A stretch of DNA of 63,879 bases, filler included, from Rhabdomonas costata (taxonomy: Eukaryota), in the NCBI GenBank assembly GCA_019059605.1. It is 29 parts of 29 records of this genome, joined end to end, with 100 filler letters (N's around TTAATTAATTAA, not from the genome) between each part and the next. Parts side by side here need not be neighbours in the genome. Positions count along the whole stretch, not along the records: positions 11,075 to 13,205 come from JAHMHO010005517.1; 28 more parts are not named here. One strand, 5' to 3'. The notes under the pieces were generated by a model, which had not been told where the DNA came from, did not search any database, and saw nothing but the letters and a program-made list of their open reading frames with translations. Every line of letters begins with the position of its first letter. The stretch's first letter is position 1. Shown piece after piece: positions 1 through 63,879 of the stretch. The position numbers and the translations under genes were made by a program.

Positions 1-2115
1 GTGTTGTGTTTGCATAATGGCTATAGTACACCCCCAAGAATCATTTCACGGAATTCCATGATTCATTCACTCAAATTGCAACACTTCGTTAACGGACCCC
101 TGTTACCTTCCAGTTGCTCTTCCCACAAAATGCAGAGTGCAAAGAAGCAACCCCATCCCACCATCATCCCCACCACCCTGTTTTTGGATGACCGAAAATG
201 ACAATCAACGGGAAAATTAACCCTTTTTCTCCTGCCACAAATGCTCAAGACGGGCGCCGGGTGGTGAGACTGGGAACGGACTGGCAAAATAGCCCGCTTC
301 CTGCGCTCCTGGTCTCTCCCCTGGCGACTGCAAGAACAATTAACAGCAGGCACACGCCACTTGGGGGACTAAAGTACATCCGAACGTCCAAGCACAGAAG
401 GCTGTGCGTGTGCACTGGGATTGCAAGAAAAATTGAAGGAAGGCACACAACAAACAGAATCCCCACGGCCGGAAAAGAGGAATTGGAAAGAACAAGAAAA
501 AGCAAGAGACTAAAATCTGGTTTACACCTAACCTCTGCCACCAAACCTGCCGCCAAAAGAAAATTGATGTTCATTCTCTTGACTAACAATCTCCTAACGC
601 TTTGCCATTGTTTGCATACAATGTGGTCGTGGTCCTGATGACCGAGGATACATCCTTCAAAAGTAGTAATATCAGCAGTGAAGACACCCGTCCATCTACC
701 CACCCTAACTCACACCCACTGTTCTACCACGGTTAGTCCAAGCAGCTACCCTCAATAGCTGCCAAAGCTCCAATCCGCAGCAGTAGACCATTCGGAAACG
801 TTGAGGGTAGCATACTTCAAAAAGAAAAAGAATCGGAGAGCAGGAAAACGAAAGGAAGGGAAGAAAAACGTCGGAACAAACAGCACACACTCGCACGCAC
901 ACACACAACACACAACACACACACCAACGCACCACCGCTGAACAACCAGTGGTACTCGTGGACACCTTTTTCAACAAGGAAAGGGGGAGGGGGTGGCAGA
1001 TGAAAAAACCCTCCTTCAGTTTCTCACGGCTCTTACACGTCTCATTTTGGTGACTCTCTGCAGGCTATAGTATGTTTTTGCGCCACGGAGGAGAAAAACG
1101 AGCTGGGGGACTGAGGGGAGGGAGATTCAGTGGGAAACTGTGGGAAGCGCGGTATGTGTGTGATATTCAGAGGATTCTCTGCAGCCGCTGGATGGCGCTA
1201 AAGGCGGCACCCAAATACAATACGCAGGGGGTGAACGCATGCCTGCAATGAGTGAAGGTGAGTAAAAACTCAACTTGGGTTGTGAGTGGCGGTACACAGG
1301 CATTATAGACGGGTGAGTCCCCCAAAAAAAGGAGAGGGTGGGCCGGAAGCCCTGACTCCTCCCTCTCACTCTGACCCGGGTTATGCGTTTTGTGTTTTTG
1401 GTTGTTGGAGCAGTGTAGCAAATGCTCTAATGAACAGCATATTCATACAACGTGACCCAATCCAAACAGAGAGTGGGAGAGAGTGTGGGAGTGTGTGAAG
1501 GGGGGTCGGGAGAACTAAAAGTACAACTCTCTTTCCTTTTTGCCTGCGAGTGTTTTTGTGAGTTTGTGTGTGTGTGTGGGGGGGGGGTTGTCCAACGAGA
1601 AAGGGTACTGCAGAGAACGGGAAGGTGGGCGTTCCGCCCGGTGGCCCGTTCCCTTTCTACACACGTTCACGAGGATAACGTCGCCATTTCCCCAGTCTCC
1701 GGCTGGAAGGAGTCTCATTATGTGCCTTGGGAGGGCAATGCCGCATACACAAGCTGAAACCACACCCACACAAAATGCCGTATCTCATCCAACGCCAGTG
1801 CTGAAACCAGGAGCTTTGCTAAACCTAACGAAGAAGCGCGGTTATATGCATCGTGCAACGTAGCCGCATGTGGTTATGAGTTCAGCCGCCCCGTCCAGGT
1901 TCAGTGGCTGTCCGCCACCGCGGATCACAGATGGTTATAGGGTCATGCGTGGGTGAAAGCGAAATGCATCCCCTTTATATCCCTTTGTTGATAATGAGTG
2001 ACTAGGGCAAAGCAGTTCTAATTATGATATCCATCTCCCTCCTACCCCAACTAGCTTTGCAACACCATACAGAATCACACTGCAGAGAACAAAAGGAAGA
2101 CAAAACAAAAACAAA

Positions 2116-2215
2116 NNNNNNNNNNNNNNNNNNNNNNNNNNNNNNNNNNNNNNNNNNNNTTAATTAATTAANNNNNNNNNNNNNNNNNNNNNNNNNNNNN
2201 NNNNNNNNNNNNNNN
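2116..2215. other. Artificial contig linker (N-run + TTAATTAATTAA + N-run); first of 28, spaced about every 2.2 kb up to 61937-62035
   Basis: The same 100-nt spacer recurs throughout. Its core has stops in all six frames, and the flanking sequences are unrelated. Confidence 0.98.
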
Positions 2216-2459
2216 TTGTGGTGGGGCAGCGCCCGCGCGCTCCTCATGCAAGGCTGCGGTATCACTGGAATTTGAATTTTTGATCTCTTTTTTTTCGCGG
2301 GGAAAAAGAAACAGAAACCGCCGGTGCATGGCGCCGCTTTGCTTGATGTACAGATTTGTTGTTTCACTGCGGACGTTTCTTTTTGCGGTTTGAGGCCGTG
2401 AGCTGTGAAAGGCTGGAACCGAAACCACCGCAGTAGAAATAACGTCACCGGCAAGATCA

Positions 2460-3020
2460 CAGTTCTGCAATCCTGCTTCTCCCTCTCGTCTTAGCTGGTG
2501 GTAGACCATCGCCCAAGATAGGTCTTCAGGACTAACCACCGCAACACACGGAGAAGGCACCAAAGTAACCATAGTAGCCGACTGCTCAAGTTCTGCAAAA
2601 CAACAACCATCTGCCTGCGCGTGAGTCCTAAAACTGCATCACCCTTACTCGTACCGCACAGTAGGAAAGAGCCTGACAGGAACAGAGTGCACGTGAGGGG
2701 CGACATCAGGCAAATGGTCTGCCCAGCAAACGTGTGAACACGCAGACGCAAACAGGGAGCAAAGAGGGTGCGAAGAAAAAACCCCGCAGGTGTCGCGCCG
2801 AGAGCGCGCACGACGAGCTTCACCAAAAGATCGATACAAGTTGCACGGAGCAACGGGTTCATGCATTGAGGGTGCAGGACACGGGGATGTAATAGCGTGT
2901 GAAAGGTTGACAGTTGTGGGGGGGACTGTGAGCGCCAATGGAGCGATGGAACCCTCCTTCTGGCTGAGTGCATGACATTGTACAACAATGGGCTCAGAAC
3001 ATTTGTCATCTTTGACCACA
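2460..3020 (+). mobile_element. Possible decayed non-LTR retrotransposon (APE endonuclease-like) remnant
   Basis: Broken + frames give SNHSSRLLKFCKTTTICL, similar to the APE N-G-x-x-LL-x-FC motif. There are stops and frameshifts. Confidence 0.25.
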
Positions 3021-5519
3021 CACGGGCAATTTATGGTTCACACTAGATGCAAGGGAAGGCGATGAGGGCGGAAAAGACGCACTCACGTTCGCACGGTGCA
3101 GAGTGGCTGAAGCAGATTACCGCTTCGGATAGGTAGGTGCCCATCACAAATGATGGAACAGACGAAGAGGATAAACAAAGAAACGACACTTCCCCACGCA
3201 AACACCAACAATTAAAAGATATCACAAGTCCCATGCGTTAGGTACACACGATAGTCAGAAGACAAGGAGAAAGAGAAGAAGGCAATAATGTTTTCAAAAT
3301 GCGCATAAGAGAGAGGGGCAGCAAGCGGAACCCCAGATCATGAAGGAGGGAAGATAGTGAGGGGAATAGCCCGGGGTATCCAGACCGGGCACACCAGGGG
3401 CCTGTGCAGCAGCAGCAAAAGAGCCGAAATGAGCCGCAAGAAAGCAGCTGCTTTCGTCCCGCCTTTTTTGGCGCCTACAAAACGTTGCAGCCAAGCCCTG
3501 CTTTGCGGTTGATGTCCCAGCATTCATTTCGTTCCATACTTGAGCCTCTCTCTACTGCCAAAAGGTACTCCAAGTCCCTTCACCGCTGTGGCTAATGAAG
3601 CCCTCACCCTTTAGCAAGCTCGTGGCACCATAACCTTCGCGCCTCCTTTTTGGTCCCAGCACCAAAGTTCACCAGCATAAAAAATGGGGCAGTTATCGGG
3701 CCGCGAGAGGAGGCCGAAAGGTGGTGGGGTGAAATTAAAGGCAGGCAGGTCCAACCCTGCACCAAAGTTCAGCAACTTAGTTTAAATTTTATTATTGACA
3801 ACATTCAATTTTAGAATTCTCTCCAACCGAAAAAGGGGCAAATAATTCCGAAACTTTCTCGCACTCCATACTCCTGAAATTCCTTCTTGCCCCATGACCT
3901 TCTCTTGCTCCAAAAAGAGTAAAAAACCACAACGACCACAAAGTGCTCAAAGATGGCAAAATTGGTGAAATAGAAAAAATGCTTAAAAAGCACATGCCTG
4001 ACCTGTGTCTTCAAATTCGTGCCCTCTAACCCTCGAAAAGCCTATGCTGAGATAAGTCAATGGTATGCGTTTTTTTGGGACGTCACTCCACCGCTAGCAC
4101 GGGCCAAATATCAAAGGCTAAAATCCTGAATACTCTCTGAATAAGCAGATTCCCAAAAGCGGTACCAGGCGTGGGCAGGACCTCAGGGGTGATTCCAGCC
4201 GAACAGCCATGTAAACGACGGCCGGTCATCCCCCTCGGTGCAGTGATCGTGAAGCTCAGCGGCAAAAGTGTCCGTGGGGTGCTCACCAACATATACCTTT
4301 GTCCCCACAAACGGTGGTACAACAACACNNNNNNNNNNNNNNNNNNNNNNNNNNNNNNNNNNNNNNNNNNNNTTAATTAATTAANNNNNNNNNNNNNNNN
4401 NNNNNNNNNNNNNNNNNNNNNNNNNNNNAGGGGCAAGAGCGAGCATAAAACGGAGTGTGTGTGTGTATATGCGTCGGGGGAGTGGGGGAGGCGAGGGAAG
4501 GCTACCCGCGCTACACAGAAAGAGGTTGGCTGCGTAAGGGAGGGCAGTAAGGGAGGGAAGCAAAGGATAGCTGAGTATCAACAAGCACAGGTCCCGGCAA
4601 CAAAGCTGGCAGCAGCCAGTGCGCGGCGCACAAACGACCGCTGCCTGCTGTAGCCGTGGGCTGCACGGGAGCATTATCAAGCACGCTGAGCTCAGTGCAG
4701 TTCCCCAGCTGAGATTCACGTCCAAAAAGTCCTTACTCCGCCGCCATTGGAGTGAGTACCTGAGTCCTTAAACTGTTGGCTTGCTATCTTTGTTAAACTG
4801 AATCATTCCAACCAAAAACAAAACCCACAAGAAGGGGTACACGCACTGTATGCACTGCATTCACTAAAGGAGAAGCAGCGTGCACGTGCAGCACGACAAC
4901 ACTGCCCGGCGTTAATGCTGTGCTTGGGTGGTCCTGCATAGCACCATAGCATTGAATCCCCATCCAGCTATTAGTGTACTTGTACAGCACCGTGACGAGC
5001 GGGACCCTTGCAATGTGCGTACAAGACATCATGGAGACCAAAACCACAATCAAATATTCCTTTTTTCTCTTCCATGATCTCTCTTCCCCCTTCCCGTCCA
5101 AGTCTTCACAGAAGCGTAATACCACAAGTTTGTTGTTGTTGGCTTGTTTCTGCACAATCTTTCTTTTCACTTGCGTCACTGCCTCCCCCCTTTCATTTAC
5201 ACCTTTATCCCGCATGCGTTGCTCGCCGTTGCAGAGAGTGTGAGTTTTGGAGCAGTTGGTCGTGCACTGGTGTAGATATCTTGCGTGGCTTAGGATTGAG
5301 GGCGACCTTCCCCTCCCTCCATCCTCCGTGCTGCGTCACTCGCATGCATGCTTTCCAATCTCTAGTCAACAGCCAGCGTACCTTTGTAGAGTCGAAGAAA
5401 GCGGCCGATCCCTCCACAACCACCTCATCGTGTGTTTCACTGATTTCTTAGGCGTCATGTGCCATCGTGACAAAAATTGATTTCTTTTGCGAGTTTCCTT
5501 TTCTCCTTTTCTCTCTCAG

Positions 5520-6255
5520 GAGGTGAACAAGGTGCTGCAGACGAACTACTCATTGGTGGAATTCGACTCCCGCAAGGGTCGGGCCCTGCTGCAGATCCTC
5601 AGCGATGTCCTGGCCACGTTGAGTCCGTCCATGAAGGCCGACCTCACCGCCGAGGACCCCCAGGCCACCGGTCCACGGCTGGCGGAGTTCTTGTGCGGCA
5701 TCCTGAACTACAGGCCCGCAGAGAGCCAGCCCCAGGTTTGGATGTGCGCCTGACGCCTCGTCCCCGTTCTCGATGAAGGAGATGCTTCCCAATTTCTGGC
5801 GGGCTTGCATGAAGCTTTTCCCGAAACGAAACGAAGTCAGGTTCGAACGTAATGTTTTGTTGGGTATACGAGGAAAACGTGAAATGGCAGTGCGCGATTG
5901 CCTTTGTATATCATTTTGGGGATGCTTTTTTGTGCAAAAAAAAAAGGTCAGTGTTTCGAGTCTCTCTGTCCCTTTGTTTGGTGGGGATTTGTGGTTCGGT
6001 TCTGTTTTTCCATTCGCATTACTGAGTGGGTCACCTCAGTTTATCGATGCGCTGTGCACCGGCGACGAGGCCGTGGTGTACCCCATCCTGCACTGGGTGC
6101 TCAGCCACATGCCCGAGAACGCGAAGCGAGTCTACCTGGCGAAGTATCTCATCCCTGTCCTCGTCCCGGAGGACATGATCGCCTCCGACGATGAGATCCG
6201 GGAGGTCTACCAGCACTACCGGGCCTTGGTGGACGGCTTCAAGGACGCCCACAAG
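5520..6255 (+). CDS. IFT81: Intraflagellar transport protein 81, N-terminal CH domain (partial; exons 5520-5735, 6040-6255)
   Basis: EVNKVLQTNYSLVEFDS...LLQILSDVL...ILNYRP | FIDALCTGDEAVVYPILHWVL...KRVYLAKYLIP. The GT-AG intron is phase 0. Confidence 0.9.
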
Positions 6256-6949
6256 GTATGCTCGAAGTAGGCCCGTCTGCGGCAACCGAGGACAATTGTG
6301 CTGGGATTTTCTGAGTAGATTGGAAACTGTCAGAACTGCTCTTGGGTGCCGTATACCAGAAGTGCTTGGAGTGCTGCAGCGCCACGGTGCGGAAAAGGGG
6401 AAGGGCACGTGTGAAGGGGAGGGCCGAGGGATGGGAACGGGGTTTCTTGGCCGGTTTGATCTACCCACAACTGCCATTGATTGAATGTTTTGCATTTGCG
6501 CAAGCACAATGCAGGCAACACACGAACACACACACACCAACANNNNNNNNNNNNNNNNNNNNNNNNNNNNNNNNNNNNNNNNNNNNTTAATTAATTAANN
6601 NNNNNNNNNNNNNNNNNNNNNNNNNNNNNNNNNNNNNNNNNNGTGGTGGGTGTGTTTGGTGGTTTTGGGCGTCTCCATAGGAAATTAGGTGGCCTTTGGT
6701 CCTTTGGTGGCCATCTGGATGCTGCGACAATTTACCATTTGCCGAACGCTAGCACTAGCACCAGAGGTCTCGCCAGTTCTCCTCTCTAGCCTCATACATC
6801 CGCAAGTCAAATTATTAACGTATTAGTGGATTTGCGCTCCGGTGTTTCTACGGACGCTCGGGGGATGCACCACACCCGGGTTTCCGCGAGGGTCTCCTCC
6901 GTATTGCTCAGTCTACGGCCATGGTACATCAGTGCATTAAGCGCCACCC

Positions 6950-7700
6950 CGAGCGCCACAAGAAAGACTACCAGAACCACCGGCCAGCAGCCCCGTCGGC
7001 TGCCCCCACCCGCAGTCCGCATATCCTTTGAGCGTTCCTGCGTTCAAAAGGGTCCAATTTCCCTTTTGTTCGGGCTAGCGTCTTCCCAAACAATCAGAGT
7101 CGTGTTAGGTGCCGGGCCTTCGCCCGAGCAAAGCTCATGCTCATTTCAGGGTAGTTCAAGACGCAGGTCCAAACGGATTGCAAACAAGAATACAAAATGA
7201 GGCTCTGGTAAACCGAGAGTGAAGTGAAGTGAAGTCGACCCCCGAACCAGGATGCCTTCTGGGACATGAAAAACACCTGACAACACCGAAAATCGCCATG
7301 CACCCCAGCCATACAGGAGGATTATCCATCATATGGGGACTTGCCAATCATGGCAGTGGTGGCCAGATAAAGGCCACCAGCAAGAAAGGAAGAAAAGAAA
7401 GGGATCAGGAACAGCGTCGAAGTAATCCCATTGAGGGCGGCGGTTCTCCCAATAGAACTCGCCATGTTCTCTCCGTTTGGGAATTCGAGACTCTCCCCGA
7501 CAAAGTAGATAAGACAATAATATTCTTTCAGCAAGAAACAGAAAAAAACGCTGCCCTTGAAACACTCTCCCCAAGAAAAACATTATTCCGTTCAACCACG
7601 TAAACATTCACTCACGCGTGCTGTTATTGCCCAAAAAAGCCCGCCAGGCTTCACCTCTGGGTGCCTTCCCAGTAGCGGCAATTCAGCGAGCGGCTGTGCG
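6950..7700 (+). mobile_element. Decayed Ty3/Gypsy pol (RT-RNase H connection)
   Basis: HEKHLTTPKIAMHP...LSIIWGLANHGSGGQI resembles LKxxLTxxPxLxxP...FxLxxDASxxGxGxVL. VLSVWEFETL resembles the RNase H ELLAVVW motif. Confidence 0.45.
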
Positions 7701-9361
7701 TAAGCAATGTCCCCCACCCGCACGCGGCAGCTCTCCTCTATAGGAGCCAAGGCTTGGTCAAGTCCGCACTGGGCCTGCACTGCGGCAGCTTTTAGCCCGC
7801 GCAGCAGAGAAATTCACTTACGATTCCGCTTTCCCCTACCGCTTCTGCTGCGAGGACTGTGCCGTGAACGCCGCCAGCAGAGAGGAGACCTCTTCTGGGC
7901 TGAGCTGCAGCACCGTGCCAATCACAGGAAGCAGTTGCTGGGTACGCAGTACAAAAGAGGGAGACAGAGCGGGAGAAGTAAAAGACAAGGGAGGGGGTGG
8001 GTCTCAAGCTATCGAAGGATGTTGACTTGAAGCCTAGGAGTGCTATAGAGACAGAGGCTGCGGTGGTCAACGTCAACGACCATTTCCTGCACGGTGACCA
8101 AAGGGCACAAAAAGAAAAAAGGGCACAAAAGGGACCATTGAATTTTGGCGGGGTAGGGGCGAATAAGATAGATTGAAATAACGTTAACCGGAGGCCGGTT
8201 GCATGGTGTACCTAAGCCCTGATCCTGATTAGAGATTAATAGAAAAATTGAACACTCCTATTAAACGCCGTAGAACGTTGAGAGCTGAGTTGAACGCACC
8301 CCCTTCACAACACCTTTTTTCTTACAAAACAACAATAGTGTTGTTTCTTTTTCTCAGAGGTCTTCTTGGAGGTCGTCCGAAAAGATACCTTTACTTGTTA
8401 TATAGCACGCTATACCGTAAACTGAGAGTTTTTAACCACGGCACACCACAGGATGCCGCGTGGGGCCACCGGCATAAATACAGGCTAAAAAGACTTCTGT
8501 TCGAAATGCACATACTAAATTCTGTTTCGGGGTGTTACTAGTTTTACTTCGAGTCTACTGAATAAAGTGCGGGTGCAGTGTCCATAGTACCTTCTGCACG
8601 GCTGAGTCCCGAGCAAGAACGAACTTTATGATCACGTTCTTGGCATAGCTGCAACAAGTTTGAGGGGGATGCACGAGAACAAACCACCCTCTTTCGTGCA
8701 TCACGCACCTTGCTTTTCTGACACACCCGGGGATGAAGGAGAACATCCCCTACCCCAANNNNNNNNNNNNNNNNNNNNNNNNNNNNNNNNNNNNNNNNNN
8801 NNTTAATTAATTAANNNNNNNNNNNNNNNNNNNNNNNNNNNNNNNNNNNNNNNNNNNNGGTTTTGGCGACAGTTAGCAGTATTCCTGTATGTTTGGAGGT
8901 CCAGTTTAATAAATGAACGGATGTTTCCCGTGCTTGAACGAAAACCGAAATACTGCTAACTGTCGCCAAAATCCCCGCTTTGAATCTAACGAGAGGTCTC
9001 TCTCTTCCTAAAACAAAGGAGAATGCTAAATACCGCACCCCGTCAGCACTGGCACTCAGAGACAGGTTTCCTTTTTCATACGGGTTTCACCTCACCCAAG
9101 AAAAAGTAGAACAACAGCAAAGCGTCGTCAGCAAACCGGAAAATTAACTACTCTCAGTGAAGCTCACCTTAAGGCTGCAAAGCAAGTTTTTGGAGTAAAA
9201 TGAAAAAAATCGTGCTTAAAAATCGTGCTTATCTCACCAGAAACTCCCGTCAGGATCACGGGCCAAAACCTAAATCCTGCAAAATCGATTTCCAATCCCT
9301 TTCTGCTTAACAAAAAACCACCCTGCCAACTTCGGACATTCCCGCAAATGAATTTCGCGAC

Positions 9362-10806
9362 CTTGTCTGTGCCAAACTCGTACTTCGTGTCAATGAACAT
9401 GAGGCCTTGCTTCGCAAGCAGCTCCGCACCACGCTTAAAGAGCTTCAGAGATGCCTCTCGAACCTAAAGGGAATAAAAAAGCCGTGGCACCACAAAAAGA
9501 AGTTCGACAATAGTGCGCACTAGAAAACGTGGTCGGGTGCGAGAGGGCAGTCTTGGCAAAAAAAAAACAGGCCCATTAGCACCCGCACGACAAATTAACA
9601 AATTAAATGCGCCCACCCAGTAATTGAACGAGGCATGCCCGAGAAGACCGGGTGTCATACCACAGATTCGATGTTACTGCTGCTGTTTTAGTGTCTATTT
9701 TCGAGCAGTACTAATATGCGAGTATTCAATCTTCGGTTTTGATGTTTTGATGTTTTGATGAGTGTTTCAGCTCTCGGAGCCTCCCCTTCAAGATGAACGA
9801 AATTTCATCCGATCGAAAATTCGGGAAGGGCCAGGATGGAAAATTAAAACGCACGAACATTGATGCCAATACGGTGACCGACTGTGTTGTGCACAAGGTT
9901 CGGCAGTGAACGCCCAACCACCAAGGCATCCCACCTCATTGGCCAGCGCTGGCCCTATCATCTTCGTGACTTCCTCCATTGTGATGTTCTCATCGTGCTC
10001 GCCAATCTCGGCCTTGGTGGTGGGGGTGAAGATGGGGGTGTCAAACTTCTGGTATCTCAGCAGGCCATCCGGAACGCTCAGCCTAACCACCCGATGTGCG
10101 ATGTGGTGAAAAAAAAAGAAAGAGAAGGCGTGTTTTTTTTCTCGTTTCGGAACGAAAGAGTCCCAATGTGAACTTCATGGTCGCGTCCGTCATTTATCTT
10201 CACGTTGTCGTTTGGTGCACTCCGTTTCTCACGAAACCCAGTTAGCTCCATGCCCTCCTATTTCTGAAGTTCCGGAGACGTAAATGGAAAAAAGTCCGAC
10301 TGAGTCGGATATAATCAATTGGCAAAAGTTCCCATCCCCAGAGGGATTCAAAAGACGAAAGTATCCGAGCAGATACCCACAAATGGTACGCTCGCCCTTC
10401 TCATAACCAGCGGCCATGCTGCCCCAGAGGTAACCGCGGACTATGCACTCCACCCCGATGTTCTTCATCTTCTTTTGGACGACGACATTGGGATCTGCAA
10501 GCCAAGCCCGCACAAAGGCACGCGAAACAAGCGCAGACCCGTCTTGGCAACAAGCAGAAACTAATACGTACCGATGTCCTCGGAAACCAAGGCATTGGGC
10601 ACGATGTCGCGAGTATTTTGAAAAGCCCAAAACGTGATCCTGTTCAAAATTTCCCCTTTGAATGGAATCAGGTTCGGCAAGACGTAGTCAAAGGCTGAAA
10701 CCCTGTCGCTGGCGATCATAATCACCTTGTCTTCTGTAACGTAAATGTCCCGCACCTTGCCCTTCTTAACACGGCCAAGCTCAGGAATCACACAGCTTCC
10801 AAGAGC
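9362..10806 (-). CDS. ADE1: SAICAR synthase (partial; exons 10806-10572, 10494-10377, 10082-9935, 9463-9362)
   Basis: Motifs GKVRDIY, SDRVSAFD, IPFKGEILN, ECIVRGYLWGS, PIFTPTTKAEIGEHDENI and FIDTKYEFG. Junctions are GT-AG and in phase. Confidence 0.95.
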
Positions 10807-11074
10807 CTGAAGAACACGAAAAAATAATTTTGAAAAGTTAATAAGAAACGCGCTTCACCCATCTAACCCTCCTAACCCCCATTTCCCTGAAAGCACCGCT
10901 ACAATAAAGCGGCAAAATTTTACAGAGAGACAAAAATTACTGAGTGTAATCATTCTTTCGATCCCCACACCCACNNNNNNNNNNNNNNNNNNNNNNNNNN
11001 NNNNNNNNNNNNNNNNNNTTAATTAATTAANNNNNNNNNNNNNNNNNNNNNNNNNNNNNNNNNNNNNNNNNNNN

Positions 11075-12680
11075 ATGCAGGAATACCCTGGGGTTCGTGA
11101 GCGAGTGGAGGCAGCTTATGCTGGGGGAACGAGTGAACCACTGCACTTCGGGAGGAAGGATGCGAGGTAGCGAGCATCCTGACGACCAGCTATCTACTCC
11201 ACTCTGTCGGCATGCCCCTCGGTCCCTCGGGTCAGCCTCTCCTCTTCTTCTTTCTTCACTCCTTAGGGCCCCCACGAACGCAGTGAGTGGGGTATCTGTA
11301 GAAGGTGAATGCATGTAAGCGGCTTATGCCGGTGGAATGCATGAACCATCACTTCGGGAGGAAGGATACGAACGCAGTGAGCATCCTGACGACCAGCTAT
11401 CTACTCCACTGTCGGGTCTCTCAGTCCTTCGAGCCCCTCCCACTCTTACATCTTCTATACGTGTCTCTCCTCTCCACTCCCCCACCATAAGGTGCGTACG
11501 TGGAGATCCGACCGGGCGAAGCCACGCAGGAATACCCTCGGGTTGGGTTTCACTTGCGGAGGGGATGTCGAGACCTTGGTCGAGGCATCCACGACAGTAG
11601 AAGCATGCATTTTACCAACGTATCCTCATCGTTGGGTATCTTGCTTCTGTGTCGGTCCCTCCCTCACGGTCGGGCCCTCCAACCCCACACTCACTACCCT
11701 TACGCATCTTCCTTGCATCAGGATAGCCCCTCGGATGGCAGTAGAAGGGTGAGCATGGGAGTAGCAGCATCAACGTAAGCATGGTGCCTTACGCTTCAGC
11801 CTTCACTCCCACTCTCACTCTCTACTCCCAACGTGGCATGGTGGACAGAAGCGGAGGTTGTGGGAAGTGGGCTGATGACATAGCGTACCGTTGCAGTAGC
11901 GCTAATGGCAGCATCCTACCCCTCACTCTCCCTCTGTCACCTTCCACGGTCACGGGTTGCAACGTTGGTAGTGGAGGGTAATGCATAGCGTCAATGCTTA
12001 GCGTATGTGCTACTATGCATACCGTACCACTATTACCGCTACATCCACGGGTTGGCAGCTCCTGTTGGGGTTCGGGTACTGTGGTGTGAGTAGAGTAGGC
12101 ATTGCTGCTGATACGCTACCGTTAACCACTTACCTCAACCACCAACAGTGAGTGCGTGATTCGGGTGGTAGGGTGTGAGTAGTGTAAGCATAGCTGCCGA
12201 TACGCTACCGGTTACCCCTCACCTCAATCACTTCCCTCGTGTGGGTTGAGTGGGTTTATTGTCCCCTACGGTGAGTTTCGCAGGCTCACTGCAGGTCGAT
12301 CTTGGGTCACCTACCCAGCACTACTACCCTACGCATATGGTAAGGGTTCATGTCCGCTAGCAGAGGTCATACCACCGTGTCCAACCTGTGGGGTGATGAT
12401 ATGACTCGCCTCTACCCACTACTAACGTACAACCTCAGGTATTGAGTTACGCGCTACGTTGCATAGGCTCCCCGTCGTACCAGCGTTATCACGTGTTTCG
12501 TGTTAGCGAGATCAGTGAGAAACGATGCCAACCCAGGCGTTGAACTTCAGGGTGACCAATCCTTACTACTCAGGACACTGGGAGCGATCGTCGATAAGTT
12601 GTGGAGCACGGAAGTAGCGAGTGGGACAGTAGTGGCATAGCCGTACGCAGCCTTGTTGTTCTAGAGATATCCCGAGGGAC
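11075..12680 (+). ncRNA. Putative highly structured non-coding region: array of long imperfect hairpins, partly duplicated
   Basis: Alternating G-rich and C/T-rich arms pair, with G.U pairs on the + strand. A 32-nt exact repeat sits at 11172 and 11379, and a second repeat pair at about 12071 and 12160. No recognisable protein. Confidence 0.45.
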
Positions 12681-13075
12681 ATCAGCGACACCGAACCCGA
12701 ACCCGAAGACCAAAACCCGAGGCAGAACTCCGACACCATGACACCCTCGCCTTGCAGACACTAACCCACACGCATAAACCCGACACCAAACGCATGAAAC
12801 CACCACCCCACGCATACACCCCAAGACACGAATACACCCACCAACACCACCAGCCTCGAAACCCAAACGCATACACACGAATACCACGAATACCACGAAT
12901 GCCTACACCTACGAACCCAACCCCTACACCAGAAACCCACACCAGAAGGCATAAACCCAGAACCCCAAGACCTGAAGACCAAACCCCTAAGACCTAACCT
13001 CCGAAGAGGAACCCCAAATACCAGAAGGCCAAAACCCAAATGCACGAAAACCCGAAAACTAAAGACCAAAGAGAA
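12680..13075. repeat. Degenerate A/C-rich short-unit repeat tract (ACCCGA/ACACGAAT/CCAGAA-like)
   Basis: Strong A/C strand bias, with repeated accccg, acgaatac and gaagacc words. Confidence 0.75.
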
Positions 13076-13333
13076 ATTCTAAAGGTGGGGGGTCTGGAGA
13101 AAAGATGCCCAGGGTAAGATGGACCCAGGGGTAGACCATGCCTAGGTCCCAGACCCCCCATACCCTACCTACCTGCGGTGCCGAGACAGAGATGGACCAC
13201 CCACCNNNNNNNNNNNNNNNNNNNNNNNNNNNNNNNNNNNNNNNNNNNNTTAATTAATTAANNNNNNNNNNNNNNNNNNNNNNNNNNNNNNNNNNNNNNN
13301 NNNNNGTGTTGGGGTCTCAAGCTTCAGCCTGAC

Positions 13334-14066
13334 GTCCTCCCCGTTGAAAGTCAGGCTGAAGCTTGAGACCCCAGAGAGCTCACTGATCGGGAAGAACACC
13401 TCCACATCCCGGAAAACATTGCGGAAGCGGTACTCGATCACCGTCTGTCCACATCCAAAAGCACCGTGGTGCAGGTAACATTGCTAAACATGGATTCCCC
13501 TCAAGAGCCCACCTTCACTAATCTAGTGAATTACTTGTGAAATGAATTCACATAAAAACTGTTATTGAATGATCCCAAGACTTCCGCGGGTTTGGAAGCG
13601 TCTCCGACTTTTTGGAAAAGAACGCAGTTAACCAGAGAGCAAAAATCAGGTCAAGGTTCAATGTTACTCCAAAAAAGCTTAATTCAATTCAGTGTCATTC
13701 AGTTCAAAATTCAAAGTAATGCTCTTGAGGACAAAAATCCTCAAAAGTTCAATTCAATGTCACGAAAGAGTTACCAAACCACAAAAAACTCAGAGTTGGA
13801 CACTTCAAGGTTCGATGCGACAAACCAGCTCCAATATCAAAGCACAAAGCAACTCAAAAGATTCCGGTGGAAGGTCCACGAGTGGGCTTGCACCTCAGCG
13901 CTTGGGCACTGATCCTTCTCCTGCACGACGGTGGCGCGAACGGAGAGCCGAACCAGAGGAAAGGGTTTGCTATCGTGAGTGCCATAGGGCCCAATCTTAA
14001 GCGGAGCAGCTTTCGGGGGCCTCTTGGGCAGGGACGTTGCATACTTCAAGTACACGGAGTCCATCT
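13334..14066 (-). CDS. Uncharacterised protein, internal exons (about 14066-13956 and 13444 onward; left end overwritten by a fold-back artefact)
   Basis: GC-rich segments DSVYLKYATSLPKRPPKAAPLKIGPYG and TVIEYRFRNVFRDVEVFFPISELSG, each preceded by AG. Confidence 0.5.
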
Positions 14067-14299
14067 TCAGAAAAAGCAGGGCAGCATGTCGAAAAGTCCG
14101 AATGACCGAAAATGGAAAAAGCAACCAAGACTGACGAAAGAAGGGAAACTGACAAAAGGAGGGAGGGAAGCGCTCTTCACCCGATCGTCATTGCGCCGAA
14201 CCCACCGAACTCAGCACCTTCTTTCAAAGCTTTCTAAAACAACTAACCAAGACAGGCTTGTGACCAACATATTCTGCGCATCCCACATGATATGAATCT

Positions 14300-15250
14300 T
14301 CGACGCATTGGCCGGTAAGATGCGTCTTTCGATGTGTAAAATGAGTCAGTAAATCCTGCCAAACACTCAGAATGTCCCCAGTGTTGAGTGACACAGAAGC
14401 AACAACACACGCAACGAAGAAAAAGCAACTCACCATTCAAAGGAAGCCGAAAAGGAGCAAATGGCGGTTTCTGCTTCCTTGTTTCGTTTTTATATCCCCT
14501 CCACCACCCTGGAAAAAGGAAAGAGACAACTACTGGTTTCACAATCCATACGCGACTTAGGAGAGAGTTGAGGAAGGCTCCTACGCTTGGTGTCAAAAGG
14601 CCAAAAAAAAAATCGGTAAAAAAAAGGGCAATTTTTGCATCGAAACACCTCAAAAACTCCAGTTACCGTGCAGCGAATCTGCAGACTCGAGCAGGTTGAA
14701 CTCCCAGGGTGGGGTCCCACAGAAGTTTAGCGGCAGGCAACACGCACCACGTACGTCGTACGTAGACCTGACTTGAAAATGAGGGAAGAAAGGAAGGAAA
14801 ACGAGCCCAGCCGGACCCCACGAAAAGTTCGTTGAAGCCCGGTGGGAAAGGTGGGAAAATGGTCAGAAGGTCCTGGCAAGCACAAGGTTAGCTAACCGAA
14901 TGCCCAAAGACCTTCCGCGAAAATGGAAAAGGGAAGGGAAGGAGGTCCAGAACAGTCCCGAACACACACAAAAGTGAGTACACAGAGCCCACTCAAAAGA
15001 TGGAAAAGTTGCAGGCTAGGAAGAAGGAAGTTATTTTCGTATCGTGCTGCCAGAGGAGGTGCAGTGAATGGAAGGCACAAGCTCCAGCAAGCAAAGAAAA
15101 GCATGAAAGCCCCTGCCTGCCACGAAGCGCTAACCCGTCCACACCAACTGTATGGTCGAGAATTCGAGATCCCAAACGACCAATCGAACCGTGCAAACCT
15201 TCCAATTCTTTTTGATGTTTTGATCACCCGGCGCAAAGGCGCAACTGCAA
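14300..15250 (+). mobile_element. Possible decayed Gypsy integrase C-terminal region
   Basis: PHQLYGREFEIP resembles the SPxxLLYGRxxxxP motif. The rest is degenerate. Confidence 0.25.
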
Positions 15251-16638
15251 AGGTGTGTGTGAAAGGGGGGGTGTCCGTGACCGACCGGAGAAAAAGTGCT
15301 CTCCAGCTGACCGTTTTCCACTGCCGCGCTTTTCAACTGCAAAACCCCTACACATGAGATGAGACTGAGACTGGTGCCTGGGGTGTGGCGAGGAAGGCAC
15401 AAAGGCGGGGAGCATGCATGTNNNNNNNNNNNNNNNNNNNNNNNNNNNNNNNNNNNNNNNNNNNNTTAATTAATTAANNNNNNNNNNNNNNNNNNNNNNN
15501 NNNNNNNNNNNNNNNNNNNNNGTGGGGTGGGCTAAAAACCTTGGCTGTTCAAGATACTTTGGAAAGCGTTGTGTGGGTGACAGCTTGTTTGGAAGTTTGG
15601 TGACAACGAACAAAGAAAAAGAAGAAGAGGCTTGCACTTATCAAAAAGACCACATCCACAGCACACTTCAAAGTGTACGCTCTGGATCCCCGAGAAAGTA
15701 CTCTACTAAGCTACAGGGTGTTTTGTTATTGGTTGCAATAATGCATTTTCGTTTCCTACGTGGTGTGTTTTGCGGGCAGCTACGCTGCATTATAGGTTAC
15801 AGGCAAGCTTTAACGTGTTGAAGGCATTTAAGCGGCGGAAAAATTGGTTTTTCAGGCTTATGCAAAGGGTGAGACATTTTCGGCTGCTTTTGCACGACAC
15901 CCAGCTGATTGTGCACGATGCCCAACGTATTTTGCTATTTTTGACGGTGCCCAGCATTGCATAAAGATCTCATTGTTTATGGCCCTTTATATAATACTGG
16001 GCATCGTCAAAAATTACGGGCTTGGGTATTATCTTGGGCATTGTGACCGATCGGTCATTAGTTGGAAGAAAACGCAACACTGTGAGGAATTAGAGCTGTT
16101 TGTTGAAGGAACATCAATTTAGTGGTTTTTGGTTTTCCCCTCGTTTCTGTGCTTGGGTCTTATTCCAGGCTATTTTAGGGTATTTTTTGGGCTATTTTGT
16201 CTCTGATAAACCCTAAAATGTCAATTTTAGCCACTTTCGGATCAACAAATGGCCCTTTGACCCATATTTGTCTGTTTTTTCCAACCCAATTCGCGTGCTT
16301 CGCAGTGCTAACACGACGCCCTAGGCTTCTGCCTCACCACCCTTTTGGAGGAGGTAAAATCGCGAGGTTTCGGAGCTGGGAATCCACATTGCAAAAAGGT
16401 CATTTTCAGACATTTTCAGACAACACTCTTCATAATGGAATTGAACAACCCCCCTCCTCCGCCCCATTTTTCAATATTGGTTGGCCAAACGGTCTTATCC
16501 AACCTTGATAAGTGGGGAGGGGTGCTAAAAACCATTTTTCAACCTGTTTTGTTCAAGATATTTTGGAAAATGTTGATGGGTAAAATAGCTTGAGCCGGTT
16601 GAGACGATAACAGTGTTCGCAAAAGCCAAACAGAACAA

Positions 16639-16639
<1 letters not shown>

Positions 16640-16674
<35 letters not shown>

Positions 16675-16692
16675 GCACGCACGCACGCACAC
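16640..16692. repeat. (CA)n-(CACG)n microsatellite (intronic)
   Basis: Direct observation. Confidence 0.95.
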
Positions 16693-16702
16693 TCTGACGC
16701 AC

Positions 16703-17625
16703 CGAGAGGCGAATGCCCGAGGCGTCGAACTGGAACCGAGGACGAGCGTGCCCACGATGCACCACCATTTCCTGAAGCGGCCCCAGCTTCAGGTCCAGCG
16801 CCTTCTGCTCCACCGGGTCAAAGGCCACGCGGCGCTGCCTCTCCAGTCCGGCCACTTGGGCCTTCAAGTTCTCAAAAGACTCCCACCAGGCATGGAACTT
16901 TTCTCGAAACTGAACCCTATAGTAGAGGCAGGCAATGGCAGAAAGCCGCCCTCCGCCCTTCCGAGGTTCCGAAAGTCCCGCACGCGCGCACCCCATTCTG
17001 GTTAAAAGTATAAACGAGGGCAGGCACAAGAAAACAGCTCGAAGAGTTTGGATCTCTGGCTTCATCTGGAACGACTTCGCCTTCGATAACGGGGCAAGTG
17101 GGTAAAACTGTCGGCAAAGAAGTTCAGAAACCGACGCAACTGTAAGTAGTCTATAGTAGTCAGTGCAAACAAATCTCCTCAATAGAAGATGCACTCATGT
17201 CTAACTCAAGCAGCCACTTGAGTCAACGCTGGAGCTCCCTCTTATGACAACCTTAGAAAACCCACACAGGACCTTCTCTCCCAGTAAAGGTTTCTGATCG
17301 CGATCTTCTTGCGGTAGGTGCTGACGTTCAGCTTCGACACATATGTGTCAATCATGCCTCGGCAGGAGTCTTTGCGCACCCTGAATCCCCCCAAAAAGCT
17401 CGAAAATGGACACAACCAAAAACCAAAAACCAACTAAATCCCACAACAAAAAAGAACCCAACAGGGCAAATCTTGGCTGCAGTGCACAAAGTGAAAAGCC
17501 TTCCATCGCGTATATGTGAAGGCAGGGCGCGCGCACACACGCACGCACTGGCAGTCTCGGTAGATCCGCAGCTTCACAGACTTTCGCTGGGCATCCTCCG
17601 ACCGGATCCACCGCTCCAAAACCAC
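16703..17625 (-). CDS. Uncharacterised protein (partial; exons 17625-17549, 17380-17273, 16916-16703)
   Basis: Phase-2 GT-AG joins give ...IYRDCQVRKDSCRGMIDTY...LYWERRVQFREKFHAWW...; GC-rich codons. Confidence 0.75.
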
Positions 17626-17777
17626 NNNNNNNNNNNNNNNNNNNNNNNNNNNNNNNNNNNNNNNNNNNNTTAATTAATTAANNNNNNNNNNNNNNNNNNN
17701 NNNNNNNNNNNNNNNNNNNNNNNNNTTTTTTTTGTATAAAGCGCTGCAATATCGCATAACGCCACCCTCAAATTACC

Positions 17778-17989
17778 CGTATGGCATGGTCCTTGGAAAC
17801 GTGTTTGCGGTTGTTGTGAAAATCTCTCCCTTTCTCGTGTGATGGAACAGGTCCTTCATGTACTCCATCACCGACCTTTGCACAGAGAAGGCTGGATTTG
17901 ATCTCATCACGTGGGGCTCCCAGTTTGGATCCGTCTCTGGGCCGTGCCTTAGCCGATACGGCTCCCGCTGGAGCATGCCACGCCCCCAC
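17778..17989 (-). CDS. Uncharacterised protein exon (further candidate exons near 18500-18630 and 19130-19190)
   Basis: AG/GT-bounded open segment WGRGMLQREPYRLRHGPETDPNWEPHVMRSNPAF... Confidence 0.45.
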
Positions 17990-19980
17990 CTATTCCGCGC
18001 ATAATTGGACGTCTGGGTCTTACCGTGCGTCGCATAGGCACACAAAGCACCCTGGGAAGTCTTTTCTGTTGCCTGCGTTCATGTTGTCCTAAGTCGCAGT
18101 TCCACTTCTGGACGCTCGTCTACACCGTGTGCGCCGTGCGATACGGAAATCTGGAATTTCTGAAAACCCTGTTGATGTTTTTATCGTTATTGTTATTGCC
18201 ATCGACCTCCATGGCATGCTCACATATCCGGAATCCTCCTGTGTGTGCGCATGTGGTTAAAGAAGGGTTAAAAAGATGTTGATATTTGATATTTGATCTT
18301 TGATATTTAACATAGAAATTGAGGTTTTATGGGCGCCCTTGTGATGGACAGCGGGTTGGTTCCCAATTCCTGGCGTTGTGAAGTGCCTCTCAACAACCCA
18401 AATTCACGCAGAGATAAAATGCATCGTAAATTGGTTGGAGGTCCCCAAAAATGCACTGATAAGGGGAGTGTTTGGACCCTGGCGCCCGAACGCCTAATCG
18501 GGTAAACGTTGAACCGGATGATGACACATAAATGGTAATGTATTGACGCGCCTGCTACAGGAAATCCATAGCGGAGGCGTACATCGGCGAGAAAGACAGG
18601 CTTTGCATGGGAGTCCAAGCAAAACCTGAGCCGCTACTGCTATCAAAGGGTTGCGAGAAGACGTGAAGGTCCAGGAGCGGCGTCTGCCGCACTCCGCGCG
18701 CGCGTTTGTGTGCGTCCTAAGTGGAGAAGTTGCCCTCTTAGAATTTGCTTTGTCAAAAGGTTTTGTGTGCAGAAGAACTATGGTAAAAGCGAATGGAAAT
18801 TTGTTTTGTACTATTCGCCGCATATTTTCCATCTCTGCTGTTTTTCTGGTGCCCGATGGCAAGAACTTGCTGCAATGCGTATCGAAGTAATATAGCTTTG
18901 CGTTTTGTATTAAATTGTGTGGAATGTTTGTCAGAGGTAATGAAAGGTGAGTACTGAAGCAAATCCACATGCTAAACGCGGTGTAATTAGATCCATCCGC
19001 GCAAAAAAAAAAGCTTGATGATAATGATATCATAGCAGTGCAGAGATAAATCAAACACAGAAGAGAAGTCTGATATGTCTGCACAAAAAACGCAAAGAAA
19101 TTTATTCATGGAGACATTCTCAGACTTACCTCGTCCCAATGGTAAAATATTCGGCCCGCCAGCGGGGCCATAAACACCATTATGCACGAATTAGCAAATA
19201 ACAGTACTGTGCTGGAATATCTGTGCACTGCAAAGAAGAAGAAGAAGAAGAAGAATTTGGGGTAAAAGTGCAAAGTAACCCAAGTAGCCATGGAGTTTTT
19301 GTGTTGTTGGGGGTGGTGTTGAAGGTGTTTTATCTTTTCTCAAGTTCAACCACACCGCCGTTGAGTCGCTTTGTCGTGCATTTTCTGGACACTGTGCCGT
19401 TTTCCTCATTTTGAACCAGAAGACAGCGAGCAGGAAGATGCTGACATAAGTGAAAAAGTGGTAAAAACTGTAAAACTTAGTTAAATCCGTTGCATTTATG
19501 TGAAGTCTTCTATTAACTTTTCAAAGAGAAGCCAACTGAACTCTCTCCTAGTCGCTGAAAGAAAAGCAGGCAGCCACAAACCGCGTCAGCAATGGCGACA
19601 CTATGGCAGCCACTCCATAATCCAGTCGCGGTCACTTCAGTTTCTTAAATCTGGAATTTTCGTAACTTTCAGAAATTTCATGAAATCTGGAATTTACCTT
19701 ACATTCACGAAAGTTTTGAATATAATAAGTCTTTCAACTTTTGTTTAAGTTTGCAAAGAGAATGCGTTTGCGTTCAATGGCAGTGGCTGATTCAAAGATA
19801 TCTCTGCATTGTGGGAGTTCTTTGAATCAGCCACAACCCACNNNNNNNNNNNNNNNNNNNNNNNNNNNNNNNNNNNNNNNNNNNNTTAATTAATTAANNN
19901 NNNNNNNNNNNNNNNNNNNNNNNNNNNNNNNNNNNNNNNNNGTGGTGGGTGTGTGTGGTGGTTGGGGTGGATTGTCGCAG

Positions 19981-21691
19981 GCTGTGCGGGGATCTGTGGC
20001 AGTGTGTGGTGTTCACACTGACGAATGGGCTGAGGAACGGTGGCGGGATCGGCGACGCCCTCAACAACCCGGAGTACGACAGCCCCAACTTCACCAAAAG
20101 AGTGGTCTACGACCTGCTGTTCTTTGCATGCATCAACGTTGCTCTGATTAACATGGTCTCTGGCTCACACCCACGCCGCCGCCCCCCCTTCCCCCTGCCC
20201 ATCCAATCCAAGAGAGGGGGGGGGTTACTGAACTATCGTCAGGTTTTGGGGGGTTAGCTGAGCTGTACTACTGAGTCCTCTTCTTGCGTTTGACTCGTTT
20301 TTGTCTCTTTTCGAATATTCGCCTTGTGTTCCTGAGGTGTTACTTTGGTGGTGGAAGGGTATTTGTGCAGAACCTCGCTTCGAACCTTTGAACCGAGCGT
20401 GCATCCGCCCACCGCCGACCTGGCTGTTTCCGTTTGCTTGCGCAGGTACCGAGTTTTCAACGTGGTCCTAATGTGCGGTTTTTAGGGTTTTGTGGCGGCA
20501 GTCACGGAGTACTGACCCCTAACTCTTTGCACTGTCAGAGCACACCATAATGCTGCCTTTGGAAAGCTTCATTGGTGATGGGGTGAATTGGGCAAACTAT
20601 CGTTGTCATGAGACTACCCGGTCTTGTCATTACAGAAGAAAAGCAATCAAAAACAAAAAAGGTGTTTGGGATTATCATTGACGCCTTCGCGGACCTGCGC
20701 GACCAGCGGCAGTCCCGGGAGGAGGACCAGCGCACGAAGTGCTTCATCTGTGGTCGCCCCGCGGACGAGTTCAACCGCAAGCATCACAACGGCTTTGAGC
20801 TGCACTGCATGAACGAGGTATGCCCCTGCCAACTACCCCCACCCCGCCCTGCATTTTAATAGTGCGTGGGATCGAGCTATTTCGCGCTTAATTTTGGTGG
20901 GATCTCGCGGCAAGGCAACTTCCCTCACTGCCTCGCTGACACCTTGCTGGCCTTGCCAAGAACTTTTGTCGATTGCAGTTCTTGTGCGATCATCCAGAGT
21001 TTCGAATGATCCATAGGGTATGGTAACTTGCCCTGTCACAGTGGCCCAGGTCACAGAAATGCTTAGCTTGCTGTGTTAACCGCAGCTTATGTTGGAAGTA
21101 CATTTGCTTTTGTGATGCACATATGTGTGAAAGCCTGATGCAGCTACCGGGCCTGGCTACTACCGTGACACCTGAAGGATATATGGCCCGCGCCAGTAAG
21201 GTTGGGGTAAGGCACACAACAAATAGGCCGAAAGGAGGAAAGAAAACACCTCCACGTCAAAACCTGTTTTTTCACCGGCCCATTTTAGCTTTGAAGTCCG
21301 AAAATGCCTGATTTAGATTGCACTACTTTCCAGCTGTGAATTTTTATGCTGACGCGGACAATATAGTTATACCGTACACTTCGGTGGAAAAGACTGCGCA
21401 CTCCCCAGTTCACAGTTCCCGCATGTTCACAGTTCCCGTATGCATGGGAAAATGTTTCCTGACGATGGTTTGCGGAATATGGTGGCTCGTTATTCAGTGG
21501 GCGTCGGAAAGTCGGGCGGATCCCCACACCCTGCAGATCACTGGCCCGTGTGCATCCCAGTTCTCACTATCTCGGTTCACGGGATTGCTCTGGTTTTGCG
21601 CGCTGCCATTCCCACTCAGCACAACATGTGGGACTTCCTGCACTTTGTCCACTACGTGAACCACAAGGATGAGGACGAGTACACAGGGCAG
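19981..21691 (+). CDS. ITPR: Inositol 1,4,5-trisphosphate receptor, pore and C-terminal region (exons 19981-20155, 20662-20817, 21620-21691)
   Basis: GLRNGGGIGD selectivity filter, RVVYDLLFF, FGIIIDAFADLR, KCFICG and EHNMW...DEDEYTGQ. GT-AG introns are in phase. Confidence 0.95.
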
Positions 21692-22472
21692 GTGCGCTGC
21701 CTCCCTTTTGTTTGCTGGTGGAGGGTGGGGATGCCGCCCTGTTGCCCGCATCCAATCTATTTTTTTTGGAGGGGGGTGTTAAAAGGTTTAACTTGACAGG
21801 ACCCGCATATGTGACATTTTTGAAAAATTCATTGTCAACAAAACACCTCTCTCTTCCAGCTATTTCAGCCTTGCTCCAGCCGCAGCGGCGGCTGGCCTCC
21901 AGCTCGTAAAGAGGAAAAATGTTCCAAAGAGGCAAAGAAACTTAGTTCATCAGATTTCAGAACTGCCACCAGAGAGGCACAGCAATGACATTTGCCTAAT
22001 TTTTGTACGTGCCTGGCCGTTATATCATCCCCTCGCCATTGCTGCCACCCCCAACNNNNNNNNNNNNNNNNNNNNNNNNNNNNNNNNNNNNNNNNNNNNT
22101 TAATTAATTAANNNNNNNNNNNNNNNNNNNNNNNNNNNNNNNNNNNNNNNNNNNNTTTTTGTGGGGTGGGGGGGAGGCAACTGCGGTAAACAAGAGAACC
22201 CAAATGGTGTTCCGTCATAAGCATCATGAGCCAAGGGGACAGAAGAGAAGGGACAGTCGAGCGGTTTGAATGAATTGGTCTCTCCCCGAACCTCACCTCT
22301 CACACCCAACCATCTCCTCGCAGAACGCGAAGACAGAATCGTGAAAGCACTGTCCAAAACATGGCTGGTGCTTTTCCCGCGTAGCGTACGGTTGCCAGAA
22401 CCCCGGAAAAAACCATCTGCGACCGCCGTAAGGCAAGTGGGATGGGGAAGGGGAGGGGAGGTGTCTCCTCAC

Positions 22473-22571
22473 CGAAGAAGATCAGGTGCCGGCCCACCGC
22501 GCACACGCTGAGGTGTCCGCGGGGCGAGGGAGGCACCCCATTGGTGACCACCTCGGACCACACCATCGACT
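22473..22571 (-). CDS. Kelch-repeat internal exon, opposite strand to the neighbouring Kelch-BTB exons
   Basis: ESMVWSEVVTNGVPPSPRGHLSVCAVGRHLIFFG, bounded by cag and gtgag. Confidence 0.8.
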
Positions 22572-23067
22572 CTGTGGGAACCCCCAAAACGTAGCAATGC
22601 GGGGCAGTGCAGGGTTTAGGGTGGGGTTCAGCAGGTCATATAACCACAGAGCGCTCGACATGCATCGAAGACATCCGCCCATAACATCGCAGCAAAGCCA
22701 TGCCCAACACAACAATCTGTCACGGCATCGGAAGAACATGCTGCTGGTTCATGGAAGATGAACGAGAACGAGAACCAGAACGAGAATCAGAACGATCCAC
22801 CATCTACCCGGTTGGTATAGCAATTGGGAAAGAAGGATTGTGAAACAAGTATAGTTGCAGGAGTCGCACTCTCCCAGCGCGCTCTCCAACACAAACAGCA
22901 CGAAGCGGAGAGAGGCAGTTGGTTTTGCCTGAGTAAGTTAACCAACAAGTCAGCCGGTGCTTGCTGATCCCTAAACCAGCAGTGCCGTAACTGCTGTGAG
23001 AAGTTTTGTGGTTGGGGTTGTCGTAGGTGTTGTGTGGTGGTGTGTGTGTATGTTTGCTTTGCTGCAG

Positions 23068-23284
23068 CGGTGCGTGGGGGGTGGAGCCATCCCGTCGTCG
23101 AAGGCACCGCGCCGTGCCCCAGGAACACCCACACCACCACCCTGCTGGGCACGCGGATGCTCGTGTTTGGTACCCCTTTTTGGTTTGCCTTGGCATTCGT
23201 GTGGCACCCCTTCTGTCTTCTTCTGTACTAGGCCTTTCTTTCTCACGCCCCTGTGTGTGCATCTCACTTTCCTGCGATCACTCT

Positions 23285-23321
<37 letters not shown>

Positions 23322-24256
23322 ATTGTGAAGGCATTGACAAGGCTGAGGACACTGGGGCGGGGCGGGGTGATGATACTCTAACATCCAAGGTCGCCAGCCG
23401 CAGCTCCCATGCCCAAGTTTGGCTCCCGATCCCTTCCGTTCGCGTGTATCTGCACCTGATGAGCATTGGGTCATATCATTTGTCTTTGGTTTTTGCGTTC
23501 CCCCTCATCTAACGCACAAGCCCCCGGTGGTCACCGCTCCTCCGCGCTGGCTCTCCGATCTTCGAATTCGCACTCTCCCTGCAGGTGGCTGGGACCGCAA
23601 GACCTGCTTCAATGATGTCCACTCCCTCGGCGTGGGTACGATCCTGCTTCAACCCCCAGCTCACCCACCCCCCCCACTCTTGCTGAAGCAGACGTCTCGG
23701 TGTTTGGGTGGGGAGGGCGATGGATGGGACTTCGGATCTGGCTTTTTTTTTCTTGTGAGATCGATTGAGCTTTGGAATCCAGAACGCACGAAGAAGGTGA
23801 TAGTGGGGTAAACCGTGGATGTAACGGAGGTGCTTCCTCCTGCATGAGCCGAAATGAGCCGCAGTGTGGGGGCACACCACGAGTTGTGGGTGAGTGGGCC
23901 GACGGTGGACTATGGTGGGTGTCATGCTTGTAGCTGTGGTGTTCCCTCTCTAATTTTCACTCAAACGGGTGTGCTGTTGGAAACAATGTCAGCAAACGGG
24001 CTCCTTCTCCCTCTCTCTCTCTCTCTGCGTGTGTGGCAAGTGGGAAGAAAGAACGCCTGGATGGATTGCATCGTGGACGGAATTTTATGATTGATGGATG
24101 GATACATGGGTGGGTGCGCGGGCTCAGATGAGCTGCTGGGGTTTCTGAACGTCCGGAGGTACCTCCACCGGCAGGCTACCCTGCTGAACCAGCGGCAGTT
24201 CAGCGATGTCGCGTTCCAGCTGCCGGGGGATCCTCAGCTCATCTTCGCCCACCGCT
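23068..24256 (+). CDS. Kelch-repeat + BTB/POZ protein (LZTR1-like architecture; exons 23068-23169, 23585-23635, 24128-about 24256)
   Basis: WSHPVVEGTAPCPRNTHTTTLLGTRMLVFG|GWDRKTCFNDVH, then FSDVAFQL...IFAHR. Phase-1 GT-AG introns. Confidence 0.85.
23290..23320. repeat. (TG)n microsatellite
   Basis: Direct observation. Confidence 0.95.
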
Positions 24257-24399
24257 GTGTGCCTTCGCACCTGCGCGCGCCCTGTGTGNNNNNNNNNNNN
24301 NNNNNNNNNNNNNNNNNNNNNNNNNNNNNNNNTTAATTAATTAANNNNNNNNNNNNNNNNNNNNNNNNNNNNNNNNNNNNNNNNNNNNGTGGTTTTGTG

Positions 24400-25854
24400 A
24401 TGTGGCGTTTGGCTTCTGCTGCTGCCGCGCGGAGGGCAGGATGGAGCCCTGTGTTTGTCCGCGCCATGGCGTCGCTGTCATTTCCACGAGAGAAGCTTTT
24501 GTATGGACAAATGTTCAATGCCAAGGGTCGTGATGGGGTTAGTCTGGTGATGCGGTGCATTCGCGACCCTGGGTTCTCAGGAATGTTTTCGTAGTCCTCG
24601 AGCGTTTCCCAACTATGTTGGGGTCTGTATTCATTTTGTTAATTGTGTCTCTTTCACCTTGAAACCTTCATTCTCGCGATTGTGTCATTTCGCAGCATGT
24701 CAAATCAAATATTCAGCCCGCTCCTGCTTAAAGCAAAAGTTCTTTTTCCTTGCTTTTTCGTTTGTAGCAAAGGAACAAAAGGGTAGATAGCCGCAGCGGT
24801 TCTCCTGGTTTTTAGTTTTGAACGTATGTTTTGTTGTTGTTTTTGGTAGGACTGCCCGCAAGTTCCCGCAAAACCAAAATTTACAGCACAATTGAATTCC
24901 GTCGTAGCGCCCAGATCCCGTACTATTATGCGGGCTTTTCTGTCTTGGCGAGGCTGTTGGAAATGTATGTGGGCCCTGAATATTCTCTTTACCGTTTTCT
25001 TTGGCCACCCGCAGGCAATTCCAATTCATTCGGTTGTTTGTATCCTTTATCAAAAATTCTGTACATGTCCCTAGTACTGTTTTTGTTGTCGATCTTGTTT
25101 TCTTCCTCAATAATCGCTTTTGCACGTGTAATACTGGAGGTCACCAGTGTAATTCATCCCGTTACCCGGCACCGAAACTCTTACTGCCCTGTACTTCATT
25201 ATAATAGTTTGGAGTCCTTCTTTAAATACCCAACGCTTTGTATCATCTTATTTCGGGGTTGCAGCGAGAAGGCAAGCAGGATTGCCAACTCACGAAAATG
25301 AAAACAAAAGCAAAGTACAACTTCAACAGGTCGACAACGTGCGATGCAGATATAAGGTTCGGTTTCTGTTGTGCAAGCAACCGTACAAGGAAAGGTGGGG
25401 AACACGAATACTGCGGTAGTCGCGCATCACGCGGGAGAGACTGCCGGCATGCACAAGAATTAGTGGGTAATCCAATGAAACAATGCAACACTTCTTCCAA
25501 CCGGTGCCCATTGGTGTTGGACAGTGTTGCATCTTTGCCGGCACGCGGCACATCTCTTCCAAAGGAGTGATGACCATTGTGGTGGTGGCAGCGGCACCTC
25601 AAAAAGCGGCAACCCTTTTCTTCCCGGTCGCTGCTGTCGGGGAGCTACTTCACCTGCTGTCCTCGCGGACTAAGGGCAGTGTTCAGCTTCTCCGGGCTAA
25701 CCGTGCGCTACCGCCAGCGACCATCACTCTGGAGAGCCCTCTTTCCAATGCGGAGGCTGCACAGCTCATTGTGAGAGAAGGGGAGGCCCACGTCCTGGGC
25801 AGCTTTGGCCTGCCCGAGCAGAGCGTGGAGGAGCTCACCTGCATTTTAGAGGAG
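24400..25854 (+). CDS. Uncharacterised, possibly mitochondrion-targeted protein (first exon from about 24400; candidate exon about 25590-25854)
   Basis: MWRLASAAAARRAG resembles an Arg/Ala-rich presequence. The second GC-rich segment ends EE|gtaac. The junction is unresolved. Confidence 0.4.
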
Positions 25855-26503
25855 GTAACGTTGATCTTTCGGGATATGTATTTGACCCTTTCTGTTGTAT
25901 GGTGATTTTTGTAGCAGTTCCCACAAACAAACAAACAAGGTCATGAGGGTGACGCCGAAGCAGGCCCGGGGTTTTGTGAAGAAAAAAAGGTAGAACAATT
26001 GTATTTGGGGATAGGTGGGCGGCGTTAAATGTTTCGGACATTGTGGATCGATAGGGACAACAAAGCTCCGCTGTGTCCCTCTACCCTTCCCTCTAGTGTT
26101 TCGGTCCCCGAGTTCGCTGCTGCCCCTTCGCTCTCGGTCCCCTTGTCTTTCTTCAATCTTTGAAAGTCCACTTCCCATCTTTTCTGCATTGCCCTGTGCA
26201 TAGTGTCTCTTGGCTATATAAGGACAACATTAGTTTCGAAGGCCAGTTGCCGCGGCTGCAGCGGATGCCAGCCCGCGGCGCGGACGAAGCGGGCGGATGA
26301 GGCTGGGACCTGTCATGGGGGGGTCTTACAAAAAATTTTCGTTACCATTCTCGCGATTGTGTCATTTCGCAGCATATCAAATCAAATATTCAGCCCGCTC
26401 CTGCTTAAAGCAAAAGTTCTTTTTCCTTGCTTTTTCGTTTGTAGCAAAGGAACAAAAGGGTAGATAGCCGCAGCGGTTCTCCTGGTTTTTAGTTTTGAAC
26501 GTA
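24669..26503. repeat. 158-bp direct repeat (24669-24826 and 26346-26503, one mismatch seen)
   Basis: cattctcgcgattgtgtc...ttttgaacgta occurs twice, 1677 bp apart. Confidence 0.95.
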
Positions 26504-27205
26504 NNNNNNNNNNNNNNNNNNNNNNNNNNNNNNNNNNNNNNNNNNNNTTAATTAATTAANNNNNNNNNNNNNNNNNNNNNNNNNNNNNNNNNNNNNNNNN
26601 NNNTTTGTTGGGTGTATCTCGTACAATTCCCTTGTAAAGTTGTAACCCATCTACAATTTAATCGTCCAGCAAAATCCTGTTTCCAGCACCTAAAGACAGC
26701 GCGACTGTGGAACAGCAATAGCTTTTATGCTCTATGTCTTTTTCCTTGTCTTACTGAGGCATCCAGCGTTTCTTATCACCCAAGTAAACACCGTTCTAAA
26801 AAGCAAGTCCCTCACATGAACCGTAATAACCACTTCACAGGACCAGAGGCAACAGACTGGAAGCGTGATCGCTCTGAGTGCCGCACGCCGCACAGGGACC
26901 CATACCTCCACGGGGACAGGACTGGGCTGCCTTCGGAGACCGCCGAGGAGAGGTGGACGGGCCGAGCTTTGGAATTTGTAGCAAAATAGAATAGAATAAT
27001 AATAGAATAGAATAGAATAAGAATTTGTAGCAGCTGCCTAGAGCAATCGTTGATCTCCAGTTGCCCTTGTCTTGTGGGCAGAGGGACGCATTGTTATGTG
27101 CTGCGCTGTGCCACAGGTATTTGGGCAGGTGTTGCCATGCACGGCATTTCCCCATTCATCATTTTTCCGCACGCCGCTACGTACATCTCGCACTCTCTGG
27201 TTTAG

Positions 27206-28590
27206 GCGGACTATTTCGGGCCCACCATCAACTTTGCGGCCCGGGTGGAATCCAAGGCCATTGGGGGGCAGGTGCTCATCAGTGAGCCCGTGCTGAACCA
27301 GCTCTCGGAGGAGTTCCGAGCGGAGGTCATACTGGCCGACGCAGGGAGCTACACTTTCAAGGGCATCGCTGTTCCCCAGGAGCTGTACTCCGTCTGCCTT
27401 CCTGTATGGAGCTGGGAAGGGTCCCCCCCCCCGTCTCTCCCCAATTCACGAAATCAGCGTCAGGTGAAGCTAATGCAGGTGGCTGTTGGGTGAAGTGAAC
27501 AGGAAGCGCGGACATGAGAATCTGTTCAATTCAATGCATGAACGCCACGAAAGGGCGCGGGGGGCATGACATATATGACCTGTCCTTCCGCACAATGCCA
27601 AGCGGTAAAACGTAGCCAAGAGCAGGATCGTCACCCAAGCATCACTCCCCTTTTCTGCCCCGCCTACTTCCTCCCAGCCCCTATTTCTAAAGTTATATTC
27701 CCCCACACACAAATATCCTTCACACGCATTTTTCAATCATTCTGCTATTCCTGTGCCTATGCCTGCAAGTGCTCTACCTTCTGCAATTTTCTTCGCGTCT
27801 ACGGCAACCTGTGACGTTTCAGGTGAAAAATTGGTCAGGTGTGTACCTTGTAATCGAATATGGGCGGTTTTCTTGTGTGACTTAGGAAGAGGTAGCCTTG
27901 ATCGATTTTACTGATTCTCAATGGAAGCCCGCTTCGGCGTACTCTCGTGTTCTCCCCGTGGTGGTGGGCTGATGGTTTGACAGGAGATTTGTAAGAGTCA
28001 AACCCAAACACGTACGCCCTTGCTGAACATTGAGTACTACATGATGCAGAGACTCCACAAACACAAATCGCACCCCCAAAAAAATGGAACATGGTGTTCC
28101 CGACTCAAGCCTGCCCAACCCTTCACCTTCCACGGCTTCGGTAGAGTTTCAATTAACGCGAAAACAGAACCAAAGGAGACGGAGAAGTCCTCTTTTAATC
28201 GTGTGGACACTTCTTCCGTTATTGGTGACGGCTTGCTGGATCGATTATGATGGCCGTTTGGCTGTTACATCGTATCGTCGCCAAATTGACCCTCGACTGC
28301 AGGAAATTCGCGACCGGGTGTTCCCGAAGGAGGCCCAGGTGCTGCTGTGCAACCGCTGCAAGGGCCCCGCGGTGTGCCCGAAATGCGACGCAGATGACCT
28401 CCTGAAGACCAAGAGTAAGCGCAACATAAGCGGGGGTCACCACCGCCTCAGCGGGGCAAGCACCAGCCTCACCCTGACGTCCTCCTCCTTCACCGACCAC
28501 CAGCCGCGCCACGTCGCCCCGGCCACGCTGGCGCGGTATGGCTCAGGAAGGTTCTGCAGAAGCCCCACCGGCCCCGTCGTCCCCATGTGA
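27206..28590 (+). CDS. Class III adenylate/guanylate cyclase, C-terminal part (exon 27206-27391; later exon from about 28285 or 28303)
   Basis: DYFGPTINFAARVESKAIGGQVLISE...GSYTFKGI...ELYS, then DRVFP and a CxxC...CxxC motif. Confidence 0.9.
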
Positions 28591-29899
28591 GATGTGAGCG
28601 TAAGATAGCTGTGTGACGGAAATTGCGTTGGTTTGGTCACCTTTCTTTTCGGCCCTGCACAACTCGCGGACACACTCTTGCACACAAATCGGCACCATAA
28701 CCCACCGCAGAAATCGCANNNNNNNNNNNNNNNNNNNNNNNNNNNNNNNNNNNNNNNNNNNNTTAATTAATTAANNNNNNNNNNNNNNNNNNNNNNNNNN
28801 NNNNNNNNNNNNNNNNNNGGGTTGGTGGTGGACTTGCAGTGGTTTGGTGTTGTTTACGTGGGCGCGTGGGTTATGATTAAGGTTGTGTTCGGATTGGGTT
28901 CTGTTGCTGTTGCGGATGGTGAGTATGGGTTTTTTTTTGACTTTTTCATTTGTTTTGGTTGCCGGTAATACCTGTCGTACAGCAGTGGATATCATGGGTT
29001 CTATTCTTTGTGTGTGTAGGTCTACGGTTCTGCGTGATTCTTCTTGATTTGGTGTTGCTTCCTGTGCTTGGTTCGTTGCCGCTGTTTCTCGTGGCTTCAT
29101 TTGTGTTGCAGTTGGCTGTGTTGTGTTTACGGTTCTGAATATTGGTTGACATTTGCATCTATGCGTATGTGGTTGCACAAGTGATGTGGTATTGGACTCT
29201 TGGGTGTTGACATAGTGTAGTTGGGTGATCTGGATAATGGCATGTCGAGGATGTGCGCTATTATGTGCTTTCTTGTGCTTTGCTTTGTATCTTGTATTCT
29301 CTCATATTTGGCGGTGGTTCAGTGTGTTAGTTCAGTGGAATGATGTTGGTAGCAGTTCATGTTGGGTGCGGGTAGTGGTTGATTTTGGCGTTGTATTAAG
29401 GCGCAGGACATTTTGTACCCAAGACCATTGTGTGATTGCCTGTGTCATGTTGTGTCATGTTGGTTGGGGTAGAATGGTGTGTGTTGTGGACGCTCGTGGT
29501 TTATGTCTTGTGCTCAACATCTTGTGCTTTCTCATCTCACAGTGGTTACGCAGGTGGTGGTAACGAGTGGTGGTGTTTACCGGTTGTGCATACCAATCCT
29601 TCATCTTCTGTCGGTATGAGGGCTTTACTGAGTGAGTCGGGTGTCCGATGGTGGTGCATGCTCTGTGATCAAACACTTGTACATGCTTCCTCTCCAACGT
29701 GCGTAAATCATGCTATTACCAGGGTAGCTCTGTAGCGTAGTAAAGAGCACCATCTAGTAGAGTGTGCGGCATCATGTTGGAGTGCATGATGGCATTTCAG
29801 CACCAGGATATGTGCGCCTCATCCTAGTACCTGTAGTAGTGTTGTGTGTGGCATGGTTGCTATGTTGCTGTGGTGAGGGTCCGATGTTTTGGTGGTTTT

Positions 29900-30700
29900 T
29901 ACCTCATCCTGGCGTCAGTTTTACAGATTTATCAGCCCACGGTGTGCTTTTATGTCATACCAGCCAGTACACCATCAACATTATGCGTAGTATTACCCTG
30001 TGGTATGATGTTGGCAGTGCAGTAAATCGTACAGCATGGAATCACAGTTACCTGGTGTGTGTAAAGCCATGTTGTGTGTTTGATGGAATGGTTGTTGTAA
30101 CTTTAATGGTGGTGGTGACTGTTGAATTATCGACCTCTGTGATGGAAATATACATCTGTGAGTTACTGAGACAACAACTTGAGACCCAACTGAACCAGTT
30201 ACGCGAAAAGGAGGCCTCCGATGTTGACATCACCACTGTTGAGTGAGCTTAATCATGATTATTGTTGTGAAGCTTCACATGTAGGAAATCCACTGTTGTT
30301 GACGTTAGGCCCTGTGGTAAGGATGGTGCCCACATACAGCATATATTTAATGATGACGGTAGTCGTGGTGACCCGCAGTGGCGTATTCTCACTCCCCCTG
30401 TAATGTCTCAACCCTCAAGCCTCACATTACTACACGCTATGGAATTCATGTGGGCCACTGATGTAAAGATGCCAAGTTCACCACTCCAATGCTTTGATTG
30501 AGGGGTAGGATACATCCTTTGATGCTAACGTTACCTCCGGCGACGCTCTCGGTACTCTCCTAATGTTTTCGACTGCTAGATACGCTTGCAAACCCAAGTT
30601 AAGGAATAATTTGAGTTGATCCCGACCCTCCTGTTGGTGGATGCAATTGGCTCAAAAGGAAGTCGGTAGGTGAATGTGGTAACAGAAAATCTGCGTAATT
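29900..30700 (+). mobile_element. Decayed Ty3/Gypsy pol (RT, connection, RNase H)
   Basis: A frameshifted YLDD-like segment (atatatttaatgatgac, about 30341), EFMW, FDANVTSGDALGTLL (TDAS..ALGAVL-like) and VNVVTENL (NVVADAL-like), in the expected order. Confidence 0.5.
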
Positions 30701-31349
30701 ATTTTTTCTGCAAAATAAATAAAGCGGTGACGTAAAGTCTAAATGACTGTATTTTAGTGTAAACGTTTATGTTACCTTTGCCATTGCCGCATTTTAGTGG
30801 CGGCGGTGGTGTAGATCAGTCAAACTAGTGTGGGCAGGAGGCATGGCCGCTTCTTCTACACCTAAGAGGCCCACTTCGTTCACAGTCAGGATCCCAGCCT
30901 TCGCAGGTGTTGTGCATTGAGCTACCACCCCCCCNNNNNNNNNNNNNNNNNNNNNNNNNNNNNNNNNNNNNNNNNNNNTTAATTAATTAANNNNNNNNNN
31001 NNNNNNNNNNNNNNNNNNNNNNNNNNNNNNNNNNGTGTGTTTTACAAAGCGAATATGCTTGCGTAACCGTCTTGACTGTAGAATTAATGTTTCCAACATT
31101 TCCATTTGCTTCATATCTCTTTTCAGTCGCTTTTTCATCCTCTCTCTTCAATCTCCGTTATGCTCCAGCTTCTAATGATGCGGAAGCACTGCATTATCAA
31201 CTTCGTTAATTTCTCGTACCGCTTCAGCCACTCATCCATTATTTCTCTCGCGCTGAGACAACTTTATATAGGACTAATTTCAACTAAAACAGCAGGCTGA
31301 TGTCACAAAGGTGCCGTTAGCTGATCAGTGTATGGTAGAACATAAAAAA

Positions 31350-32400
31350 AATAAAAAAGAGTGAATCCATACTGCCGAGCTTCGCTGTACCAGCTTTTTT
31401 CCATCTTGATTGTAGTAGATCCCAAGTTAGTGCTTTAGACAACTCTTTGGGCTGGTACCAATGCCATATGTTTTGGTACCATCTAAATGAACATTATCAT
31501 CACAACCAAAAATTGAATAAAGTATGGCATCAAACTTTTTGATTCCTGCATAATCGCTTTGTAAAATCCACGACGACATGCTTTGGTCGCAATGTTGTCA
31601 GGTTTTGATGAATCTTTGATGAATTTTTGATGAAATATTGTTAAGGGGCATACAAGGCATGAGTGATTACAGGAAGCATTTTTGTCGGTAGAACACGCTG
31701 TACTTTGTAGATAAAACAAGTCCACCTGCCAACTCCTCCAAAAGATGCCAATGCTCATTGCGTGTGGTTGCAGTGTAACAATTATCACTGGTAACTGTTA
31801 CTGTATAAAGGCTTATAATTATCAAAAAAATATTATCAATCATTTTGAAAAGGTAAATGTGGTGTTTGTTTTGTGTAAGGCACAGTGCAAGGCACAATGT
31901 AATGCTGTCTGGGACAACTTGTAGCAATGTTCCCTAGTTGAGGATTTTAATTTGCACATCAAATAGAATGCTATCTAATACTATCCTATGATGTTTCGGA
32001 GTTGGAGAGGTACAGCATACGTTTAGTGCCAAGGCCATGAAGCCACGAAGCGCCCAAGTTTTGAACATTAAACATCCACTGAACAACGCCAACTGCCACT
32101 GCAGCAAGGCGGTGTGTACATGAGAATGAAGACTGAGATGTGTGATCAACATTCACTTGAAACCAGACACAACGCTTGCTGCTCTGGTGTGTGCGCATCA
32201 TGTTCCAATGCCACCGAAGTTTCAAGGGTTGTGCATCACCTTGAACGTTTTCACGGGCTCTTTCACCAATGCCTGGCTGAAATAAAAGACCACCCTACGA
32301 AAACATCACCGAGGATACTTTCCAAATGAAAGCGCTGTCATAAGTGGCAAGTGTGAAGTAGTAGGATCTGCCTCCAGGATGTGTGGGCATTTTCTTTTGG
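31350..32400 (+). mobile_element. Decayed LTR-retrotransposon integrase
   Basis: HLERFHGLFHQCL resembles GxVERFHRTLKxxL. There is an upstream TCQ zinc-finger-like remnant and many stops. Confidence 0.4.
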
Positions 32401-33249
32401 TCGTCGCCAAATTTGGTGGTCACCAATTTTGTCAAAACAGTCCTGGCTGCTGCCTTCGTTTTGTACCAAGCCAACCTGTTGCAATGATTTCGTCCGGATG
32501 GCTTTGGGACGCAGTACTGTGGTTGGGTGGTAGTTTCGTGGTTCGCGTCCTGGGTGGTTTTATTGTTGAGGCGGTGCTGGAAATCGGAAACGCTACACCA
32601 ATATGAAGTAACCACCCGAGTAACCACCCGAAGGAAAACACATTCAAGAAAGTTTCTTTGGATTCGATTTCTTTTTGCTTTTTCCAATTTCAGGGCTCTA
32701 CCGGCGTTCCTGCCATCATTTGCGCCATGCGTCCAAGAAGCCAGCATATGCCCCAAGAAACGGGGGATAGAGCCGTAGGGGTAGCGGAGGAGAGTTTTAG
32801 TACAATTTGCCAAGGCCGACGGGAAAACAGCGTTGTTTTCCAACTGAATCAAAAAATCATGGAAGACGAGGGGCTTGAAGACCCTTCAGGCAAAAAGACA
32901 CATCATTTATGGATGGCATCACCGGAAGGGACGCTTTTTCAGGAAGGAACGGGTGATTTAATCAAAGACATGTTTTTTCAAACGGGTGATATGGGTTCAA
33001 GGTGATAATGGTTTAGGAAGGGACGCAGCCTTGCGCAAAATATTTCTGCCCGGTCCTACCGGCTCTGGGCTCCTGACCCCCGCCCGTGCATACCAACTGA
33101 CGTTTCCTGAAGTTTCGCATGTTCCCCCGTTTTGCCGCCAAAGCCACACNNNNNNNNNNNNNNNNNNNNNNNNNNNNNNNNNNNNNNNNNNNNTTAATTA
33201 ATTAANNNNNNNNNNNNNNNNNNNNNNNNNNNNNNNNNNNNNNNNNNNN

Positions 33250-34074
33250 GTGTGTTGAGTAAGATCAGGGTTGGGCCGGCCATTGACCCGGAAAGGTTTC
33301 CCCAACGCTGTTTCTAAGAGCTCTCGGACAAGGGGATGCCTGCACTTCTCGATGACAAGATGGCAGCTTGTTGGAAACCCGGTGACGTCCAAGACGGCAA
33401 CCGCATCCACCCCTTTGTGCATCGTCTTGATAACCTGCCGGGCCCCGGCAAAGTCCAGGCCATTGCTGTCAGTGCCTTCTTCACCGTAGGTCACCTCTAA
33501 ACGGATGTAGTCTGAGTAAAAAAAAGTGGAAGAAATCCAGTGAAACTGAACGAATCTACCCAATCCACAGGAGACGCGGCCCGCAACAACACTGAAAACA
33601 CTCATAGCCCAGACAGAGCAAAAACATATATCAGCACAACAACTTGCTTCCCAACCCCTGTGAAGGAAAATTTCTTTGGAACATCTCCGGGGGGCATCCT
33701 TTTTGACATCGAATTCAGAAAGGTAACATATGATGATTTCATTTTTCACAAAAAGAAAAATTTAAGATGCAGATGCCGGCCGACATCCTCGTCACATATA
33801 AACGTCACATATAAATATGGCCCGCAACGTTATTATAACTCTGTTTGCATGAGCAAAAGGCAACACTGTGTGCTTCTCCGCGGGGACCTGGTGGCATCCG
33901 ACAAGAGAAGTGAGCCCGCATGAGGCAGGACACCCCCGCAAAGTTGTCCATGTGCCCGAACACAGTGGGCTCGCCCCGGGCAAAGGCGGTCTCGCTTCGG
34001 ACGCACTTCACCCCGGAGGAAAAGTTGGTGTCTCCGTGGGCGGAGAATATTATGCACCCCGAGATTCCACTCAT
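33250..34074 (-). CDS. M28-like zinc peptidase (5' part; exons 34074-33888, 33511-33250)
   Basis: Candidate metal-ligand motifs FSAHGD, GHMDNFAGV, TYGEE and VLDVTG. Phase-1 GT-AG intron. Confidence 0.7.
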
Positions 34075-34659
34075 CGTACGAACGTGGGGAAAGCCGAAGG
34101 TACAGCTGGGGCCAAAAAGCAATACATTCAGCCCACGTCCAATCAATTCAGCCAGCTAATGTGTTTCAGAAAAGGGGGAAGTGTGGCCAATTCAAATATG
34201 AAAGTCTCTGCTGCTTTGAAAAATGCTGCTCTGTTCTCCCCTTTCCAATGTGAACATGCGAACGTGATGACCAATGTCTTCAAATACAAAAAGTCATTCG
34301 TGCATCAAAGCCCCCCGCCCCTCTATGTCCAACACTTCAAAGCACCGCAATGTACAAAAGCCGCCTTGTAGTCAGGGGGCTGGGGTCAGTGCAAACATCA
34401 ATCAGGACCTCCCCCCAGCAAATTGCTGCAAGAAGGTCTCACCACAGGATGTGAAAGAAAATTGGAAAGCGAGCAAAAATACCGACCAAGAGCCAAAGAA
34501 GAGAGCCACTCAGTTCTTCCAAAACCATGAGGTGTTGGGACGTGACAAAAAACAAGAGAGCAAAAGTCCATGCCCAACTCCAAACGTGTTCGGCACTTCA
34601 CGGCGGCGGGGCATAAACAGCATGGCGGTTGGCACCAGCTACATTGAATAGGAGGCGGG

Positions 34660-35298
34660 TTACCAAATCTTGCCGAGAGCCTTCCGCAAAATTCCCGGAT
34701 CGTCAGAAGCCTTCACTGCCTTCTTGCCCACTTGGCTGTTGTCCACATTGAGCTGCACCTCGCCGTTTGGGTCAAGGAACAGGTGCACCTTCGAGCCCTT
34801 CTGGATGTGGTCGAACTCATGTGAAGCGGCGATTTTGCTGATCACCCTAACAAGACGGGGGAGAAAATCTGAGGAGATGCTTAAATTTCAGGAGGCGACC
34901 CATAAAACACATGAGATACAAACGATCTCCCAAAAAGCTGCTACTTTCGCCGCTTCTACACGCAGACACACACTGCGAAAAAAACAAGAGCAAGACACGC
35001 TTCTTTCTAGCTTCCTGCTCTTCACTGTGTGACTCCAGAATCACCACGGTTGAGCTGCGTCCCGAAAAAAAAGCGGGTATGAGGGGGGGGGGGCGATGTC
35101 ATACTTGCGGTCCACTTCATGCTGGATGGAGCGGGCACCGTACCGCACGTTGTACGCACGTGTGACCAGGTCAACCACTTCGGGGGCCCAGCTCAGTTCC
35201 ATTTCGTGCCGCTCTATGGCGCGCCGAGCCCACTTCGTCAGCTCCCGCGTGGTGAGCTCACGCAGCTCGCTCTCCGAGAAAGGCAGGAAATACAAAAT
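34660..35298 (-). CDS. CLPB: ClpB-family AAA+ chaperone C-terminus, Skd3-like (exons 35298-35105, 34846-34660)
   Basis: ILYFLPFSESEL...YNVRYGARSIQHEVDRK|VISKIAASHE. Phase-2 GT-AG intron; TAA stop. Confidence 0.85.
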
Positions 35299-35479
35299 CT
35301 GCACACATACACACAGAGAGATACTGCGGGATTCCATTTTATCTTCTTTTTACGGCCCTCAACCNNNNNNNNNNNNNNNNNNNNNNNNNNNNNNNNNNNN
35401 NNNNNNNNTTAATTAATTAANNNNNNNNNNNNNNNNNNNNNNNNNNNNNNNNNNNNNNNNNNNNGGGGTTTGGGAGTAC

Positions 35480-37199
35480 CCTTCACAAATTGCATCCCCT
35501 CCTGGGACTTGTTAGTGACGAACTCCAGCATGCAACCGAATTTCTTGTAGTTCTCTGCAAACCACTCCACCATCGGCGTGGTCTCGGTCTGCATCCCGTC
35601 CCCCCCCCCCATTGCTCCCGCCTTCTTCAGGCATTCTTCGGGTTTCACAGCTTGCGTCTGCCAACTTTGCCCAATAAGCAAGCAACACAACTCTCTGTTG
35701 ATTGAAGATCGAGGAAGGAAAGTCGAAAACAGCATCAAAAGTGGCACACGGCATAAGGCACAGTTCCCCACAGTGGCCAGATAGACAGCACGACAATGAA
35801 TGAAGAAACTCATCACGAAAAGCGCCTTTCTGGTGCAACCCCAACCGCTCCAGCAACCTAGCAAGGTCTTGACGTGCGCTGAGTCCCTCACCCGCCAATC
35901 CACAGAAGACAAAAGAGAACCTCCAGAGCGGCGGATGTCTCGGGGTCGATGTAGTACTCCCTCTTCTCGGCCTCCTTGGGGGTCAGGAAGTGCTGCCGCT
36001 CAACCCCGGAGGTGGGGTTCTTCGTAACCAGCCGCACGTGCTGTAGGTCCTCCCAGAGGATCAGCCTGGGGGCGAAGAGGGCGGTGCGGACGGAGGGAAC
36101 CCCCTCTGAAGGGGACTGTTGTTAATACTCACCCACTGCTCACTTTGTTTGCCCCGCATTGCCTCTTTGTGGCCGCCATAGTGATGCTGTCTCGAACGTA
36201 GTGGCGAAACCTGCTGTTGCTTTAAAAGTATGCGTGCCGCAGCTTTGTGATAAGCACACGATGCAGAGACAACGCTGTCAGGAAGACGAGGGGCCATGAG
36301 CCCATGAGGGGTTGGTCATCTGCCTGTTCAATCCCAACCCATTATAAAAAGGGACGGGGCACATTGCAATTATTTCCGAGAAACTGACGAATATTCACGC
36401 ACAAGCATACAAAGAGCGGAGACTAAACGATGATCAGCGATTGTGCAACGGGCTCCCTCTTGGCTGGACGTCACCCCCACTTTCACCAAACCGGAAAGGC
36501 TAAACTGCCGCTCCAAAGACATGTTCTAGGAAACGCAACCCGAGACATTCGTCTACACAAGCCACAACGTGAAAGGCACCTCTCTACGGCGCCCATCTCC
36601 AAGGCCTTCAGGGTGTCCTCCACGCCGTAGCAGTACATGTTGGTGTCCTTGGCGATCTCGTCGAAGTAGCGGTTGATCAGCTTCTTCTCCTGGATGAACC
36701 GCACCCCGGCCAGGGAGTCCGCGGAGAGCTCCACGGCCTGGCACACGGCAGAAAGGCAGAACGACTCACCGCTCACCGACCCAGAAAACAGCCTGAGCCC
36801 AAAATTCACTTTTTACTGTGATGGGTGCTCTGCTGTCTCACTGAGGCGCGCGACCAAAGCGAGAACAATGGAACAAAAAGGGATAGCACGACAAATGACA
36901 GAAAGAAGAAAGCCTATCCAGCAAAGAGTAAACGACAGCATATTATCTTTGATGTCCGCTTGGGTTGAGTATTTCTGAGGTAACTCTGTTGAAGGCACAT
37001 TCACGTTGGCGGTGCGCAGTTATCTGAGGCCAACATCCACTGGACAGCAATGGGATCGAAGGCTATTGGCGGGAACGCAAACCTGGTTGAAGCCGTTCTC
37101 ACCGCCGTAGGCCACGTCCACCACCTTCAGCACCACGGGAGAGAGCCTCTGATCAAACAGGTCGGACTGGTTGAGGTCGTTCTTAAAGTCCGCGGAACC
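35480..37199 (-). CDS. ERF1: Eukaryotic release factor 1, middle and C domains (exons 37199-37083, 36737-36580, 36065-35921, 35588-35480)
   Basis: [53 protein letters not shown] and [30 protein letters not shown]. Confidence 0.97.
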
Positions 37200-37959
37200 C
37201 TGTGCGGTTGAGGCAGTGGTGAGTGACTTCGTCCCTAATGCTGCCACTGCGCGAATTTGTGGTTGTCACCCCTTGAGAGGAAGGACAGCCATTCCAGCGT
37301 TTCGAGCATTCTTACAACTTGGAAAGAAAACACACAACAGTACGGAACGGAACTTGGAAAGATGGCACCCCGATATATCACAACCGGTGCAGAGAACTTT
37401 CTTTGGAGCGCAATACCACAGCACACCGCATCCGCACACTGAACCGGGTGCAACAATAAACCGCCGTATTGATACTTTCACAAACCGAAATCGGCTCGAA
37501 ACCGCATTCTCTGCTATCGCTCAAGGAACACGGGTTATACACATAGAAGTGAAAGCCAACCCAACCAGACGATACACCNNNNNNNNNNNNNNNNNNNNNN
37601 NNNNNNNNNNNNNNNNNNNNNNTTAATTAATTAANNNNNNNNNNNNNNNNNNNNNNNNNNNNNNNNNNNNNNNNNNNNAAAGAACTAAACGCTGCCGTCG
37701 TGATCGCCCCGCACCTGATCCAGGAGAACCGGTCTGATCGAAATTGCTGACCTCCGCAGTCAGCATTTGCATGGGCGATTCCTCAACCCGACAGAGTGGG
37801 CGAGGCGCTCCTCACGCAAAAAGCCAGTCATCTGTTTTTTTTGCAATGTGGCGTCAACGTACTCAACCTCTCAAGATCGGGAAAGTCCTTGTCAGCGGGG
37901 AGAACGTTACCACAAAGAAACGGTGGGTACCGGGGGTGGGAACGTGTTCGTTCGAAGTA

Positions 37960-38330
37960 GCCCACTTTAGCGACCGTGCGCTTCCCCCCGCAGGGGCATC
38001 TATGAGGAGGACGCCTAACAACCCGATCACGCTCCTTGAATTGGCAGCCCATAATTCAGTGGATGAACATCAAGACCTTCACATGCCATCGCTAGTCGTG
38101 ATCAATTACTCCAGCTCAAACCCAGATGTGGTGCTCCAAGGAAAAACCACTGCGCTGGGCAATGCGTCGATGCATTCAGGGATGTATGGCAAAAGCCAAG
38201 TCTTTTGGAATAAGCGCATTGCCTCCAGCTGCAATAACCACATCGTCTGCACTGGCCATGCCAAAACGTACGGCGATAAATTTCACAAGCAGATTTTTCG
38301 CCTCTGGTACCGAAACATTCACCGGAGCAT
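37960..38330 (-). pseudogene. dut: dUTPase pseudogene, probably part of a retroelement
   Basis: One frame reads SADDVVIAAGGNALIPKDLAFAIHP*MHRRIAQRSGFSLEHHIWV*AGVIDHD*RWHVKVLMFIH*...RDRV. This matches dUTPase motifs II-IV with 4 in-frame stops. Confidence 0.85.
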
Positions 38331-38799
38331 CCTGATGTGTTCCGAGCACGAGAGGGGTTGACTCCGGATCCAAAACCTTTACGGAGCGGCAGGATTGGTA
38401 GTGGGATTAATGACATTCAGTTGCCAATTATATTCATCTTCAGAAGGAGGAAGAAATTGTAGGAAGGATGACACTGAACTCAGATTGATTTTGAAACAGG
38501 AACACAATTCCAATTAAAATCGGCACTGTCATCTCCACACAGTTAATCAACGTGTTGAATTCATGAAGGAAAAAATAGTCCAACACAATGGGAACAGAAA
38601 TTCAATCACACGCAAGAAAGTCTCACCTGAACTTCCCCTATCTTCCATTGCAAAGAAACATAGTGCGTCACTGTCAGTGTATTTCCATTTGCGACATTCA
38701 ACTGAGTCTGTGACTTTAAAGGCAATAAGTTTTATTCTGCTTTACGCACAACGTCCGCACTGATGAATGAGTTCAAAGTTCACAATTATAGCAAAGCAA

Positions 38800-39200
38800 A
38801 GTGTGCTGTTGCTCCAACTGTCACTGGCGCGGGTGTCTGGGAGTCCCCGTCAAAGATGGAGGTTACGTAACACTGGTCAGTGGACAGTGGCGTTACTGAA
38901 GTCAAGGCTGCTGTATTTTTCGACGGTTCCGCAGCCGTTGCGCACAAAAGAGGCTGCAAGTTCTGCATCGACATCACAGCGTCCGATGTGTAGAATTGGC
39001 TTTCTAACGCTGAAGAGACAAGTGTTGACGACCTCGAAGACACCGGAGCAGTGTGGGCGAAGTACAAGCCGAATGTGTTCCAAGACAACGCGGGTGCGGC
39101 CCATGTCGGCTCTGATTTACATGGGCTCGTACTGGTTGCCATACTGCATTAGCCGCTTGAGCTGGTTTCCGGCAGGTGGCCTGGAAATTAATTTTGTCTC
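38800..39200 (-). mobile_element. Decayed retroviral-type integrase upstream of the dUTPase
   Basis: KRLMQYGNQY (SDNGxQF-like), LEHIRLVLRPHCSGVFEVVNTCL (PQxNGxxERxNxTL-like) and LDFSNATVH (FAYNxTxH-like), in order. Confidence 0.5.
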
Positions 39201-40095
39201 TCTGAATCGGTGGGCTTACTGGATACACTCAGAATGTCTCCCGTCCTGGCAATCCGCATGCCTCGGGCACTCTGCAGATTTCACCCTCAGAAAGCACTCC
39301 ACATGCCATCTCATAAGCACATAGAACAATCATACAACAATCTGGTGGCTATAAGAAGGGATGTACTTCCATGCTGTCTTTGAATCACGGTGGATAGCTC
39401 TCAGCACGCAACCGCTCGTGCTCCGAGTAAACTCATGTGCCGCTGGACCAGGAATGAAGGCTCTCCGGCGGTACAGACAACTGTTGTAACGGCTCAGCAT
39501 ACGTAGGAAGAACGTTTTGTGGTGGAAAATATAAGAGACAGCTTGGTGAGCCAGACAAGAATTTTCGTAGTAACTTGGAAGCTTGGTTAGTCGCAGAAGT
39601 TGGTAATGAGCTCAGAAGAGATTGTTTTCAAGAGCAGAGATCAGTTGAAGCTTTGAAGGTGTTCAATAAATTCGTAAATCAGTGCGAGAGCAGTAGAAAA
39701 TTGAGTTAGCAGCAGGCAGTTTGTAAGGACAGCTTTTGGGAGAAGGCAGTGGTGCAGAGCAAAGGCCAGTGGAGAAGCGAGTATGGAAAGCAGGNNNNNN
39801 NNNNNNNNNNNNNNNNNNNNNNNNNNNNNNNNNNNNNNTTAATTAATTAANNNNNNNNNNNNNNNNNNNNNNNNNNNNNNNNNNNNNNNNNNNNGGGTGT
39901 TGGTGCAGACCAGCAGCGGGAGAACTAAGTGCTCACGCTGCTGGTCTGCACCAACCTATTCATGAGCTTGTAGCATACAACGCCAACGCACGCGGCGTCA
40001 AAAATTGACTATATACCGCTATACCCCAACGTTGTGGTGAACCTCCCCCTCACAGAATGGCACACCCAAAAGAAAAGAACACACAGAGGAGGAAC

Positions 40096-42009
40096 TCACT
40101 TCACCTTCGAGAAGTACTCCTGCGACCCCTTAGGGTCGGGCTTCATGGTGGATTCCCCGGGCTTCCAGTTGGCGGGGCAGACTTCACCATGGGCTTCGAC
40201 AAACTGAATGGGGACAACACAAAAGATAAAGTGGAAACCATTAAATAATTAACCACTAACTTGAAAATGGTGTGCGTCATCGTCTCCAAGTGTTTCACGG
40301 AATTTGGCGATGAAGCATGAGTCAAAGGATAACGAAAAGCTGCGGAGAATGGCTAATGGTTGTCTGTCAGTACTTCACCCTGTGCGCGTCAAGCTGCAGC
40401 AAAAATTGGTTTATCCAGTGGATGTGGAATGACAGAATTCTTTGAAGGAGAAGTTAGAAGAGCAAGGAGGTGGAGTTTTGGTACAGTGGGAAGCCACGAC
40501 CCTCGGGGTAAGAGGAAAAGCCGTCAATGCATAGAAGTTACATATGGGGAAGAGTATGGGAGAGAAGGCCGACCCGGAGAGCCGAGTGGGGCAAAAGCCC
40601 GGGAGAGTCAGCTAGAGAAGGACAAGGGAGGAGGAGATTCCAAGGGACGAAGCAGCAGAGTCACCGAGTCACCAAAAACGAAGTTCAAAACACCTGGAAG
40701 GCCTGGATCAGCCGCTTGACCTCAGCGACGGAACGTCCAACTGGCAGGTCATTGATGGTAATCTGACGAATGTTCTGCTTTGGGTCGATGATGAAAAGTC
40801 CCCTGACACAGAACAACGAAAAAGCACAATGAAAAGAGTTGCTCTCCATTATTCCGGCAGGAAGACTAAAACGAAGCAATGCGAGAATGCGAGGTTAGTG
40901 AGACGTTGCCGTCATGCGGAAGTGGTTTTCGAAGTTAGATTTGCGTTAGAGGTTTTTGTTTGCAACGCTTTTTTTGCTGTCCTCCTTTTCCGTCTACCTT
41001 TGTTCCTTGGCCGTTTCTGTGGTTCTTTTTTTTTTAAAGAGTGAGTGTAAAAATGGGCAAGAAAACGCTGATGGTCACCATCAGGGCTTCGTCACTCCTT
41101 TCTAAGGTTTTCTAAGTTTCAGGGTTGGTGGCCTTGTGGCGAATGCCCAGTTTCTGCCAAACCGGGAGGGGGATTGGTCACATTTGTCTCTTTGCCCTCC
41201 CCATCAAGGGGCGAAGGCCTGGCGGAAGTGTAGCCTCCTGCTGTGCATTGTCGGCATTTGCGGGCATGCCCCTTTGTTGGTGATCAGTTTCTCTTCAAAT
41301 GTGCAATTTTTAAAAGTGGCGTTAAAGTGGTGGCGAATTCAGTTCCGGACTCAGAACATACCGCAAGGCGATGCCTGCGGGCAGCAGAACACCGTAGTCA
41401 GTAGAAATCTTCTTGTCCAAATCTGCCACCAGGGGAATCTTCATTTCTCCCAAGCCACCCTTGTTTCGAGGTGTGTTGATCCATGCCAGGTGAGTGAAGT
41501 GGCTGTCCACGGAAACGCCAATGATCTGCCGGAATGATTCAAGACAGAGTCAAATCAACCATGGGCGCAAAAAAAAAACAATTCCGCAAAAGTGAGAAGC
41601 TCAGATGCACATGAAAGTACCTCCGCGCCCAGAGTCTTGAAGTCCGCTGCAGCATCGGAGAAGGCGATAATCTCCGTGGGGCAAACAAATGTGAAGTCCA
41701 GAGGATAGAAGAACAGAACCACCCACTTCCCTGGACAGAGAACGAAACCAAATCATCAAGCATGAAGAACTAAGAAGCATTTTTCAAATTTTCCAAAGAA
41801 CGAAAACTGCCAAACCTTTGTAGTCAGCCAAACTCACTTCCTGAATGAAAAAAATTAACCTTGATTCTGTAAAACTTCAAAACAACAAGCAACGAAAACG
41901 GGGTTGAGCAGACCTTGAATTCGCCATTGACAACCGCCTGGGCCTTGAAGCTGGGAGCAGGTTCAAGGCCCAGGCGGTTGTCAATGGCGAATTCAAGGTC
42001 TGCCCCACC
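40096..42009 (-). CDS. PRX: Typical 2-Cys peroxiredoxin (exons to 41914, 41840-41816, 41730-41621, 41525-41362, 40802-40694, 40203-40096)
   Basis: [33 protein letters not shown] and [11 protein letters not shown]. Five GT-AG introns, all in phase; TGA stop. Confidence 0.97.
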
Positions 42010-42234
42010 NNNNNNNNNNNNNNNNNNNNNNNNNNNNNNNNNNNNNNNNNNNNTTAATTAATTAANNNNNNNNNNNNNNNNNNNNNNNNNNNNNNNNNNN
42101 NNNNNNNNNTGTGTGGGGGGAGTGCAGCCCCTGAATTTCTTTTCGGCTATTCGACAAAAGTTTTTGTAATCGATTTTCCCGATCGAGACATCATATGCAA
42201 TTCAGGGGCTGCACTCTCCCCACACAAAAAATAG

Positions 42235-44223
42235 ATATGCTGTGAAGAAGGCTCCCTTCACGGAGGACGACCAGGCCCGGCTGACCCACAAGCTGGTGCT
42301 GTACCTTAACGGGGAGGGGCTGGTGACGATGTACCGCAGGGCAGACTCGGACTTCCCAGAGGTACACGAGGTGCTTCGGGAGTACGAAAGTGGGATGAGG
42401 GACCTCGCCATGGGTCACTTAGGTGTGCATTCTCATTTCTGGGGGAGCTTTGTTTAGGTTGCGTTGGTTCCTCGGTTCTGAATACGTTCTTCTGTGCGCA
42501 ATGCGTGTACGTTTGTATTGTGGTGCATGCCACGCCTTGAGCGCCCGCCGCCGCACTTTCCGCCCGCTCCCGATGTTTGAGTGTGACAAACCAGTCCAGT
42601 GGCCATATCAAGAAGTGTACTTGATGCACAAAAAGCACGCCATCAACTTGATCTCCACAGCAGCTCCTTCCTGCTACTCACGCCACAGCGGGCCCCACCC
42701 AAGACACAAGCAATGGGGTGATAGAACTGAAATGAGCTCCCGAATATGATCCGGTGTCCTTCGTGGGATGAAGGCTCACGTTTCCGCCACTATGCTCCTT
42801 CACGCTGCTGTGCCACACTTCTGGTTCGGTGCTTTGGATGTCCTGTGCCCTTTTCTGTTGTCATTCTATAATTCCCGCCCGCCCCCCACAGACTTCCATC
42901 AACTGCGGCCAACGGTTGCTGTGAACCTAACACTCTCTGAGCCGTAACGCTTCCTCACCCTGCCCCTTCACAAAAGCGCAGACAAAAATAGGAAATGGGG
43001 TTTGAATATTAGTTTTTTTTGTAAAAGACCCTCGCCACAGGAGAAAATCGGAACTTCCAAGTCCAACAACATACGAGGCTCGATCTCTGTCGCACAAGCA
43101 GTCTTTAATGAGAAGGGGGGGCTAATGCAACAGGCCAACTTGTTAACCATGCATTGCTTTTTATTTGCGGACCCCTGCCCTGGCGTGTTCCTGGTGTGTG
43201 GCTGTGACTCCCCTCCCCTCCCTTCACGCAGTGAACAAGTTCTTCGACGACGTCCTGCACACCTACCGCTCGCAGCTCTTCAAGGCGCAGGATCACGTCG
43301 ACACCGTGGAGGCCCGCCTCAGCAAAGCCGGCCAGCGCTCGTTTACTGGGGAGTTCTCCTCCCACTGCCTGTTCAACCTCCGCCGCCAAGTTTCCTCCTC
43401 CTCCTCCTCCTTTCACTGTTTTCTCTCCCATCTTTGCTGATGCTTGCCCGACTTCATTCCGCAAATGGAAACACTGGAAGCACATGGAGACGCTGGCATT
43501 CAGCACTGCATTGCTCTTGCTTGAATGGAACGAAAGCAGAAGGCAATGATTCGTGGGAAGACCAGAAACTGAAAGTAAACAGGATTGCTGGGAAAAGGTA
43601 CAGTGAGGAACAGTGAGTGGGAAAACAGAATCAGAAAAGGAAGTCATGTGAGGTGAGCTCGACACATTTCACAAATCCGCGCACTCCATTTCAGAAATAG
43701 ATCAGACCCCTGCTGTCCACTGTAAGAAACGTCCAAGGCACTGGATTGGCACCTCTCCTTGATCTTGAGAAGCAGTGTCCGAGGGAGTGCATGGCACCAG
43801 TCACCAGCAAGAGTCTTGGTTTTTAGCCGAACCACAATGTGCTCGAAGCCACGGCAGCGTCCCTTCATGTGGTGGCATTGACACCCCCGGTCTCAAAGAA
43901 TATTGTCCCTGTCTTCTTCCCCTGGGTGCTTCCCGGTTTCCTCTCCCCGCCCGAACTTTCGTGGACGTGTATGTCCCCCGGTTGGTGACTGCCTTGATTC
44001 AGGTCTCCCTGTACCGGCGCCTGGGCACGATGATCAAGGAACTGATGGAGCGGTACGAGCGGGGAAAGCTGCCCTCCTCCGGAGGGGGCCCCGCCGTGGC
44101 TGTGATGGAGAGCACCTCTCCGATGAGCCCCTCGGCCTTCCAGCCCTACGTCGAGGACCTCAAGGACAACGTCACCAGTTTGGTGTTCCAAGCAGAGTCC
44201 CTGTATCAGCAGATCAGCGATGT
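42235..44223 (+). CDS. Protein with helical region resembling a CorA-like Mg2+ transporter cytoplasmic domain (exons 42235-42413, 43232-43389, 44003 onward)
   Basis: In-phase GT-AG joins. NKFFDDVLHTY...VDTVEARL...LFNLRRQVSLYRR...YVEDLKDNV follows a CorA-like pattern. The GMN motif is not in the contig. Confidence 0.6.
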
Positions 44224-45299
44224 NNNNNNNNNNNNNNNNNNNNNNNNNNNNNNNNNNNNNNNNNNNNTTAATTAATTAANNNNNNNNNNNNNNNNNNNNN
44301 NNNNNNNNNNNNNNNNNNNNNNNGTGTGGGGGGGATGATATACGATAATCTCCTACGACAACGGTTCCGACCCCGCCAGGAGGCCATGCACTGTGCACGC
44401 CGTGTTTCACGAACATGCACACTCTAAGTTGCAAATGGGAGGCTGTCGTTGAGCTTAATTCTCATATCGTCATGATTCCTTATTAAGCCTTATTAAGCAG
44501 ATTAGGGTAGGATACAAAAAGGAAATCTGGATCGGAACTGCTTTGGATAAGTGGGGTGCGCACCATTTGCCAGCACCTGCAAGACACGGAGAAGGATGGA
44601 ACGCTCCCAGGCAACTCGAGGAACAACGAAGGAGAATACCATTCTGCAAAACATTTAGATAATCAATTTAAGGTGATTTCTCCCGACATCTGTCTGTCAA
44701 TATCAACAAGTTCCATCTGGGATTTGTGTGTGAGTCACTCGCTTGCAGTCTGGCTGGCTTTCAAGGGCTAGAAAACTAGGCACCTGAATACCAATCAAGG
44801 AGACATTAAAAGTTCAATGGAAAACTACGAGGTTGGCTTCGCAAACCCGCTGAAGAGATGCGGTTCAACCGAGACCAACTGATGTTCAATATCGATATTT
44901 ATATCGATATTAAACCGACTGATATCAATTTTAAACCGTTCAGATAATGCATTTTTTCGACACCGAGGACGAACCCTAACACGCTCTTCCTCAGTAGCGG
45001 CAAAGGAAAGGAGTTGTGACGAAAGGAGAGCACAAAAGATATTCGCTGCAAGTTGGACATATAAGGGCTGCGCCCACTGGACATAGGCACATCGGTAGAC
45101 AGGACATTGAGTGGAACTGAAGTAGGGGGCCAACCAAAGGAAGGAAAAAAACCAAAAAAGAAGGACACTAAAATGAATCGCTCGGGGACGGGGACGTGGC
45201 ACAAAAGTAGTTGAAAATGAGGGAAGAGAGGGGGCAAGGGCTTTTCAGGGGGAAACGGCACTATCAATTCTTCACGCAACATGAATCTCGCAAGTGTCG

Positions 45300-46080
45300 G
45301 TCCCAAAGTCCCGAAGAACGAGGGATCGGGGTACCGCAAAGTTAAGAGCGACACAAAGGCATGGGGGAAGGTTCCAAAATTATGTGGACCATAATTCGTG
45401 TAACAGGGTACTTTTGAGGTGTGAGGAAATGGGTGGTTGGGGGACCAAGAACCCATCGCTGATTTCTCAGTGGAGGCGTCTAGGAAGGGGTGGGTCGACT
45501 TCAGAGAAGGGAGGAAAGAGCGTGCGAGCATGGCATCGACTGAAGAGTGAGCGTTATGAAAAAGACTGCTTGGAAAGCCGTGAAAGTGGAGGATCGTTCT
45601 CCAAAGGCACACTGACTCAAAATAAGGTCGACAATCGTGCAGTGTATCACTCCTCGCGTCATTCTCAGCACGTTGCGCACCATCATGGCTCACGCAGGAG
45701 GCACACTTGCGCCTTGTGACCGTGGCGCTGCAAAAGGAAGCGGCACAAAAAGCTTGTGAGCGCCCCGATTCCGGAACGCAGCGGACGTGTGAGCTGACAT
45801 CAGGGGACAGGGAAAAAGAGGGAGCCAGAATGCCAGTGGGTGGACTACAGTGAGGAAGCCATCCGACTGCATGAAAAACCCCATCAACAAAGAGAATCAT
45901 TGAAAACGCACCGAAATCGCGGCAACAACACAAACCAGCCCGCCAACACTCAGTGCATTCCCCGCGCATTCCCACTCATCCAGCTGTGATGAATGCACGA
46001 CTGAGTCCCGCACAGCATGCGCGCATTCAACCGTGTCCCTCAGACCACACCCAGACAGCCCTTCCGAAGACGGGTGGCCA
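45300..46080 (+). mobile_element. Decayed Gypsy integrase
   Basis: VPQS...GYF*GVRK (GHxGxxKT-like) and AFNRVPQTTPRQPF (AYNxxxHxTTGxSPF-like). Confidence 0.4.
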
Positions 46081-46605
46081 GCAGCAATATACCCAGCTCA
46101 TTGCCGGTTTTCCCTAATGTTGTAACAGTCGCTCAGTTACTGCCCGTTCAGCCCAAGGCCCTTACAAAACCACAGCATATACGCGCACCACCACGCAGGC
46201 GGTGCGCAGGAGCCCAAGATATGATCATTCGTGCACGTCCGAACGCTTTCTGGGCTCCCGGTGCAACTCTCATACTCTCAAACACCAACTCTCTTGGCAA
46301 GCCATGTCGGAAGAATGTACAAGTCCTTCCTACTCGGTCCACTCAACCCACATTTCCCGAAGAGAAAACAGCAAAACACAAGCGCAAAGCAAAATCAACC
46401 AAAATCCACTTCGGCCCTACGCAGAAAAACCCCACANNNNNNNNNNNNNNNNNNNNNNNNNNNNNNNNNNNNNNNNNNNNTTAATTAATTAANNNNNNNN
46501 NNNNNNNNNNNNNNNNNNNNNNNNNNNNNNNNNNNNGTGGGGGTGTTACCAGGCGAAGGCAGAGTGAGCCCTCTCTGCCTTCGCCTGGTAACACAACGGC
46601 AGCAC

Positions 46606-46872
46606 GGTATCAATGATATCCAGCACATCTGCCTTCCAGTCTCCCAGCGTGGCGTCTTCGAGTCGACCCCCGGAGAGGCCCACTCCGCGGTAGTCGAATC
46701 GAACAAAGGGATGCCCCAGGGAGGCACAGTGGCGGTGCAGTGCCACTGCCTTGGAACCGGTCATGTCAGACATCCAGCCAGGCAGGAAGACCACGGCGGG
46801 AAGCCGCTGCCCAACATGGGCGTGGTATGCCAGAGAGGGTCGCCCAACACGGGAAAGAAACGACGCGGCCAT
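46606..46872 (-). CDS. Alpha/beta hydrolase, ABHD10-like (first exon)
   Basis: LAY...VVFLPGWMSDMTGSKAVAL...FVRFDYRGVGLSGG...TLGDWKADV, followed by a GT donor. Confidence 0.88.
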
Positions 46873-47031
46873 TCTTGAAGGGGGGGAGTATGAGGTGACT
46901 TACAGATGAAAATGCCCAGTCGGCAACAAATCCAAGCGAGCAAAGAAGAGCGGAGAGGAGGAAAACAGGAAATAAGTTTCAGTTTACAAACAGAAGGACC
47001 CAATCTAATTTTAATTACCAATCAAATTTAC

Positions 47032-48614
47032 CGATCAAATGGGAGGGGATATAAACGCGGCAGGGTTTGTTTTCCCTTTGCTGCATTTTCTTTCAAGAAA
47101 GCTGGTACTCCGTATTCTCGGCAGAATTCCTCGGATAAGAAGAAATCATCACTGTTCATAATCCCCCCCCCTGCTAAATTTAGCAAGCCCACTCTCCCAC
47201 TCCCACTCCACTTTCCGCCTTCCCACTCCGCATCCAAAATCAACCATAAATTAGCGAAACAAACGGCCACATATTAAAACAAACAGCACCAACTCAACCG
47301 TGTTGCCATTGCACCACCATTCCCACCCTTCTCTACGGGTGCGGAGATGATGCGCGTAAAATACACTGGCGCATATTTGGGGAAAACTGTTCAGAATACG
47401 TATTTGAAGCACTGCGCGTGGTTTTTGTTCTGTCTCTCTCAGGCCCCCGAGCCATAGGAGACAACCTCTGTGAATCCCATCACCCGACACAGCCTCTCAC
47501 CTCTCGAGGGGGGCGAGTGCACGAGCCGCCTTCCGTTCATATAGGTTTTCAATGCGATAGTTCCTCGTGGGTTCATAGGCGGTGAAGTTAGGGAGGAAAT
47601 GGTTGGTGCGTGACTTTCACAAGTAAGGTTGCGCGCTGACTCGGCTCAATCTCGGAGTGGGGGAGGGGGGGCGTGGAGTCGGGACCAGGTCCAGGGCCAG
47701 CATTATGTTGATGAGCTGCACAGAGTCGTGCCGGTAGAACCATGAATCGTAGTCAAAGGTGTTAAAGGAGCTGTAGTCGAAGTTGTGGATCCAATCCAGC
47801 CTATTGGCGGGGTAAAAGTAACCCACAAAAAAACCATCATAAATCCCCCTCCCCCTCTTCCAGGCAGGCCTAGCTTTCAACAGTGTTTGTAAAAAAATAC
47901 AGTGGAAGCTAGATTCTGAAGTGAGATCCGACGCAGGCACACTGATGGGGAGGGGACAGGATCACAACGTTGTTCTTCAATTCACTATCGAAGTGGGGTG
48001 GCATGGTGAATCCAGCACTTCCGTTATTGCAGAGCTTGCCTCAGGCTTCAGATTCCTTGCTCCTTCAATTTGACAGGTATTGTGAGTGGTGGGTCAACAG
48101 GCTCTTTGATCATTGCAACTTGCAACCCCTCTGTTAAGTTTGTGCCAGCAGGTTGTGGTTGCAGCTGTACAAGCAGGTTTAGGGCATTACAAAAAGGACT
48201 GGTGTCCGGTTTTTAGCGAGAAGGAACCGAACAGTTTGTTTTTGTGGATGAGTTAGGGTTAGTTTAGGGTTAAATATAGGCTGAGAGTAAGTTTAGGGTT
48301 AGGCTAAGGGTGAGGTTTCGAGATGGGTTAGGCGCATCGTACGAGGCCATGGGGCCGCGGATTCTTGGCTTCGCTGCCCAGTTGATCGCGCCGGGCTGCA
48401 GGGTGACCTCCAGGGGGATGGGGTGCACGGAGTGCACCAGGAAGGCCCGGCCTGTCAGCACAGCCACCATGAACAGGGAGAGCGTGGCCAGGGTGCGGTC
48501 GCCGTGGCCGTGGCACCCCTTCTCGCACTTGTAGCTCAGGAACTTGTGTGAGTCCGGGTGCGCCAGGGCGCGCTCGTGCAGCAGGGCGTACTTCGCCAGC
48601 CACTTCGCGTGGAT
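47032..48614 (-). CDS. Fucosyltransferase-like protein (exons 48614-48343, 47800-47686, 47529-47501, 47151-47032)
   Basis: CHGHGDRTLATLSLFMVAVLTGRAFLV resembles the GxGDRL...A.LT.RAF motif of GDP-fucose transferase-like proteins. All three introns are GT-AG and in phase. Confidence 0.7.
48252..48332. repeat. Degenerate TTAGGG-like interstitial repeat in an intron
   Basis: gttagggttagtttagggtta...tttagggttaggctaagggtgagg...gggttagg. Confidence 0.7.
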
Positions 48615-48751
48615 CTGAGTGAATTTTTGAGTAATGTTTTTTGAGTGGGTGNNNNNNNNNNNNNNNNNNNNNNNNNNNNNNNNNNNNNNNNNNNNTTAAT
48701 TAATTAANNNNNNNNNNNNNNNNNNNNNNNNNNNNNNNNNNNNNNNNNNNN

Positions 48752-50720
48752 GTGGATTGAGCCCACGGTGACCAACGCGCGGGGGTTCACGGTGCTGTTC
48801 TCCCCTATGCTCAATGCGGAGATGGTGGAGCTCCTGGTGCAGCGGCACAGGGTGCCCGTGGATGCCCTCAGCCACAATGGCTACGCCGCGCTCCACTGGA
48901 TGGGCACCCAGGTTGTTGGCCCCCTGCGGTCGTTCTTTGCGCTTCAGTGGGATGCAACCGTGGAATAAGGCAGCCCAAGGCGAGGCACGTGGCGCGGTAG
49001 TGCGTAATGCGCACTTTTTTGCGATGCTATTTTTTTTGGAACGCATATTAAGGCTGGGATGTGGGATGGGTACGAAGGGCGGAGTTCCCTGCTCGTCTAA
49101 ATTCCAAAGTGTGGAGGAGAAACAATGGAATTTTGTTCTTCCTTTTTTTTGTTCGGCTGGTGAAGGTAACCATAAAATGTGGCACTTTGCGCTGGGAATA
49201 CCCATCGATGTTTTCCCGACATAAAGTTTCAGAGTGCACTTGACACATAGGGATGGTGATGGATTGGTTATATGCAGGATACAAGCAGTAGTTAGCCGAA
49301 GCTTAATTGGATAAGACTACCGGAATCCTTCGGGCCCGCAGGCTGGTAAGCACCCAGAACCTGCGACGTGCAGCGGGGTCATCCGGTTGGCCCCACGCTG
49401 CCTTCGGCCCCCGCCGCCTCTCCGCGAACCGTGTCCCCTCGTCTGGCTCTGATTTTCAGTTGCCTGACAGACTTTTTGTGCCTGGCCATTTGCCTGCACT
49501 GCTGTTGGACTTGGACCCTCGCCCACTCTGTTACATTACCGTTCTGCTTTGTCCATTTTACTACTGATTATAATCTGCTGCTGATGCACGTGTTGTTTTC
49601 TAAGCAATGCCAAAACATGTTTTGAGCACAAAGTGATTTTCAGGGTGTGCGTTTATCCGTCCCCAGCTGGAGAGGCCCCTTGAGAGCTGGACTGGGACTG
49701 ATCATTCTCTTTCTAGCATCGGGTACCTGCCCTTTCTCTGCTCTTTTTGCCAGTTAGAGTTCCGGCAACTCACAAGAACGGAAATGCTCTGCTAGGTTGA
49801 CAGCAGAATGTCGCAAAACGTATTCTTATTTGCCGAGTCTGATGACTCTGGTCTCTTTCGCTCCCTTCTTTTACAGTGAAGTATTGTGCCCGTGCTGCAA
49901 ACGTGGACGCCCAGCTGGACCTGATTCAAGTCTTGATCGAGGGGCGGGCCTCCGTGACAGAAGCCATGGAGGGTGGGTTCACCCCGCTTTGCTTTGCAGG
50001 TACCGGCCTGAATTGGAAAATGCGTATAACAAAGGTTCCTTCTGACCCCAAAGTAGCACTCAATGAAGCACCACAGCCCCTCTACTAAGATTGTATTAAG
50101 GGGTACCCAGGGAGAGGGGGGTAAGTTGTGGCACCCGGGCCAAGAGTGGCAGGTTCAATTCCGACACTTCCTATATTGCCTGGACCCACAAATGGCCGGG
50201 TTGGGGTTTGAATCATGGGAGCCCACTCCGTCTCTAATAAGATTGTAAATTCTCCATACAGGCATGAAAAATGAGATAATAATGTCAAATGACTATGGTA
50301 TGGGCGGCTCCAGATCATCTGAGGGTGGTGGAGGAATATCGAAGTGACTGAAAACTGCAGCTACCGCCTGAAATTAACAATCGCCAACACAAATCACCAG
50401 AAACCTGCAGAAAATGATTAAAGCAAGATGATAGCAAGATGATAAAAGAATTAAGGCCTGCATCACTCCTACACCAGGAAAATTGTCGACACCCGCTCAC
50501 CACTGATCTTCTGTTTCCGACGAGTCCCCCTAATTCCTTTGGAAATTTTGCTGGTGCGCATTCTGAGCCGAACCTTGTAGCCTTTCAACCCCTGAATTGC
50601 ACCTGTGCTCTCCTGGTAGCGTCCTTTTTGTGGCTTCAGTCTCTCTGCGCGACGACGTGGTGCGAGGACGAGCCATGGAGCTGCTGGGCTGTAGTTCTCT
50701 CGGTGCCGTGATGCACGCTG
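48752..50720 (+). CDS. Ankyrin-repeat protein (exons to 48911, micro-exon 49342-49345, 49877-49999, 50640 onward)
   Basis: GFTVLF...EMVELLV...NGYAALHW and LDLIQVLIEGRASV...GGFTPLCFA. Confidence 0.8.
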
Positions 50721-50965
50721 CGGTCGACCCCGCCCCTGTGGATAGCAGCTGCTTCAGCAGCAGTGCCTATGCCAACCTGCGCGACCACCGCCTTCCCCAC
50801 CATCCATAGGACACATCCAGACGTGGCGGCGCCGCAGCGACAGAGTGGGACGAGCTTCCATATCCNNNNNNNNNNNNNNNNNNNNNNNNNNNNNNNNNNN
50901 NNNNNNNNNTTAATTAATTAANNNNNNNNNNNNNNNNNNNNNNNNNNNNNNNNNNNNNNNNNNNN

Positions 50966-51062
50966 GTATGTATGTATGTATGTATGTATGTATGTATGTA
51001 TGTATGTATGTATGTATGTATGTATGTATGTATGTATGTATGTATGTATGTATGTATGTATG
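50966..51062. repeat. (GTAT)n microsatellite, about 24 units
   Basis: Direct observation. Confidence 0.98.
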
Positions 51063-51613
51063 AACTATGTGTTCCTGTGAAAACGTTATGGACGGGCAGA
51101 TGTTTTTCCAATGCACTGCTTAGCTTTGTTGGGAAAGGAAACTCGGCAGAGAGGGTGTTCGCCACACAGCTGGCAAGAGAAAACTCTGTCGAGCTGTGTG
51201 GTTACCGCAAGACCGGAAAAGGACGCAGAAACAGCAGTTCTCTCTTCTTTTGATCGTGCACATTTGGTCGTGTACAGTTGTGGCTCTGGGCAAGCGCAGC
51301 AGACACCTCCCATCCTGGAAATGTTTTCATCGTATTCCCTGCTTTTGTGCCCCCAGGCTGTCGGACTCTGTAACCTCAGCTATCCTCCTTTCTGCTCTGC
51401 CACAGGCTACGATTTCTCACTGGTCCCCACATTGCGTGTGTATGGGCTGCTCTTTGGGCTGTTGCGTCACCCTCCCCCCTCCACTTTCCATTCCCATTGT
51501 CATTGCGATGACATCCTGCTTGCCCACGATCAAGGCAAGGCGCCCTGGAACGGTCTGCACCGGAGCACTTCTCTTTCAGCCGCTCCCCGCTGCTGGAGGT
51601 GTGACCGGCCCAG

Positions 51614-51940
51614 TTGCTTTTGCACCACAACGCCGACATCAGCCTGGCGAAGAAAGGTGGGGCCACACCCCTTTGGTTTACGTGTGAGAAAGGCCACCGC
51701 TGGATGGTGGAGCTACTTCTGCACCACAAGGCCGACATCAACATGGCGAAGAGAAGTGTGGCCACTCCACTAATCGTCGCAGCATACAATGGTCATGGTG
51801 AGGTCGTGAAGCTGCTTTCAGAGGGTGGTGCGGACTTGATGGCTAAGTGGAATGGGGCGGACGCTATGGATTGTTCAGGGCGGCAGGGACACGGCGTCGT
51901 GGTGCAGCTGCTGCCGAAGAGTCTGCCAAGTCAGAAGTGA
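51614..51940 (+). CDS. Ankyrin-repeat protein, terminal exon (or relic)
   Basis: LLHHNADISLAKKGGATPLW...GHRWMVELLLHHKADINMA...TPLIVAAYNGHGEVVKLL. Starts near cccag at about 51613. Confidence 0.85.
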   Translation: MLLHHNADISLAKKGGATPLWFTCEKGHRWMVELLLHHKADINMAKRSVATPLIVAAYNGHGEVVKLLSEGGADLMAKWNGADAMDCSGRQGHGVVVQLLPKSLPSQK

Positions 51941-52299
51941 TGAACGGTGGCAGTACGGTGGGGTTATTACTGTGCCCCGCAGCCGGTGGAGGCAGCGACA
52001 AACAGCTTTGCTGAGCAACATGCAGACCTTTAAAACTCGAAACAGCGTTTTGTGCTTATCTGTGCGATTTGGTTACACGTTTTTGTACAGGAACGTGTTT
52101 TTTCCCAAGCGGTGCTTTGCATCCATGGAAAGGGAATTCGATCCTTGTAAGTTGCAGGGGATCCGATCATAGTCTGTTATTCTTCGCTGTGCGGTTGCCT
52201 GTGTTTTGAATAGACATATGGGCGAGGAATTTGAGGGGTTACATGAAGTCACTTTATTCTCTTTTCGGGAACTTAGTTTTCGGAGTTCCAGTGCACCGA

Positions 52300-52800
52300 C
52301 CGGATACCTGAAATATGCCCTTGCCGCGCATGACCCCGTCCCACGGGCCGTTTTTTCTGCTCCCTGCTCAGTGACCTTTCAACAGTACTTTTCGCTTCTC
52401 CGACAGAACATTGCTTTAATAGATACGACTCTGTCAAAAAGCAGCATTCAGAGTTCCCTCGTGTCGCGCACTGTTTCGATGGTTTCGATGGCACTGTTCT
52501 GGTGCCCTTGTGGATTTTGTATGCGGCGGAGAGGGGGACGGGCTACGGAAAAAAGCGAAGCATGGCTTCCAGAAGTTTGGAAGCTGCAGGCTGTGACCAA
52601 TGTTGCGTTGCGGTTGTACGCCATAATCCAGACCATTCATATCCAATGTCGAAACCGACAGTGTGCAAGAAGACCTGAAGAATGTCACAGCCATAAGTCT
52701 TAGGTTCACGGTGGAAGGCAACACGAACTTCCCGTTTTACATTTTACCGGTAGAGCTGCTTGCCTTTCGAAAAGCGGCGCTTGTACATCGAGGTCAATGG
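52300..52800 (+). mobile_element. Decayed Gypsy RNase H region
   Basis: EVWKLQAVTNVAL (ExELLAVxxAL-like), NVETDS (VxTDH-like) and NFPFYI. Confidence 0.35.
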
Positions 52801-53994
52801 TGTTCCGCTGGTCGGCTGCCCCTCCATACCCATTCCCATTTCTGCCCCCTGATGCGTTCCACGAAAATCAGGAATGAACGGGCCAACCAACGGACCCTCG
52901 AACATTTCAATGTTTCTGAGGAAGAAGCAACCATCGTACCCACCGTGGTAATGTGTGGGATGTGCTCTTCTTCTGGATCGCGTTATGCCTTACCGTGGAG
53001 GGGGGTACATTCCAGTGCCTTAGCTTCGAGTGTGGCCTGTGGGGAATTGCATTTGAGACCCAGAAGAAGAGCACACCCCCCNNNNNNNNNNNNNNNNNNN
53101 NNNNNNNNNNNNNNNNNNNNNNNNNTTAATTAATTAANNNNNNNNNNNNNNNNNNNNNNNNNNNNNNNNNNNNNNNNNNNNTTTTGGTTTGATAATTTTC
53201 CCATTGTTAGCAAAGAAAGGAGTATAATGGAAACTTAAAACATAAGGAATGCAAATTCCAATCGTAGCTCGGGTTGGAAAAGTAGGGTTCCTTATGTTTT
53301 AAGTTTCCATTATACTCCTTTCTTTGCTAACAATGGGAAAATTATCAAAGCAAAACGAGCGACGGTCGTACTGCTTCAAGCACGTCGTGCACGCAGTACG
53401 AGGTCCCAGAGGCAATTTGGTCCAAGGTTTCTGCCTTCCTATGCTGGAACAGAGTGGGCGTTCGGTCGACCTAGGACCTGGGAGTTATGGCCTGCAAATT
53501 TGGAAGAAAAGTGGAAGTGGCACAACCAAACGTAACGTCACTCCACCTCCAGCAACCTCTGTCCTCTCCGAACCCCTGAAGGAGGAGGAGGAAAGAGAGT
53601 AGAGGGAAGGAAAATTTCATTGCGTTGCGCTGCAATTCGCAGCCCAAGATTGGTGCCCCAGACGAAAGATTTGGCTGGTTTTTCAGGTGCACGCTCGGTG
53701 CCCCGTCAGGGTTGCCGGTGGGCGGGGGTGGGGACGTGTCAGGTATTCTTATGCCGTGGAACGTGGAAGTGAAAACGGGGAAAGTGGCTTCGGGGTCAGA
53801 ATTGTGCGGAGTTACCGACGAGTACTTTGACTGCTATGAGAAAAAGGTGGAACCGCTTGGTCGTGCTCTCAGCGTTCCCAAGGTATCCAATATGGGGAAT
53901 GATTGGAGTGGATGTTCAAAAGCGTGCGGTTCTTCCTTGGTGGGGATTACTGCTGACCTTTTCTGTCCTTGTTGCTGCCACAACCGAAATGCAG

Positions 53995-54858
53995 AGCTCA
54001 ACCGCAGGGTGATCTCGCTGAAGCTGGCGCAGATGGGCATCACCACGGTGCGCTCGGCCAGCAGCGGGGCGGAGGCCCTTCGAGAGGCCCGCTCTGCCGC
54101 TACTCCGTTCGACCTGATCCTCACCGATGTACGGCACCCTCCCTTCCTTCATCTCCTCCACCACCTCCCCTCTCCACCACCTCTGGCAGCCTCTGTGGTT
54201 GGCTTTCGCCCATTTACGCGCAGTACACCCAACCCCCGAGGGTACCCCTTTCACGTCCTTTTTGTCGCATGCCGAATGGATTCTGTCGCGGCGCCAGCCC
54301 TCCGTCTGTGCCCCCACCCACTGTGCGAAGTGAGGTGTTGTATTGGCTGTATTTTGATTTTTTTCTATGATATCGCGCTGGGGAAGGGATGTGCAGTGTC
54401 CGTTTTTCTTTTTACATTTGTAAGAAAATCGTAATAAACAGCGTGGTCTGCGGGTCCAGTGCCTCTTCTGCCCCAAAGCCCGCTTAAATTCAAGCCGATC
54501 GGTTGCAAGGCGCTTGATGTACCTTGCTACCCAGCTAAGTCCGTGTGCCCAACACTTATAGGTCATGGTGCCGGAGGTTGACGGGTGCGAGCTGACGCGG
54601 CGGCTCAAGGTGGACTCCCGGTACTGTGGGGTGCCTGTGGTCGGGATCACGGGGAACCGCGACACGGAGTTTGCGCGCATGTGCATGGAGGCCGGGATGG
54701 TGGCCGTGCTGGGGAAGCCCATCGACACGGAGGCGCTGTTCCAGCTTTTGCGCAGCCTGCTTTCGGAGAAGGCTCGGGCGGAGTGGAGGGCCGGCAGCTC
54801 GGCATCGCCGTCGGCATCCTCATCTTCAGGCCTGAACGAGCCCCAGCTTTGTGAATAA
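53995..54858 (+). CDS. Response-regulator receiver domain, probably the C-terminus of a hybrid histidine kinase (exons 53995-54128, 54562-54858)
   Basis: ELNRRVI...ASSGAEAL...FDLILTD|VMVPEVDGCELTRRL...PVVGITG...CMEAGM...LGKP. The phospho-acceptor Asp and the KP motif are intact. Confidence 0.93.
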
Positions 54859-55399
54859 AGCAGCCAAGGAAGAGATTTGCGTGCTGGAAAGAAGGAGGGC
54901 TGTCCTTCATCGGATGTGCCATTTGTGTCCACCGCTTGCCACCGCTCTCTGAGCACAGCCGCAGTGTTTATAAGTTTTGGTATTCGAATGATACTTCCAT
55001 GAGCCAGCTGATTTTGTGTCATGCATCACCTTCTTGAGCGTGATCAGTTCCAAAATCGGCCACACCGGGCCACTTCCCTTTTGTCCGCCGTAAACTTTGT
55101 CATGACTCCGCAAGATTTTACCAGCAATTCAACTGGACACCCCTCCTTCATCAAACTTCTTTCGAACCCCAAAGAACGTGCATCGCCACCCGACTTCAAC
55201 GCGCTAAGAATTCCGTTATAGACGGAGACCGCTGGCATTGGGCGCCGTTGGCGCAGGGTACCCTGTCTCCCACCCTCTGTACCCTGTCCCACACCNNNNN
55301 NNNNNNNNNNNNNNNNNNNNNNNNNNNNNNNNNNNNNNNTTAATTAATTAANNNNNNNNNNNNNNNNNNNNNNNNNNNNNNNNNNNNNNNNNNNNAGCG

Positions 55400-56250
55400 C
55401 CCACCTTGTGCAAGCAAGGTCGGGATACAGTCCATCTCGAGTGGGATCCAGAGGCACGACCACCCAAAGAGGTAGGAGCCACGTAAGAGTTCCCGCAGCA
55501 TAGTTGGAGTGTGACAAAAGGGCGGCGGTTTGAAGTAGTCCGTCCCATGCGGAGCGGTTCCCATGAGACGGGTTCCCGTGGGGCGGGCATATCAGGACAA
55601 ACGGCGTCAAGGTTTACGCGGTCAAAGTGCCTTTTTGAGAAGTTCGTTTTCCACTGTATGGGCGGGGAAGGCGGGTCGGGCGGTGGACGCCGGGAAGAAT
55701 CACGCGGAGAAGGGGGTCATGCGAACAAACGGAACAAGGAGGTTGCGAAACAGCGAGCTATGAAGCAGCCCAGTCAAGTGTCTTGCGTCGTAAACGTTGT
55801 GGCAAATTATCGAAGGAAGCGTTCCTGCTGAAACGCTTTTTTCCGCCCAAAGTACTTGCCCCCACTTGCTATTCTTATGTTGGGAAAAGGCACTGTGCAC
55901 GCTCGTTGGGGATCGTTGGACACCAAGTAATTCAGGTCCACGTTGTGGTCGAAACCTCTGTAGGATTTTCTTCAGGGAACTTGGTTCTAAGTGGAAGGGA
56001 GTTCCCTCAGGAAGACTCGTTTCCTTTCCGGAAATTCCTGGACTACTTGTAGAAGGAGGCGTTAGCACGTTTGAAACAAAGCCAGTTGCAAAAGAAAAGG
56101 GGACAATTGTAGCAGTGACCTTGGTATATGGCGAGGAGCGGAAGAGACGATGCACACAAGCAGACCACAGCAGTGCACAGCCCATGCACTCCCGTGCGGC
56201 AACAGGCACATGGTTGTGTTCCTGTGCATGTGCGGGGTTTTGAGGCATGG
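55400..56250 (+). mobile_element. Decayed Ty3/Gypsy pol (RT thumb + RNase H)
   Basis: SKCLFEKFVFHCMG (KCxF...LG-like), PSQVSCVVNVVANYRR (VRxFLGxxNYYR-like) and KEKGTIVAV...TQADHSS (EKE...TDH-like). Confidence 0.55.
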
Positions 56251-59200
56251 ATTGTGGGGTTGACTTGCATGGCTTTGGAGCAGTGGCGCTGATGGACGGT
56301 GTCTCAGTGTGCCAGATCATGTTTCAGGGGGTGGGTCGCTGCTTCTGGAGAGAAGGCGCTCCTTCCAGCGCCACGAGCTCACGCGGTAACCCGCCATGGG
56401 ACGGGCCCCTCCCCACTCGAACACACCCAAGGCCTGTGTGGGGAAGAGGGGTGTCGAGGCTGTGGGTTGGAGCACGTGTGGTGAACAGTCCTGCAGTGGT
56501 ACAATCACCATGAAGGAAGACAAGGGGTGGGGAGGGTGACAGCAACGGAGCAAAAGAAAGACACCGGTACAGCAGTGGGGCACTAAAAAAGAAAGCACAG
56601 AACGGCAACGAGGGCGGGCGTCAGTCCCCGCCATCAAAAGGAAACGAGCCACGAGCACAAGGGCCACGAGGGCGGGGCCAGCCGCCTCATTCGGGACATC
56701 CGCGCTCCAAATCCTTCTCCGGCTTGCTTGGTCATCTTGAGCCTACCGTGCGCGAGCGGGTGTGTGGGACGCGAGCCGAGTTGTGACAGCGGCTGCAACA
56801 GGTGCAAATGGAGCCCTGTGCAATGGGCACTGAGTTTTTGCTGCTTTGCGGCACCTTAAACACACAAATGAGGGAGGAGGGCATTCAACCGTCAACCAAA
56901 TAAGCAAAGCGTGAACAGGGTAGGGGGGGACACCGGACTGTGGCTGGAACAGGTGGTGCGAGGTGCCATAGTTACCTCCGTGGCTGTTTGAGGCGTACTG
57001 GAGGAACGGGCTGAACAAAAAACGTGCCATAACAGCCCTGCCTAACTCCTCAACCTCAAGCACGGAGCAAAAATGAAAGGCTCTATGAAAGTTCTACCCT
57101 TTCTCCCCTTAACCCAACACTGCAAAACTGTGCATATGCGAAAGCGTCGGGGTTCTGCCATCCTGCGATCCGGCGTTCTCTGTGAAAACATTCTAGTATG
57201 GGGGGAAGCCTACGCCTACAACTTCGTTTAAAAAAAGTTTCCAGAGGAAATCAACCTTTTTTCCCACATTCCGTAGCCTTGGAACCTAAATAGCATTCAG
57301 AAATCAAACAAGCAATCAAAATATTTTACCACCCCACCCCGTATTTCAAGCTCCCAACTTCTCAAAAGAGGTTATGGCGCACTTGACAGGCCGCTGATCC
57401 CGGCTGGGCATGGTAGACGCCGCGTTGGCGCGGCGGAACTGATGCTGGGACCCCGCGGCTCCTCCGCTACTCGCCCCACCGCGGCCGCCGCCGCCTCCAC
57501 CAACCCACANNNNNNNNNNNNNNNNNNNNNNNNNNNNNNNNNNNNNNNNNNNNTTAATTAATTAANNNNNNNNNNNNNNNNNNNNNNNNNNNNNNNNNNN
57601 NNNNNNNNNTCACCCCTCTCCCTCTGCTGGTGCCTCGGGTCTCCGCGGCTCTCGCTTGCGGTTTCTCTGTGGTTCTGCTGCACCTCCTCTGCAAAAACAC
57701 AATGAAAGGCAAAACGCAACACAAATTCAAACAAAAAGCGACCTTTTAGGTTTAATTCAGCATTAAAGGACTCACGCAATTTACAAAAACCTAATCAAGG
57801 ACCTCTATCTCTGTAATTCTCGTAGTTCTTAGCGTTCAGGGGCACCAGGGTAGTCAGGACGAACTCTTGAAATCTGCCTGACCTGTAGAAAATCGGAGGA
57901 AAGGTGTGAATGCAATTTTCTTCCTCCGGAACCCTGAAACACACCCTGTGGATTTCCAATGCGGTCTGGTGGTGTGTTGTCTACCTCCTTCCACGTGACT
58001 TCCCTCCCTTGGCCTGGCTCTCTGCCTCGCCCGGGGTCTTCCCCACTGTCTCTCTGCTGGCCTTCCATCTCTCACCTGGCCATGCTCTGCTCGCCTTCTC
58101 GCCCAGCTGGTTAATATATAGCCTGACCCATGGCCTGGCCAGGAGCTGGCTCACGAGGGGCTGAGCTTCGACTTCTGTCTCAGCTTACCATTGACAAAAG
58201 GGCACTCTGGAAACCTCTGGAAAATGTTTGTGTCCCACGCATGTGACTTTTCTCCTTTGTCTCTGGATGTGGAACACCTGAGTTATCTGGACCGTTACAA
58301 AAGGTTTATTGGGTCTTTGGGTGAATCGAGATTATGTATGTATCTGGGCAGACCCAACAACCACTCTTCTTCGTCATACAAGAGTTCGAGGAAATCGTCA
58401 ACTAATTTGCTAATTTGCGATACTTTTCAAGCTCCAGCAGTCAAAACACACACCATGGAGAAATAAATTTACGAGCAGATCAGGTAGAGATTGCAGGTAC
58501 AAGGAGCGCCGAGACAACATAGACAGCGACAGACATCAAAGTGGAGAGCTCATGAAAATTGGTAAAGCAGGTCATTGCCACACTTCTCGCGCGACTCCCG
58601 CTGTAGAGCCTGTTTTTGCTGCGCTGTGGAATACCATTGGGCTTCCACGTGTCACAATAAGTGGGATAATAATGGACCACGTTCTGAGTCCTCCTCTTTG
58701 AGACAGTCGTCAAAAGTGAGCGGGGTCGTTGAGTTGGTGATTCATCGACAGAACCCTGTTTGCGCCGCAACAAAGTGTGCCAGTAGCGTATCTACATTGA
58801 TTGAGGTTTTTTTGTGATATGGACTTTCTAAATCTTGGAATCTGAGTTTATTAACTCCGCAATGCATACAAATGAACAGATAAGCCCACAATTTCAGTGC
58901 ACATTCATGTTCAAGATTGATTAAACAATACAGTTCCATATCCGAAATCCCATATCGAGCAGAGTGACGCCAGAGACAGCTTCAGAGGGCGCCAAAGGTG
59001 TTTTGCCATTGCGCTCAGAGGAAAAGTGAAGTGTCATTCTGGCCGCGGAATAGAAGAGGTTGATGAGGGGTGCAGACGTTCGAGTCAGAGTCCCTTCGAC
59101 AGAAAGCGCACGCATGGGCTCAGTCATGATGTTGAAGTCAGCGGAAGACGGCAGGAGTGATTTCGGACCTGAAATGGCGTTGAATCGGAGCAAGGAAGAG

Positions 59201-59997
59201 CCGGAATCGGTCCAGAGCAGAAGGGAATTGCGCAAAGTGTTATGTGGAGAAAATAAACGGACGCAGAATCAGCGGTCGTCATCAACCGCCCACTTAAAAA
59301 GAAGCGAGAAGTTGAAAACCCCCAGTTGGTGGTGTTTGGATCCGAAGGAGACATCTCCCTGAGGGTCATAGGGGGACACTCGCCTAAGATTTGGAAGGAA
59401 TCACCCGAGTCCGAGCATTGCACAGAGTTTTGCAAGTGGAGCGTGGTATTACATTCATAGTCAAATTTGTATGTCAAGTCCAATTTGCTCTGTGACAGTG
59501 GAGCAACCGCTATCAACGAGGCTTCTGTATGCTTTGAATTTTGCGCCATCTTTGCGCGCAAAATGTGATACAATGGGCCTTGACATTGTAGCTACCTACG
59601 CGAATGATTGGCTACACAAAATCGGATATTAAATGTTTCTAAAGACAACGTTGTAGCGTCCCGTGTCGGAGAGCAAATTGGACTTGACATACAAATTTGA
59701 CTATGAATGTAATACCACCCCCCNNNNNNNNNNNNNNNNNNNNNNNNNNNNNNNNNNNNNNNNNNNNTTAATTAATTAANNNNNNNNNNNNNNNNNNNNN
59801 NNNNNNNNNNNNNNNNNNNNNNNGTTTGTGGGTCAGGAAAGCTGCCATCAGCCGACTCTCACAGGGCAGCTTCGTTCTTTCCAGGGAAGAAATCAAAGAA
59901 GCATGTAAAATACGCTTGTTGGGCTGCGTGCAATTGGCGGTTGGCGCGCACGCACACCATGTGGGCAAGCTTGGGGAGGTATCCATTGAGCCCAAAC

Positions 59998-61190
59998 CGA
60001 GCGATGTAGCAGAAGGTGTGGACATCGATGTCGATCTCCGTGTAGTTCGCGGTGTGGTACACCGTGTGCTGCGGGCGGCTTAGCACGGGCTTCCCGTTGT
60101 AGTTCTACACAGTCACGCAAGGGGTGGAGAACACACCCCAAAGATGGGAAGGGAATTCACCCTGAGTGATGGAGTTGGTCAGAGTCCACCTGCCCGCTCC
60201 ATCAATATCAAACCATAACATTGCAGCAGGTCAATTTTTTGGCCTCCTCCGTGGCACCCTGCTGCATTACACACTACTCTGCTTTTACCACCTTCTACAC
60301 CATTCCAAAAAACACTGAGTAATACGAGGGGGAAGCTGACCTCCAAGATCTTCTTCAGCTGGCTGCTGAACTGCAGGTTGGGGTCGGTCATGTTTGCCAC
60401 TTTGGTGATGAACTTGAAGCGCTCATAGATCTGCGTCGGATCGGGCTGCTGGAACGCCGTCAGCCACCGGTAGAACAGCTCCAAGGGGCCTAACGGGAGG
60501 TGGGCAGTGGGGGATTGAAACCATTCTTCTTTCTGAGATCTTCCTTCCTTCAGACCTTACAGACTTGTCTCCGTCCATATATCGCTTTGGACATGTATAT
60601 TTCACCCACCCAGGAAATCACGAAATGGTCCATACTCATGATTGCAAGGTTTTCCAACACCCGTCCACACATGCCCCTTGGGGTCAAAGCATCTGGAAAG
60701 ATTTGTTGCGACCCCCACTTTGTGTACGTAGCTAACCAGATTGGTGGTTAAATCCGAGAGGAGAGGAGTTTTTTTTACTCCACATACCCTGTCTGAAGGT
60801 AAAAAAAAGTGCTCGCGTTTTTTCACAAAACCAAAACCCTTGCACCACATCGGGGCTGAAATCCCGGTGTCCACAGCGATATCTTCGTCTCATTTCCGTC
60901 CCACCAGTAACTCACCGCACCTGCTTTCCGTTGGTTCCCAAAACAACACAAACAAAATCACAATTCTCCTCTCTCGTGAAGGAGGAAGAGGAGGCGGCGG
61001 CAGCGGGGGGAGGTGGAGCGGATCGGGTTTTGCCTGAGTTTGCCGCCGACATCTCCTTCAAGGTGGCTGGGGGAATGGCGAATCCGGCGACAATGCTGTA
61101 GCCCGGGCCGTCCGTCACCTTCGCGCCCCACAGCGGGTTGGGCGGGGCGTACGAGGGTAGCATGAAGTGCACGAGCACCAGGTGCCCAAC
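59998..61190 (-). CDS. EDR2 C-terminal (DUF1336)-like domain protein (exons 61190-61034, 60489-60341, 60104-59998)
   Basis: DGPGYSIV...[11 protein letters not shown]...[13 protein letters not shown]...[17 protein letters not shown]. Confidence 0.85.
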
Positions 61191-62949
61191 CTGCCGCACA
61201 CGCACCCCCCCCCCCACCTCGCAAAGAACGTACTGCTACAAAAATGTGGGGTGCTTCCACATGCACTCTTCTGTTCTACTGTGGGGGCCTCCGCACCACT
61301 CACCACTCCACCAATCGTCAGGTGTCACCCAGAAAGTGTGTATGTGTGGGGTGGTAGTGCATTGAACCACTTACTTAGGCTCAGATATTCGTCCTATTCG
61401 TCGGCATTATTCCCACCTTGACCCCGGATATCGCTGGGCCGGACCGGATTGGCTGGACCTGTGGACCGGCCATGGTGGGGGCATGTACCTGGTCCTGAGC
61501 TCAGTGTGGTGGGAGCTTCCCAGTCACTTTCTGATTCATCCCCAAGGGTGGCTGCTTGAAGGGCCCCTTTTGGAGCTTGTTAATCGCGGGTGATGTTCAA
61601 GAGATCTTCTAGTGGCCTGTATGGAACTATGCCAATGGAACGGTGTGCTCTATGTTGCTTTCACCGATTCAGGCGCACTGAGTGGTGCAAATCACAGAGC
61701 ACGCCGCACATCTTATTGTATTACCCCCTTCTTTCCCGTTTTCCCCTCCTCCTCCTCCTCCTCTTTTAATTTCGCGCACAAACATTCTCAAACATATACA
61801 AGCTTATAACACTGTCCACCTCACCCAAACCAAAAGTCTGTCCAACCGCGCCATCTACCATCTGGGTAAGGCCACTTAACTCGGCTCAAATCTTTATACC
61901 ATTCGCTGGGTGGCTTCCCAGAGCTGACACCACAACNNNNNNNNNNNNNNNNNNNNNNNNNNNNNNNNNNNNNNNNNNNNTTAATTAATTAANNNNNNNN
62001 NNNNNNNNNNNNNNNNNNNNNNNNNNNNNNNNNNNNCGTTTGCCGGTCTATGGGCGTTTGCCGCATCCTCTTCTATGTGACAAGGTGCTTCCAAACAATC
62101 CTGTGGACCGGGCAGGCCTTTTCTAGCCATCCGTGTTTGATTTTGCAGCTTCTACAAAACGCGCTCGCCGAGCTGTCCATTGGCAATGGCCTATTTGATC
62201 CATTCCAAACCTGTGCCGTCTCAGAGTGTGTGCGGTTTAGGTCGGCACGTCTCCCGAGGAGGCGGGTCGGTATTAATGGGTACTAAGTGCGACTTCTTCG
62301 CCTTCACGGTTAAGGAAAACGCAGATCCGTACCGCTTAACTCCGCCCATGCGGCACTGCTTTAGCACGATTCAACTCATACCGCAAGGTGGCCAAAGGGT
62401 GTTCAACAGCCGCCTCTTTGGGGGAAAGCCCTTCGGACCTTACCCAACCAGGGGATCGGCCCCTGTTTTGCGACCCGGCTCTTTTTGATCCAAATGCAGC
62501 CGCTTTTCACTATGACAAACATTTGTGTTTTTCACATTGGCCGCGGATGTTGCCGGCCAAGCTGTCCATTAACGTTTCATAAAACTCCATACCAAAGGCG
62601 GCTCATTAACATTAGCTTCCTTGCCCGCCGGTTGGTGGCGCCCCGTGTTATGCCGCAACGTTTGGGCATCAGCTGCGAGAATGCCTGGGGTTATGTGGGC
62701 CGCCAGCGTCGCGGCGGTCAGTTTTCGGGGGCGCCGTGGTTGCCCGACACACCGAGGGCACCGCGCACGCAAGTGCTGCCCTTAGGGTGGTTTTGAGCCC
62801 CGGCTTGAGGCTGAGCGCACGGGGACCAATTGGGAGGGATGTCCGGGTGAACACTTGCGAAGTTCTTCTGCGGGGACAATGCGTTGTTGAACTTCCTCTT
62901 TTGATTTCTTGTGTGATCCATTTCTATCGATCACGTAGAGTGTGAAGAT

Positions 62950-63879
62950 GGACGCAGGGTGATGGCTCCCTGAGTTAAGTGGTGGGTAGTCCCATTTACA
63001 CTCGCTCGGTGCCTTCGCTGCTGTTCATGTTCCTCCTAAAATTGTTGGTTGTTCACACTTGCTACGCCACATCAGTGGCTCTGTGGTTAAAAACATGGTC
63101 TACAGTGCCTTTCATCACTTCATCACCAGAATTGTTGGACATTTAGTAAGGATTCAGGTGGTGTTTTCTCTGTGGTCTCATCCACCTTTTTATAGTGTTG
63201 TCCACAGTTTCATTTGTCTTCTGTTTAATTGATGACAGTCACACAACTGTGGTGCTTGGACCACAGCATCAACTAAATAGTACATGATATACGCAACATA
63301 AACGTTTGTCGGAGGAGCAATGGGAACTCCGCAAGTCTACGTACTGGCGCACCATTTTCGCATGATGGCAACTTAACACAGCCTTTATGGCTTGGATTTG
63401 GTTGCAGTACTCGGCGTATGTTTCGCAAAACTAATCTTCCATATCCGCATCCATTGCAGAGCTTGTCCGGTGAATGTGTCCTCTAAAGTCAGCGGAAAGT
63501 GCACACACTGCAAGCCTATGCCTTTTCAGTGGTAGATCACATAAGAAACTGGTTGGTTCTTCTCTGACGATCCAGGTTGCTGCTGGTATAGATAGCTTTT
63601 ATATGAACTTCTGTCAGTTTTTCCAATATGCGATGCAGAAGGCTCTGTAATCCGACAACTAATCCACACGCTTTGTTTCAATAGGTTGAGACAAAGCTGA
63701 ACATTATTCTAGTTAACGCGCTACATTCCCAATAACGCGCCAGTAAAGGTGGTGAGGGACGCTCTCTACTTTCTGGTCGGAGGTGGCCGTACTCATCTAC
63801 AGCTGACTAAATTTGGACACTACGTCCTTGGTTTCGTCACATTTGTACGCAACATGGAGTCAATGTGCATCAGTGGCCT
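62950..63879 (-). mobile_element. Decayed Ty3/Gypsy pol (RNase H, integrase zinc finger, core)
   Basis: RILEKLTEVHIKAIY (RWxxxLxEFDxxIxY-like), ETYAEYCNQIQAIK (YVxxCxxCQxxK-like) and PQSH*CGV...N, in order. Confidence 0.55.

Follow-up and report, generated by a model that had tools for sequence, protein, structure and literature searches.

A multi-copy DNA family of probable mitochondrial origin in Rhabdomonas costata and its candidate pieces of LSU rRNA

Mitochondrial rRNA of euglenids is known from one species, Euglena gracilis, with each rRNA in two halves, according to the available portions of PMC4700960. Short gene pieces, including scattered fragments of all protein genes, are thought to be non-functional there, and LSU rRNA sequence is given as undetected in those portions of this 2015 mitochondrial genome paper. 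A scheme for the euglenid ancestor, as excerpted, has the rRNAs "split to halves" (PMC8130358). In Diplonema papillatum, all genes are in modules, rnl consisting of two (534 and 352 nt), on circular chromosomes with constant regions about 95% identical, and the RNAs are joined (PMC3936708, in part). For R. costata itself, UAG as Tyr, UGA as Trp and whole cox1 and cob are described in the accessible text of PMC8219788; the reading of TAG as Tyr in cox1 and cob is already published for a euglenid. That text reports protein genes only, and the terms "rnl", "rns" and "mitochondrial rRNA" have no occurrence in six of its text supplements. No description of the family presented below was found in the literature, most subscription papers lying outside our coverage.

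The window analysed here is a stretch of 63,879 nucleotides that strings together 29 unrelated contigs, each about 2.1 kb long, with N linkers between them; the source is an R. costata assembly of 97 Mb in 104,289 contigs. One of the 29, at 11075-13205 (G000:C5517), is best explained as all or part of a euglenid mitochondrial DNA molecule. A first-pass annotation had covered its first 1.6 kb and described a gene-less array of long imperfect hairpins. N linkers flank the contig on both sides, so adjoining window sequence is unrelated and gives no linkage information; at window 9900-10880, on the minus strand, lies a spliced nuclear gene with a GT-AG first intron, presumably resembling SAICAR synthetase. 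The unusual composition reported earlier was reproduced: this is the only one of the 29 contigs without an A/T run of 5 or longer, and its density of TAG, CTA, TAC and GTA (70.4 per kb) is the highest in the window, the next being 59.5.

G000:C5517 belongs to a multi-copy family. A genome search with the contig returned 53 matches of 72-100% identity, with the best 40 of 445 candidates scored, and partners at 98-100% identity exist in the assembly. An 18-nt motif at 12666-12683 (minus strand) has 235 copies at one mismatch, compared with 5 for a control, and the commonest 15-mer form of the family motif has 52 exact copies. In the contigs retrieved, 121 motif-anchored segments fell into 33 groups, 14 of them with at least two members, and the family comprises 14 or more classes that follow a common plan. 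The group containing G000:C5517, class "A", accounts for 18 of the 121 segments. Combinations of blocks change between classes, and shared blocks lay on the same strand 23 times out of 23.

The order of features is given here along the minus strand, the sense strand of the family. A G/C-tract segment 5' of the leader contains a 12-bp perfect inverted repeat (13086-13160). The G/T-rich leader itself (12684-13084, minus; G+T 0.76-0.85) includes a small hairpin with a C-UUCG-G loop (12999-13008, minus) about 310 nt before the family motif. The motif follows. It folds as a YUCG-loop hairpin in 89 of 93 contexts, a figure that owes something to how the search was built, and 80 of the 93 have a minus-strand G.T pair. 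Loops of the YUCG and C-UUCG-G types are stable in RNA. A C-UUCG-G hairpin stands 20-39 nt before the motif in 29 of 53 contexts; the closing pair of this UUCG-type hairpin is C-G 25 times, A-T 9 times, A.G 11 times and C.T never. Immediately after the motif comes class-specific sequence, in G000:C5517 a class "A" head at 12598-12665 (minus), the slot that in sister classes holds the LSU rRNA pieces described below. Heads of class I (L093, L305, L306, L310-L312) and class E (L091, L334-L343) are about 85 and 200 nt long, and G/T-rich DNA resumes at once after them, which makes them look like free-standing genes.

Downstream of the head, a block at 12207-12597 (minus) is common to sister classes with other heads (81% identical in L018, 74% in L275). 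Within it lie a structured domain found family-wide (12353-12420, minus; two stacked helices, a YGAG bulge and an apical loop, with covarying stems) and a hairpin (12262-12296, minus) whose loop is nearly constant while its stem varies on both sides among copies at 6 of 11 pairs. Two tandem hairpin units (12055-12231; repeating every 89 nt and 82% alike across 72 nt) and three long imperfect hairpins (11726-11837, 11840-11941 and 11962-12038), which differ among family members, lead to a distal region shared with other classes (11077-11664, minus), comprising a tandem unit of 449 nt (11077-11525), inside which 207 nt are duplicated, and its lead-in. Several classes run into this common unit, and G000:C5517 starts at its boundary. 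A molecule end at 11075 was ruled out: the tandem unit boundary there continues in L009 and L011, and the contig starts where a repeat boundary has collapsed. Elsewhere in the family, L079, L090, L089 and L036 share a second, short hairpin block (86-93% over 28-53 nt), about 770-840 nt past the motif, that is absent from G000:C5517. In L036, about 266 nt are perfectly duplicated in tandem at 350-634, 3' of the piece termed P below.

When the family was compared with a plan of constant regions around a cassette, the leader, motif and distal repeat were shared, the head was unique and the body was mosaic. The earlier suggestion of an organellar minichromosome fits insofar as a multi-molecule organellar genome with shared regions is concerned; the hairpins, proposed as its constant region, instead occupy the mosaic, class-variable body between two shared regions.

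The link to mitochondria comes from cox1 and cob. Matches with in-frame TAG codons numbered 46 for cox1 and 37 for cob in the genome. The best solved relative of cox1 is chain C1 of 8iuf (E 1.7e-88; next 6.7e-59), which we take to be from Euglena gracilis; it has Tyr at all 7 positions aligned to TAG codons. The cox1 frame is continuous over 241 aa in one contig, and the cob frames are long. The cox1 and cob copies (L021-L035, L108-L125) number in the dozens and are partial and differing, many being decayed or fused to nuclear-looking DNA. Directly 5' of five of five cox1/cob starts, leader 9-mers of the family cover 12-45% of positions on the sense strand and 0% on the antisense strand, compared with 32% in the leader of G000:C5517 and 6% or less in the window's remaining 28 contigs. 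The family hairpin motif is absent within 300 nt of six of six cox1/cob starts; the leader there ends in a similar short TGTCTCCGTTGT-like stretch, which replaces the family motif (L063, L064, L028, L111, L123, L125) and is possibly a second class of start signal. A mitochondrial origin of the family is highly probable, its location in the mitochondrion being inferred from the shared leader, and leader polarity at cox1 and cob sets the minus strand as its sense strand. The plus strand, taken as sense in the first-pass annotation, is contradicted by this polarity and by that of the rRNA pieces.

To look for rRNA, windowed profiles were used, since neither searches with one E. coli rRNA sequence at a time nor profiles of full length had enough power. 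The source sequences were 41 bacterial 16S and 23S genes together with LSU loci of mitochondrial type taken from metagenomes, and reverse, complement and reverse-complement sequences served as controls. Scores of at least 12 bits were obtained in 16 of 103 motif-downstream segments, all in sense orientation, with controls at 11.2 or below. A mixed profile (controls at most 11.6 bits) distinguished four pieces, all on the sense strand: B, corresponding to E. coli LSU about 2046-2080 (22.2 bits); C, about 2408-2458 (20.0 bits); P, about 2485-2520 (14.6 bits at 2496-2512); and E, about 2539-2620 (28.9 bits at 2546-2600). At the level of sequence, LSU rRNA domain V of mitochondrial type is shown to be present in sister classes of G000:C5517, as four separate pieces. 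Piece B begins at the 5' strand of H73, directly after the motif, and core C stands 39-44 nt behind the motif in 18 of 20 places, one of the others being at a contig edge and one having no motif. Helix names follow textbook E. coli numbering and were assigned in the present analysis.

The pieces pair with one another as their E. coli counterparts do. H74, between B and C, has a predicted energy of -19.6 kcal/mol (E. coli -17.3) and was equalled by 0 of 1000 shuffles; H89, between C and P, has -17.5 kcal/mol (E. coli -18.1; 4 of 1000); and H90, between P and E, has -13.5 kcal/mol (E. coli -13.7; 39 of 1000). H73, between B and E, is weak by itself (70 of 1000). Strands of the pieces hybridised with E. 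coli strands did not beat shuffles; since the native pairs match the E. coli energies and these hybrids fail, the two strands have changed together. Piece E retains H92, with a five-base loop, and H93, and several E copies are decayed, with (GA)n expansions in the H93 loop.

Further pieces are hinted at by a family-wide scan, in which 12 of 81 conserved rRNA windows matched in sense at p<=0.05, versus 3 in antisense. The head of class K (L303, L268), 17-45 nt after the motif, resembles LSU 1660-1687 (8.9 bits; p=0.01) and is likely a fifth LSU piece. A 530-loop-like 19-mer in a sister class (p=0.04 among 81 tests) is a hint only, and class I weakly resembles the SSU 3' end at a non-significant 6.7 bits. 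None of the top matches among the 81 windows lay in G000:C5517. Its head reached a best rRNA score of 8.6 bits, within the control range, and rRNA motifs read by eye inside the contig were likewise not upheld, at the same best score. An H61 pairing of G000:C5517 with class K gave p=0.445, an SSU h18 model that finds nuclear SSU at 32.9 bits had no match in the contig, and an unbiased all-against-all pairing scan yielded nothing above null. We infer that the class "A" head may be a further rRNA piece too divergent to recognise, which is the weakest step of the argument.

We then considered whether the pieces derive from a joined gene. A pattern spanning C to P had no match, and none of the 11 places of core P, one of which is a chance match, follows the H89 strand of C. 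Among 225 retrieved contigs, cores at two mismatches were carried by 7 for B, 20 for C, 9 for P and 21 for E, at least one of the E matches being chance, and no contig held two full cores together. Longer rRNA genes were not found elsewhere in this incomplete assembly by a genome search with Rfam that had a strict first look. The assembly, made of short amplified contigs, is very fragmented and contains fold-back chimeras, so a joined rnl could be missing from it. One such chimera is in L002, where a nuclear coding stretch at 1780-2232, which we assume to resemble IFT88, ends in a perfect fold-back of the kind that marks amplification chimeras in the assembly; miRNA-like Rfam matches in L002 come from it and were rejected.

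Covariation, proposed earlier as a check, was found in 18 copies of 12240-12420, where both sides vary in 14 of 40 pairs (mean among shuffles 5.3; reached in 0 of 500). The structure tested had been drawn by hand on the minus strand from these same copies, which biases it; since the copies are also related to each other, the counts are non-independent and the significance is overstated. RNAalifold on the plus-strand alignment reported 1 of 28 pairs as covarying. As a stronger test, on loci that had not contributed to training, a model of the domain at 12353-12420, built from 11 close copies and run on 33 loci, found 14 other loci at E<0.1, all in sense orientation (13 oriented by the motif), with a background of at most 13.1 bits within the window. 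Identity is 44-69% for the top 13, in which two G-C pairs never change and the stems vary as pairs. At E<0.1 the model had no match in five cox1/cob loci or in nuclear rDNA, and 10 family loci, class C among them, escaped it at E<=1. Part of the structure is under constraint. Selection on a single strand, as first proposed, is backed by covariation, the sense strand being minus and not plus.

Taken together, and judged on sequence evidence, mitochondrial rRNA encoded in many small modules is the best reading, and we regard it as moderately likely. A competing account, which we consider unlikely though well short of negligible, is that the family is junk of the Euglena type, consisting of repeats and dead rRNA scraps, with the real rnl and rns, in two halves each, unassembled and the hairpins serving DNA replication or recombination. 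Piece P is preceded by several different blocks, including cut-down parts of B and C, and these mixed contexts look like recombination debris; together with the decayed copies they speak for this account. Among copies, the rRNA cores are conserved no more than their flanks. Trans pairing would be expected equally from scraps of one real gene, a family-wide G.U asymmetry is absent (below), and rRNA fragments among repeats are what the sister classes contain, the head of G000:C5517 excepted. Against it, cox1 and cob scraps are absent from family bodies despite the 46 and 37 matches in the assembly: in 20 bodies, tblastn with these two genes gave nothing better than E about 0.18-0.19. Joined rnl is likewise missing at 20 places of C and 11 of P, the distance from a single motif to the start of pieces B and C is fixed, shared blocks keep the same strand throughout, and one domain retains its structure at about 50% identity.

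That the family is a nuclear repeat family, or consists of NUMTs, appears quite improbable. L002, L065 and L088 adjoin nuclear-looking sequence and many copies are decayed, as such an origin would predict, but amplification chimeras, of which the fold-back in L002 is an example, produce joins of this kind too. G000:C5517 is free of nuclear-type sequence and has its 98-100% identical partners, and even if some copies were nuclear, their source would be the mitochondrial family.

The hairpins themselves were examined in relation to the original proposal of a polycistronic structured-RNA locus on the plus strand, taken here as a nuclear cluster, for example of snoRNAs. All 14 hairpin arms named in the first-pass annotation were located, and a plus-strand fold of the contig restricted to Watson-Crick pairs had 11 stems of at least 12 pairs. 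Folding of 11700-12680 was better than that of shuffles on both strands (z -5.2 plus, -4.85 minus; 20 shuffles each), as were five long units (z -2.3 to -5.1 on both strands, for windows picked after inspection). The array is limited to about 11726-12420, since 11075-11545, which had been included in it, is the tandem repeat unit and folds like its shuffles (z -0.3 and +0.9). Sliding folds of 150 nt gave a single strong window within 11075-12680, because the hairpin arms span more than 150 nt.

This plus-strand proposal draws on the unit size of 70-110 nt, on a somewhat better fold of the whole span on plus (z -7.0 versus -4.4, with just 10 shuffles) and on the plus-strand G.U pairing noted initially, which is present in the G000:C5517 copy (7 G.T versus 1 A.C) and fails to extend across the family: over 20 members G.T and A.C numbered 95 and 91, without asymmetry, compared with 23 and 8 in an rRNA control. 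In the conserved core at 12240-12420, G.U occupies 51 cells on the minus reading versus 8 on plus, and homologues of the long hairpins have 27 wobble variant pairs on minus versus 11 on plus. Strand-biased mutation could be an alternative cause of the minus-favouring G.U, and among homologues of the long distal hairpins 11 variants are compensatory versus 51 that break pairs. Across copies, the G.U evidence favours the minus strand or neither.

Rfam searches, a check proposed at the outset, gave no match on G000:C5517, and tRNA was likewise not found; the absence of Rfam matches says little about the contig, because Rfam also misses clear rRNA pieces in sister loci. For snoRNAs, covered by Rfam only, there was no match at E<=10 in the core and one weak C/D match in a sister locus (E=1.1). 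The description as gene-less holds for protein genes, none being recognised by eye among 23 stop-to-stop frames of at least 50 aa in the contig, and does not hold for the family, which carries rRNA pieces. By eye, against consensus features, no likeness to a kink-turn, hammerhead or group II intron domain V/VI was seen. With a leader common to cox1 and cob, rRNA pieces of bacterial/mitochondrial type in minus-strand sense and G.U in aligned copies favouring minus, a plus-strand precursor of this kind is very improbable.

A virus- or plasmid-like element or an expanded rDNA spacer, either of which could account for many copies, strong folding and the absence of a protein gene, is hardly tenable, as a 29-nt core had 0 matches in viral contigs and none in phage and plasmid collections, nuclear rDNA lies on other contigs with no match to G000:C5517 better than E=0.82, and the family copies, checked for rDNA-like homogeneity, are just 72-100% alike. 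The nuclear LSU and 5.8S rDNA is on L478 (G000:C37), with the LSU model spanning 5.1 kb, and part of the SSU rDNA is on L477 (G000:C25815); L472 (G000:C5062) and L476 (G000:C63185) carry pieces of bacterial rRNA operons with two tRNAs, their source being a contaminant or an associated bacterium.

Returning to the reading of the family as rRNA modules, we propose that its molecules would act as working rRNA genes. The minus strand would be transcribed through the leader, and the YUCG hairpin would mark a start or cleavage site and so define where each piece has its 5' end. The domain conserved downstream may serve as a common protein-binding or processing signal, and the small RNAs would come together through base pairing, the way they do in Myzozoa and Chlamydomonas, or be joined, as in Diplonema. 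The long distal hairpins would mostly represent a loosely constrained trailer shuffled by recombination. More tentatively, the protein genes may be whole while both rRNA genes are cut into at least a dozen modules, each on its own molecule class behind a YUCG hairpin and mostly ahead of a processing or joining domain; this would be an independent, extreme rRNA fragmentation within Euglenozoa, with G000:C5517 carrying one of the most abundant modules, as yet unrecognised.

In the pieces, LSU core sequence of a euglenid mitochondrion is recognisable and pairs correctly, which makes primers and probes feasible now. It becomes testable whether euglenid fragments are junk or are working modules related to diplonemid modules and kinetoplastid guide RNAs. 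If the pieces work, schemes of euglenozoan mitochondrial evolution, as given in the excerpts of PMC8130358, need one more step, and if extreme fragmentation is true, it would have originated independently inside Euglenozoa with a visible shared processing code.

Among described systems, the family belongs with euglenid mitochondrial DNA, differing from that of E. gracilis as described. Both come from a euglenid with intact protein genes on separate short molecules and a recombining, repeat-rich, unassemblable pool in which rRNA pieces lie among repeats (PMC4700960, available portions). In contrast to that description, domain V alone is here in four pieces behind one motif, the bodies have no cox1 or cob scraps, G+C is about 50%, and there is a conserved structured domain. 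The R. costata mitochondrial pieces in the accessible text of PMC8219788 share the genetic code and whole cox1 and cob with the present genome. With D. papillatum, as far as PMC3936708 was available, the family shares gene pieces on separate molecules with shared regions and a split rnl, whereas cox1 and cob are whole here, the cores measure 35-80 nt and the flanks are mosaic; because cox1 and cob are whole, this is not a diplonemid module system. Many short, trans-pairing rRNA pieces are a likeness to Myzozoa and Chlamydomonas (PMC3268668, PMC8092004 and PMC8660880, each in part), as are, for Myzozoa, shuffled blocks in many contexts and, in Dinophyceae, non-coding inverted repeats (PMC3268668, PMC8092004). 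Those lineages are unrelated, and their pieces are shown as RNA; the parts of PMC3268668 and PMC8092004 consulted do not mention a start hairpin or a downstream domain common to their pieces. Pairing in trans, the mark of functional fragmented rRNA, was found for H74, H89 and H90 and weakly for H73. By analogy, the family would work most like Myzozoa in its pairing and most like Diplonema in its shared regions around a unique piece.
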